Counted from the first letter of the stretch, positions 1-41,747 are shown. The stretch: 41,747 nt of DNA from Minisyncoccota bacterium (GCA_036517135.1 DATDXX010000051.1:1-41747), one strand, 5' to 3'. Notes: generated by a model not told the origin, from the sequence alone. Numbers and translations: made by a program.

Positions 1-2791
1 CTTCTGTTGTGTTGCAATAGAGGGCATTAAGCCACCATCTTGTAGTCTTATAGAAGTATCCGGTAGGAATATTCTCGTTTGGGTGAAGTCCCGCAACTAC
101 CCATGGCCTTAGGACATTAATGCCGTATTTAAGCTGGAACGCATTGACTGCCGCTTGAGTAGCCGTGTCATAGACACCTGTTATTTTAAGTCCTGCATTT
201 TCATACTGGTTAAGGAATAGTTGGAGCCTTACCACATCCTCAAGGTTGTTGCTTCTACCGAATTTGATGTATGAGCGAATATGTTCTGGACAACTAAGAG
301 CACCTAGGACTTCACCGAGCCCAATGCTTGCCCCAAGAACTTGGCCTCCGCCGCCTCCACCCCCTACTACACTACCACCTGAAGAGGTCTCACGAATAGG
401 CACACATTGACCATCTACTACTCTTTCGCCTAGTCCGCAGAAAGGACCGCTAGGAGGAGAGTTTGTCTCATCCGTATCCTCCGCGCTTGAGCATCCGGGA
501 TCTGCAGGATAATCGATAAGGTCGTCACCATCGTTGTCTATACCATCGGAGCATGCTGTAGGAGTCGGTACATATGTATTTGTAATTGTGCAAGTGGCCT
601 CCTCTCCGTTTCCAATGGACACCTCATCGCAATTCTCGTATGTAGCTGTGTAGTTTTCGGCAGAATCTTCCACTACAGAGTACACGCCCGCATCTACTGT
701 GACATCTTTTGTGCCATCTTCTCCGATAGGCGTCGTCTCGCCCTCGTTTACTGAAAATGTGAAATCACTTGGCACAGCATCGCCTCCTCCTTCATTGTCC
801 ACTATTTTTACAACATGAAGTGTGCCGGGAAGGTCGTCGTTCACGATTGTGCACACTTTAGTTTCTCCTACCCCAAGAGTCACATTGCCATCTACATCAC
901 AATCGCCGCCGATAACGCTTGTGTAGCCAGACAATTGATCCTCGCTCACTTCGTAGCTTCCGGCAGACAATTCATTGCTCTGTCCGCTCGTGACTTCATC
1001 TTCATCTATATAAAGCGTGAAATCGCTTACTTCCTTTGTGCCGCCGTTGTCGTTTGTGACTGTTTTTATGACTGTAAGCCCTGGGACAATATCGTCATTT
1101 GTGACGGTACATTCTTTCACATCTCCCGGGGCAAGTGTGATATTGCCGTCAGAATCGCAATCGCCTCCGATTGTACCCATGTACCCCGATTGATTCGTTT
1201 CGCTCACAGCGTATGTGCCTGCGTTAAATGAATTTTGCTCGCCGGAATTTACAGAGCCGTCATCCACAAACAATGGGAAATCCCCTACCCCGAGCGTACC
1301 GCCGTCATTGTTGTCAACAATTTTTGTGACTGTAAGTTTTGCCGGCTGGTCGTCGTTGGTGATCGTACATGTCTTTGGAGTAGTAGAAGATACTGTGACA
1401 TTGCCATTGGAATCGCAATCGCCGCTAAATGTAGCTGTGTATCCCGCTGAGTTCGTCTCGCTCACCACATGTGTACCTTCAGAAGTCGTGGTAGCGACAC
1501 CGGAGCTTACAGACATACCGCCTACAAGGAGTGGAAAATCCCCTACCCCCTTTGTTCCAAGATTATCATTTATAACAGCTTTGATGACAGTGAGAGAGCC
1601 GGTTGGCTGGACGAATATGTTGGTGATTGTGCAGGATGCGCTTCCTCCTGTAGGCACATTTACCACCCCGCTCGCATTACAATCTCCGCTGAATACTCCG
1701 GTGTAATTTGCTTGAGATGTTTCCGAGACAGTATGCGATCCGGCACCCGTTGTGGAAGCAACACCGGATGTGACGGACATACCGTCAACAAAGAGTGGAA
1801 AATCTTGAACACTTAAAGTACCTCCGTTCACTATTTTAGTAACAGTAAGAGATCCTGTTGGTGGCACATATGTATTAGTAATGGTACAAGATTTCGGTGT
1901 GCTCGTTGAAACAGTTACACTGCCGTCTGCATCGCAATCTCCACTGAAAACACCGGTGTAGTTGGCTTGGGATGTCTCTGAAACGGTGTGTACTCCTTCG
2001 CTTGTCGTCGTTGAGACGCCGGACGAAACTGACATACCATCAAGAAACAGCGGAAAGTCTTGAATACCTAAAGTGCCTCCCACCACTACTTTAGTGACGG
2101 TAAGAGAGCCGGTGGTGACGATAAATGTGTTGGTGATGGTGCATGCCTTAGGTGTTGTGGACGAGACGGTCACATTGCCTTGAGCATCGCAGTCGCCGCT
2201 GATAACCGCGGTATATTCAGAGTCTGATGTCTCGCTAATGACATGCGCGCCCTCGCTCGTAGTAGTGGCTACGCCAGATGTGACGGGCATGCCGTCCACG
2301 AATAGTGGAAAGTCCTGAACGCCTAAGGTGCCCCCGCTTACTACTTTTGTGACAGTAAGAGAGCCAGTGGAAGAAGTGACGCAAATTTCTACACTGGCTG
2401 TGGCTATCGCATCGCCGTCATTGCCGGGAGGAGTCTGATGATAGATGCGCGCTGTGACCGTATAACTACCTCCTGTGGAATAGGCATGCGAGTCGGAGTA
2501 TGAGCGGGTGCTTGGATCCTCCGGACCAAAAGCGCTTGTTTCTTGCTCGTCATTTACTGTGCCATCGTCCCAATCTATCTGGATGTGGTATTGACTTGCC
2601 AGACCTGGAGGAGGATCGGCAATAGCCGAGCCGGAGACGGTAAAAGTAGTGCCCGGCGCCTGGCATCCCTGCGGTGAAATATCAATGCTGGAAATCGCGG
2701 TCGTTGATTGGGCAGCAAGAGCCACGAGAGGAATTGCTACCGCCAAAGCTACAGCGGCTGATTGAAATAGAGATTTATAATTTATTTGCAT
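1..2791 (-). CDS. Secreted cell-surface repeat protein (signal peptide, PKD-like domain, 7 tandem ~87-aa repeats, DNDGD/Cys-rich linker, peptidoglycan-binding domain); C-terminus runs off the window
   Basis: Absent from the ORF track because no stop lies in the window. ATG = revcomp of 2789-2791. My hand translation stays open to base 1: MQINYKSLFQSAAVALAVAIPLVALAAQS .. IDWDDGT..SHAYSTGGSYTVTARI .. (TGSLTVTKVV.GGTL.VQDFPLFVDG..SETSQANYTGVFSGDCD..G.VTV..K.CTITN) x7 .. DGIDNDGDDLIDYPADPGC .. GGGGGGG .. LQLFLNQYENAGLKITGVYDTATQAAVNAFQ. The listed + strand ORFs 815-1816 are antisense shadows. Confidence 0.85.
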   Translation of the reverse strand, partial: MQINYKSLFQSAAVALAVAIPLVALAAQSTTAISSIDISPQGCQAPGTTFTVSGSAIADPPPGLASQYHIQIDWDDGTVNDEQETSAFGPEDPSTRSYSDSHAYSTGGSYTVTARIYHQTPPGNDGDAIATASVEICVTSSTGSLTVTKVVSGGTLGVQDFPLFVDGMPVTSGVATTTSEGAHVISETSDSEYTAVISGDCDAQGNVTVSSTTPKACTITNTFIVTTGSLTVTKVVVGGTLGIQDFPLFLDGMSVSSGVSTTTSEGVHTVSETSQANYTGVFSGDCDADGSVTVSTSTPKSCTITNTYVPPTGSLTVTKIVNGGTLSVQDFPLFVDGMSVTSGVASTTGAGSHTVSETSQANYTGVFSGDCNASGVVNVPTGGSASCTITNIFVQPTGSLTVIKAVINDNLGTKGVGDFPLLVGGMSVSSGVATTTSEGTHVVSETNSAGYTATFSGDCDSNGNVTVSSTTPKTCTITNDDQPAKLTVTKIVDNNDGGTLGVGDFPLFVDDGSVNSGEQNSFNAGTYAVSETNQSGYMGTIGGDCDSDGNITLAPGDVKECTVTNDDIVPGLTVIKTVTNDNGGTKEVSDFTLYIDEDEVTSGQSNELSAGSYEVSEDQLSGYTSVIGGDCDVDGNVTLGVGETKVCTIVNDDLPGTLHVVKIVDNEGGGDAVPSDFTFSVNEGETTPIGEDGTKDVTVDAGVYSVVEDSAENYTATYENCDEVSIGNGEEATCTITNTYVPTPTACSDGIDNDGDDLIDYPADPGCSSAEDTDETNSPPSGPFCGLGERVVDGQCVPIRETSSGGSVVGGGGGGGQVLGASIGLGEVLGALSCPEHIRSYIKFGRSNNLEDVVRLQLFLNQYENAGLKITGVYDTATQAAVNAFQLKYGINVLRPWVVAGLHPNENIPTGYFYKTTRWWLNALYCNTTE
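570..2368 (-). repeat. Seven in-frame tandem coding repeats, roughly 255-265 nt each
   Basis: Recurrent + strand words, e.g. ccgtcaacaaagagtggaaaatc (1782), ccatcaagaaacagcggaaagtc (2038), ccgtccacgaatagtggaaagtc (2292), each encoding FPLF[VL]DG. The N-proximal three units are most alike and the later ones diverge. Confidence 0.8.
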
Positions 2792-2937
2792 AGTTTATAA
2801 TTTATTTATTAAACAAAATCAACATATGACCAACTTTCGCCAGCACGCTCTTGACTGGGAAAGATCAAAAGAACTTTTTTTATTGTCTAACTAGTCCCAT
2901 CTGTATACTCCTTTACCTTAGAAATGTCAAGAGTTGC

Positions 2938-2972
2938 TATCCACTCGTTATCAACCTGTTATCCACTAGTTA
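2938..2972. repeat. Two 13-nt direct repeats TATCCACTnGTTA spaced 22 nt apart, ~150-180 nt upstream of the surface-protein ATG (possible operator)
   Basis: tatccactcgtta (2938-2950) and tatccactagtta (2960-2972). 12/13 identical. Confidence 0.5.
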
Positions 2973-3050
2973 ATCATCCTTGCATTTGCTCGGTATTTTA
3001 GCGCTTATCATCTGCTTAATCTCCATTGTTTTAAAAAAATGCTTGCGCGA

Positions 3051-3422
3051 TTAGGCACAAGCTTTGCGAGAATTGTCTTTTCTCTTTTGTTGCCACTCTT
3101 TCTCTTCTATTTTCCAGAGATCCTTTAGCCAAAGAACCATGTTGTTGTAGAGATCTGCCGTTGGAAAATAAAGGCCTGCGTTACCCTCTTTTACCGTTAT
3201 TTCAGTTGGTAGCGGCATTAAAGGAAGTTTCTCCATCATGAAAAGATTTGGCACAGAATTGTTGCTGGATGATCTCACCCGCAGCATAATCTGATCGTGA
3301 ATCTCCTTAGACAATTTTACCCCTTCCACCTCATACTCGATGATTGCGCAAAGCGGCTTGGTAAACCCTGTCCCTTTGAGTCTATGGACAGTTATTTTTG
3401 TCAGTTTTCCCTGCATGAACAT
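3051..3422 (-). CDS. Hypothetical protein (123 aa)
   Basis: ORF-track ORF with ATG start. One of the few genes here with an SD-like ggagaggag immediately 5' of the ATG. No recognisable motif. Confidence 0.55.
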   Translation of the reverse strand: MFMQGKLTKITVHRLKGTGFTKPLCAIIEYEVEGVKLSKEIHDQIMLRVRSSSNNSVPNLFMMEKLPLMPLPTEITVKEGNAGLYFPTADLYNNMVLWLKDLWKIEEKEWQQKRKDNSRKACA

Positions 3423-3520
3423 CTCCTCTCCATCATCAGATTACATTTTTATTCCACATAGTCAAAGTATTAAAACTTCTGATGCTGTGTACAATCAGAA
3501 TTATCCACGCGCTTCTCGCT

Positions 3521-3529
3521 TGTTAGAAT
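3521..3529 (+). promoter_or_regulatory. Extended -10 box TGtTAGAAT that would start a + strand transcript at about 3535-3537
   Basis: tgttagaat at 3521-3529, directly upstream of the first GC-rich hairpin of the structured element. Confidence 0.35.
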
Positions 3530-3532
3530 AAA

Positions 3533-3731
3533 ATACCTCGGGGCTCTGCCCCGAGGTATTGTTGGAACTTGCTCCACTCGTTTATTACCGCGGCTGAGCC
3601 GCGGAGTATTGAACTTTGTTAGCTACTCGGCTCGGAAATGGAAAAGAGTACTTTTCCATTTCCCTCGCTCTACGTCGCCAATAAAAAATGCCTTTACTGG
3701 TAAAGTAAAGGCGTTCGGGTTTTGGTTTTTT
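3533..3731 (+). ncRNA. Candidate structured RNA / repeat element, copy E1 (GC-rich hairpins + GGAAATGGAAAAG hairpin + terminator)
   Basis: Hairpins: atacctcgggg-ctctg-ccccgaggtat (3533-3559), ccgcggc-tga-gccgcgg (3588-3604), ggaaatggaaaag-agt-acttttccatttcc (within core 3626-3677), gcctttac-tggtaaa-gtaaaggc (3690-3712) followed by a T-rich run. Same architecture as 8628-8817. Confidence 0.35.
3690..3712. terminator. Intrinsic terminator hairpin usable on both strands (ends the minus-strand gene 3741-4037; also the 3' end of element E1)
   Basis: 8-bp stem gcctttac/gtaaaggc. A-run 3683-3688 upstream gives a U-run on the minus strand, and a T-rich tract lies downstream on +. Confidence 0.5.
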
Positions 3732-3740
3732 GTTTGAAAA

Positions 3741-4037
3741 TTATCGGGCGAGTGCGCTTGGCGCACTCATGATGGATGCGAGTATCATCCATGCAAGAGC
3801 TAAATCCAGCTCCGCCAGGTCGTCGGCGGTAAGATGGTCTTCAGTTTGCACAAGTTGTGCCTTTGCGGCCTCACATCTTCCCGGACAAAATGCCGGATGA
3901 CATGAAACAAACCCGGCTCTGAAGAATCTGGCTTCTGCCGCAAGGGCCCTTTGGCACCCTGAACGTGAGCAGAAGTCTGAGTCTTCTGTATCACCCTCAA
4001 TTGGCCTTCCGCAACACGCACATGTTGACATTAACAT
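3741..4037 (-). CDS. Hypothetical Cys-rich small protein (98 aa) with hydrophobic C-terminus
   Basis: ATG-initiated ORF: MLMSTCACCGRPIEGDTEDSDFCSRSGC..CHPAFCPGRC..LALAWMILASIMSAP. Visibly more GC-rich than its flanks. An overlapping 73-aa ORF in another frame makes the frame choice less certain. Confidence 0.45.
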   Translation of the reverse strand: MLMSTCACCGRPIEGDTEDSDFCSRSGCQRALAAEARFFRAGFVSCHPAFCPGRCEAAKAQLVQTEDHLTADDLAELDLALAWMILASIMSAPSALAR

Positions 4038-4175
4038 TTTTGTAGTAGTTTTTGGTTGCTTTTGGGATTTTTTACCCTTTCCAAAACCACGGAAAGAGCA
4101 TTCACTGACATATTATACCGCTCTTTAAATTTAGTCTATGTGTTTTTTTCAGCATATTAATTTGCAATCAATTCC

Positions 4176-4193
4176 TGTTATAATGAAAAAATG
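4176..4193 (+). promoter_or_regulatory. Leaderless-type promoter: TGtTATAAT-N6-ATG of the PLD gene
   Basis: tg(4176-77) t tataat(4179-84) gaaaaa ATG(4191). Confidence 0.55.
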
Positions 4194-5270
4194 ATTCAAA
4201 AATCAGACTGGAAATTTTACAAAAATTCTGAGGAAGGCTGGCAGGCAATGTTAGACGCTATAGAAAGAGCAAAGGAAAGTATTGATCTGGAACAATTTAT
4301 CTTTTTTTACGATTCTATCGGCATAAAATTTTTAAATGCCTTGAAGGCCAAAACAGCAGAAGGTATAAAAGTAAGGATATTCTGCGATGCAGTCGGAAGC
4401 TCTTCCCTCTCATCCGTCACTATTGAAAAAGAGCTAAAAGATGCCGGAATTAAAATAAAGTTTTTTAATTCTATCGTTCCTTGGCATCCAAATAATGAAA
4501 CCCTCTGGTATTTCAGAGATCATAGAAAATTAATGATAATAGATAGGGCAATCGGGTTTACCGGCGGACTGTGTTTAGGCGAGGAAATGAGAGGCTGGCG
4601 GGAAAGTTATGTAAAAATAAGTGGTCCAGTTGTTTTTGAAATGTTAGAATCCTTCGAAATAATGTGGAACAGAACTTACCGGGAAGTTAAGTATTATTTG
4701 AAGAAAAAGAGAATTGATCCCGTTGGTAGTTTTCGATATCTGACTAATTCTCCGCTTCCCGCTAAGCGCCATATGTACCGAGAGCTCATAAAGGCTATAA
4801 GAAGCGCAAAACATTATATCTATCTTACTACGCCTTATTTTCTTCCTGACTCGCGCCTCCTAAGAAATCTGAAACTTGCTGCTGAAAGAGGTGTGCTGGT
4901 GCGTCTTATCGTGCCATTTACTACAAATCATCTCGTTGTAGATATTGGTATGGGCACTTTTTTTGAGGATGTTTTGAAGGCCGGCATTAAAATCTCTCGC
5001 TATACTGCCTCAATGATACATTCTAAAACGGCAGTAATTGACGGAAACTGGTCTACAATCGGCAGTTTGAACCTTGATAACTTGAGCCTGCGTTACAATT
5101 TTGAGGGTAATATCGTCTCTACTGATAAAGAATTTTCCTTTGAGCTCGAAAAACAGTTTCTAAACGACCTGAAACTCTCAACAGAACTTACTCTCCCTTA
5201 TTGGCAAAAACGATCTGTTATCAGAAAAATTGCCGAGCTATTCATATGGCCCATAAGAAAACTTTTGTAG
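4191..5270 (+). CDS. cls: Phospholipase D family protein, cardiolipin synthase-like (two HKD motifs, no N-terminal TM segment)
   Basis: HKD motifs HRKLMIIDRAIGFTGG and HSKTAVIDGNWSTIGSLNLD. 359 aa. Confidence 0.8.
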   Translation: MIQKSDWKFYKNSEEGWQAMLDAIERAKESIDLEQFIFFYDSIGIKFLNALKAKTAEGIKVRIFCDAVGSSSLSSVTIEKELKDAGIKIKFFNSIVPWHPNNETLWYFRDHRKLMIIDRAIGFTGGLCLGEEMRGWRESYVKISGPVVFEMLESFEIMWNRTYREVKYYLKKKRIDPVGSFRYLTNSPLPAKRHMYRELIKAIRSAKHYIYLTTPYFLPDSRLLRNLKLAAERGVLVRLIVPFTTNHLVVDIGMGTFFEDVLKAGIKISRYTASMIHSKTAVIDGNWSTIGSLNLDNLSLRYNFEGNIVSTDKEFSFELEKQFLNDLKLSTELTLPYWQKRSVIRKIAELFIWPIRKLL

Positions 5271-5272
5271 AG

Positions 5273-5308
5273 AAAAATCCCTTCCGCCAGCTGGCGGAAG
5301 GGATTTTT
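5273..5308. terminator. Bidirectional intrinsic terminator between convergent cls-like and lysozyme-like genes
   Basis: Perfect palindrome aaaaatcccttccgccagctggcggaagggattttt, with A/T runs on both sides. Confidence 0.75.
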
Positions 5309-5313
5309 CCAAT

Positions 5314-5712
5314 TTACTTCATCGCAATTTCCTGATTCTTCCAGCAAGGACCGGAAGAGTTCCACGGTACTGTTCCTTCTTTAAGAAAAAGATATTTAGC
5401 GTAAGCTAGATTGCCTTCAAGAGTATCAAGGTCAAGTTCAAGTGAAGTTGCTTTCTTTAGGTGATAAGTGGTGTTAACTTGCATCACGCCAACATCGTTC
5501 GGGTTGACTTTACCTCGAAAGACAGAGCCGTCCTTTTCAAACTGCCTGAAGCGAGATTCGCACCAAGCAATTTTGATCATGATTGGATCGTCCTTGAAAT
5601 AATCTGTTACTTTTTCTTTGATTGTTTTAGGAACTTCGATGGATGGAGTCGTGGTTGCGACAACCTCCGTGATAGGACTTGTGCTCTGGCCTACCATAAA
5701 AGCGGATGCCAA
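5314..5712 (-). CDS. Membrane-anchored lysozyme-like (SLT / lytic transglycosylase-like) protein
   Basis: AWCESRFRQF...DVGVMQVN...Y resembles the E-S ... GLMQ ... Y pattern of SLT domains. The track start is a TTG. The hydrophobic N-terminus continues upstream (LIVSIIAGLGLL), so the true start is uncertain. Confidence 0.55.
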   Translation of the reverse strand: MASAFMVGQSTSPITEVVATTTPSIEVPKTIKEKVTDYFKDDPIMIKIAWCESRFRQFEKDGSVFRGKVNPNDVGVMQVNTTYHLKKATSLELDLDTLEGNLAYAKYLFLKEGTVPWNSSGPCWKNQEIAMK

Positions 5713-5798
5713 GAGGCCAAGTCCTGCAATAATACTAACAATAAGCTATAACTTTAATTTTAATTCTGGAGCACAGACCCGGTAGCAATTCGGTATAA

Positions 5799-5823
5799 AT
5801 AAAAAACCAGAGACTTCTGGTTT
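5799..5823 (-). terminator. Intrinsic terminator downstream of the Nramp gene
   Basis: Minus-strand aaccagaagtctctggtt followed by ttttttattt. It lies ~155 nt after the stop. Confidence 0.5.
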
Positions 5824-5975
5824 GCCCTACCAGCCTAGCATATCCTGTCAAGGAAGTCAATCCGAATACTTAATTTTTGGAGTGTGAAATACTTAAATTA
5901 TGTTGAAATATATGGATATTTTAGAAATGTATATTTGACAAAAATTCATTCATATTGCAAGAAATAGAGCAAAGA

Positions 5976-7235
5976 TCAGAGAAAGACTGCGATTCCTGCA
6001 CCAGCCATGAGAGCAATGGTAAACCAGCCTAAAAATGAGCTCAATTTACCGCTTTTGAATTTTCCCATTACCTCTTTTTTGCCTGCTAGGATCACTATAA
6101 ATACGAGCGCTATGGGCGACACGATGGCGTTTGCAACAGATGAGTATATAAGCGCTTTTATGGGATTAATTCCAAAAAAGTTAAATAAAAGTCCGGCAAT
6201 GACCGACAAAGCGATAACAGAATAAAATGCAACAGCATCAGATGGTTTTCTATAAAGACCTTCTTTCCACCCAAATGACTCGGAAAGAATATAGGCGGAT
6301 GAGCCGGCAAGCACGGGGATCGCAAGAAGTCCTGTGGATATTATACCGAAGGCAAACAATAATCCTGCAAACTCCCCTGCGAGAGGCCGCAATGCAAGCG
6401 CCGCCTCTGCAGCACTAGTAATATTAATGATACCGGCGGGAAAAAGTGTTGCGGCACAAACAGCTATAACAAAAAACATCACAAGGTTTGAAAAAAACAT
6501 TCCTCCCCAGACATCTGCGCGCATTTTTCTGATTCCCTTTGGTCCATCTAACATGCGCTTTTCTATCGTATTATCACCAATTTTTATTTCCTCCTCCACT
6601 TCCTCGGAAGCTTGCCAGAAAAAAAGATATGGAGAGATAGTTGTGCCCAAGACTGCTGCAACGATGAGAATATTATCTTTTGTCCAACTAAACTGAGGAG
6701 TAAATGCATTCTGGAAAACTAGGCTCCAATCTAAATCTATAAGAACTCCTACAGCAATATAGGCAACTAAAGTAAACGCAAGCCACTTCAGATACCTTGA
6801 ATAAGCGGCATAGCTTTCAAAAATTTCAAGAAAAATGCATATCGCTGCGATTAAGATAAGAGGCAGAGCAAGCGGAGCGGAAGGAAAAAAGATCCGCACT
6901 GCGTCAGCCATACCTCCGAGATCAGCACCAATATTTAACGTATTTACAAATACAACGAGACCACCACAAAAATAAAGCCATTTTTTAGAGAAGTGAATGC
7001 GGATATTTTCTGCAAGTCCCCTGCCAGTCACAAGCGCGATGCGAGCGCACATTTCCTGCACCACCGCCATCAACGGATAAGTATATGCCGCAAGCCAAAG
7101 ATATGTGAATCCGAATCCGGCACCCGCTTGGGAATACGTCGCAATACCAGCTGGATCGTCATCAGCAGCACCTGTAACAATGCCGGGGCCGATTTTACTC
7201 CAATATTTTTTTATTTTTTCTATAACTACAGCCAC
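5976..7235 (-). CDS. mntH: Nramp-family divalent metal (Mn2+/Fe2+) transporter
   Basis: GPGIVTGAADDDPAGIATYSQAGAGFGF N-terminal signature, multi-TM, 419 aa. Confidence 0.8.
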   Translation of the reverse strand: MAVVIEKIKKYWSKIGPGIVTGAADDDPAGIATYSQAGAGFGFTYLWLAAYTYPLMAVVQEMCARIALVTGRGLAENIRIHFSKKWLYFCGGLVVFVNTLNIGADLGGMADAVRIFFPSAPLALPLILIAAICIFLEIFESYAAYSRYLKWLAFTLVAYIAVGVLIDLDWSLVFQNAFTPQFSWTKDNILIVAAVLGTTISPYLFFWQASEEVEEEIKIGDNTIEKRMLDGPKGIRKMRADVWGGMFFSNLVMFFVIAVCAATLFPAGIINITSAAEAALALRPLAGEFAGLLFAFGIISTGLLAIPVLAGSSAYILSESFGWKEGLYRKPSDAVAFYSVIALSVIAGLLFNFFGINPIKALIYSSVANAIVSPIALVFIVILAGKKEVMGKFKSGKLSSFLGWFTIALMAGAGIAVFL

Positions 7236-7819
7236 GAAATTTTATATTGCTTAAACTCGCTCAAGAGTGATTTGTCGTAAAAAATCCTCGAGAATGCCTC
7301 TGTTTCCCAAAGCGCGCCATTTATGCCTATATGCGGACCCACCTCACGAGGTATGCCGACATAATCACAAATAAAATCGGAATTTATGTTTGAGCGCCTA
7401 TGAATTGGGTCAATCGGAGGGGACATCTCCCTCTTCATCATATGGAGCCACACTACAGAGTGCAGATCCACGATGCGCTTCGGAAGCGAAATATTAAGAT
7501 GCGCTCTGTGCGTCGCCGCCAGGAGGAATTCAAGGTCAAAATAGCAATTCTGACCTGCTATGGTATGGTCTTTTGCTTCTTTCATCCACTCAATAAACTT
7601 TTGAATCGCTTGCGCCTCCGATGGTTTGGAGGAATCAAAAATCAATTCCCTTGTCATGCCGATTATTTGGAGCGCCTCATTATCCGCGTGAGCGCCAGCG
7701 AATGCGGAGCATTCTATGGAAAATTTTCGTTCTGCATTATCAAAATCAACTGCGCCTATTGAAACTACTGAATGTTTTGAGGGTTCCACACCCGTCGTCT
7801 CTACATCTACGATTATCAT
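7226..7819 (-). CDS. DEDD-family 3'-5' exonuclease (DnaQ/epsilon-like domain)
   Basis: Exo I IIVDVETTG, Exo II AGQNCYFDLEFL, C-terminal H-containing Exo III-like segment. Overlaps the Nramp start by 10 nt. Confidence 0.7.
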   Translation of the reverse strand: MIIVDVETTGVEPSKHSVVSIGAVDFDNAERKFSIECSAFAGAHADNEALQIIGMTRELIFDSSKPSEAQAIQKFIEWMKEAKDHTIAGQNCYFDLEFLLAATHRAHLNISLPKRIVDLHSVVWLHMMKREMSPPIDPIHRRSNINSDFICDYVGIPREVGPHIGINGALWETEAFSRIFYDKSLLSEFKQYKISWL

Positions 7820-7831
7820 GCTTGCATTATA

Positions 7832-8284
7832 TCATTTGCTCGGTGAGCAATTGGCGGCAAGAATGAGTCCGAATCTTTCCGCCTCCAGTGCACTTCCAAA
7901 ATAAACTTTATTTTTTTCAGATATTCGACTTATCCCTGTACACCACGGAAAATAGTATCTTTTCCCGTTTTTAGAAGCTACAATTTGTCCATTTTGGTTT
8001 TGCCCGTTCATCTGCGGCACAGATAGATCTTTTTCTTTTTTTTCATCCGCGTTTGTACTTGAACTAGAAGTAGTGGTAATTTGCTTATCCGATGACTGCT
8101 GTAAAGGAAACGATTGCGCAAAATCTTTTTCAAAACTGATTTTATCTTTGTTAGCGGATGAGCTTCTGGCAGAAAACTGCCCAAGAAAAAAGGAGGAAAA
8201 GGCTACAAGAATAATGATAAGACATATTCCGGTCTCTTCTGAATAGTTTGAAAAGAAAGACTTGATTTTTTGGATAATCTGCAT
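7832..8284 (-). CDS. Membrane-anchored protein with low-complexity linker and C-terminal Cys-containing small domain (Ada-like / YHxxxC-type)
   Basis: N-terminal TM (ICLIIILVAFSSFFLG), S/T-rich linker, GKRYYFPWCTGISRISEKNKVYFGSALEAERFGLILAANC. Confidence 0.5.
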   Translation of the reverse strand: MQIIQKIKSFFSNYSEETGICLIIILVAFSSFFLGQFSARSSSANKDKISFEKDFAQSFPLQQSSDKQITTTSSSSTNADEKKEKDLSVPQMNGQNQNGQIVASKNGKRYYFPWCTGISRISEKNKVYFGSALEAERFGLILAANCSPSK

Positions 8285-8354
8285 TATAGTGTCCGCATCC
8301 GTTATTATAGTATTTATTTAGGATTTAGACATTAGAGCTTAGAATTTAAAACAT

Positions 8355-8627
8355 ATGGCAACCAAAAAAGCCGCCGGAACAGCTAAAAATCTAAGAGATT
8401 CCCAGCCGAAATTTCTCGGTGTAAAGCTTTATGATGGAGAAAAAGCAAAGATCGGTGACATTATTGTCCGCCAAAGGGGTACTGTTGTACTTGCTGGTGC
8501 TAATATAGGAATAGGGCGCGATCATACTCTTTTTGCTCTAAAAGCCGGCACGGTAAAGTTCGGAACAAAACGAAAAAATAATTTTGACGGAACTAGAGCT
8601 TTGCGAAAAATAGTCCAAGTGAAATAA
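8355..8627 (+). CDS. rpmA: 50S ribosomal protein L27
   Basis: [50 protein letters not shown]. Confidence 0.95.
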
Positions 8628-8817
8628 AAGCGGTATTTACCCCGGGGCAAGCCCCGGCCAAAAGGAATTCACAAAGCGAATTCCTGGGCGCGGCTTGCCG
8701 CGCGGTACTTGCCCTTATATTGCTCTTCTCGGATCGGAAATGGAAAAGATTACTTTTCCATTTCCCTCACTCTACGTCGGTAATAGAAAAAATTTCTGCG
8801 CTAGCAGAAATTTTTTG
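8628..8817 (+). ncRNA. Candidate structured RNA / repeat element, copy E2 (rpmA 3' region)
   Basis: Hairpins ccgggg-caag-ccccgg (8642-8657), aggaattc-acaaagc-gaattcct (8663-8685), gcgcgg-cttg-ccgcgc (8688-8703), ggaaatggaaaag-att-acttttccatttcc (core 8728-8779), then the terminator. The core is about 49/52 identical to 3626-3677. Confidence 0.3.
8786..8817. terminator. Bidirectional terminator between rpmA/E2 (+) and rplI (-)
   Basis: aaaaaatttctgc-gcta-gcagaaatttttt, a 13-bp stem with A/T runs built into both arms. It abuts the rplI stop (8818). Confidence 0.7.
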
Positions 8818-9261
8818 TCATATTGATTCAACTAAAAGTTTCACCTTAACCTTTTTGTTTCCTGCTTTTACCTCTATATTGTGCGGGCCCGTTTCCTTGA
8901 TGTGTTTTTCGAGAATTATAAAATCGGGATTTATATCGGCACCAATTGATTCTTTTATCGCGATAGCAATTTCAGGCGCGTGCAGACTTGCAAAAAGATG
9001 CCCCTTTTCATTTACTTTCGCCCTTATCACCACTTCTTTATTTTCAATTTCGTGTATATTCTTGGACAGAAGATCTCCTTGAATTTTCCTTTCCACCTCC
9101 AATTCAGCTTTCAGGACATCGATTTTTTTTAATGCTTCTGGAGTCGCAACTTTCACTGCACCTTGTGGTATGAGAAAGTTCAGAGCATAACCGTCCGTCA
9201 CATCCTTGACATCATATTTTTTGCCTATCTTTTGAACGTCTTTAAGAAGAATAACTCTCAT
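8818..9261 (-). CDS. rplI: 50S ribosomal protein L9
   Basis: MRVILLKDVQKIGKKYDVKDVTDGYALNFLIPQG. I prefer the ATG at 9261 over the longer track ORF (9300). Confidence 0.9.
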   Translation of the reverse strand: MRVILLKDVQKIGKKYDVKDVTDGYALNFLIPQGAVKVATPEALKKIDVLKAELEVERKIQGDLLSKNIHEIENKEVVIRAKVNEKGHLFASLHAPEIAIAIKESIGADINPDFIILEKHIKETGPHNIEVKAGNKKVKVKLLVESI

Positions 9262-9396
9262 AGCACGACACGAATTACGAATAAATACAGCGAATGACAC
9301 AAATGGGTTTCAGAGCGCAAGTTATGTATTTGTATTTCTTCGTATTTCATAATTAGTGTTATTCGTATGAATTCGTGTATTAGTGCCGCGTATATC
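9262..9396 (-). repeat. Intergenic repeat R1 (paralogous to 28328-28427), abutting the rplI start codon
   Basis: Blocks shared with R2: gcgacac.aattac, gcgaatgacac, ttat(g)tatttgta, ttcgt.tttcat, attcgtgtatt.gtg. On the minus strand it ends GTAATTCGTGTCGTGCT-ATG. Confidence 0.65.
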
Positions 9397-10629
9397 TTAT
9401 AATTTTCGTGCTAAATCCAGCGCCTTATCCATCTGGGGATCTTTTTTGTTCCTGATGTCGTCATCAGTGCGCCTTATCTCATAGTCCGGATTGATCCCGT
9501 TGTGTGAAATTGAGGTGCCATTCGGGGTGAGCCATCTTGCAACCGTTATTTTCAGTAGCGTATCATCAGTCAGTGGAACGAGTTCCTGAACAGATCCTTT
9601 GCCATAAGTTTTTGTACCGACTAAAACTGCCCTTCCCGAGTCTCTCAAAGCTCCAGCGAGAATTTCAGACGCAGATGCGGTATTTTCATTCACAAGAATC
9701 ACGATCTTCATGTTTTGACTGAATAAATTATATCCCCTGCTATAGTAAACATTCGGTTTGTTGTTTTTACCGAAGTCCTCCGTAACGATCTTCGATCCTG
9801 GAGGTAAAAACCAGCTTGCCATATCAACCGCCGCTTCCAGATATCCACCAGTATTGTTTCTGAGATCCAGAACAATATGGCTGTATCCGGAGTCAACAAA
9901 TTCGCGTAGAGCATTGCGAAAAAGCTCCGGCGAATTAGCGGTAAAGCTCATCACTCTGACAACAAATACTCCTCCGGCCTCTTTTTTTGTTTCTACAACA
10001 GGAGTAGTAATAGTGTCCCTTGTGATTGTTATTGTGAACAGATCGTATCTGCCCGTTCTTTTTATTGTGAGTGTTACGTTTGTACCTTTTTTGCCTCTTA
10101 TTTTTTGAACTGCATCTTCTATTATTATCCCTTCTGTCGAGACCTCGTTTATTTTTACTATAGTGTCACCGTCCAGAATGCCTGACTTTTGCGCTGGAGA
10201 ATCTTTTATGACAGAAGTTACACTGAGGAAACCGTCCTTGATTCCCAAAAGCGCACCAATGCCTTCAAGACTCCCTGATAAATCACTAGTGAGATTTTTT
10301 GCTTCATCAGGTGTTAAAAATGTCGTATAAGGATCACCAAGAGACTCCGCAAGACCCTTGACTGCGCCATATATCTTATTTTCATCAGTGGTCGTGACCG
10401 AACTGGAAGCGCTTGTCGGAATATATTTTTGATTCAAAATATCCCACGCGCGCCAGAAAATAGAAAGGTCAATATCCGAATGAGTAGATTCCGCTGTTGC
10501 AGAAAGTGCACCGGAACTATTGTAAATAGTGGCTTTTTGGGCATCCACATAAAGCCCGGCAAAAAAAGCTAAGGCAATTGTAAAGGTTGCCGCTGCGGCA
10601 ATTGCGATTTTTTTAATTGCTGAAGACAT
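9397..10629 (-). CDS. ctpA: S41-family C-terminal processing peptidase with PDZ domain
   Basis: N-terminal anchor, PDZ (GILDGDTIVKIN), serine motif NENTASASEILAGAL, lysine motif TYGKGSVQ. Confidence 0.85.
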   Translation of the reverse strand: MSSAIKKIAIAAAATFTIALAFFAGLYVDAQKATIYNSSGALSATAESTHSDIDLSIFWRAWDILNQKYIPTSASSSVTTTDENKIYGAVKGLAESLGDPYTTFLTPDEAKNLTSDLSGSLEGIGALLGIKDGFLSVTSVIKDSPAQKSGILDGDTIVKINEVSTEGIIIEDAVQKIRGKKGTNVTLTIKRTGRYDLFTITITRDTITTPVVETKKEAGGVFVVRVMSFTANSPELFRNALREFVDSGYSHIVLDLRNNTGGYLEAAVDMASWFLPPGSKIVTEDFGKNNKPNVYYSRGYNLFSQNMKIVILVNENTASASEILAGALRDSGRAVLVGTKTYGKGSVQELVPLTDDTLLKITVARWLTPNGTSISHNGINPDYEIRRTDDDIRNKKDPQMDKALDLARKL

Positions 10630-10644
10630 TCAGCGATTATATCA
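10627..10644 (-). promoter_or_regulatory. Leaderless-type promoter: TGaTATAAT-N6-ATG of ctpA
   Basis: Minus strand tga tataat cgctga ATG (revcomp of 10627-10644). Confidence 0.55.
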
Positions 10645-10719
10645 AAAAAACCTAAAGTAGCAAGAAAAAACAATAAAAAAGTGCCTTTTTCAGACACTTG
10701 TGCCATTTACGGAATGGTC

Positions 10720-11007
10720 TTAGGCTGCTTTTGCCTCGAGCCGATACAGAATCACTGACCGACAGGAGGTGTGAGAATGAAGCTTTGCCACAAGCCCTGA
10801 TTCATTCGCAATTTCATTCGCGATCGTTTCAAGGCTTTTACTCCCCCAGTCTCGTCGCGACCATTTCCCTTCTGAGAGAAAGTCGTATTGAGGCGACAAG
10901 ATGTCGATGGATGGCCGGTCTTCATTCCAGCCAATGCAGATGTAGAAGCCTACAGCCAAGCGGTTTCGATGGCTTTTCGCCATCATCGTCGAAGCGGATT
11001 TGTTCAT
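10720..11007 (-). CDS. Hypothetical small protein (~95 aa); coding status uncertain
   Basis: The minus-strand ORF reads protein-like (GFYICIGWNEDRPSIDILSPQYDFLSEGKWSRRDWG). TTGACA and TATTCT promoter-like boxes lie upstream and a weak hairpin plus U-run follows the stop. However, the locus is GC-rich and open in three frames. Confidence 0.4.
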   Translation of the reverse strand: MNKSASTMMAKSHRNRLAVGFYICIGWNEDRPSIDILSPQYDFLSEGKWSRRDWGSKSLETIANEIANESGLVAKLHSHTSCRSVILYRLEAKAA

Positions 11008-11079
11008 GGCCAACGAGAATACTGAGCTTGTAGCATGGATTTGTCAACCAAGCATATAAACAGTTATAATCTAAGAACA

Positions 11080-11203
11080 GTCCCGTTCGAAATCACACAG
11101 TTGCGATTTTCAATAAACGGGATAAAAGCAAAAAGGTCTATTTATTATTTAAAAGCAATTAGCAAATACGGAAATACCGAGCATTTCCTATTTCGAATGG
11201 GAT
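11080..11203 (+). mobile_element. MITE-like element, copy A (124 bp) with 14-nt terminal inverted repeats; right end overlaps the corA-like ATG
   Basis: GTCCCGTTCGAAAT (11080-93) ... cggaaataccgagcatttcc hairpin ... ATTTCGAATGGGAT (11190-11203). Collinear with the reverse complement of 14503-14627 (shared centre gcaaaaaggt; last 37 nt 34/37 identical). Confidence 0.6.
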
Positions 11204-12122
11204 GATAAAAGAATATAGTTATAAAGGACTAAAATGGCTTGACCTTGAAAATCCCGAGGAAAAGGAGGTAAACGAAATAATGCACCGCTTTAATGTTTCT
11301 GCGGAGGCTGTTGAAAATCTATTATCCCCTACCCCCAAGCAGCGTGTGGTACTGTATCCGTCCTGCGTTTACATAGTTCTTCATTTTCCCACTCTGTCCT
11401 TCCATAAGAATGCGTTTCAAGGAGAAGGTCACCGCAAAGAAATAGATTTTTTGGTTGGCAAAAATTTTCTTTTGACGGTGCATTATGATCCAATGACAGC
11501 CATAAAAAAATTCTCGGAATTTTTTGAGCGAAGTAAAACAGAGCAAGGTGTTGAGGAGAATGCCGGCGTCATATTTCATCGGCTTGTAAAACATTTATAC
11601 CATTCGCTTTTGTATGATGTTGAGGTAATAAAAGGGCTTCTGCAAAAGGCGGAAAATTCAATCTTCAAGGGCGAGGAGAAAAAGATGGTGGCGGAACTTT
11701 CTCAGATACATCGTGATATCTTGAAATTTAACAATGCCCTGCTGCCTCATAGAGAAGCTATAGAGGCATTGCGTGGAATATTTAGAGGCTTTCTTGGCGA
11801 TAGCTCCGAATCGATAATTCACGATATAAAAAGCGAGTATGATCGTGTTGACAGAAGAATGCAGAGCAACAAGGCCTTGCTTGAGGAGTTAAGACACACT
11901 AATGATTCTCTGTTATCAGCAAAACAAAATGAGGCAATGAAAGGCCTTACTATGATGGCATTCATTACCTTTCCTTTAACATTGATAGCTGCAATATTTG
12001 CAATGAGGACAGAGTCTACGCCTTTTATTGGAAATCGCTACGATTTTGTCATCGTCATCTGCATAATGCTTATCGTAATACTGAGCTGTGTTACATTTTT
12101 TAAATACAAAAAATGGCTGTAG
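11202..12122 (+). CDS. corA: CorA-family metal ion transporter with non-canonical AMR in place of the GMN motif
   Basis: CorA-like length and architecture, two C-terminal TMs, LTMMAFITFPLTLIAAIFAMRTES..KKWL. Confidence 0.7.
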   Translation: MIKEYSYKGLKWLDLENPEEKEVNEIMHRFNVSAEAVENLLSPTPKQRVVLYPSCVYIVLHFPTLSFHKNAFQGEGHRKEIDFLVGKNFLLTVHYDPMTAIKKFSEFFERSKTEQGVEENAGVIFHRLVKHLYHSLLYDVEVIKGLLQKAENSIFKGEEKKMVAELSQIHRDILKFNNALLPHREAIEALRGIFRGFLGDSSESIIHDIKSEYDRVDRRMQSNKALLEELRHTNDSLLSAKQNEAMKGLTMMAFITFPLTLIAAIFAMRTESTPFIGNRYDFVIVICIMLIVILSCVTFFKYKKWL

Positions 12123-12129
12123 CAAATAA

Positions 12130-12157
12130 AGCTTTGAGCTTAGTGCTTGTGGCTTGA
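12130..12157. repeat. Phased 7-nt array AGCTTTG AGCTTAG TGCTTGT GGCTTGA between corA-like and cysS
   Basis: [AT/G]GCT at 12130, 12137, 12144 and 12151. Confidence 0.5.
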
Positions 12158-12164
12158 AGTTAAA

Positions 12165-13559
12165 ATGAAAAAATTTTTTTTATTCAATACTCTTGGAAAA
12201 CGGAAACAGGAATTTAAGCCTATAAAAAAAGGTGAGGTATCTATGTATTCTTGTGGGCCGACTGTCTACAACTTTCTTCATATCGGTAATCTGCGCGCTT
12301 ATACTTTTGCTGATGTCTTGAAGCGCGTGCTTATCTACAATGGCTACAAGGTAAAGCATGTGATGAATATAACAGACATAGGTCATATCGTTGCCGACGC
12401 TGATATAGGCGAAGACAAAATGGTAAACGCGCTGATGCGTGAGAAAAAGCCAATGACGCTTGCTGCAATGAAAGAAGTTGCAAACACATACTACGAAAAA
12501 TCACGAGAGGATATGCAGAAAATGAATATATTACCCGCTGACGATTATCCCTTTGCAAGTGAGCATATCAAAGATGACATTGCGATAATTGAAGCGCTCT
12601 TGAAAAAGGGTACCGCCTACAAAACAGCAAGCGGTATTTATTTTGATACGAAAAAATTTCCCAATTATGGAGTATTGGGTGGTGCGATTGCGGATAATGG
12701 GCACTCGCGGATTGGTATTGTAGGCGAGAAGAGACATCCCGAGGATTTTGTTTTATGGAAACCCGCAGATGAAACTGGATTGGGATACGATTCGCCTTTT
12801 GGCAAAGGATTTCCCGGATGGCACATTGAATGTTCTGCTATGAGTATGAAATATCTGGGTGTTTCTTTTGATATCCATACAGGAGGCATCGACCTCATCC
12901 CTGTGCATCACAACAACGAGATAGCGCAATCTGAAAGCTACACAGGAAAACAATTTGTTCGATACTGGCTTCATAATGCTTTCATCACCATCGGTGACGA
13001 CGAAAAAATGGCAAAGTCAGGAGAAAATTTTATCACTTTGCATACTTTGGGAGAAAACGGGATTCATTCCCTCGCCTACCGCTATTGGCTTTTGACAGCC
13101 CGATATTCTACCCGCATGGATTATTCATTAGAAGCTATATCAGCAGCTCAAGTTGCTTACGAGAGACTTCATGAATGTTTTAGAAAACTTGGAGACGAGA
13201 TTGGTGTGATAAATTCTTCGTATCAGAAAAAATTTCTTGAGGCGATAAATGATGATCTTGATACCCCAAAAGCTTTAGCTCTTGTGTGGGAATTAGTGAA
13301 GGATGTCAAAATAAGCGATGAGGATAAGAAAGCGACGTTCTTAGATTTTGATAGAGTACTGGGACTCATGCTCGGACATGTGACAAAAGAAAAAGTCATG
13401 GTAACTGGCGAAGTCCAAAAACTGCTTGATCTGAGGCAAAAGGCGCGAGTTATAAAAGATTGGACCAAAGCAGACGAGTTTCGCAAGGAGATTGAAAAAC
13501 ATGGTTTTGCTGTTAAAGACGGAAATGACGGGACTCAAACGTTGACAAAAACTCAATAA
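12165..13559 (+). CDS. cysS: Cysteine--tRNA ligase
   Basis: MYSCGPTVYNFLHIGNLRAY (HIGH), KMAKSGENF (KMSKS). ATG at 12165 preferred over the track start at 12147. Confidence 0.93.
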   Translation: MKKFFLFNTLGKRKQEFKPIKKGEVSMYSCGPTVYNFLHIGNLRAYTFADVLKRVLIYNGYKVKHVMNITDIGHIVADADIGEDKMVNALMREKKPMTLAAMKEVANTYYEKSREDMQKMNILPADDYPFASEHIKDDIAIIEALLKKGTAYKTASGIYFDTKKFPNYGVLGGAIADNGHSRIGIVGEKRHPEDFVLWKPADETGLGYDSPFGKGFPGWHIECSAMSMKYLGVSFDIHTGGIDLIPVHHNNEIAQSESYTGKQFVRYWLHNAFITIGDDEKMAKSGENFITLHTLGENGIHSLAYRYWLLTARYSTRMDYSLEAISAAQVAYERLHECFRKLGDEIGVINSSYQKKFLEAINDDLDTPKALALVWELVKDVKISDEDKKATFLDFDRVLGLMLGHVTKEKVMVTGEVQKLLDLRQKARVIKDWTKADEFRKEIEKHGFAVKDGNDGTQTLTKTQ

Positions 13560-13762
13560 GGTGATATAATTGCTCTGAATAGATGTATTAAGTGGGCCAG
13601 TCCTCATGGCTTCAATCGTTTTATTTTATTGACATTTTGCTTGTGAACGGGTTCTTACTTGTCCCAATTCATAAGCGCTATAGTCATTGAATAGAAGTGA
13701 TTTGCCATGGGGCTCGCCCACATAATACATTTTGTTGCTTTGTTCAGCCTATTGGCTGCTGG

Positions 13763-13799
13763 GGACCGCGAATTAATGTCAGAAACATTTTCGCGGTCC
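13763..13799. terminator. Strong 15-bp hairpin in the convergent cysS / nucleotidyltransferase gap (possible terminator)
   Basis: ggaccgcgaa tt aatgt cagaa acatt ttcgcggtcc. Only a weak T-tract follows on +. Confidence 0.35.
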
Positions 13800-13817
13800 T
13801 TGTCTATTAGAAATCTT

Positions 13818-14504
13818 CTACTTTTTCATTTTGAAATACTGCTCTGCTATTTCCAGATCCTCAGACAAATTTACCTGAAGCCAAAATCTTGCCTGTACAG
13901 ATTTTATTTCGTGATCTCTTTTTGCCAATAGTATTGTTTGAGGTAATCCGTATTCCCCTCCTCCAATAGATAACATTTCATAATTAAAAATTTCGGGAGT
14001 TAAAGAATACATTCCGGTGCAGATAAATCCGGGCTCATCTTTTGTATATCTTTCAAGAACATCTTTTATTCTGCCTTCTTTGTCAAAAACTACTTTCGCG
14101 CGGCCAAGGACTGAATCTCTTTCTGACACCAGTACTGACCACGGCTCTCTTAGACATTCTTTCATATCTTCTGGTGCATAAATATCATCTCCCATCATTA
14201 CTAAAAATTTTTCTTTGTTTTTTAGATGTTCTTTACAGATCCAGAGTGCATGCGCAGTGCCTAAAAGCTCTTTCTGCTCTATGTAAGTAATTTTTAGACG
14301 GCCGTAGTTTTCGGTTAAAAGAGTTATGATTTTTTCTTTGAGATAGCCGACAACTAGAACAACCTCGCTAACAGAATCTGGGAGCTCGTCAAGTTTATGT
14401 TCAAGCAAAGTTTTTCCAAGCACCTTCAACAAGGCCTTTGGAGTCTCCTTGCCAACATCACCCATCCTAGTGCCCTTCCCTGCTGCTAGTATTACGGCGA
14501 TCAT
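13818..14504 (-). CDS. Sugar-phosphate nucleotidyltransferase (NTP_transferase family)
   Basis: MIAVILAAGKGTRMG signature and 228 aa. Sugar specificity cannot be read from the sequence. Confidence 0.75.
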   Translation of the reverse strand: MIAVILAAGKGTRMGDVGKETPKALLKVLGKTLLEHKLDELPDSVSEVVLVVGYLKEKIITLLTENYGRLKITYIEQKELLGTAHALWICKEHLKNKEKFLVMMGDDIYAPEDMKECLREPWSVLVSERDSVLGRAKVVFDKEGRIKDVLERYTKDEPGFICTGMYSLTPEIFNYEMLSIGGGEYGLPQTILLAKRDHEIKSVQARFWLQVNLSEDLEIAEQYFKMKK

Positions 14505-14627
14505 CCCGTTTGAAATAGGAAATGCTCGGCATTTCCGTAGCGATTACCTTTATTAATTTGTATATTTACCTTTTTGCGCATTACTTTGTTATATCGTAAA
14601 CCTAAATTACCGGATTTCGAACGGGAC
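14503..14627 (-). mobile_element. MITE-like element, copy B (125 bp), inverted relative to copy A; left end overlaps the nucleotidyltransferase ATG
   Basis: ATCCCGTTTGAAAT (14503-16), hairpin ggaaatgc-tcg-gcatttcc, ATTTCGAACGGGAC (14614-27), followed by the palindrome gggacaagcttgtccc. Confidence 0.6.
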
Positions 14628-14690
14628 AAGCTTGTCCCCACTTTACCAACATTTTATGCGGAATTCAAACTTTTTGAGCCACCCCACTGG

Positions 14691-14708
14691 TGCTACAATA
14701 GCCCCATG
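14691..14708 (+). promoter_or_regulatory. Leaderless-type promoter: TGcTACAAT-N6-ATG of dnaB
   Basis: tgc tacaat agcccc ATG(14706). Confidence 0.55.
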
Positions 14709-16091
14709 GCTAAAACTTTTAAAGATATACGAGTCCCGCCGCAAAACCTAGAAAGCGAAATGGCGCTTTTAGGCGGCATAATGATGCATCCTGATTCAAT
14801 CCACGACGTAACTGATACTATTGTCTATGATTCATTTTATGCTGACAAGCATAAAGATATTTTTGAAACAATGCTTGAGCTTAGTGGTAAGGGCGACCCG
14901 ATTGATCTTCTTACTCTTTCGGCGCGGCTAAAAGAAAAAAAGATTCTGGAGAAGATCGGCGGTCGTGCATATCTTACTGAGTTGATACAGAGTATCCCTC
15001 CGGCTTCCAACATCCGGCATTACGCGGAGATTGTGCACAAAAAATATATTCTCCGTCGGTTGATAGAGGCGGCAGAAAATATAGGCGAGATGGGATTTGA
15101 TGAGAACAAGGATATTGACGAGCTTTTAGATCGCGCGGAAAAACAAATTTTTGATATAACAAATTCTTCAAGTTCTTCCAAGTTCGTCTCACTCGGCTCA
15201 ACATTGGACGAAGCATGGGAACGCTTGGACAGGATGCATCGCTCAAAAAACGAGCTTCGTGGCATTTCTACCGGCTTTAGGGACTTGGATAACATTCTTT
15301 CGGGGCTTCAGAAGTCAGATCTCATTATTCTTGCCGCAAGGCCGTCTATGGGTAAGACCGCACTCGCCCTGGACATTGCGCGCCAAGCGGCTATAAAGGG
15401 TACGGCTGTAGGCATTTTCTCCTTAGAAATGAGTTCCCAGCAGCTTGTGGACAGAATGATGTCTGCTGATGCTATGGTGAACTCTTGGAAGCTTCGCACA
15501 GGCAAGCTTTCAATAGAACATGATTTTGAAAAAATAAAGCACTCAATGGATCGCCTTTCTAAAGCGCCGATATATATAGATGATCAGCCCGGAAATAATA
15601 TTTTGAAAATGAAATCTGTCGCAAGAAAGCTCAAGATAGAGAAAAAACTCGGTCTTGTGGTCGTGGATTACCTTCAGCTTATGATGCCGACCGGAAATTA
15701 CAAGCAATCAGATAACATGGTTCAGCAGGTAACCGAAATTTCGCGCTCATTAAAACAGCTTGCGCGCGAGCTTGAGGTTCCTGTGCTTGCCCTATCCCAG
15801 CTTAATCGCTCAGTGGAAACTCGAGGCGGTTCAGGTAGGCCGAAGCTTTCGGACCTTCGTGACTCCGGCTCAATTGAACAAGATGCTGATGTGGTAATGT
15901 TTATTCATAGAGAAGATAAATACAAAGAAGACTCCGACAAAAAAGGTATCGCCCAGATACACATAGACAAGCACAGGAACGGGCCTGTCGGTTCCATAGA
16001 GCTATTCTTTGACGAGGAGCGCACCACATTCCTAAATATTGACCGGACCAACATTGCTGACTTCACTAAAGAGGAGGAACAGGTATTCTAG
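14706..16091 (+). CDS. dnaB: Replicative DNA helicase DnaB
   Basis: MAKTFKDIRVPPQNLESEMALLGG N-terminus, Walker A ARPSMGKTA, DYLQLM, RDSGSIEQDADV. The track ORF start (TTG 14574) lies inside the MITE-like element and is rejected. Confidence 0.93.
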   Translation: MAKTFKDIRVPPQNLESEMALLGGIMMHPDSIHDVTDTIVYDSFYADKHKDIFETMLELSGKGDPIDLLTLSARLKEKKILEKIGGRAYLTELIQSIPPASNIRHYAEIVHKKYILRRLIEAAENIGEMGFDENKDIDELLDRAEKQIFDITNSSSSSKFVSLGSTLDEAWERLDRMHRSKNELRGISTGFRDLDNILSGLQKSDLIILAARPSMGKTALALDIARQAAIKGTAVGIFSLEMSSQQLVDRMMSADAMVNSWKLRTGKLSIEHDFEKIKHSMDRLSKAPIYIDDQPGNNILKMKSVARKLKIEKKLGLVVVDYLQLMMPTGNYKQSDNMVQQVTEISRSLKQLARELEVPVLALSQLNRSVETRGGSGRPKLSDLRDSGSIEQDADVVMFIHREDKYKEDSDKKGIAQIHIDKHRNGPVGSIELFFDEERTTFLNIDRTNIADFTKEEEQVF

Positions 16092-16093
16092 GA

Positions 16094-16125
16094 AGCTTAT
16101 GAGCTAGCGAGCTTTAGAGCTTGTC
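16094..16125. repeat. Phased 8-nt array AGCTTATG AGCTAGCG AGCTTTAG AGCTTGTC between dnaB and recR
   Basis: AGCT at 16094, 16102, 16110 and 16118. Confidence 0.7.
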
Positions 16126-16145
16126 AGAAACACTGAAACAAAAGC

Positions 16146-16748
16146 ATGAACTCGTTTGAAAAGCTAAAAGAATTATTCAGGGATTTTCCGGGTATTGGAC
16201 CGCGACAAGCAGAGAGATTCGCATATTTTTTACTTGCTAAAAACCCTGCCTATATTGAAGAATTAAAATCGCTACTAGGCGAGCTCAAAAAGGATGTGGC
16301 GCAATGTAAGGAATGCATGCGATATTTCGCCAAGAAGAGCGGAGGCACTCTCTGTCCTATTTGTATAGATGAAAGTAGAGATGAGGCGCTTCTGATACTC
16401 GTAGCCAAGGATAGCGACCTTTTAACAATAGAAAAAAGTGGGGCATTCAAAGGCAAATATTTCATCCTTGGTGGACTCGTGCCGATATTGGAAAAGGAAC
16501 CGACGAAAAAAATCCGCCTCGCTTCACTATTATCTTTAATCCAAAAAAGAAAAAGTGTAAAAGAGATAATCTTGGCTCTTTCCGCCACACATGAAGGCGA
16601 AAACACGGAAGAGATACTAAAAAAATCAATCACAGAAATCGCCCCTCAAATCAAAATTTCTCACCTCGGTCGCGGTCTCTCCACCGGCCTTGAAATAGAA
16701 TATTCCGATAGCGACACCATCAAAGCCGCGTTGGAAAACAAGAGGTAA
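16146..16748 (+). CDS. recR: Recombination protein RecR
   Basis: FPGIGPRQAERFAYFL (HhH), C4 zinc finger CKECMRY..CPIC, Toprim-like C-terminus. Confidence 0.9.
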   Translation: MNSFEKLKELFRDFPGIGPRQAERFAYFLLAKNPAYIEELKSLLGELKKDVAQCKECMRYFAKKSGGTLCPICIDESRDEALLILVAKDSDLLTIEKSGAFKGKYFILGGLVPILEKEPTKKIRLASLLSLIQKRKSVKEIILALSATHEGENTEEILKKSITEIAPQIKISHLGRGLSTGLEIEYSDSDTIKAALENKR

Positions 16749-16776
16749 ACATTTTCAACGACCGTTGAAAATGTTT
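16747..16776 (+). terminator. 13-bp hairpin overlapping the recR stop (possible terminator, poor U-tract)
   Basis: aaacattttcaac-gacc-gttgaaaatgttt. Confidence 0.4.
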
Positions 16777-16785
16777 ACCTTGTGG

Positions 16786-16819
16786 AATAAAAAAGACCGA
16801 CATCAGAGTTTGATGTCGG
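16786..16819 (-). terminator. Intrinsic terminator of the minus-strand gene 16843-17415
   Basis: Minus strand ccgacatca-aactc-tgatgtcgg followed by tcttttttatt. Confidence 0.7.
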
Positions 16820-16842
16820 TGGAGCGAGTGTCGCCGCAGGAT

Positions 16843-17415
16843 TCAGGATTCGGCTGGAAGCGGAATGGCTGAATCGATCCTAGGATGACTTTGCTCGTGC
16901 TTATCCTCCCAGGTGATCTGGTCCGATGTCGGATGGAATGAAAGCTCGGGAAATTCACCCGATTGGAAAACAAGAAAACACCCTTCGCTCAAGGATTTTG
17001 CTCGGGAATGGTCCTTGCTCTTGCACGCTTCCAGGAGCTCTCGAGAGAGATTTGCCGGCCTGAATACATAGCGATACATGTTCCCAGAATCCCAGGAAGC
17101 TACCATGCTTTCAGAGTTTACCTCCGCTTTCCACATGCAGAGCATGGGCAATTCCTTGCTATACATGCCAGCAAATTGGGCAAAATAGATCCCTGCCTCT
17201 GGCAATAACTCATTTGGGTCCAGCATGAAAGCTTTGTTTCTGAGATAGGCATCTTGTGCCATAGAACTAAGCCAAAGCGAGAGCCAAATGATAATGCCAC
17301 TCAGAATGAGCATGTATTGAGTCGCATATGGGTGTGGAAAACTTCGCGTGGCGAAGTAGCACACAGCAAAGACGACGACAAGAAAAGTCCACCAAATAAT
17401 ATTTCGAAGCTTCAT
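16843..17415 (-). CDS. Hypothetical membrane protein (two predicted TM helices)
   Basis: MKLRNIIWWTFLVVVFAVCYF..MLILSGIIIWLSLWLS. ATG at 17415 preferred over GTG at 17436. No recognisable domain. Confidence 0.55.
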   Translation of the reverse strand: MKLRNIIWWTFLVVVFAVCYFATRSFPHPYATQYMLILSGIIIWLSLWLSSMAQDAYLRNKAFMLDPNELLPEAGIYFAQFAGMYSKELPMLCMWKAEVNSESMVASWDSGNMYRYVFRPANLSRELLEACKSKDHSRAKSLSEGCFLVFQSGEFPELSFHPTSDQITWEDKHEQSHPRIDSAIPLPAES

Positions 17416-17583
17416 TGGATAATAATGGGTGTGCACCTACGATTTCAACGAACGATATCCTCAAGCCGAGAGGATAGCATTGCGCTAAAACCTCGGGTGG
17501 GATTGAATTAAAAGTAGATTACCTCTATTTTAGGATTTGTCAAACACAACCACCCTCAATCCCCTCCTTGACTAAGGCGGGGA

Positions 17584-17617
17584 TGAAAATAAAATCTCCT
17601 CCTTGGATAAGGAGGAG
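17584..17617 (-). terminator. Intrinsic terminator after rplU
   Basis: Minus strand ctcctcctt-atcc-aaggaggag followed by attttatttt. Confidence 0.7.
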
Positions 17618-17639
17618 TGGCGAAGCTGAGGTGGTTGGA

Positions 17640-18002
17640 CTATTTGAGCCCCGTAATCTTTACCTTAAAAAACGGCTGTCTGTGCCCGCTCTTTTTGAAA
17701 TATCGGCTCTTCTGCTTGTATTTAACGACGCTTACTTTGCCTGCTCTGCCGATTTGTGTGAGCTCTGCAAGGACTTTCGCGCCATCAATATAAGGCGTCC
17801 CAATCGTAGAATTGGCGCCATCATCCACAAGAAGCACCTTGTCGAAAGTAAGCTTATCACCCTCCTTGTGCTCGCCTTTTATTTTCTCAATATTTAAAAC
17901 ATCGCCCACAGCCACTTTGTACTGCTTGCCACCAGTAGCAATTACGGCAAATTCTGCTGTATTTTCTTTTGGATTTTCTGTTTTTTCTCCCTTTTTAGGC
18001 AT
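17640..18002 (-). CDS. rplU: 50S ribosomal protein L21 (with a short lysine/glutamate-rich N-terminal extension)
   Basis: FAVIATGGKQYKVAVGDVLNIEKI..KVLLV..IGTPYIDGAKV..GRAGKVSVVKYKQKSRYFKKSGHRQPFFKVKI. A -10-like TAAAAT lies 7 nt upstream of the ATG. Confidence 0.92.
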   Translation of the reverse strand: MPKKGEKTENPKENTAEFAVIATGGKQYKVAVGDVLNIEKIKGEHKEGDKLTFDKVLLVDDGANSTIGTPYIDGAKVLAELTQIGRAGKVSVVKYKQKSRYFKKSGHRQPFFKVKITGLK

Positions 18003-18038
18003 AGGGAGTATTTTACCTATTTCAGACTAAAAAGCAAA

Positions 18039-18605
18039 TTATGATAAAAGTGATTTTGCAAATGTTTCCAGATCAGTTCCAACAAGCACAGCGTCTGCCT
18101 CAGGATCAATGTCGTTTTTGGTTTTGATATTGCTTGCTTGGCATAGCCATACGCTCGGACGCATTTTTCGTACATTTGAGAAATGTTCCCGCTTTTGCGG
18201 CTCGGTTTTGTTTATTAGTGCACGCAGGTCACGCGAATTCCAAACCATTTTGAATTCTTTTGGAATATTTAAAAATTCTGCAATATCATACGGCTCTATC
18301 AAACATTTGTCTTGATGTACTTCTGGAATCCGCCCAACAACAAGCGCATAATCAGCACCCATTTGAATTGCGCGCCTGACATCGTCATCTGTCTCATGCA
18401 GACCCTTGGCAAGTATCGGCTTTTCAGTACGAGCCCTAGTTTTGGCTATTAGATCAAATGATCCTCCCCAAAGCGCGTTGGTATGGATTGATATCCAATC
18501 GCCTACTGTGTCAGCAATATCAAAAAGTTCGTCCCAGCTCTTATCTGACCTAAAAGTTGGAGACTCTGGCTTAACTTCCGCGATGATTATCGGCTTTTTA
18601 GGCAT
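18039..18605 (-). CDS. Compact indole-3-glycerol-phosphate synthase (TrpC/IGPS)-family protein, 188 aa
   Basis: IIAEVKPESP, ISIHT..GGS, PILAKG, GADYALVV, LIEP, WNSRDL, ADAVLVGTDL align block-by-block with IGPS motifs from memory. The start codon directly follows the rmuC stop. Confidence 0.6.
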   Translation of the reverse strand: MPKKPIIIAEVKPESPTFRSDKSWDELFDIADTVGDWISIHTNALWGGSFDLIAKTRARTEKPILAKGLHETDDDVRRAIQMGADYALVVGRIPEVHQDKCLIEPYDIAEFLNIPKEFKMVWNSRDLRALINKTEPQKREHFSNVRKMRPSVWLCQASNIKTKNDIDPEADAVLVGTDLETFAKSLLS

Positions 18606-19664
18606 TTACGCTTCTTCTTGTTCCGGCTTCTCTATGAGCTCCACATCAAAGCCGATGCCTTTTTCTTTGTCAGTGATGCGCATGACATCTTTGTCTATTT
18701 TTTTGAATTCCTTGCTTGAATCGTTGAATTGATTTACTACTGTCCCCAGCGAGCGCCCCAGCTTCTCGTGGCTGTCAGAATACTTCCGAAGATGCATCAC
18801 AAGCTCCCCTACTCTCTTTATGATGTCTTTGGCCGTTTCCTCTATCTGCATTGCTTTGAGGCCCTGAAGCACGGTCTGGAGATACGCCAAGAAGGATGTG
18901 GGTGAGACGATGATAACCCTATACTTCCCTGCCGCGCGCTGGATGAGATTTTCTTCTTCGGACACGCCCACTTTGCCGACAAGCAGATCATAATAAATCG
19001 CCTCGTGTGGGATAAACATGAAAGCGAAATCCATCGTATCCTCCGATGGTTTTATGTATTTGGATGTCTCTACGATTCTATTCTTCAAATCATTTTCAAA
19101 AAGCTTTTGGAGCTTCTCTTTCTCGGCTGGATTTTTCTCTTCCACGATTCTATTGTAATTTTCAAGCGAGAATTTGGAATCGACGGGAATTATCTTGTCC
19201 TTCACAAATACCACCGCATCTACAATCGAGCCATCTTTAAAAGCATACTGCATTTTGTAGGAGTCAGGAGGCAGGACATTTTTGAGAAGCGTCTCCAGAT
19301 AGTACTCCCCTATTATTCCTCTCTGCTTTGGATTTTTGAAAATATCCTGGAGATTCTGCAATTGGTCCGCGAAAGACACCACTTGTCTATTCGTCTCGTC
19401 AAGCTTGGTGAGCCCTACCGTCACATCCTTTATCATCTTTTGTGATTCGGAAAATTGGGTCTTCATAGAGTCCCGCATCATCACTGTGGTATCTCGCATC
19501 TTGTCGTCCACCACCTTTGAAAGAGAGCTTAGTTGGTCTTGGAGGAGCTTGAAGCCCATATGCTCATCCTCCGGCTTTTTGCGGAGCTGCACGCGTAGGA
19601 CTATGAATATATTGAGTGCGACAAGAATCCCGACTACGATGAGCAATAAAACCGTAATATTCAT
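18606..19664 (-). CDS. rmuC: DNA recombination protein RmuC
   Basis: N-terminal TM, long coiled-coil region, FAFMFIPHEAIYYDLL and VIIVSPTSFLAYL nuclease-domain blocks. Confidence 0.85.
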   Translation of the reverse strand: MNITVLLLIVVGILVALNIFIVLRVQLRKKPEDEHMGFKLLQDQLSSLSKVVDDKMRDTTVMMRDSMKTQFSESQKMIKDVTVGLTKLDETNRQVVSFADQLQNLQDIFKNPKQRGIIGEYYLETLLKNVLPPDSYKMQYAFKDGSIVDAVVFVKDKIIPVDSKFSLENYNRIVEEKNPAEKEKLQKLFENDLKNRIVETSKYIKPSEDTMDFAFMFIPHEAIYYDLLVGKVGVSEEENLIQRAAGKYRVIIVSPTSFLAYLQTVLQGLKAMQIEETAKDIIKRVGELVMHLRKYSDSHEKLGRSLGTVVNQFNDSSKEFKKIDKDVMRITDKEKGIGFDVELIEKPEQEEA

Positions 19665-19679
19665 GATAGAATTATAGCA
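19662..19679 (-). promoter_or_regulatory. Leaderless-type promoter: TGcTATAAT-N6-ATG of rmuC
   Basis: Minus strand tgc tataat tctatc ATG. The -10 lies within the 14-nt divergent gap and the TG overlaps the first bases of the GatB/YqeY ATG. Confidence 0.55.
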
Positions 19680-19681
19680 TG
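19664..19681 (+). promoter_or_regulatory. Leaderless-type promoter: TGaTAGAAT-N6-ATG of the GatB/YqeY-domain gene
   Basis: tga tagaat tatagc ATG(19679). Interdigitated with the rmuC promoter on the other strand. Confidence 0.55.
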
Positions 19682-20125
19682 CAAGAAAAAATCAAGGCAA
19701 AAATAAAGGAATCAATGCTAGCCAAGGACACTTTGGCGCTAAATGTCTATAGGGGCATCTCTGCGGCATTCACAAGCGAAGTGATGGCCAAGGGCAAGAC
19801 CCCGCAAGACGCTCTTTCTGATGAAGATTGTATAGTGGTACTAAAGCGCCTCGCCAAGCAAAGAAAGGATTCAATAGAGCAATTCATAAAGGGGGCTAGG
19901 CAAGACCTAGCTGATAGTGAGAAGGCTGAGCTTCTGATAATAGAGACGCTTCTCCCAAAAATGCTCGGCAAAGATGAGATAAAAAAGGTAGCAGAAGCCA
20001 AAAAAATTGAGCTTGGTGTTACTGATAAATCTAAGATCGGTATTCTTGTCGGAGCAGTTATGAAAGAGTTAAAAGGCCAAGCTGATGGTAGTGAGGTGAA
20101 AAATGTGGTTGAGTCATTATTTTAA
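19679..20125 (+). CDS. GatB/YqeY domain-containing protein
   Basis: IKESMLAKDTLALNVYRGISAAF..VLKRLAKQRKDSIEQF..VMKELKGQADGSEV, typical of the YqeY family. 148 aa. Confidence 0.8.
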   Translation: MQEKIKAKIKESMLAKDTLALNVYRGISAAFTSEVMAKGKTPQDALSDEDCIVVLKRLAKQRKDSIEQFIKGARQDLADSEKAELLIIETLLPKMLGKDEIKKVAEAKKIELGVTDKSKIGILVGAVMKELKGQADGSEVKNVVESLF

Positions 20126-20147
20126 TCATGATACTGATTATTAAATA

Positions 20148-20189
20148 ACATACACACATAACATGCTATAGCATGTTATGTGTGTATGT
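20148..20189. terminator. 42-nt perfect palindrome; bidirectional terminator between convergent genes
   Basis: acatacacacataacatgcta|tagcatgttatgtgtgtatgt, followed by gtcttttctt on +. Confidence 0.6.
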
Positions 20190-20214
20190 GTCTTTTCTTG
20201 CTCAATTTAAAAAC

Positions 20215-20565
20215 TTAAACGGTAGGAGTAGTCTGATTTCTTTTCCAGAACCAGTATCCAAGCCACGCGAGAAGCACGACAGCCGCGCCTCCAAGAACCA
20301 ATACCCTCTTATCTGTACTTGCAAGTGCGCTGCCCTCCGTTTCCAGCATTACTGAATCGTCCTGTATCTGTGTGTCTCCTGAGTTTGCACTTCCAACTGT
20401 ATTGCCTGCCGTTCCAGCATTTGTGTTTGAAGTAACACTCGTTTGCCCCTGTGAAGAGCCTGAAGTGCCTCCAAAATCGTCAAAACCTCCTCCCGCTAAG
20501 ACCAAACCTCCAGATGTGAGTAATACTAATGTTAGAACCGTCGCGTAAATATATGATGTTTTCAT
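20215..20565 (-). CDS. Secreted low-complexity Gly/Ser/Thr-rich protein with C-terminal TM anchor
   Basis: Signal-like MKTSYIYATVLTLVLLTSGGLVLA, G/S/T/N-rich middle, C-terminal VLVLGGAAVVLLAWLGYWFWKR. Confidence 0.55.
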   Translation of the reverse strand: MKTSYIYATVLTLVLLTSGGLVLAGGGFDDFGGTSGSSQGQTSVTSNTNAGTAGNTVGSANSGDTQIQDDSVMLETEGSALASTDKRVLVLGGAAVVLLAWLGYWFWKRNQTTPTV

Positions 20566-20639
20566 AAGCTTATTTATCTTTTAATATAACCTAAAATAGG
20601 TCAGAAAAGGACGAAAAGCAAACACTACCATAAGCCCAT

Positions 20640-20804
20640 TTATTCTTCAACTCCAGAGTCCAAGTCCTTAGCGTCGTCAATGGACATTACAAATCCGCAT
20701 TTCTCACATTCTAATTCATTTCCATTATCAATAGATTCAAGCATGTTACCGCCGCACTCAGGACACGCAACGAGGTCCTCTTTTGGACTTTCCTCATCAT
20801 CCAT
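20640..20804 (-). CDS. Small zinc-ribbon protein (54 aa), not in the ORF track (<60 aa)
   Basis: Hand translation MDDEESPKEDLVACPECGGNMLESIDNGNELECEKCGFVMSIDDAKDLDSGVEE*. Two CxxC pairs, ATG start, good promoter upstream. Confidence 0.55.
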   Translation of the reverse strand: MDDEESPKEDLVACPECGGNMLESIDNGNELECEKCGFVMSIDDAKDLDSGVEE

Positions 20805-20813
20805 AGTGTTGGT

Positions 20814-20844
20814 ATTTTATCATAAATCAAGATAAACATGTCAA
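20814..20844 (-). promoter_or_regulatory. Sigma70-like promoter for the zinc-ribbon ORF (TTGACA ... TGaTAAAAT)
   Basis: Minus strand TTGACA (20844-20839), ~19-nt spacer, TGaTAAAAT (20822-20814), 9 nt, ATG. Confidence 0.45.
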
Positions 20845-20853
20845 CCCTAAATT

Positions 20854-21402
20854 TTATTTTTTGCAGACACTACTGTTGTGTATTGAGAAATAAAGCTCTT
20901 TCTCTGGTTCATCGTTTCCATTATCACTAGGAGCTATTGCAAAAGCATGGGCAGCTTCTACCTCTGCTTGCAAGCAATTGTTTAAGCTAAGAAAAGCTTT
21001 AGCTCTCTGGGTCCAAAAATAGGGATCGCAATACCACACACCACTATCACTCAAATATTTATCGCCCATTGCTATTACTTCCTCATACTTCTTTTCCTCC
21101 ATTAAACGCGAGATCTCCAGGTCATTAGCACTCTCACTTTTGGGTTCAAATAGATAGTCCTCACATCCTAGAAATTCTTTAGGATATTTATCTGTATAGT
21201 TTCTAATTATATCTTTATACTCTGTATCTCCCACAAGCTCTTCAACTCTTGAATTAAAGTATTGTTTTGCCCATTCAGGCGTGTATGTTATTTCTTGATT
21301 TAATTTAATTAATTTATCATTGAAATTTATATAAACCCAAAGAGCTAGTAACAAAAAAAATACAATCAATAACCACCAACTGTACTTTGTAAATTTTTCC
21401 AT
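20854..21402 (-). CDS. Hypothetical membrane-anchored protein (182 aa), helical-repeat-like ectodomain with 4 Cys
   Basis: N-terminal TM WWLLIVFFLLLALWVYI. No recognisable catalytic motif. AT-rich gene. Confidence 0.55.
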   Translation of the reverse strand: MEKFTKYSWWLLIVFFLLLALWVYINFNDKLIKLNQEITYTPEWAKQYFNSRVEELVGDTEYKDIIRNYTDKYPKEFLGCEDYLFEPKSESANDLEISRLMEEKKYEEVIAMGDKYLSDSGVWYCDPYFWTQRAKAFLSLNNCLQAEVEAAHAFAIAPSDNGNDEPEKELYFSIHNSSVCKK

Positions 21403-21411
21403 TTAGATTAT

Positions 21412-22056
21412 TTAGTTTTGTTTAAATTTAAGATTTTTCATCAAATTTTCTGCCATCAATCTCTTTGCTTTGATTTTTACCTTTCTTCTATGAATTTCTG
21501 TTATCGCCCCAACCTTTCCGCTATTTCTTAAATGTCTATCCAGCTGAATCCTATATTTGATTGCTAAATTAATGATTCCGTTAAATCTAATCTTGGCGAC
21601 TTCTTTTTTTTTATTAATAAAATAAATATACTCTACTCTGCAGAGTTTTGTATATTGTTTCCAAAAATTCAAATTCAAAATAAAGCAGTCAAGTAAAACC
21701 TGATAAATGCCATTCATTTTGTATTTCTGGTCCCTTTTTCCTCCCCAATAGCCACAACCGATTGCCCAACAAATACAAAAGTACTGGCTCCGATAAAAAT
21801 TTTTATTCTTCATTTTTTCCGGACGATACACAAGTGGTGCTACCGTCAGTCCGGCAATAGCGGCAGCTGATGGTCCTCTGATATACTTGGCTTCTATCAG
21901 TAGAACCCTATTTTTGTGTTCAACTTGCAAATCCCACCCGGTCGCTGATCTTCCCGTACGTGGTTTATGCTTTACCTCCCAATAAGCTCCAGACAGTTTG
22001 CGGCTCTGAAAATATTTTTCTAGAGGATTTACTACAAATTTTTCTTCTTTGGTCAT
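21412..22056 (-). CDS. Hypothetical protein with PD-(D/E)xK nuclease-like motif
   Basis: GWDLQVEHKNRVLLIEAKY fits D-x(n)-E-x-K of restriction-endonuclease-fold proteins. Basic C-terminus. AT-rich. Confidence 0.5.
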   Translation of the reverse strand: MTKEEKFVVNPLEKYFQSRKLSGAYWEVKHKPRTGRSATGWDLQVEHKNRVLLIEAKYIRGPSAAAIAGLTVAPLVYRPEKMKNKNFYRSQYFCICWAIGCGYWGGKRDQKYKMNGIYQVLLDCFILNLNFWKQYTKLCRVEYIYFINKKKEVAKIRFNGIINLAIKYRIQLDRHLRNSGKVGAITEIHRRKVKIKAKRLMAENLMKNLKFKQN

Positions 22057-22124
22057 AAAAATTGTTTAAAATTATTTAATCACTTCCTCAATAACAACAT
22101 CTTAAATCTCGCAAATTTACACTT

Positions 22125-22196
22125 TGACCTCACCGGGAATCGAACCCGGATTACTGCCTTGAGAAGGCAGTGTCCTAACCGTTAGACGATGAGGCC
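22125..22196 (-). tRNA. tRNA-Glu (anticodon CTC)
   Basis: Minus strand GGCCTCA TC GTCT AACGGTTA GGAC A CTGCC TTCTCAA GGCAG TAAT CCGGG TTCGATT CCCGG TGAGGTC A. Full cloverleaf; CCA not encoded. Confidence 0.9.
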
Positions 22197-22266
22197 ACAT
22201 TTGAGCTTTAGGAAATACCAAAAGCAGAAAAACTATAGCAAATTTGGGGAGATTTTCAAAATAAGC

Positions 22267-23340
22267 TTATGGGTAGAATTCTTCACGAGGGTCCCAGATT
22301 TTTCTCCAGTAATCATTATATTCATCTTTATTGGTAAACTGTTTCCATGTCCGCCAGCCCTCGTCCAAAGTCTTGCCTTTAACAGCGGCAAGCAATTTTT
22401 GTGTCGGCCTCCAATCCAAAGAAAGTAAATCACAAACTTTATCGAAGCAAAAACATCTTATCCAAACGGCCTTTTCAAGCAACTGTTCTTCAGGTAATTC
22501 AGTTAGGTAAATCCATTGCCTTGACCCTTCCTCCCCAAGATTTTGGGTTAAGTTTTTAATGATACTCATATCAGTCACAGATTTTCCATCAATTATTATC
22601 TTCCACTCTTTCAAACCACTTATCACATCTCCCTCGTATTGAGTATGGCATGCAATAAGATCAGTTCTGAACTTCACTCCTTCATATATTACTAGGAGAT
22701 CAATTTTTTCGCATTTAGAATTTACATTTGGCCAGATTTCAGTTGGCTTGAGATGTCGCATTTCCTTTATAACCAAGATTTTCCCGTTGCCTAAATCATA
22801 TGGTCCCCAGTTCTCCACTGCCTTGCCCATATAAAAATCCAGATAGAGTGCGGCGCCTAAATTGTAAGCAGAATTATAAAGCTTGCCGAATTCGCGAGCG
22901 ATTTCGGGCGTCCCTTTATTGAATTCTCCTTCATTAATAATCTGCTTTATTGCTAGAGAAGAATGCCTCTTGGTGCTGCCGTTAAGGCCGAATAAATCCC
23001 CTTGCGGCATTTGAGCTTTTAGCAATTGGTAGAAAAAGTCCGCGACTTTAAGGCGTTTCTCAATCGGCCATTTTGCTGTTTTCAGATCCTCTGTTACAAA
23101 CAATAAATGTTCCCTGCATAAATCCGGTTCAAAACATTTTGCGAGTTCTGTATAAGACACTTTCTGTCTTTCTGCTTCTCCTATGATATTCCATAGCCAA
23201 TCTAACCACTCTTTTGCTATCAATGGCTGAAAATGCCTCCATGACGTCGGCTGCAGAGTCGACAAATCCATAAAGCCAATCGACTCTTGAAGAGCGTCAA
23301 GATATTCATCAAGCCACAAAAATTTCTCCTGTTGTTCCAT
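22267..23340 (-). CDS. Unknown-function protein, partner B of swivel-domain module 2 (357 aa; paralogue of 23641-24735)
   Basis: Shares with its paralogue W[LI]DE[YF], GPY, E[IL]WP, LVIY, [AG]CHT and DW[RK]PT blocks in the same order. I saw no ATP-grasp or PEP/pyruvate TIM-barrel motifs. Confidence 0.7.
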   Translation of the reverse strand: MEQQEKFLWLDEYLDALQESIGFMDLSTLQPTSWRHFQPLIAKEWLDWLWNIIGEAERQKVSYTELAKCFEPDLCREHLLFVTEDLKTAKWPIEKRLKVADFFYQLLKAQMPQGDLFGLNGSTKRHSSLAIKQIINEGEFNKGTPEIAREFGKLYNSAYNLGAALYLDFYMGKAVENWGPYDLGNGKILVIKEMRHLKPTEIWPNVNSKCEKIDLLVIYEGVKFRTDLIACHTQYEGDVISGLKEWKIIIDGKSVTDMSIIKNLTQNLGEEGSRQWIYLTELPEEQLLEKAVWIRCFCFDKVCDLLSLDWRPTQKLLAAVKGKTLDEGWRTWKQFTNKDEYNDYWRKIWDPREEFYP

Positions 23341-23638
23341 TTACGATTATTTTTTGGCCATCTTGTAATTTACTCGTTGCCTCTTTTGTATTCACCACGC
23401 ATGGAATGCCAAGTTCTCTCGAGATTATTGAAGGATGAGAAGTAATGCCGCCAATATCGCAGACGATAGCGGATGCCTCATTCATTATCATCACCATTGT
23501 GGGATCGGTGATTTTAGTTACAAGCACGTTTCCTTCTTTAAATTTATTAAAATCGGCCCTGCTGTTAATGACACAAACAGCACCTTCCGCTGTACCGGCA
23601 GAAGTTCCCATCCCTTTCAGTACAATTTCATTACTCAT
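23309..23638 (-). CDS. Stand-alone PEP-utilizing-enzyme mobile (swivel phosphohistidine) domain protein 2 (109 aa)
   Basis: LVTKITDPTMVMIMNEASAIVCDIGGITSHPSIISRELGIPCVVNTKEAT..G..I.V.G.TGEIF is the canonical PEP-utilizers pattern (TdP..., GG.TSH, RE.GIP.V). Confidence 0.85.
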   Translation of the reverse strand: MSNEIVLKGMGTSAGTAEGAVCVINSRADFNKFKEGNVLVTKITDPTMVMIMNEASAIVCDIGGITSHPSIISRELGIPCVVNTKEATSKLQDGQKIIVNGTTGEIFVA

Positions 23639-23640
23639 GA

Positions 23641-24735
23641 TTATCTAGAATTGAGCACTTCATCTTCAAATTTTTGTATATTGAATACTTCCCTATATTG
23701 CTTAACGCTTGTCATCATTATGTCATTCGGAAGCAGACCTTTTGGAAGCGGTCTATCTTTAATCCTTTCAATCATCTCCCCTGTCGGCTTCCAATCAACT
23801 GCCGCTTCAACAAAAAGCTTTTTTAATTGGTAGCAGACCTGTAGCATGACTTTTTCTTTCAACTCTTCAAAATTCATGCTTCTTATCTTTTTGTATATTT
23901 TTTCGGCTTTTTCCGATAATTCAACTACAAGATTTTTTATTTCTGTTTCCGAAAGCAATTTACCGTCGCCATAGACAGCAAATAATTTCATCCCTTCAAC
24001 AGGATTGCCGATTTTGCTTATGGTATGGCAGCCGACTGCGGATATTTCCCAAGTAACGCCCTGATACAAATTATATATTACTAGCTCTTTTGTTCGCGAC
24101 AAAAATTCCAAAGGCCACAACTCTTTTGGATTAAGATCAGGAAAATGCCTTATGAGCATTGTATATTGCTCTTCATCTTTTTCTAAAACATAAGGACCAT
24201 AAACATCCCATGCAAAATCGGTAACCACATCATTGTAAATGCCATGAACAAGCGATCCGGCGGCTGTATTTAATTTACCTAAAAGACGTGCATCTTCTAT
24301 TTCTGATTGGGAAAGAGAAATGTTAGAAATGATTTTTTTTACTTCATCTTCGTTATGAAAAGGATTTGTAGAGATGGCAAAAGGATCTTTTGGACAGCAT
24401 TCAATGAGCATTCTAGCTAAAAAATCAGTTACCAATTTGGTATCTTTAACTTTTTTCTCGCGCCACGCAGGATAAGTTGCGATAATTTTTATCAACATCG
24501 CCCTCATATTTGATGGCGTAGGCAATAAATGTTTTATTTCTTTAAAACTTTTGTTTTGGAGATCAAGAGCACGGATACACTTTGCAATTCTCCCTACCCA
24601 AATGTCATACCACATCGGAAAAAAACGATAAAAATCGATTGGCTGAAAATTTGCAATTGTGTTGCCTGCAAACAGACCAAAAGACCCCTTTGCGAATTCG
24701 TCAATCCACTTCATAGATTTCGCCAGTTGTGCCAT
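23641..24735 (-). CDS. Unknown-function protein, partner A of swivel-domain module 1 (364 aa)
   Basis: Paralogue of 22267-23340 (see motifs there). Its start overlaps the upstream swivel gene by 35 nt. Confidence 0.7.
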   Translation of the reverse strand: MAQLAKSMKWIDEFAKGSFGLFAGNTIANFQPIDFYRFFPMWYDIWVGRIAKCIRALDLQNKSFKEIKHLLPTPSNMRAMLIKIIATYPAWREKKVKDTKLVTDFLARMLIECCPKDPFAISTNPFHNEDEVKKIISNISLSQSEIEDARLLGKLNTAAGSLVHGIYNDVVTDFAWDVYGPYVLEKDEEQYTMLIRHFPDLNPKELWPLEFLSRTKELVIYNLYQGVTWEISAVGCHTISKIGNPVEGMKLFAVYGDGKLLSETEIKNLVVELSEKAEKIYKKIRSMNFEELKEKVMLQVCYQLKKLFVEAAVDWKPTGEMIERIKDRPLPKGLLPNDIMMTSVKQYREVFNIQKFEDEVLNSR

Positions 24736-25036
24736 CTACTAAAATTAAATCCCCATTCTTGATGATCTTAGTAGCCTCCTTTGTGTTAACTATACAAGGT
24801 ATCCCCATTTCACGGCTCAATATTGCCGGGTGCGATGTGACTCCGCCGGTATCCGTAACGATGGCCGCTGCCTTAACCATTGCCTGAACCATCGTAGGAT
24901 CAGTCAGCGAGGTAACCAATATATCTCCCTCACTAAACGCGACATTATCCTCGCCCGGCATAAAGATCTTTGCTCTACCTTGCACACTGCCAGTGCTTGC
25001 AGGAATGCCTTTAAGAATGAGTTTCCTCTTTTCCAT
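24701..25036 (-). CDS. Stand-alone PEP-utilizing-enzyme mobile (swivel phosphohistidine) domain protein 1 (111 aa)
   Basis: LVTSLTDPTMVQAMVKAAAIVTDTGGVTSHPAILSREMGIPCIVNTKEAT..GDLILVDGTTGEIY. Confidence 0.85.
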   Translation of the reverse strand: MEKRKLILKGIPASTGSVQGRAKIFMPGEDNVAFSEGDILVTSLTDPTMVQAMVKAAAIVTDTGGVTSHPAILSREMGIPCIVNTKEATKIIKNGDLILVDGTTGEIYEVD

Positions 25037-25904
25037 AATTCAAAAGCTCTCTCAATCTGTTATTGTCTATTGTATATTCAATCCCGCGTATTGTTACTGC
25101 AACTGCAGACTCACCTGCTTCATCTGTGCTCACCGTGCTCTCCCAATTGCCTAATACTTCCAGGCTTCCTCCTAATTCTTCAACTCGTGTAATACGATGA
25201 TTATCTGATTTCCTGATAAGAACTCCAGAAACTAGGAATGGCTCTGTAATTGTTTTGTGGGTAATATGAAATAGATCCAACTTTGAATCTGAATATAATT
25301 TAGTAGCTAATCGCTCATGGCGTCTGTTAAAAAGCACTGCAAATTTTGAAGCTACCTTCTCCGGAGGATAAAGTCTTGCCAGTTCATTATCATCTCCCGA
25401 GAGCCATTCCATTATCACAGGCTCCTCTGCAACTTCTGCTATTTCTTCTTGTTGATTCGGTGAAAGAGTGGAAAATTCCACTGATATACCTTTCTCTTTC
25501 ATTATTTTTTTCCTTTCTACCACAAACTTCTCATCGTAAAGTTTTAAAAAATCTGGAGGAAATGACATGGACAGCTCATTTTTAACACGAAATGATTCCC
25601 TAATCGGTGCATCTTTATTAGCTTCCTGATAACCTTTTAGAATATTCTCAACAGTCTCAGATGTCCGCTTAGAGTCACTTATATAAGCCTTGGCGCCATC
25701 CGATTGTCCCTCTACTTTTAGGCCGAAATCGTGCGATTGAATTACCCCCTTTTCTGAAATCGAAGATGTGGATACTGCAGTCGCTTCCTTGTTGGCTATT
25801 GCCCCGCTCGTTTTTTGAGCATGTCTCACCCAGAAATTATGCACGGTGACCCTTTCACCTATTTTTGGCCTCTCAACGCTTTCCGCCAATTTTTGATCAA
25901 TCAT
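25011..25904 (-). CDS. Histidine phosphatase superfamily (phosphoglycerate-mutase-like) protein
   Basis: VRHAQK (RHG-type motif), SEKGVIQS, AYISDSKRTSETVENI, LFHITHKTI (second His) in the canonical order, with a long insertion between them. Confidence 0.6.
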   Translation of the reverse strand: MIDQKLAESVERPKIGERVTVHNFWVRHAQKTSGAIANKEATAVSTSSISEKGVIQSHDFGLKVEGQSDGAKAYISDSKRTSETVENILKGYQEANKDAPIRESFRVKNELSMSFPPDFLKLYDEKFVVERKKIMKEKGISVEFSTLSPNQQEEIAEVAEEPVIMEWLSGDDNELARLYPPEKVASKFAVLFNRRHERLATKLYSDSKLDLFHITHKTITEPFLVSGVLIRKSDNHRITRVEELGGSLEVLGNWESTVSTDEAGESAVAVTIRGIEYTIDNNRLRELLNYGKEETHS

Positions 25905-25916
25905 ATCCTTGAGGAT

Positions 25917-26393
25917 TTATTTTATATCTCCCAATAAGTCTTTCAACAAATCTTTCCGTTCCATAAATCGTGTCAAAATAATCTCAGGGTTAAATTCTGA
26001 TGCCTCTACTGCCCTTGCCGTCCAACCTCGCTGGTCTCCAAGAGCTTTTTTTTGAGCACGAGCAATGTTGCCAATAATTGAATTTTGTAATCTGCTATGT
26101 AGCGCAGATTTCGCCACTTCCACATCAAATTCTCCATCGCGAAATCGTTTTCGAACATCCTCTATCGCGTCTCGATTTTCTGCAACTGCCTCTGTAATAG
26201 CCTTATCAATATACTCATTTCTCTTTTGTACAAGAGCGTCTTGGTTGATTCTTCCTTCATAGGGATCTACTGCATCAGTTACTGGTATTCTGAGCTTCCC
26301 TGGTGGCCTAGCGACGGGCTCGTTTGTCAAATCGTCGAGCTTCTTTCTTCTTTCTGGAGGAATATCATAATTAAATCCTTTTTCTTTATTCAT
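25917..26393 (-). CDS. Hypothetical protein (158 aa), first gene of the swivel-domain operon
   Basis: ATG ORF, charged and helical-looking. 12-nt gap to the phosphatase gene. TATATT -10-like box 8 nt upstream. Confidence 0.55.
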   Translation of the reverse strand: MNKEKGFNYDIPPERRKKLDDLTNEPVARPPGKLRIPVTDAVDPYEGRINQDALVQKRNEYIDKAITEAVAENRDAIEDVRKRFRDGEFDVEVAKSALHSRLQNSIIGNIARAQKKALGDQRGWTARAVEASEFNPEIILTRFMERKDLLKDLLGDIK

Positions 26394-26446
26394 TATTTTT
26401 AAATATAAAGCTATTAATCACTAAACGACTAGTTGCTAAAATACTA

Positions 26447-26974
26447 TCACACTTGTAAAATGAGTGAAATAAAGTATCCCAGCCCATAAGAAATGAAAGA
26501 TGCGATGCCGCCGACGAGAAGGGTCTCGAGACCAAGCATTATGAAATTTTTGGGAATGATAAGACGGCGCAAGCTCCCCATAATAAAGAATGCGGCGGCA
26601 GTGCCAAGAGAAGATATAAGAAATAAATTGTCACTCCCACTCCAAAAAACAAAAGGAATGAGTGGGATAAAACCAAAAATACCAAATGAAAAAAATGTAG
26701 CAAGACCGTCCCCTAACGGGCTTCTTACTCCTTTTCCAAAACCTTGATGAGTTTGTGAATCATGCTCGGACTTAAGTGAAATGTAGCGTGACGAACCCAT
26801 AGAAAATCCGTCTGCAGCAAGATTTGCTATGCCTAAAATGATTATGATTGATGATGAGAGATTCGCGCCGGAAGCGCCGGCAACGACAGCAAAAGTGGTA
26901 ACAATGCCATCATTTGCCCCATAGATAATGTTGCCAATATGATAGTGCGCTATATTTTTGATTTTCTCAATCAT
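26447..26974 (-). CDS. VIT1/CCC1-family iron/manganese transporter
   Basis: NIIYGANDGIVTTFAVVAGASGA signature plus C-terminal TM bundle. ATG at 26974 preferred over TTG at 27010. Confidence 0.75.
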   Translation of the reverse strand: MIEKIKNIAHYHIGNIIYGANDGIVTTFAVVAGASGANLSSSIIIILGIANLAADGFSMGSSRYISLKSEHDSQTHQGFGKGVRSPLGDGLATFFSFGIFGFIPLIPFVFWSGSDNLFLISSLGTAAAFFIMGSLRRLIIPKNFIMLGLETLLVGGIASFISYGLGYFISLILQV

Positions 26975-27001
26975 TTTTCTTTGTGTTTTCTTTATCTGAA
27001 A

Positions 27002-27041
27002 AGCTCGCAAGCTGACTAGCTCACAAGCTCGCTAGCTCCTC
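27002..27041. repeat. Phased 8-nt array AGCTCGCA AGCTGACT AGCTCACA AGCTCGCT AGCTCCTC spanning the murF stop
   Basis: AGCT at 27002, 27010, 27018, 27026 and 27034. Confidence 0.75.
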
Positions 27042-28327
27042 AAAAGCCATTCCGGTTCCTGACGAACCAGAAGCTTCGCTTTAAGTTCCGGATAAGCCAT
27101 AATTTGTTCCACAATACGCTCCATTCTTATCCCCTGAGAACCCTTCACGAATACAAGATCATTCTCCTTAACAAAATTTTTTAAAAAATCCCCTGCTTCC
27201 ACAGAGGTGCCAAAAGAAAAAAGTGATTTTTTGTCTATTCCCGCCTTCTTTGCCGCTTCTTTCATATCCTTAGCGCGAATGCCAACAGTAACCAAGCAGT
27301 CAAATATTTTTGCCGCTGATTCTCCGAGCCGAGTATGCTCTTCTAATGAGTGCCTGCCTAGCTCCAGCATATCGCCGAGAACTCCGATCTTTCTTCCCGA
27401 AACTTTTAGATTTTCTATCGTGCGAAATGCTTCGTCCATTGCCACAGGAGAAGCATTATAAGAATCGTCAATTATGGTTGAGTTATTTATTCCGCTTATT
27501 ATATTCATTCTTCCTCTAGGATAATCGTAAGTAGTGAATGCCTGTGATGCTTCCAAAGGATTTAATTCAAGCGCGTATATCACTGCAAAAGCAGCGAGAA
27601 CAGGAAAAACATGACTCATACCAATCACATTTTTGACCGTGATTGGAATGCTTGAACCGTTTGTGTCTACTTTAAAAGAAACCCCTTCTAACTTTTTATT
27701 TTCATCATATGTTGGATTTATGTATGACGCCTGAATGTCAGCCTTTGATGCCACGCTAAATGTTACAACTCTTGCTTTTGTATGTTCCTTAAAATACATT
27801 ACGTCCTCATCATCGGCATTTAAAATAAGAAAGCCATCGCTTTTCACACCGCGAGCTAAAAAGGATTTCTCTCTTACAACATCTTTGGCAGAACGGTAAT
27901 GCTCAATATGTACAGGAACTGCTCCTATACGCGTTACAACAGAAATGTCGGGGTGTATCCATTTCATAACAGCTTCTATTTCTCCCGGATGATCGGCGCC
28001 TATCTCAAGAATGAGCCATCTGGGATAATCGTTTTTGAGAAGGACAAGCAAAAAACCGCGCCAGACATTCAAAAGCCACTTTTCCGGACTGTTCCATGCG
28101 TTGCCCAGACCGAGAATTGTAAGTGGAATGCCTATATCGCTATTAAAACTTTTTGCGTTCTTTCTGACATGAAAAAAAGGCAGAAGCGCTGTATAAATGG
28201 CGTCTTTGGTAGAAGTTTTGCCTACACTTCCCGTAACCGCAATTATCTTAGGCTTGTATTTTTTAAGTACGAGCTTTGATTCAACGGTAAGAATGAATAT
28301 GATTATTTTTTTTACAATATTTTTCAT
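27032..28327 (-). CDS. murF: UDP-N-acetylmuramoyl-tripeptide--D-alanyl-D-alanine ligase
   Basis: IIAVTGSVGKTSTKD P-loop, DDSYNASP, Mur ligase three-domain length. Confidence 0.88.
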   Translation of the reverse strand: MKNIVKKIIIFILTVESKLVLKKYKPKIIAVTGSVGKTSTKDAIYTALLPFFHVRKNAKSFNSDIGIPLTILGLGNAWNSPEKWLLNVWRGFLLVLLKNDYPRWLILEIGADHPGEIEAVMKWIHPDISVVTRIGAVPVHIEHYRSAKDVVREKSFLARGVKSDGFLILNADDEDVMYFKEHTKARVVTFSVASKADIQASYINPTYDENKKLEGVSFKVDTNGSSIPITVKNVIGMSHVFPVLAAFAVIYALELNPLEASQAFTTYDYPRGRMNIISGINNSTIIDDSYNASPVAMDEAFRTIENLKVSGRKIGVLGDMLELGRHSLEEHTRLGESAAKIFDCLVTVGIRAKDMKEAAKKAGIDKKSLFSFGTSVEAGDFLKNFVKENDLVFVKGSQGIRMERIVEQIMAYPELKAKLLVRQEPEWLLRS

Positions 28328-28427
28328 AAAAGTGCGACACTAATTACAAATTCATGCGAATGACACGAATAAAATGTAAAAGCTCTTATTTGTAGATTCG
28401 TTTTTCATTCGTGTATTGGTGTCGTAC
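28328..28427 (-). repeat. Intergenic repeat R2 (paralogous to 9262-9396), abutting the murF start codon
   Basis: On the minus strand it ends GTAATTAGTGTCGCACTTT-ATG. It has internal inverted acacgaat / attcgtgt words and shares blocks with R1. Confidence 0.65.
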
Positions 28428-30140
28428 CTATCTGTCAGGCGGAATCTGATAATAATTGATAAGGAATTTGGATAGATCAAAGAATGGCTTTGACAATGTA
28501 TCCGCCGCAAAATTATTTGACTTAGGATTGTAAGTATAAAGCAAAATAATGAATTTTGGATCGTATGCCGGAAAATATCCCACAAATGAGTGTAGATACC
28601 TGTCATCATAGTATCCTCCGCCTTCAGGCTTTGCAATCTGAGCTGTACCAGTTTTTGCAGCTATAGAGTAATGTTCATTTTTTTCTCTGCCGCCCAGAAG
28701 TGCTGTATCAACAAGCGATACTAGCATCTCGGTGATTTTTTTAGCACTTTCGGGTTTTATAACTTGCTTTCCTTGCTCCAATGTAATGTTATTGAAAAAG
28801 CCACTACTGTAATTTATTTTTTTAATAACATGTGGAGTGACTAAAGTTCCATTATTCGCTAGTGTAGCAAGTGCTCTAATCGTTGCTATCGGAGTAAGCG
28901 CGATTCCCTGTCCAAATGAAGCAGTAATATACTCAATATCGCGCGGGCTTTTGAGATTGCCCACTATATTTGATGCTTCGTTAGGCAGATCAATACCGGT
29001 TTTCTCACCAAGTCCGTATCCGAACATATAATCCGCAAACCTATCATTGCCGAGTTTGGTCTCCACAAACGCCGCTCCTGTGTTAAGAGATTTGTTGAGC
29101 ACTTCCTGCATAGTTGTTTTACCGTTTACTAGGCGGTCATGATTGTAAACCGTCTTGTTATTCGATGTGATGGAACCCTCATCAATATATGTTGTCTTAG
29201 GCGTCACGATGCCCGCATCAATGCCCGCTGCCATTGTTAGAGGCTTTATGATTGAACCCATTTCATGCACATTCTCTACAGACGGATTGGAGAAAACATT
29301 AACGTTTTTTTCCCCCTGAAAGTCATTTAGATCAAATGAAGGATAGCTTGCCATAGCATAGATTTCGCCAGTTTTCGGATTCATGATAATGCCTCCAGTC
29401 TCCGTTGACTGCCACTTTTCCTGAATTTTTTGCAGAGTATCCTCAAGTGATGTCTCGACGGACGGCTCAATAGTCGCGACGATATCTCCTTCAAATGACG
29501 CATCTTCGGAGACAGATTTTTTTATATTCGAAAATATCTCAACAAAAAAATTAGCATATATGTCGTTTTGATTGCGCGAAAGGACATTGTCATATTGTTT
29601 TTCCAAACCATATCTAGCGCCATATTCGTCGCCCTTAAATCCTAGAAGTCCTATCACTTGTGACGCGGAATTACCGCCTGGATAAAATCTCCACTGCTCC
29701 TTCAAAAGCAATACACCGGCAATTTTTTCTCTTTTTAAGGCACTTGCCATGTCTTCTGGAATCTTTTTTGCTAATTCTTCATACGGGTCATCTACTTTAG
29801 AAGCTTTTGCCAGAAAAACGACTTTGTCTATTGGGATAATTTTTGATATTTGTTCAAATACTGTTTCTTTGTCTTTTATTAGTTTTGGATTGATGGCAAG
29901 AATAAATCCCGATTTCAATGTTGCAGCAGAAACTAAGTTACCACTTTTGTCCTCAAAGTAAATCGTTCCGCGAGAAAATATTGTGCTGTTTTGCTTTACA
30001 TATTGCTTATCAGCAAGATTTACAAATTCATCATGTTGAACCACCTGCATATAGTAAAGCTTTACAGTAAAGACAAGAGCCGAAAAGACTATTAGGAGCG
30101 ATATGATACGGAGTCGCTGTATTCGAGACTTAGCGGTCAT
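28428..30140 (-). CDS. ftsI: Class B penicillin-binding protein (division transpeptidase FtsI)
   Basis: N-terminal TM, SIIKP (SxxK), KTGTA (KTG). Sits in the dcw cluster after ftsL. Confidence 0.85.
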   Translation of the reverse strand: MTAKSRIQRLRIISLLIVFSALVFTVKLYYMQVVQHDEFVNLADKQYVKQNSTIFSRGTIYFEDKSGNLVSAATLKSGFILAINPKLIKDKETVFEQISKIIPIDKVVFLAKASKVDDPYEELAKKIPEDMASALKREKIAGVLLLKEQWRFYPGGNSASQVIGLLGFKGDEYGARYGLEKQYDNVLSRNQNDIYANFFVEIFSNIKKSVSEDASFEGDIVATIEPSVETSLEDTLQKIQEKWQSTETGGIIMNPKTGEIYAMASYPSFDLNDFQGEKNVNVFSNPSVENVHEMGSIIKPLTMAAGIDAGIVTPKTTYIDEGSITSNNKTVYNHDRLVNGKTTMQEVLNKSLNTGAAFVETKLGNDRFADYMFGYGLGEKTGIDLPNEASNIVGNLKSPRDIEYITASFGQGIALTPIATIRALATLANNGTLVTPHVIKKINYSSGFFNNITLEQGKQVIKPESAKKITEMLVSLVDTALLGGREKNEHYSIAAKTGTAQIAKPEGGGYYDDRYLHSFVGYFPAYDPKFIILLYTYNPKSNNFAADTLSKPFFDLSKFLINYYQIPPDR

Positions 30141-30380
30141 CCCGCTCGAAACCCCGAACCATTTCTCCTAGAGTCGAAATGTAACGGGGCGAGATTATGT
30201 CTAATAAGTGTAAAGTTGCCTGCTGCTTGTCCCATAGCCAAATCCTCTTTAGGATTTGTGGTATGGGGTAGGAAATGTCTCCGCATTTCCCTAGTTATTA
30301 CCAACCTTAATTGCAAATTGGTTTTTTTATTCATTATTTTGCATTATCCAGAACCCAAACAATGTAATTTCGAACGGGAC
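30139..30380 (-). mobile_element. MITE-like element, copy C (242 bp, composite) inserted between ftsL and ftsI; one end overlaps the ftsI ATG
   Basis: ATCCCGCTCGAAAC (30139-52) ... ggaaatg-tctccg-catttcc CTAGTTATTACC ... ATTTCGAACGGGAC (30367-80). The right ~120 bp is collinear with copy B. Confidence 0.55.
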
Positions 30381-30386
30381 AAAATA

Positions 30387-30701
30387 CTAAGTATTATCAT
30401 TACGCACAAAAGCGGTTTCCGAAATACCCTTTCTAGCTATGACGACCGTGTCTGACTCAACAAAACCCAGAGAGAGCGCCAAATCTGCATTAATGCCTGC
30501 TTTTATGGATAAAAAAGAAAATTCCATCTCGCTTAACTCTGCAGTTAGGGAGGAAATCTGCTTCTCTGCGGTTTGTCGAAGAAAGGTATTGTGAACGGTC
30601 ATACCAACCAGGACAATGTATGAGGCAAGAAGCAGACCTATTGAGCCGGCCAAGGACCAAACTTGTTTTTCGTATTTAAATGGTGATGGTATTTTTGTCA
30701 T
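30387..30701 (-). CDS. ftsL: Cell division protein FtsL-like (single TM plus coiled coil)
   Basis: Position between rsmH and ftsI, 104 aa, one TM (WSLAGSIGLLLASYIVLVGM). Overlaps the rsmH stop by 4 nt. Confidence 0.55.
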   Translation of the reverse strand: MTKIPSPFKYEKQVWSLAGSIGLLLASYIVLVGMTVHNTFLRQTAEKQISSLTAELSEMEFSFLSIKAGINADLALSLGFVESDTVVIARKGISETAFVRNDNT

Positions 30702-31585
30702 AGTTTTTCAACAATTCTCAACTTTGCGCTTCTTGACCTCGGATTCCCTTTTAACTCCTCATCTGCTGGTGTTATTGGTTTTTTAGTTACCGCCTTTGCA
30801 TAACTCCCTTTTACTTTTTCTTTTATCCATAATTTCACTGCGCGGTCTTCAATACTATGAAATGAGATCACTGCTATCCTTCCGCCGGCACTAAGCAAAT
30901 CCCATGCTTTTCCTAATCCTGTTTTAAGCGTCTCTATCTCGTCATTAACCGCAATCCGGAGCGCCTGAAATGTCTTGGTGGCGGGATGGATCTTTCTTTT
31001 GTGATACCACCTTGGTACTGCGCTCTCAATTATTTGTCTAAGATTTACTGTAGTTTTGATCCGCCGCTTTTGTCTCTCTTCCGTTATCGCTTTGGCGATT
31101 CTTTTTGCAAAACTTTCCTCACCATATGCCTTGATGATGAGGGCAATATTTTCTTCCGCCCAATCATTCACGATAATCTCTGCTGTAACCTCATCTACAC
31201 TTGGTTTTGCATTAAATGTCATTTGAAGCGGTTCATCCCTTTGAAATGAAAATCCTCTTCCTGAACTTTCCAATTGATTGGAAGAAAACCCTAAATCAAA
31301 GATGAATCTTTGCGCTTCGTTTATCTCCTTGTTTGCAAGCGCCTTATCAAGATCTCGGAAATTTGTGCACACCGCGGTAAAATTTTTGTGGGCTCCGATT
31401 TTTTCATTCGCTTTAGCAATCGCGTCCTGGTCCGCATCAAGCCCGATTACTTCCACCCCTTTGCCGTATCGATCCAATATCGCTTCACTGTGTCCTGCGC
31501 CGTTTAAGGTGCAGTCAACGATGATATCGCCTTTCTTGATTGAAAGACCGTCTATTATTTCTTTTAAAAGAACACTTTTGTGCAT
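30698..31585 (-). CDS. rsmH: 16S rRNA (cytosine1402-N4)-methyltransferase
   Basis: MHKSVLLKEIIDGL..DCTLNGAGHS..FDLGFSSNQL..ISFHSIEDR. Confidence 0.92.
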   Translation of the reverse strand: MHKSVLLKEIIDGLSIKKGDIIVDCTLNGAGHSEAILDRYGKGVEVIGLDADQDAIAKANEKIGAHKNFTAVCTNFRDLDKALANKEINEAQRFIFDLGFSSNQLESSGRGFSFQRDEPLQMTFNAKPSVDEVTAEIIVNDWAEENIALIIKAYGEESFAKRIAKAITEERQKRRIKTTVNLRQIIESAVPRWYHKRKIHPATKTFQALRIAVNDEIETLKTGLGKAWDLLSAGGRIAVISFHSIEDRAVKLWIKEKVKGSYAKAVTKKPITPADEELKGNPRSRSAKLRIVEKL

Positions 31586-31608
31586 AACTCATTGCTCACC
31601 ACTCGTCA

Positions 31609-32043
31609 CTAAAATGCACCCGTCTGACTTAGCTTTTCCGCCAAGCCGTCCGCGCTTTGGACTGCCCGCTTCTTGTATTCGCTCCACTTCTTCTCATTCC
31701 ACATTTCTATCCTCTTGTGGACGCCGATGAATACCGCTTTGTCTTTGAGCGCGGCAAAATCCCTCAAATGCTCCGGCACGAGCACTCGGCCCAAAGAATC
31801 CACTTCAAGCTCCACAGCCCCGCCGAACATAAATCGGTTGAATTCACGAGTGTCGGCCTTTAGCATTCCGAGCTTGCCTATTTCTTCCGAGATTTTTTTC
31901 CATTCAAGCGTAGTGTAGAGGAAGAGACAGCCCTCAAGCCCATATGTGGCGACAAGGCGCTTCCCTACTTCCTTCCTGAATTTGGAAGGAAGCGAAATCC
32001 GATTCTTGTCGTCTATCGTGTGTGTGTATTCGCCGATTAGCAT
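31609..32043 (-). CDS. mraZ: Transcriptional regulator MraZ
   Basis: MLIGEYTHTIDDKNRISLPSKFR and a second DSLGRVLVPEHLR SpoVT/AbrB-like repeat. Confidence 0.92.
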   Translation of the reverse strand: MLIGEYTHTIDDKNRISLPSKFRKEVGKRLVATYGLEGCLFLYTTLEWKKISEEIGKLGMLKADTREFNRFMFGGAVELEVDSLGRVLVPEHLRDFAALKDKAVFIGVHKRIEMWNEKKWSEYKKRAVQSADGLAEKLSQTGAF

Positions 32044-32078
32044 GGTAGATTTTTAAGGAGTTTGCGACTATAAAAATC

Positions 32079-32188
32079 ACCATCCCGCCCCAATTTTGCG
32101 CAGGTCTGAAATAAATATTTTGTAGGTCTTCGTGTAATCATTTTGATGAGCTCCAATCTCTACTCTCTGAAATTGGGGCGGGATTGGT
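32079..32188. repeat. 18/19-nt inverted repeat pair enclosing ~73 nt in the mraZ leader region
   Basis: accatcccgccccaattt (32079-96) vs aaattggggcgggattggt (32170-88). One bulged base. Confidence 0.6.
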
Positions 32189-32220
32189 ATTTTGTATTAA
32201 CTCGTACCTTGTTAACAAAA

Positions 32221-32260
32221 TACCACTTTATCCCACTTGCCTACCATTCTATCCCACTTT
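32221..32260 (-). promoter_or_regulatory. Putative MraZ operator: four phased [GA]TGG[GT]A boxes
   Basis: Minus strand aaaGTGGGAtagaATGGTAggcaaGTGGGAtaaaGTGGTA. Box starts are spaced 10, 11 and 10 nt. Confidence 0.5.
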
Positions 32261-32299
32261 AAAACATCTGCAAACATAGTTATCCACATCATAAAAAGA

Positions 32300-32331
32300 A
32301 GCTGTGGAGCTTGTTAGCTGGTTAGCTTGTG
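32300..32331. repeat. Phased 8-nt array AGCTGTGG AGCTTGTT AGCTGGTT AGCTTGTG upstream of the mraZ control region
   Basis: AGCT at 32300, 32308, 32316 and 32324. Confidence 0.7.
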
Positions 32332-32366
32332 AGGAAAATGTCCTGTGAAATAAGGAGTTTTGACAA

Positions 32367-32396
32367 TAAAAAGACCAGCAATTGCTTGCTGGTCTT
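32367..32396 (-). terminator. Intrinsic terminator after the 104-aa gene
   Basis: Minus strand aagaccagcaa-gcaa-ttgctggtctt followed by tttattg. Confidence 0.7.
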
Positions 32397-32414
32397 GGAT
32401 TTTACGAGAGGTAT

Positions 32415-32729
32415 TTACTCTCCAAACATCTCCGCCCTTTCATCTCGAATTTTCCTGACTTCTTGCAGCGCTGCAATGAAGGCGTGCGCCGTAATCTTGC
32501 AACCAATAGAATAGGCTTTTGAAACTAGAGTCTCTGTCTGGTCAGACCAAAGGGATTCTCCGGCAAGAAGCTTCAAGCTATCAATGGTTGTAGCGAGCTT
32601 CAGGCCACGCCTGAAAAGCGCTTCGTGGCGCAACTTTGTGGAGTTCTCCCTGAAAAGAGCTCGGCAAACTTGCCTGACCGTTGTAAGCCTACGAACAGGA
32701 ACATTTTTAGATTTTCTGGATTTAGCCAT
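32415..32729 (-). CDS. Hypothetical basic helical protein (104 aa)
   Basis: MAKSRKSKNVPVRRL... ATG at 32729 preferred over the longer track ORF. Lies 60 nt downstream of lysK. Confidence 0.5.
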   Translation of the reverse strand: MAKSRKSKNVPVRRLTTVRQVCRALFRENSTKLRHEALFRRGLKLATTIDSLKLLAGESLWSDQTETLVSKAYSIGCKITAHAFIAALQEVRKIRDERAEMFGE

Positions 32730-32789
32730 AGGTAAAGACGGTTGATAATACGTCTGCCGCCATATTACAGAAGAGGAAAGAAAGCGCAA

Positions 32790-34376
32790 CTATTTAGCTG
32801 TCACCTCATTAAATCGATTTTCTAGAAAATTTTTATCAAGTACGCTTAAGAACCATCCTGCCTTTGGGCCGGAATCGCGTCCTAATATGGAAAGATAGAT
32901 AGCGGAGAAAAGAAGCTTTGGGTCAATCAAAAGCTCCGTCTTTATTTCGTGCAGCCTTTCATGAAGCTTTTGCCCGTCTAAGATTTTTTCACCTTTAACA
33001 AATTCCAGAATTTTGGCTAATGCCTGTTTTTGCAATTCGTTTAAATTTTTTGCTGATTCGGGTAAACTCTTTTGTATTTCAAACTTATAATTAGCCGGAG
33101 CATACTCTGCGAGCCATATCTTTGCGTACTCAAGACGAAGCTTGAGCTCCTTTTTGTCAGCTTCTGTCAGTGTCACACCTTCCATTGCCTCAATCTCTTT
33201 TGCTGGGTCCATGTGTGGCATCTGAGCGAGAAAAGCAATTAAAGAAAACCTCGGCAATTTCTTTTCTGATAGATGCCCTCTCTCACCTGGCAGATGATAG
33301 AACGGAAATGCTCTGGCAAAATCATCTTTGGTACCGGCAAAATAGCTTTTTGCCTGAGTGTCATAAGTGTCATAAAGCACGGGCATGGTGTCTCCTTCCG
33401 GTTCAAAATCAATCACTCTATTCGGATCCTTGGAGCCGATAAGAAAGCGAAGCATTTTGGGAGGGAGAAGATCCGCCATTTGTTTTGCAGATACTCCCGA
33501 ACCCTTTGATGAAGACATCTTCTTGCCTCCTACATTAAAAAATTCATAAGGAATATTTATCGGCGGCTCTCGCTTGAACACTTCTTTTGATATATGATCG
33601 GCTATGTCGCGCGCTCCTCCTTTTGTAGAGTGATCTTTACCACCGCCCTCTATATCAACATCAAATACAGAAAACTTCGCCGCCCATTCTACCTTCCAAG
33701 GAAGCTTCGCATTGCCGTCAAAAGGAGACACTTTGCCTTTGTGTCCACAGCCCTTGCCCCAATCCACAAAATCGCCGCACTCATAGGATACCTGCTCGCC
33801 GTTCCACTCGTAAGCCCTTGTCGTGCCTACTTTGCCGCATTTCTCACAAATTACGCTTAGCGGAAGCCAATTGTCCGTCTTTTGCGAGCCGGAGACATTT
33901 TTGTATATCTTTTTTATCTTATCTGCATTATCCAAAGCAAGACGGATTGCGTCGTTATACTTTCCGCTTTTATAAGCAACGCTCGAGCGTACGAATTCCG
34001 GTACAAAGCCAAGAGAGCGGATCACGCCCTCAAATTCTTCCCCAAAATACTCTGCGAAATTTTTGGCCTTGCCATCAGGCGACGGCACGTCGCAGAGCGG
34101 CCTTCCCATAAACGGCATAAATTTATCTTTGTCCAAATACACGGGCAGTCCGTCCATCGGATCAAAATCATTGAGCTCAAAAAAATATCTGACGGAAATG
34201 CCGGCTTCGATTAGCACCTCGTGCACGATGCCGTGTATCACCACTCCTCTCAAAGAGCCGACATGCACACGGCCCGAAAGGGTTTTTTCATCACGAATAA
34301 TTAGCGGCTCGCCCTTTTTTATTTTTGAAGCAAATCTCTTTTGTGCTTCTTCTTTTATTTTATCAGCCCAAAACAT
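32790..34376 (-). CDS. lysK: Class I lysine--tRNA ligase
   Basis: LSGRVHVGSLRG (HIGH-like) and GGKKMSSSKGSG (KMSKS), plus the Cys cluster CEKCGK..CGDFVDWGKGCGH typical of class I LysRS. ATG at 34376 preferred. Confidence 0.85.
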   Translation of the reverse strand: MFWADKIKEEAQKRFASKIKKGEPLIIRDEKTLSGRVHVGSLRGVVIHGIVHEVLIEAGISVRYFFELNDFDPMDGLPVYLDKDKFMPFMGRPLCDVPSPDGKAKNFAEYFGEEFEGVIRSLGFVPEFVRSSVAYKSGKYNDAIRLALDNADKIKKIYKNVSGSQKTDNWLPLSVICEKCGKVGTTRAYEWNGEQVSYECGDFVDWGKGCGHKGKVSPFDGNAKLPWKVEWAAKFSVFDVDIEGGGKDHSTKGGARDIADHISKEVFKREPPINIPYEFFNVGGKKMSSSKGSGVSAKQMADLLPPKMLRFLIGSKDPNRVIDFEPEGDTMPVLYDTYDTQAKSYFAGTKDDFARAFPFYHLPGERGHLSEKKLPRFSLIAFLAQMPHMDPAKEIEAMEGVTLTEADKKELKLRLEYAKIWLAEYAPANYKFEIQKSLPESAKNLNELQKQALAKILEFVKGEKILDGQKLHERLHEIKTELLIDPKLLFSAIYLSILGRDSGPKAGWFLSVLDKNFLENRFNEVTAK

Positions 34377-34394
34377 CAAATTATAATACAACAA

Positions 34395-34426
34395 AGCTTA
34401 TGAGCTGGCGAGCTTGTCGGCTTATC
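34395..34426. repeat. Phased 8-nt array AGCTTATG AGCTGGCG AGCTTGTC GGCTTATC just upstream of lysK
   Basis: AGCT at 34395, 34403 and 34411; GGCT at 34419. The first 22 nt are nearly identical to 16094-16115. Confidence 0.7.
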
Positions 34427-34464
34427 GGAAAAGAGAAAGGTGGCAACGTTTTCGTATTTACCGA

Positions 34465-34499
34465 AGCTAGAAGCTAATAGCTAAAAGCTTTAAGCTATT
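34465..34499. repeat. Phased 7-nt array AGCTAGA AGCTAAT AGCTAAA AGCTTTA AGCTATT spanning the greA stop
   Basis: AGCT at 34465, 34472, 34479, 34486 and 34493. Confidence 0.75.
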
Positions 34500-34962
34500 T
34501 AACATTTACTATCTCATAAGCCGCCTTACCTTTAGGAGTTTGAAGGTCAAACCTGTCTCCTTTCTTTTTGCCCATAACCGCTACACCTATAGGCGAGTGG
34601 TTGGAAATCTTACCGGCAATGATATCCGCTTCTTCCGAACCGACAACTTGGTATATCTTGGTATCTGCATCACCAGTTTTTTTAACTACAATGGTAGAGC
34701 CAATCGTAATAACTCCGCCTCGGTGTGCCCCTACTATTTCTGCGTGCTTCAAAATATTTTCAATCTTTCCAATGCGCTCTTCAACAGAAGCCTGCATATC
34801 GCGAGCCTCCTGATATTCTTGATTTTCTGAAATATCACCCATTGATTTGGCATATTCCAAACTATCAGCAACCTCCCTGCGCTTAGTTTTTTTGAGATGA
34901 TCAAGCTCCTTTAAAAGCTCTTCATGTTTCTCTTTCGTCAGGTATTCTTTTTCATATGTCAT
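34495..34962 (-). CDS. greA: Transcription elongation factor GreA
   Basis: LTKEKHEELLKELDHLK..GDISENQEYQEARDMQ coiled coil plus C-terminal globular domain. 155 aa. Confidence 0.92.
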   Translation of the reverse strand: MTYEKEYLTKEKHEELLKELDHLKKTKRREVADSLEYAKSMGDISENQEYQEARDMQASVEERIGKIENILKHAEIVGAHRGGVITIGSTIVVKKTGDADTKIYQVVGSEEADIIAGKISNHSPIGVAVMGKKKGDRFDLQTPKGKAAYEIVNVK

Positions 34963-35110
34963 GGCGTTTTAATTATTAGTGATTTTTTGAGAGACGATAA
35001 TTGTATAGAGAGATGAAAAAAAGTCAACCCCGTTCGAAGAGGGTCAACCATTCCTTAAATTTTTATAAAAATGGCGCGCTTCCGCGAGAAAGCCCGCCTA
35101 GTTTGTGTGA

Positions 35111-35341
35111 TCAGTAGTGAGTCCTGCATCCTCGACCCATATTGTGGATATAGGGTGGTCGGTAATGATGATACACCTCACCATACCGATAGTAACCGCC
35201 ATAGCCATAGTAGTTTGACCATGGCCATCCGACTGGGGAAGCATAATAGTCGTAACCACCCTGGTATCCCATAGGAAACGGGGTGCACGACGGCAACACA
35301 GACACCATCACAGCAAAAACTACAAGGAGCAGATTTTTCAT
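35111..35341 (-). CDS. Small Gly/Tyr/Pro-rich lipoprotein (76 aa)
   Basis: MKNLLLVVFAVMVSVLPSC (lipobox LPSC), then GYQGGYDYYASPVGWPWSNYYGYGGYYRYGEVYHHYRPPY. ATG at 35341 preferred over the track start. Confidence 0.55.
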   Translation of the reverse strand: MKNLLLVVFAVMVSVLPSCTPFPMGYQGGYDYYASPVGWPWSNYYGYGGYYRYGEVYHHYRPPYIHNMGRGCRTHY

Positions 35342-35453
35342 GAGTTCAAGGATTAAAGGGTTAAAAGAGTCAGATTTCGGATTGCAGTAACTATTTATCA
35401 AAGTGACTATAGCACAAAATCACTCAAAACAAAGAGTTTTTTTGTAATTTATA

Positions 35454-37151
35454 TTACTTCACATACTCATCAGTATTTTCTGTAATCCAGCTCAGTGTAT
35501 GCCCCATTGCCTGCATCGCACTTACAGCGTATGAAGCCGGACCGTTTTCAAGCACAACAGCAAAAGTGTATTTAGGATCTTCGTAAGGAAAAAATCCTTC
35601 AACCCACGAATTGACCCTTTGTTTAGCCGAGCCGAGTTCTGCCGTCCCGGTTTTACCAGCCACATCGATTCCAGAAATATTAAGTGCTATCGCTGTTCCG
35701 TCTGTAACTGCCATACGCATCCCTTCTTTGACTATTTTGAAATTATTTTTATCTATACCTATTAATGAAGTCGTAGTGCCTTGCTCATTCTTGATTATTG
35801 TTGGCGATACTATTATGCCTTCATTGGCAATTCCCGTCATGGCGCGTGCAACCTGTAATGGTGTTACCTGAAATCCATATTGGCCGATTGCGGTGTGGTA
35901 TGTGTCACCTATTCTCCAAATATCTCCGTCAAAAGTCTTCTTTTTCCATTCCGGACTGGGTATAGTTCCTGCTGGGCCTTCAAAAAAACCTTCGGTGGCT
36001 GTGCCAAAAAGAAACTTCTTCATGTATTCCTCGATTTTTAATATTCCTAAGCCCTTTTGTCCCTGATACCCTCCGCCAACCATATAGAAATAGACATCAG
36101 AAGAAACGGACAAAGCTCGCTTGAGATCAACATCACCATGATTTTTCCAGTCCTTAAAAATAGAAGGACTATCTTTATCATAAGGGTTGGGAATTGAAAT
36201 ATATCCTATCGTGTGAATAAATTTACCTGGATCGATAATATTTTCCTGCAGCACACCAAGAGCGAGATATGCCTTTACAATGGAGCCTGGAGCATAAAGT
36301 CCCGTTACCGCCCTATCAAGAAATGGCTGCCTTTTGTTTGAAAGTATGCTTTTAATACTTTCATTATCACTGCCTTCTGTCATGAGTTGTGAGTCATAAT
36401 CTGGATAAGAGACCATTGCCAGAACTTCGCCAGTTTTCGCATTCATGATCACTCCAGTTCCACCGACAAAACCAGATTGCTCCACAGCATCAGCAATATT
36501 TCTGTAAAAAGCGCTTTGTACATCAGTATCAATAGATAAATTGATCTTTTCGCCATTTACAGGCGGCTCCAAGGTGCTCTGAGACTCTATCTCGCCTTTT
36601 ACTGAAACCTCGCTAAGTTTTGCGCCATTTTCACCCGCAAGTTTTTGGTCAAAATATTTTTCAATTCCGTCCTGGCCTGCTGAAGAAAAGCTATAAAAGT
36701 TGCCTTTAGAATCACGAGCGGGGTATTTCACAAAACCGAGCACATTGGCAAAACCTGGTTTATCAATGTAAGAACGCCGGTCAAAGTCATTATCCTCACT
36801 TTCTACGTTCCATGCTAGAAGTTTGTCATTCCTGTCAGCAATGATTCCGCGATGAGAAAAAATAACTTCCTTTTTTAAATTATTTGTTGACGCTCTTGTA
36901 AAATAATAATCTCCTTTTGTTATTTGCAAAAAAACACCGCGCGCGGCAAACACTAAAACCATAAACAAAAAAAGGGATTTTAAGATGACAAGATAGGTTT
37001 TTGGTATCGGTGTCTCTATCCTCCCTTCGAATTGATCATGATTAAAAGATGGAATATTGGAGGAATCTAGAAAAATCTCATCAGGATTGACTAAAATACT
37101 TTTTAATTTTTCTTTTCTTCCTTTAAATCTTTTGAACAACCGATCAAACAT
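35454..37151 (-). CDS. mrdA: Class B penicillin-binding protein 2 (elongation transpeptidase)
   Basis: N-terminal TM, SIVK (SxxK), KTGTAE (KTG). Located after mreBCD. Confidence 0.85.
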   Translation of the reverse strand: MFDRLFKRFKGRKEKLKSILVNPDEIFLDSSNIPSFNHDQFEGRIETPIPKTYLVILKSLFLFMVLVFAARGVFLQITKGDYYFTRASTNNLKKEVIFSHRGIIADRNDKLLAWNVESEDNDFDRRSYIDKPGFANVLGFVKYPARDSKGNFYSFSSAGQDGIEKYFDQKLAGENGAKLSEVSVKGEIESQSTLEPPVNGEKINLSIDTDVQSAFYRNIADAVEQSGFVGGTGVIMNAKTGEVLAMVSYPDYDSQLMTEGSDNESIKSILSNKRQPFLDRAVTGLYAPGSIVKAYLALGVLQENIIDPGKFIHTIGYISIPNPYDKDSPSIFKDWKNHGDVDLKRALSVSSDVYFYMVGGGYQGQKGLGILKIEEYMKKFLFGTATEGFFEGPAGTIPSPEWKKKTFDGDIWRIGDTYHTAIGQYGFQVTPLQVARAMTGIANEGIIVSPTIIKNEQGTTTSLIGIDKNNFKIVKEGMRMAVTDGTAIALNISGIDVAGKTGTAELGSAKQRVNSWVEGFFPYEDPKYTFAVVLENGPASYAVSAMQAMGHTLSWITENTDEYVK

Positions 37152-37166
37152 GCTGCCATTGTAGCA
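37149..37166 (-). promoter_or_regulatory. Leaderless-type promoter: TGcTACAAT-N6-ATG of mrdA
   Basis: Minus strand tgc tacaat ggcagc ATG. Same nonamer as at dnaB. Confidence 0.55.
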
Positions 37167-37190
37167 GAAGCTGGCTACCTTAAAAACATT

Positions 37191-37439
37191 CTAAGAGACA
37201 CGAAAATGAGGACGAATAACTGAAGCGATAAAGTAAAGAATGACTGAACCAATTAAAAAACCGTCGGAAGATAGCATAGAACCCGGAAGCCCGTAGATAG
37301 CATCAAGAAAAAAACCATAAACAATCCCCTCAAGAAAATCAAAAAAAAATGAAAAAACAATAATTGCCAAAACCACACACCACCAAGGAAGAAGAAGTAT
37401 CGAAGCGATAGTTATGATATTTGCTACAATTCTTCTCAT
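37191..37439 (-). CDS. mreD: Small integral membrane protein in the MreD position (82 aa, short for MreD)
   Basis: Position between mreC and mrdA, with 2-3 TM helices. Assignment is positional only. Confidence 0.45.
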   Translation of the reverse strand: MRRIVANIITIASILLLPWWCVVLAIIVFSFFFDFLEGIVYGFFLDAIYGLPGSMLSSDGFLIGSVILYFIASVIRPHFRVS

Positions 37440-37509
37440 TTATTCGCCTAAAATTTTCTTGTAATATTTTTAAAAATTATATTTCTTAATCGCATAGAAT
37501 TTTGCCGGA

Positions 37510-38277
37510 CTAGTTTTCCAATATTATACCTACTGCGTTTATCTGACTAGGGTTAAATGGTAGCGTAAATAACACTCTCTTGAACCCCTCGGATTGTTTT
37601 TCCTCAATTTTTTCTACCGTAGCGTATATTTTTGAGGAAATTGACGGTAAAATGAGATCATCTCCAAGAGAGACCTCGGTACCTATCGGCAAAAAAGATT
37701 CTAGTGCCCATCCTCCAAGACCTTTAACCTCTATTGTGAGGTGATCCTTACCAAAGACGCCTTCAAAAATTTTTCCAGGCGAAGAAAAAAGTTCTGCTTT
37801 TGAATAACTCCTACCTACCTCAACAATTGTACCGATCGCGACATTGCCTAATATTACTGTATATCCCTTTAAAACATTTGACTCTGTCCCTGTATCAAGA
37901 ATGAAAGTATCGTAAGGAGATGAAGGCGGTTTTTTGATGACAACTGCGTATACAACTTTTCTTTTATCGCTTCTCATGAAATTATTTTTAAGTTCGGCAT
38001 TTTCTCTTGCAAGCTCGTTGCGGTCGGCATTTATTGCAGAAAGCGCCAAAATCTGATCTGTTAGAGCTTGATTTTCAAGCGCGAGTTCTGCTTTTGACTT
38101 GAACCCTTGTGGCATTATTGAATAAATAAAAGAAAAAATTGCGTTGCTAACTCCTGAAATATTTTTTGCAAAAAAACTCCGTGCAAAAAAACCAAAAAAA
38201 ACGCAGAGCAAAATAATCGCTAAAGCAATTTTTTGTTTGTTCCACTTGCTCTTTCTAGCGTGCAAAGGGTAGTTCAT
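37510..38277 (-). CDS. mreC: Rod shape-determining protein MreC
   Basis: N-terminal TM, coiled coil (LALENQALTDQILALS..LARENAELKN), beta-rich C-terminal domain. Overlaps the mreB end by 23 nt. Confidence 0.8.
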   Translation of the reverse strand: MNYPLHARKSKWNKQKIALAIILLCVFFGFFARSFFAKNISGVSNAIFSFIYSIMPQGFKSKAELALENQALTDQILALSAINADRNELARENAELKNNFMRSDKRKVVYAVVIKKPPSSPYDTFILDTGTESNVLKGYTVILGNVAIGTIVEVGRSYSKAELFSSPGKIFEGVFGKDHLTIEVKGLGGWALESFLPIGTEVSLGDDLILPSISSKIYATVEKIEEKQSEGFKRVLFTLPFNPSQINAVGIILEN

Positions 38278-39319
38278 CTTCGTTCTTTATCAAGGCATCT
38301 TCATACGCATTTAAATCTCCAAGAATTATGCCTGTACCACGCACAACTGCGGTCAAAGGATCCTCCGCTATATGAACTGGAATCTTTAGGATTTCTTCCA
38401 AAAGCTCTTTCATACCTTTTAGAAGTGCCCCGCCGCCGACCAGATGAAGCCCTCGATTCATTATGTCGGAGATAACCTCTGGTGGAGTAATTTCAATTAC
38501 TTCTTTGACTGATTCAATAAGGGTGTCAATGGATGCGGCAATAGCTTCTCTCACATCAGCCTCTGTTATTACAACTTCTCTGGGCAATCCTGTGATAAGA
38601 TCGCGACCTCGCACTGCTATTTCTGCTGGAGAATCTGCTGCCACCACACTTCCTATTGAAATTTTTATTTCCTCGGCAGTTTTTTCGCCTATAAGAATCT
38701 TTAATTCATTTTTCAAAAAAGAAATGATATCGGAGTTTAATCTGTCTCCGGCGATTTTTATATTTTTTGAATGAACAATGCCGCCGAGAGAAATCACAGC
38801 GATGTCCGTTGTACCTCCGCCTATGTCAACAAGCATGTTGCCCACAGGGTCACGTATAGGAAGTCCGATACCGATGGCTGCTGCCATCGGCTCCTCAACA
38901 ATATGCACTTCCCGTGCACCGGCATTTATTGTTGCGTCCCTAACAGCCCTCCTTTCAACATTAGTGACACCAGAAGGAACACCAACAACAACTCTCGGCC
39001 CTAATAGCTTCTTACTGTCACCTTCTGCTCGAGAAATCAAATAAGACATCATTTGCTCAGTCACCTCGAAGTCTGATATGACACCGTCAACAATCGGCCG
39101 CACCGCCAAAACATGCCCAGGTGTTTTACCAAGCATTTCTTTGGCTGTCGCTCCCACAGCGACGACTTGGCCTGTTTTCTGATTGACAGCCACCACAGAC
39201 GGCTCGTTGACCACAATCCCCCTGCCCTCGAGATACACCAAGGTATTGGCCGTGCCAAGGTCAATGCCGATATCGTTGGAAAACATTGTGTAAAACTTTT
39301 GCAAGAATTTGAAAGCCAT
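38255..39319 (-). CDS. mreB: Rod shape-determining protein MreB
   Basis: MFSNDIGIDLGTANTLVY, VVGVPSG, DIGGGTTDIAV. An alternative start at the internal MFSND is possible. Confidence 0.93.
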   Translation of the reverse strand: MAFKFLQKFYTMFSNDIGIDLGTANTLVYLEGRGIVVNEPSVVAVNQKTGQVVAVGATAKEMLGKTPGHVLAVRPIVDGVISDFEVTEQMMSYLISRAEGDSKKLLGPRVVVGVPSGVTNVERRAVRDATINAGAREVHIVEEPMAAAIGIGLPIRDPVGNMLVDIGGGTTDIAVISLGGIVHSKNIKIAGDRLNSDIISFLKNELKILIGEKTAEEIKISIGSVVAADSPAEIAVRGRDLITGLPREVVITEADVREAIAASIDTLIESVKEVIEITPPEVISDIMNRGLHLVGGGALLKGMKELLEEILKIPVHIAEDPLTAVVRGTGIILGDLNAYEDALIKNEDELPFAR

Positions 39320-39322
39320 AAA

Positions 39323-40585
39323 TTATGAAAGTGGATTATTTAAAAGATTTATGACTTCGTCTTTGGACACCTGGCTCGTCTTGCCCGTGGCGCGATTCGT
39401 ATATTCCACCACATTAGCCTCTTCTGTTTTTTTGCTCACTACAATTCTATGCGGTATACCGATTAAATCCGCGTCGGCAAATTTCTCGCCTGCCCGCAAA
39501 TCCCTGTCGTCAAAAAGAGTATCAATTCCGGCCGCGAGCATTTTGTCGTACAAATTTTCTGCGGCTTTTTTCACTTCTTCATTCCCTTGCGATAAATCTA
39601 TGAGATGGACCCTGAAAGGAGAAACGGACTCCGGCCACACCATCGCATCATTTTTAGCAAAGCTTTCCACGATCGCGCCCATGAGTCGCGGCAGACCGAT
39701 GCCATAGCTTCCCATCACAGCCGGGTGAGCGGCACCTTTCTCGTCAGTAAAGGTGAGCCCTAGCGCTTCCGAAAATCTGGTCCCTAGAGAGAAAATATTA
39801 CCCACTTCCACCGCTTTTTTCTCCACAAGTTTGTTTTTATCTAAATTGAGATTTTTTAAAACTTCATCCGTATATACTTCCTTGTTCACCGCAATCCCTT
39901 TTTCATCATCAACATAAATGACATCTTCTCCCGCTTCTGTGATTGTTTGAAATTCGTGAGAGTACTTGGCAAACACGCCGCCCGAAGCGAATGCGAGATA
40001 TGTGCGCTCGCCGATGCCGGCACGCTTGAAGACGCGCTTGTAAGCTTCTTTGGCTTTCTCGTAGAATGCTTCGTGTCCTTTGGTATCTCGCGAGAACGAA
40101 TACAAATCCTTCATTAAAAATTCTCGCGTCCGCATAATGCCGCTTTTGGCGCGGGTCTCGTTTCTGAATTTGGTCTGGAATTGATACGGATAAATGGGCA
40201 GGTCTTTGTACGAACGGATGTGGTCTTTGAGTAGCGCCGTCAATGGCTCCTCATGCGTGAATCCGAGGCCAAGCTCGGTGTCGTTCTTGAGCTTGGTCTT
40301 GAACCATGTGTCCACTTTTTTGTCATTCCATCTGTCTGTTTTTTCCCAGAGCGATTTGTCTTGAAGTGACGCAAGCTCCATCTCCTGCCCTCCAATTGCA
40401 TTCATCTCCTCGCGGATTATCTGCTCTATTTTTTTCAAAACCCTCAATCCCAAAGGAAGGAATGAATACACCCCCGCCATATCCTTATGGATAAACCCCG
40501 CCCGAATCAGTATTTCGGCATTCTTGGCCACCTCATCCTTCGGTGCCTCAAAGCGCGTTTTCGTAAAAATCTGTGATTGCTTCAT
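39323..40585 (-). CDS. proS: Proline--tRNA ligase, bacterial-type but lacking the INS editing domain (420 aa)
   Basis: MKQSQIFTKT..EILIRAGFIHKDMAGVYSFLPLGLRVLKKIEQIIREEM, FRNETRAKSGIMRTREFLMKD (motif 2), GSYGIGLPRL (motif 3). Only ~35 aa lie where the ~180-aa INS normally sits. Confidence 0.9.
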   Translation of the reverse strand: MKQSQIFTKTRFEAPKDEVAKNAEILIRAGFIHKDMAGVYSFLPLGLRVLKKIEQIIREEMNAIGGQEMELASLQDKSLWEKTDRWNDKKVDTWFKTKLKNDTELGLGFTHEEPLTALLKDHIRSYKDLPIYPYQFQTKFRNETRAKSGIMRTREFLMKDLYSFSRDTKGHEAFYEKAKEAYKRVFKRAGIGERTYLAFASGGVFAKYSHEFQTITEAGEDVIYVDDEKGIAVNKEVYTDEVLKNLNLDKNKLVEKKAVEVGNIFSLGTRFSEALGLTFTDEKGAAHPAVMGSYGIGLPRLMGAIVESFAKNDAMVWPESVSPFRVHLIDLSQGNEEVKKAAENLYDKMLAAGIDTLFDDRDLRAGEKFADADLIGIPHRIVVSKKTEEANVVEYTNRATGKTSQVSKDEVINLLNNPLS

Positions 40586-40615
40586 GTCCGCCTATTCTAC
40601 TATATGGTTTTTATT

Positions 40616-40667
40616 CCGACTAGCGAGGAGCAAAATGAAAGTTTTCATTTTATCCGAGTGACGTCGG
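40616..40667 (-). repeat. Divergent, inverted copy (E3) of the E1/E2 hairpin core, between rseP and proS
   Basis: Minus strand ccgacgtcactcggataaaatgaaaactttcattttgctcctcgctagtcgg followed by aataaaaa, compared with E1 ctcggctcggaaatggaaaag..cttttccatttccctcgctctacgtcgcc aataaaaa. Confidence 0.45.
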
Positions 40668-40722
40668 AACAAGGATAATTCCTTATTTCACCAATCCCGG
40701 CACTAAAATTCGAACGAATTTA

Positions 40723-41747
40723 CTACGGGACAAGTTTACCTATGTCGGAGAATGTGATAACGACCATGAGAAGAAGGAGCAGAGCGAAGCCGAGGAGATT
40801 TAAAGCGTTTGCGAATTTAGGATTTATCGGTCTGCGTATTATGGATTCAATCGCCACGAAAAGAAGCCGGCCTCCGTCAAGCGCTGGGAAGGGTAAAAGA
40901 TTTATGACCGCAAGATTAATTGAAATAAGGGCAACAAAAGAAAAAAGAGTTGATATGCCGAATTGCCGCGCTTGATTTAAAAATCCGGCAATTCCAACAG
41001 GCCCTGATACTTGTGAAAGATCTGCATTGAAGGAAAATACCTGTCCGAAAAATGCTACCATGCCTACTGCCGTCCCTTCTATAAGAAACCATGTTGATTT
41101 CGCTCCTTCCAGGAGTGCAGGGAAAAATCCAAACCTTACATTTTCAATATCAGCCATAGCAATGCCTATCGCGAGTTTATCTTTTACAAGCCCCTCCTCG
41201 GCTCTTAGTGTAGTTGTAGCAGTATTTCCTACCCTTTCATAAGCTATTGCCAGAGACTTTCCTTTTGATGATGAAATGATTTTCTGGATAGCTTCAGAAC
41301 TAAGTTTAAAATAATTTACACCGCCAGGATCAACAATGCCTATAATCAAATCCCCTTCTGCGAGTCCGGCTTTTTCAGCCGGAGAATTCGGAAACACTTC
41401 TGTCACGATAGCTGCAGTGGCGAGAGAAGAGTTTTCTGAAATCCTAGTAACGCCCATCATGTAACTTGCTGACAAAAGAACCCAGCCGAAGATAATATTC
41501 ATAGCGACTCCTGCGATGAGGATAAGCGCCTGCACTCCCCTATTTTTATTCACAAAGCTTCGCTTACTATCAGGGCCGCTTATTGATGCCTCGTCTGGGT
41601 TCTCTCCAAAAATTTTCACATAACCTCCAAAGGGAATTAGATTTATGGAGTATGTCGTCTCTCCTTTCTTAAAGCTCCAAATACGAGGCGGAAAGCCGAT
41701 TGAGAACTCGTCCACCCGTACACCTGTTCTTTTGGCAATGATAAAAT
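40723..41747 (-). CDS. rseP: RIP site-2 metalloprotease RseP (M50 family with PDZ); N-terminus incl. HExxH lies beyond the window end
   Basis: The frame stays open to the window end (FIIAKRTGVRVDEFSIGFPP..), then PFGGYVKI, PDZ (AEKAGLAEGDLIIGI), NLLPFPALDGGR. Confidence 0.85.
   Translation of the reverse strand, partial: FIIAKRTGVRVDEFSIGFPPRIWSFKKGETTYSINLIPFGGYVKIFGENPDEASISGPDSKRSFVNKNRGVQALILIAGVAMNIIFGWVLLSASYMMGVTRISENSSLATAAIVTEVFPNSPAEKAGLAEGDLIIGIVDPGGVNYFKLSSEAIQKIISSSKGKSLAIAYERVGNTATTTLRAEEGLVKDKLAIGIAMADIENVRFGFFPALLEGAKSTWFLIEGTAVGMVAFFGQVFSFNADLSQVSGPVGIAGFLNQARQFGISTLFSFVALISINLAVINLLPFPALDGGRLLFVAIESIIRRPINPKFANALNLLGFALLLLLMVVITFSDIGKLVP

Follow-up and report, generated by a model that had tools for sequence, protein, structure and literature searches.

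Several phosphotransferases of the dikinase class are already divided between genes. HpeHI, CreHI and the phenylphosphate synthase PpsAB are two-component dikinases whose PPDK_N-type ATP-grasp domain resides on a separate polypeptide, and a conserved swivel histidine takes up the phosphoryl group at the ATP site and delivers it to the site of the second substrate (PMC12167813). A later step of the Hpe pathway dephosphorylates the phosphorylated intermediate, a precedent for pairing kinase with phosphatase within a pathway (PMC12167813). Rifampin phosphotransferase (RPH), of the single-chain small-molecule dikinases, combines an ATP-grasp domain, a phospho-His swivel and an acceptor-binding domain as its three functional parts (PMC4844700).

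How far can such an enzyme be taken apart? HpeHI, CreHI and PpsAB retain a swivel fused to an RPH-type substrate-binding domain, and RPH holds ATP-grasp, rifampin-binding and swivel domains on one chain. In the cassette described here, swivel, partner and (where present) ATP-grasp are separate genes in that order: the swivel is a free protein of ~110 aa, two paralogous modules stand in tandem, and an ATP-grasp gene is usually not adjacent. The cassette resembles PEP synthase and PPDK in its GGxTSH swivel, closest to that of PEP synthase, and in the canonical PPDK_N proteins found beside modules elsewhere, but no PEP/pyruvate TIM-barrel domain occurs anywhere in it. With PTS Enzyme I and HPr it shares a homologous swivel His domain and the principle of a small diffusible phospho-His carrier for several acceptors, whereas it lacks the EI PEP-binding domain, HPr, EIIA and EIIB; the swivel is itself the carrier. 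We consider it somewhat more probable than an even chance that the cassette comprises parts of a fully split swivel-histidine phosphotransferase of the dikinase class, with the ATP-grasp component encoded separately.

The window, the whole stretch of 41,747 nt that was analysed, carries six co-directional ORFs on its minus strand:

25917..26393, minus strand: ORF of 158 aa, immediately upstream of the cassette
25011..25904, minus strand: histidine-phosphatase-superfamily protein, 297 aa, assigned from predicted fold and catalytic residues
24701..25036, minus strand: swivel 1, 111 aa, A-type (PF00391)
24830..24832, minus strand: codon of swivel 1 His69 (GGVTSH), the predicted phospho-accepting residue, read from the sequence
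23641..24735, minus strand: partner A, 364 aa (357 aa from Met8), uncharacterised Patescibacteria family
23309..23638, minus strand: swivel 2, 109 aa, B-type (PF00391)
23435..23437, minus strand: codon of swivel 2 His68 (GGITSH), the predicted phospho-accepting residue, read from the sequence
22267..23340, minus strand: partner B, 357 aa, B-type subfamily, paralogue of partner A

The ORFs are tightly packed. A gap of 12 nt separates the 158-aa ORF from the phosphatase-like gene, which overlaps swivel 1 by 26 nt. Swivel 1 overlaps partner A by 35 nt if the ORF start at 24735 is used; translation of partner A probably begins at Met8 (24714), which is conserved across the family, and the overlap with the swivel 1 stop then shrinks to 14 nt (ATGAAGTGGATTGA). 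Partner A and swivel 2 are 2 nt apart, and swivel 2 overlaps partner B by 32 nt.

Both ~110-aa proteins match the entire PF00391 profile (positions 1-72 of 72; cutoff 23.1 bits), swivel 1 with 96.7 bits (E = 6e-28) and swivel 2 with 87.6 bits (E = 4e-25), which identifies them by sequence as complete stand-alone PEP-utilizer mobile domains, predicted carriers of phosphohistidine. In NCBIfam they align best with the central swivel of PEP synthase (NF005057, E = 1e-34 to 4e-35); they also match the RPH model (E about 1e-22 to 1e-24), and matches to Enzyme I models are weaker (E = 1e-7 to 1e-13). The predicted phospho-accepting His is kept in all 35 module swivels that we compared. A preliminary description of the locus, made from the sequence alone, had listed six tightly packed minus-strand ORFs with two intact, free-standing swivels bearing the GG(V/I)TSH His, about half identical by eye. 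The ORFs, their coordinates and their packing are confirmed, the profile matches and the sequence bear out the swivels, and the computed identity is 52%.

Is this arrangement peculiar to one genome? Every partner gene with upstream DNA (38 of 38, in 36 loci) is preceded by a swivel gene, usually overlapping it, and in the 36 loci the module ORFs are intact and kept as separate genes. Natural fusions of swivel and partner also occur (P0102, P0107, P0141, P0170 and P0179). Swivel plus partner, with or without the phosphatase-like gene, is thus a recurrent cassette of tiny Patescibacteria. The preliminary description had raised two ways in which its reading could fail, a gene association limited to this genome and an origin as pseudogene fragments of a larger enzyme; instead, the association is strongly conserved, full-length homologues are widespread, and natural fusions occur.

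Swivels 1 and 2 are about 50–52% identical to each other. A-type swivels of other genomes are 73% identical to swivel 1, and those ahead of B-type partners in loci L032 and L035 are 72–73% identical to swivel 2. That a swivel resembles same-type swivels elsewhere (73%) more than its own neighbour (50%) indicates that swivel and partner diverged together; swivel subtype follows partner subtype (Spearman 0.83). The B-type partner homologues of L032–L036 are 54–69% identical, each with a swivel-2-type swivel ahead of it. Partners A and B share 25% identity (E = 2e-28) and are, judged by sequence, paralogues. The duplication with divergence suggested earlier is therefore upheld: the unit of swivel and partner was duplicated long ago and gave rise to the two modules.

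What are the partners? Neither matches any entry in Pfam, NCBIfam or the PDB sequences. Of the 97 close homologues of partner A, not one has a Pfam domain, and those with a source name are all called "hypothetical protein". The family comprises 445 representatives at 50% identity. Its subfamilies are diverse (12 A-like, 23 B-like and 59 other representatives). The AF2 model of partner A (pLDDT 93.6, pTM 0.92) places 170 all-alpha residues before a six-stranded antiparallel sheet and C-terminal helices. Foldseek retrieves no PDB match for this model (best E = 0.19) and no fold match in BFVD, a viral structure library; the lack of a PDB match indicates that the partner fold is not the rifampin-binding fold of RPH. 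Median identity within the family is only 24%, yet a set of Asp, His, Arg, Lys and Tyr residues is kept. The polar positions conserved family-wide are R78, D117, Y167, D169, D/E177, Y182, Y224, H237, D257, E290 and K293. Asp and Tyr are the most conserved of these and look like part of a catalytic or ligand-binding site.

Three familiar identities were tried for the partners and rejected. A PPDK_N ATP-grasp domain receives a probability of 0.09% when the family is compared with PPDK_N by hhalign, PF01326 is not matched, and no PEPS, PPDK or RPH chain is among the Foldseek matches listed. For a PEP-utilizers_C TIM barrel there is no Pfam or NCBIfam match, the model is not a (beta/alpha)8 fold, and the PDB offers no match. 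As to the rifampin-binding domain, no RPH chain (5HV1, 5FBS) is among the 50 best Foldseek matches listed. Pfam, NCBIfam, hhalign, the AF2 model and Foldseek thus agree with the initial observation that neither partner shows the usual PPDK_N or TIM-barrel signatures.

Could the locus nevertheless be an ordinary PEP synthase or PPDK, split or degraded, its partners being either diverged forms of the PPDK_N or PEP-utilizers_C domain or fragments of a pseudogene? PEP synthase does supply the best alignment for the swivels, through its own central swivel domain, and the partners, at ~360 aa, approach the size of its flanking domains. We regard this explanation as extremely improbable, given partners with no Pfam, NCBIfam or PDB-sequence match and the negligible hhalign score, a confident model that is neither barrel nor ATP-grasp, the absence of any PEPS, PPDK, EI or RPH chain from the Foldseek matches listed, although the PDB contains such chains, and intact ORFs kept separate in 36 loci.

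The 297-aa protein was called a member of the histidine phosphatase family in the preliminary description. By Pfam this is borderline: it scores 21.4 bits against His_Phos_1, below the cutoff of 21.7, over the N-terminal 78 residues only, and a profile of its family finds only weak matches among PDB sequences (E = 0.09–1.7). The predicted fold settles the matter more clearly. With the AF2 model (pLDDT 93.5) as query, Foldseek returns 107 PDB matches at E <= 1e-3, headed by 5cdh_B (E = 8e-8), and the 50 best of these 107 are members of the histidine phosphatase superfamily, with probability 1.00. The catalytic core expected of the superfamily, namely the nucleophilic His of the RH(G) motif, a second Arg, a second His and an acidic proton donor, is present as R27, H28, R80, H216, E157 and E161, none of which varies among 35 homologues. 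The model therefore supports a histidine-phosphatase-superfamily fold, with membership assigned from fold and catalytic residues. The protein shares its fold and the residues R-H, R, E and H with acid phosphatases and phytases, TIGAR, RosC, dPGM/BPGM and PGAM5; it differs in its marginal sequence similarity, in a large helical insertion of ~85 residues (at about 117–200), and in an RH(G) motif that reads RHA or RHS, not RHG. The gene adjoins swivel and partner in 17 of the 36 loci, and reciprocal look-ups from it found swivel and partner beside it in three of three cases. These proteins form a Patescibacteria family dedicated to swivel and ATP-grasp loci. Half of the loci are without the gene, the copy in L026 is frameshifted, and that in L015 is a remnant.

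"Histidine phosphatase" refers to the catalytic His of the enzyme itself, not to a phosphohistidine substrate. The superfamily includes SixA and PGAM5, which dephosphorylate phospho-His proteins, as well as mutases that work via phospho-His intermediates. The former lend some appeal to a PTS-like regulatory phosphorelay, in line with the relay and reset enzyme originally read into this locus. The phosphoryl group would then end on the partner, as last acceptor or regulated effector and not as an enzyme for a small molecule, and the phosphatase-fold protein would reset a phospho-protein, as SixA does. A free-standing swivel resembles a carrier protein, TrmB-family regulators recur nearby, and the partner has a candidate acceptor in H237, conserved in 78% of the family, with Cys236-His237 invariant in the A-type alignment (partner B among its sequences). 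However, about 20% have N, R or E in place of H237, the most conserved polar residues being Asp and Tyr; Pfam and NCBIfam detect neither a DNA-binding nor an output domain in the partner, and the diversity of partner subfamilies fits diversification of substrates better than a regulatory end-point. On balance we think such a relay unlikely.

Where, then, does the phosphoryl group come from? Neither the 41.7-kb window nor its 48.8-kb source contig contains an ATP-grasp gene. Elsewhere, a PPDK_N gene comes immediately after the partner in three loci (L001, L005 and L034); in a fourth, L006, it sits about 2.3 kb downstream. In L005 it encodes a stand-alone protein of 312 aa; in L034 it follows a B-type module, so that adjacency spans both module types. 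In P0109 PPDK_N is fused to the partner (E = 2e-97). The ATP-grasp proteins beside modules are canonical PPDK_N (E about 1e-99). Stand-alone PPDK_N proteins of ~312 aa are abundant: the best 120 matches are 64–87% identical, and all of those with an organism name come from Patescibacteria or Parcubacteria. Such genes adjoin other swivel proteins in L043 and L044, and no swivel is nearby in L045. PPDK_N lies near a module in only 4 of the 36 loci, and in 3 of the 20 flanked by 5 kb or more on each side. With so few loci that have it nearby, charging of the swivels in trans in this organism is an inference.

The same scarcity invites another interpretation. The system could be self-contained: the partner would bind a different phosphodonor, for instance PEP or some other high-energy phosphate, and load the swivel from it, and the phosphatase-fold protein would serve, via its own phospho-His, as terminal phosphotransferase or mutase and not as a plain hydrolase. 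PPDK_N is missing within 5–10 kb in 17 of the 20 well-flanked loci and from the source contig, linkage between the module and the phosphatase-like gene is tight and holds in both directions, and phospho-His mutases are known in its superfamily. We judge this improbable. The P0109 fusion and the adjacency in L001, L005 and L034 show the three parts occurring together, and hence the partner does not stand in for the ATP-grasp; and a phosphatase-like gene that is missing in half of the loci, frameshifted in L026 and a remnant in L015 cannot be an obligatory step. Of the new relay first proposed for this locus, the swivel and partner unit stands, whereas its independence of ATP-grasp probably does not, with PPDK_N adjacent or fused elsewhere.

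That adjacency and fusion indicate an overall logic of the known dikinase class, fully split. An RPH/PEP-synthase-type dikinase with two carrier-acceptor modules and a dedicated phosphatase is the best reading of the cassette. In this scheme the genome would encode, away from the cassette, a stand-alone PPDK_N ATP-grasp protein that phosphorylates His69 of swivel 1 or His68 of swivel 2 with ATP. Each phospho-swivel would dock on its cognate partner, A or B, and the partner, with its fold not seen in the PDB, would bind a second substrate and transfer the phosphoryl group to it, in the direction that we infer. Two paralogous modules may provide two specificities. Because the partner has neither a recognisable substrate-binding or phosphotransfer motif nor a structural relative, we propose its role as the acceptor-substrate-binding or catalytic component solely from the architecture. 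The histidine-phosphatase-fold enzyme might hydrolyse the phosphorylated product, a downstream intermediate or the phospho-swivel. Against the split-dikinase reading stand this lack of a motif or relative, the absence of an ATP-grasp gene from the contig and its rarity near modules elsewhere, and the pairing of kinase with phosphatase in the same operon, which would make a futile cycle unless each has its own target molecule.

The 158-aa ORF, originally counted as part of the system, does not belong to it. It has no significant match in Pfam, NCBIfam or PADLOC, and none of the other 35 loci contains a homologue; it is therefore not a conserved member and is lineage-specific. Might the cassette serve anti-phage defence or another conflict system that uses phosphotransfer? 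Its modular, fast-diversifying paralogous families and variable neighbourhoods, with a Fic/RhuM gene in six loci, would suit this idea, which we nonetheless hold to be very unlikely. A PADLOC search with eight proteins of the region found nothing significant (best E = 0.0035 over 41 residues), BFVD holds no viral structural relatives, the genes flanking the cassette in the window are housekeeping genes, and the ATP-grasp proteins are, at 64–87% identity, unlike defence genes. The TrmB-family regulators that recur near module loci give a weak hint at carbohydrates.

A swivel-histidine dikinase is normally a single polypeptide, or at the most a pair in which swivel and substrate domain share one of the two chains. 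Could the present cassette, in which the swivels are encoded on their own, specify such an enzyme in fully divided form? A fully split swivel-His dikinase is the best-supported reading of our data. All six minus-strand open reading frames listed in the preliminary description were recovered exactly at the positions described there: a 158-aa ORF, a 297-aa phosphatase-like gene, swivel 1, partner A, swivel 2 and partner B. We refer to a swivel and its ~360-aa partner as a module, with A-type and B-type subfamilies.

Layout of the cassette
Window positions 25917-26393, minus strand: 158-aa ORF, without a family match, 12 nt from the cassette
158-aa ORF to phosphatase-like gene, minus strand: 12-nt gap
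Phosphatase-like gene to swivel 1, minus strand: 26-nt overlap
Swivel 1 to partner A, minus strand: 14-35-nt overlap, being 14 nt (ATGAAGTGGATTGA) with the family-conserved Met8 as the start of partner A
Partner A to swivel 2, minus strand: 2-nt gap
Swivel 2 to partner B, minus strand: overlap of at most 32 nt

A VIT1-family gene lies upstream of the 158-aa ORF across a gap of 53 nt, and 210 nt separate partner B from the next gene. The surroundings in the window are of a housekeeping nature (MurF, PBP2, RmuC, DnaB, CysRS, LysRS, MreB and others). Homologues of the 158-aa ORF are absent from the other loci of our 36-locus set, and this gene is apparently lineage-specific. Past the 210-nt gap, two minus-strand ORFs of 214 aa (21412-22056) and 182 aa (20854-21402, with a hydrophobic segment at the N-terminus of its product) have neither a family match nor homologues in the other loci. 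The gap itself contains a promoter-like site; a promoter and terminator scan returned counts close to the shuffled expectation and was uninformative.

Each ~110-aa protein covers the whole Pfam profile of the PEP-utilizers mobile domain (E = 6e-28 for swivel 1, 4e-25 for swivel 2), and in NCBIfam the central swivel of PEP synthase gives the best alignment for both. The phosphohistidine motif reads GGVTSH in swivel 1 (His69) and GGITSH in swivel 2 (His68), and the catalytic histidine is kept in 35/35 module swivels.

What, then, are the partners? A and B are paralogous to each other, sharing 25% identity (E = 2e-28), and neither has a match in Pfam, NCBIfam, PADLOC or the PDB sequences. For partner A, AlphaFold2 with 53 homologues gives a very confident model (pLDDT 93.6, pTM 0.92), with an all-alpha N-terminal half, then a six-stranded antiparallel sheet, then C-terminal helices. 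Whole-chain comparison of this model with PDB and BFVD by Foldseek yields no match at E <= 0.001 (best PDB E = 0.19, TM ~0.13); CapZ, TolC, Hsp90 and histidine-kinase ATPase domains appeared as weak top matches (TM ~0.1) and were discarded. Profile-profile alignment (hhalign) of the partner family with PPDK_N, the ATP-grasp nucleotide-binding domain of PEP synthase, PPDK and rifampin phosphotransferase (RPH), gives a probability of 0.09%. The PDB holds structures of PEP synthase, PPDK, Enzyme I and RPH. The missing Pfam and PDB fold matches and the low PPDK_N probability therefore indicate that the partners are not ordinary PPDK_N or TIM-barrel domains, an identity that had been named beforehand as the main one to refute the original proposal. 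The view that the genes are a PEP synthase or PPDK in split or decayed form is refuted. The idea of a defence system has no support, PADLOC having offered none.

None of 97 close homologues of partner A carries a Pfam domain, and those with a source name are all from Patescibacteria and all called 'hypothetical protein'. An exhaustive profile search returned at least 445 representatives at 50% identity, and 94 full-length representatives divide into 12 A-like, 23 B-like and 59 other sequences; the metagenome scan for the B type used a three-sequence alignment as query. At a median identity of 24%, the family conserves the polar residues R78, D117, Y167, D169, D/E177, Y182, Y224, H237, D257, E290 and K293, which look like a putative active or ligand-binding site. 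A PTS-like regulatory relay ending at the partner, as suggested in the preliminary description, is possible, although H237 varies within the family and an output domain is absent from the partner. One family member, P0099, carries two partner domains in tandem.

Linkage was surveyed in 36 non-redundant loci from genomes and metagenomes. The swivel gene precedes the partner in 38/38 partner genes having upstream DNA, usually with an overlap, and two-module loci occur elsewhere (L011 and L020). Swivel identity correlates with partner identity (Spearman 0.83), a correlation that is partly phylogenetic and not proof of physical pairing. The two window swivels share ~73% identity with same-type swivels elsewhere and only about 50-52% with each other; being closer to distant counterparts than to their neighbour, they indicate that the swivel and partner were duplicated long ago as a unit and co-diverged. 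Fusions join swivel to partner (P0102, P0107 and P0141), an additional domain X to swivel and partner (P0170 and P0179), and partner to PPDK_N (P0109, PPDK_N E = 2e-97).

Domain X (~320 aa) comprises residues 1-330 of P0170, in which it precedes a swivel and a B-type partner, and of P0135, in which it is joined directly to a B-type partner without a swivel. It has no Pfam match in either protein, and P0170 has no PDB-sequence match outside its swivel. A phosphatase-like identity was rejected after comparison showed domain X to be unrelated to the phosphatase-like protein. A ~350-aa protein, here called [X+swivel], recurs near modules (L004:4571-5617, L031:4465-5517, L043:4033-5094) and combines an unannotated ~250-aa N-terminal domain with a C-terminal swivel. 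This uncharacterised carrier-linked family shows no Pfam or PDB-sequence match outside the swivel and is not homologous to the partners by HMM.

A 'hypothetical protein' from a Candidatus Paceibacterota MAG (Patescibacteria/CPR; locus-tag prefix VJH63_) has the same sequence as the 297-aa protein, which is borderline for Pfam His_Phos_1 (21.4 vs 21.7 bits). Since its family profile gave only sub-threshold matches against PDB sequences, we relied on fold prediction for its assignment. The model (pLDDT 93.5) finds 107 PDB matches at E <= 1e-3 in Foldseek, the best 50 of which are members of the histidine-phosphatase superfamily (acid phosphatases, phytases, TIGAR, RosC, BPGM, PGAM5 and others), and R27-H28, R80, E157/E161 and H216 are invariant among 35 homologues. 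The protein is a genuine member of this fold and is probably active. The name 'histidine phosphatase' refers to the enzyme's own catalytic histidine, not to its substrate. The gene lies within the cassette in 17 of the 36 loci, 15 times intact, once frameshifted (L026) and once as a remnant of ~50 aa (L015). Its position varies, before the swivel, between swivel and partner (L029) or after the partner (L017 and L031), and in reciprocal look-ups 3/3 phosphatase homologues adjoin a swivel and a ~360-aa gene.

A family of ~232 aa lies directly upstream of the swivel at L020:8860-9555 (plus strand), with homologues in L012, L015, L019, L022, L023, L026 and L028; it occupies the phosphatase slot in these 8 loci, mostly without an intact 297-aa gene. 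Its N-terminus (RRHAxYxKP ... RN.EGG..TA) recalls His_Phos_1 motifs; no link to the phosphatase family (hhalign probability 0.3-0.4%), Pfam or, by profile search, the PDB was found. It may be a non-orthologous replacement of the phosphatase-like gene.

Where would the phosphate come from? In three loci a canonical PPDK_N gene starts immediately downstream of the partner. At L005 it encodes a free-standing protein of 312 aa, at L034 the module that it follows is of the B type, and at L001 it opens a 1521-aa ORF with two further swivels, followed by a 1128-aa ORF with three. At L006, PPDK_N lies 2.3 kb downstream.

L001:9077-16872, Candidatus Moraniibacteriota CP064975.1: two giant ORFs directly downstream of a swivel and partner pair

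The domains between these swivels (~330-420 aa) have no Pfam or PDB-sequence match and are not partner homologues by HMM. The pair looks like a multi-module, multi-carrier dikinase, although public gene calls divide the ORFs differently and frameshifts or assembly errors are possible.

Stand-alone PPDK_N proteins of ~312 aa are abundant; the best 120 matches are all 304-333 aa long and 64-87% identical, and those with an organism name are all from Patescibacteria or Parcubacteria. We viewed their genomic context in three loci. L043 combines a TrmB gene, an [X+swivel] protein, a protein with a faint His_Phos_1 match, the ATP-grasp and another swivel protein; L044 has a distant member of the phosphatase-like family (E ~1e-10), an [X+swivel] protein and the ATP-grasp; at L045 the ATP-grasp has no swivel nearby. 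An ATP-grasp is absent from the window and its 48.8-kb source contig, and is nearby in only 3/20 loci flanked by at least 5 kb on both sides. This common absence would suit a self-contained system, with another phosphodonor bound by the partner and a phosphotransferase role for the phosphatase-fold protein; the fusion and adjacency of PPDK_N, and the many loci from which the phosphatase gene has been lost or in which it has decayed, make such a system unlikely.

For a fully split dikinase, an ATP-grasp encoded in trans would phosphorylate the histidine of the free swivel, and the phospho-swivel would dock on its cognate partner, which would bind the acceptor substrate and catalyse phosphoryl transfer. 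The two paralogous modules would provide two specificities, and the histidine-phosphatase-fold enzyme would take phosphate off the product, a later intermediate or the carrier. The genes of the preliminary description stand, and its proposal of a phosphohistidine relay reset by the phosphatase is supported only in part.

Phosphotransfer from ATP-grasp through swivel-His to acceptor domain is a known kind of system, the closest characterised examples being the two-component dikinases HpeHI, CreHI and PpsAB (PMC12167813) and single-chain RPH (PMC4844700). HpeHI, CreHI and PpsAB always carry their swivel in fusion with an RPH-type substrate domain (PMC12167813), and so does the single chain of RPH (PMC4844700); the cassette differs from all of these in that its swivel is a free protein. 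In the Hpe pathway, a phosphorylated intermediate is dephosphorylated later (PMC12167813). In the literature searched, neither the partner family nor any free swivel protein of known function is described. New with respect to that literature are the swivel as a free carrier, a partner family whose fold has no whole-chain match in the PDB, the dedicated subfamily of histidine phosphatases, the co-divergence of modules in tandem and, apparently, the trans-acting, highly conserved ATP-grasp.

Taken jointly, these components tentatively suggest a distributed 'carrier-protein' dikinase network in Patescibacteria, a reading to which we give somewhat less than even weight. One highly conserved stand-alone ATP-grasp would charge many free or fused swivel carriers, each delivering phosphate to its own co-evolving acceptor enzyme; the ~360-aa partners would be one acceptor family, and the dedicated histidine-phosphatase-fold enzyme would close the cycle. 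If true, this would be PTS-like logic built from dikinase parts, with substrates that are possibly carbohydrates and relevant to an episymbiotic lifestyle. In any case the swivel occurs as a free protein, co-diverged with an unannotated family of at least 445 clusters at 50% identity, and the ATP-grasp, too, is separate and very highly conserved. That Patescibacteria, with their strongly reduced genomes, conserve these parts implies a phosphorylation chemistry that is important and currently undescribed. With three or four small soluble proteins, the system is a defined and testable one for substrate discovery, and the free swivel would lend itself naturally to studies of carrier-domain specificity. 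Both the partner family and the phosphatase subfamily are candidate new families.

A regulator of the sugar-specific TrmB family adjoins swivel, partner or ATP-grasp loci in 9/36 loci, at the P0264 locus and at L043; none occurs within the window.

Examples of TrmB-family regulators
L004:1267-2004
L012:7943-8695
L031:2829-3626
L043: three copies

Their recurrence hints weakly at carbohydrate metabolism or substrates. A RhuM/Fic-domain protein is found in six partner loci of related genomes (L021:3750-4757, minus strand; L009, L020, L022, L026 and L028), which probably reflects shared synteny and not a functional link. The MAGs at L006, L007, L019 and L025 are titled 'uncultured Gammaproteobacteria' (TPA assemblies) despite their Patescibacteria-type cassette; these titles are probably automated taxonomic mislabels.
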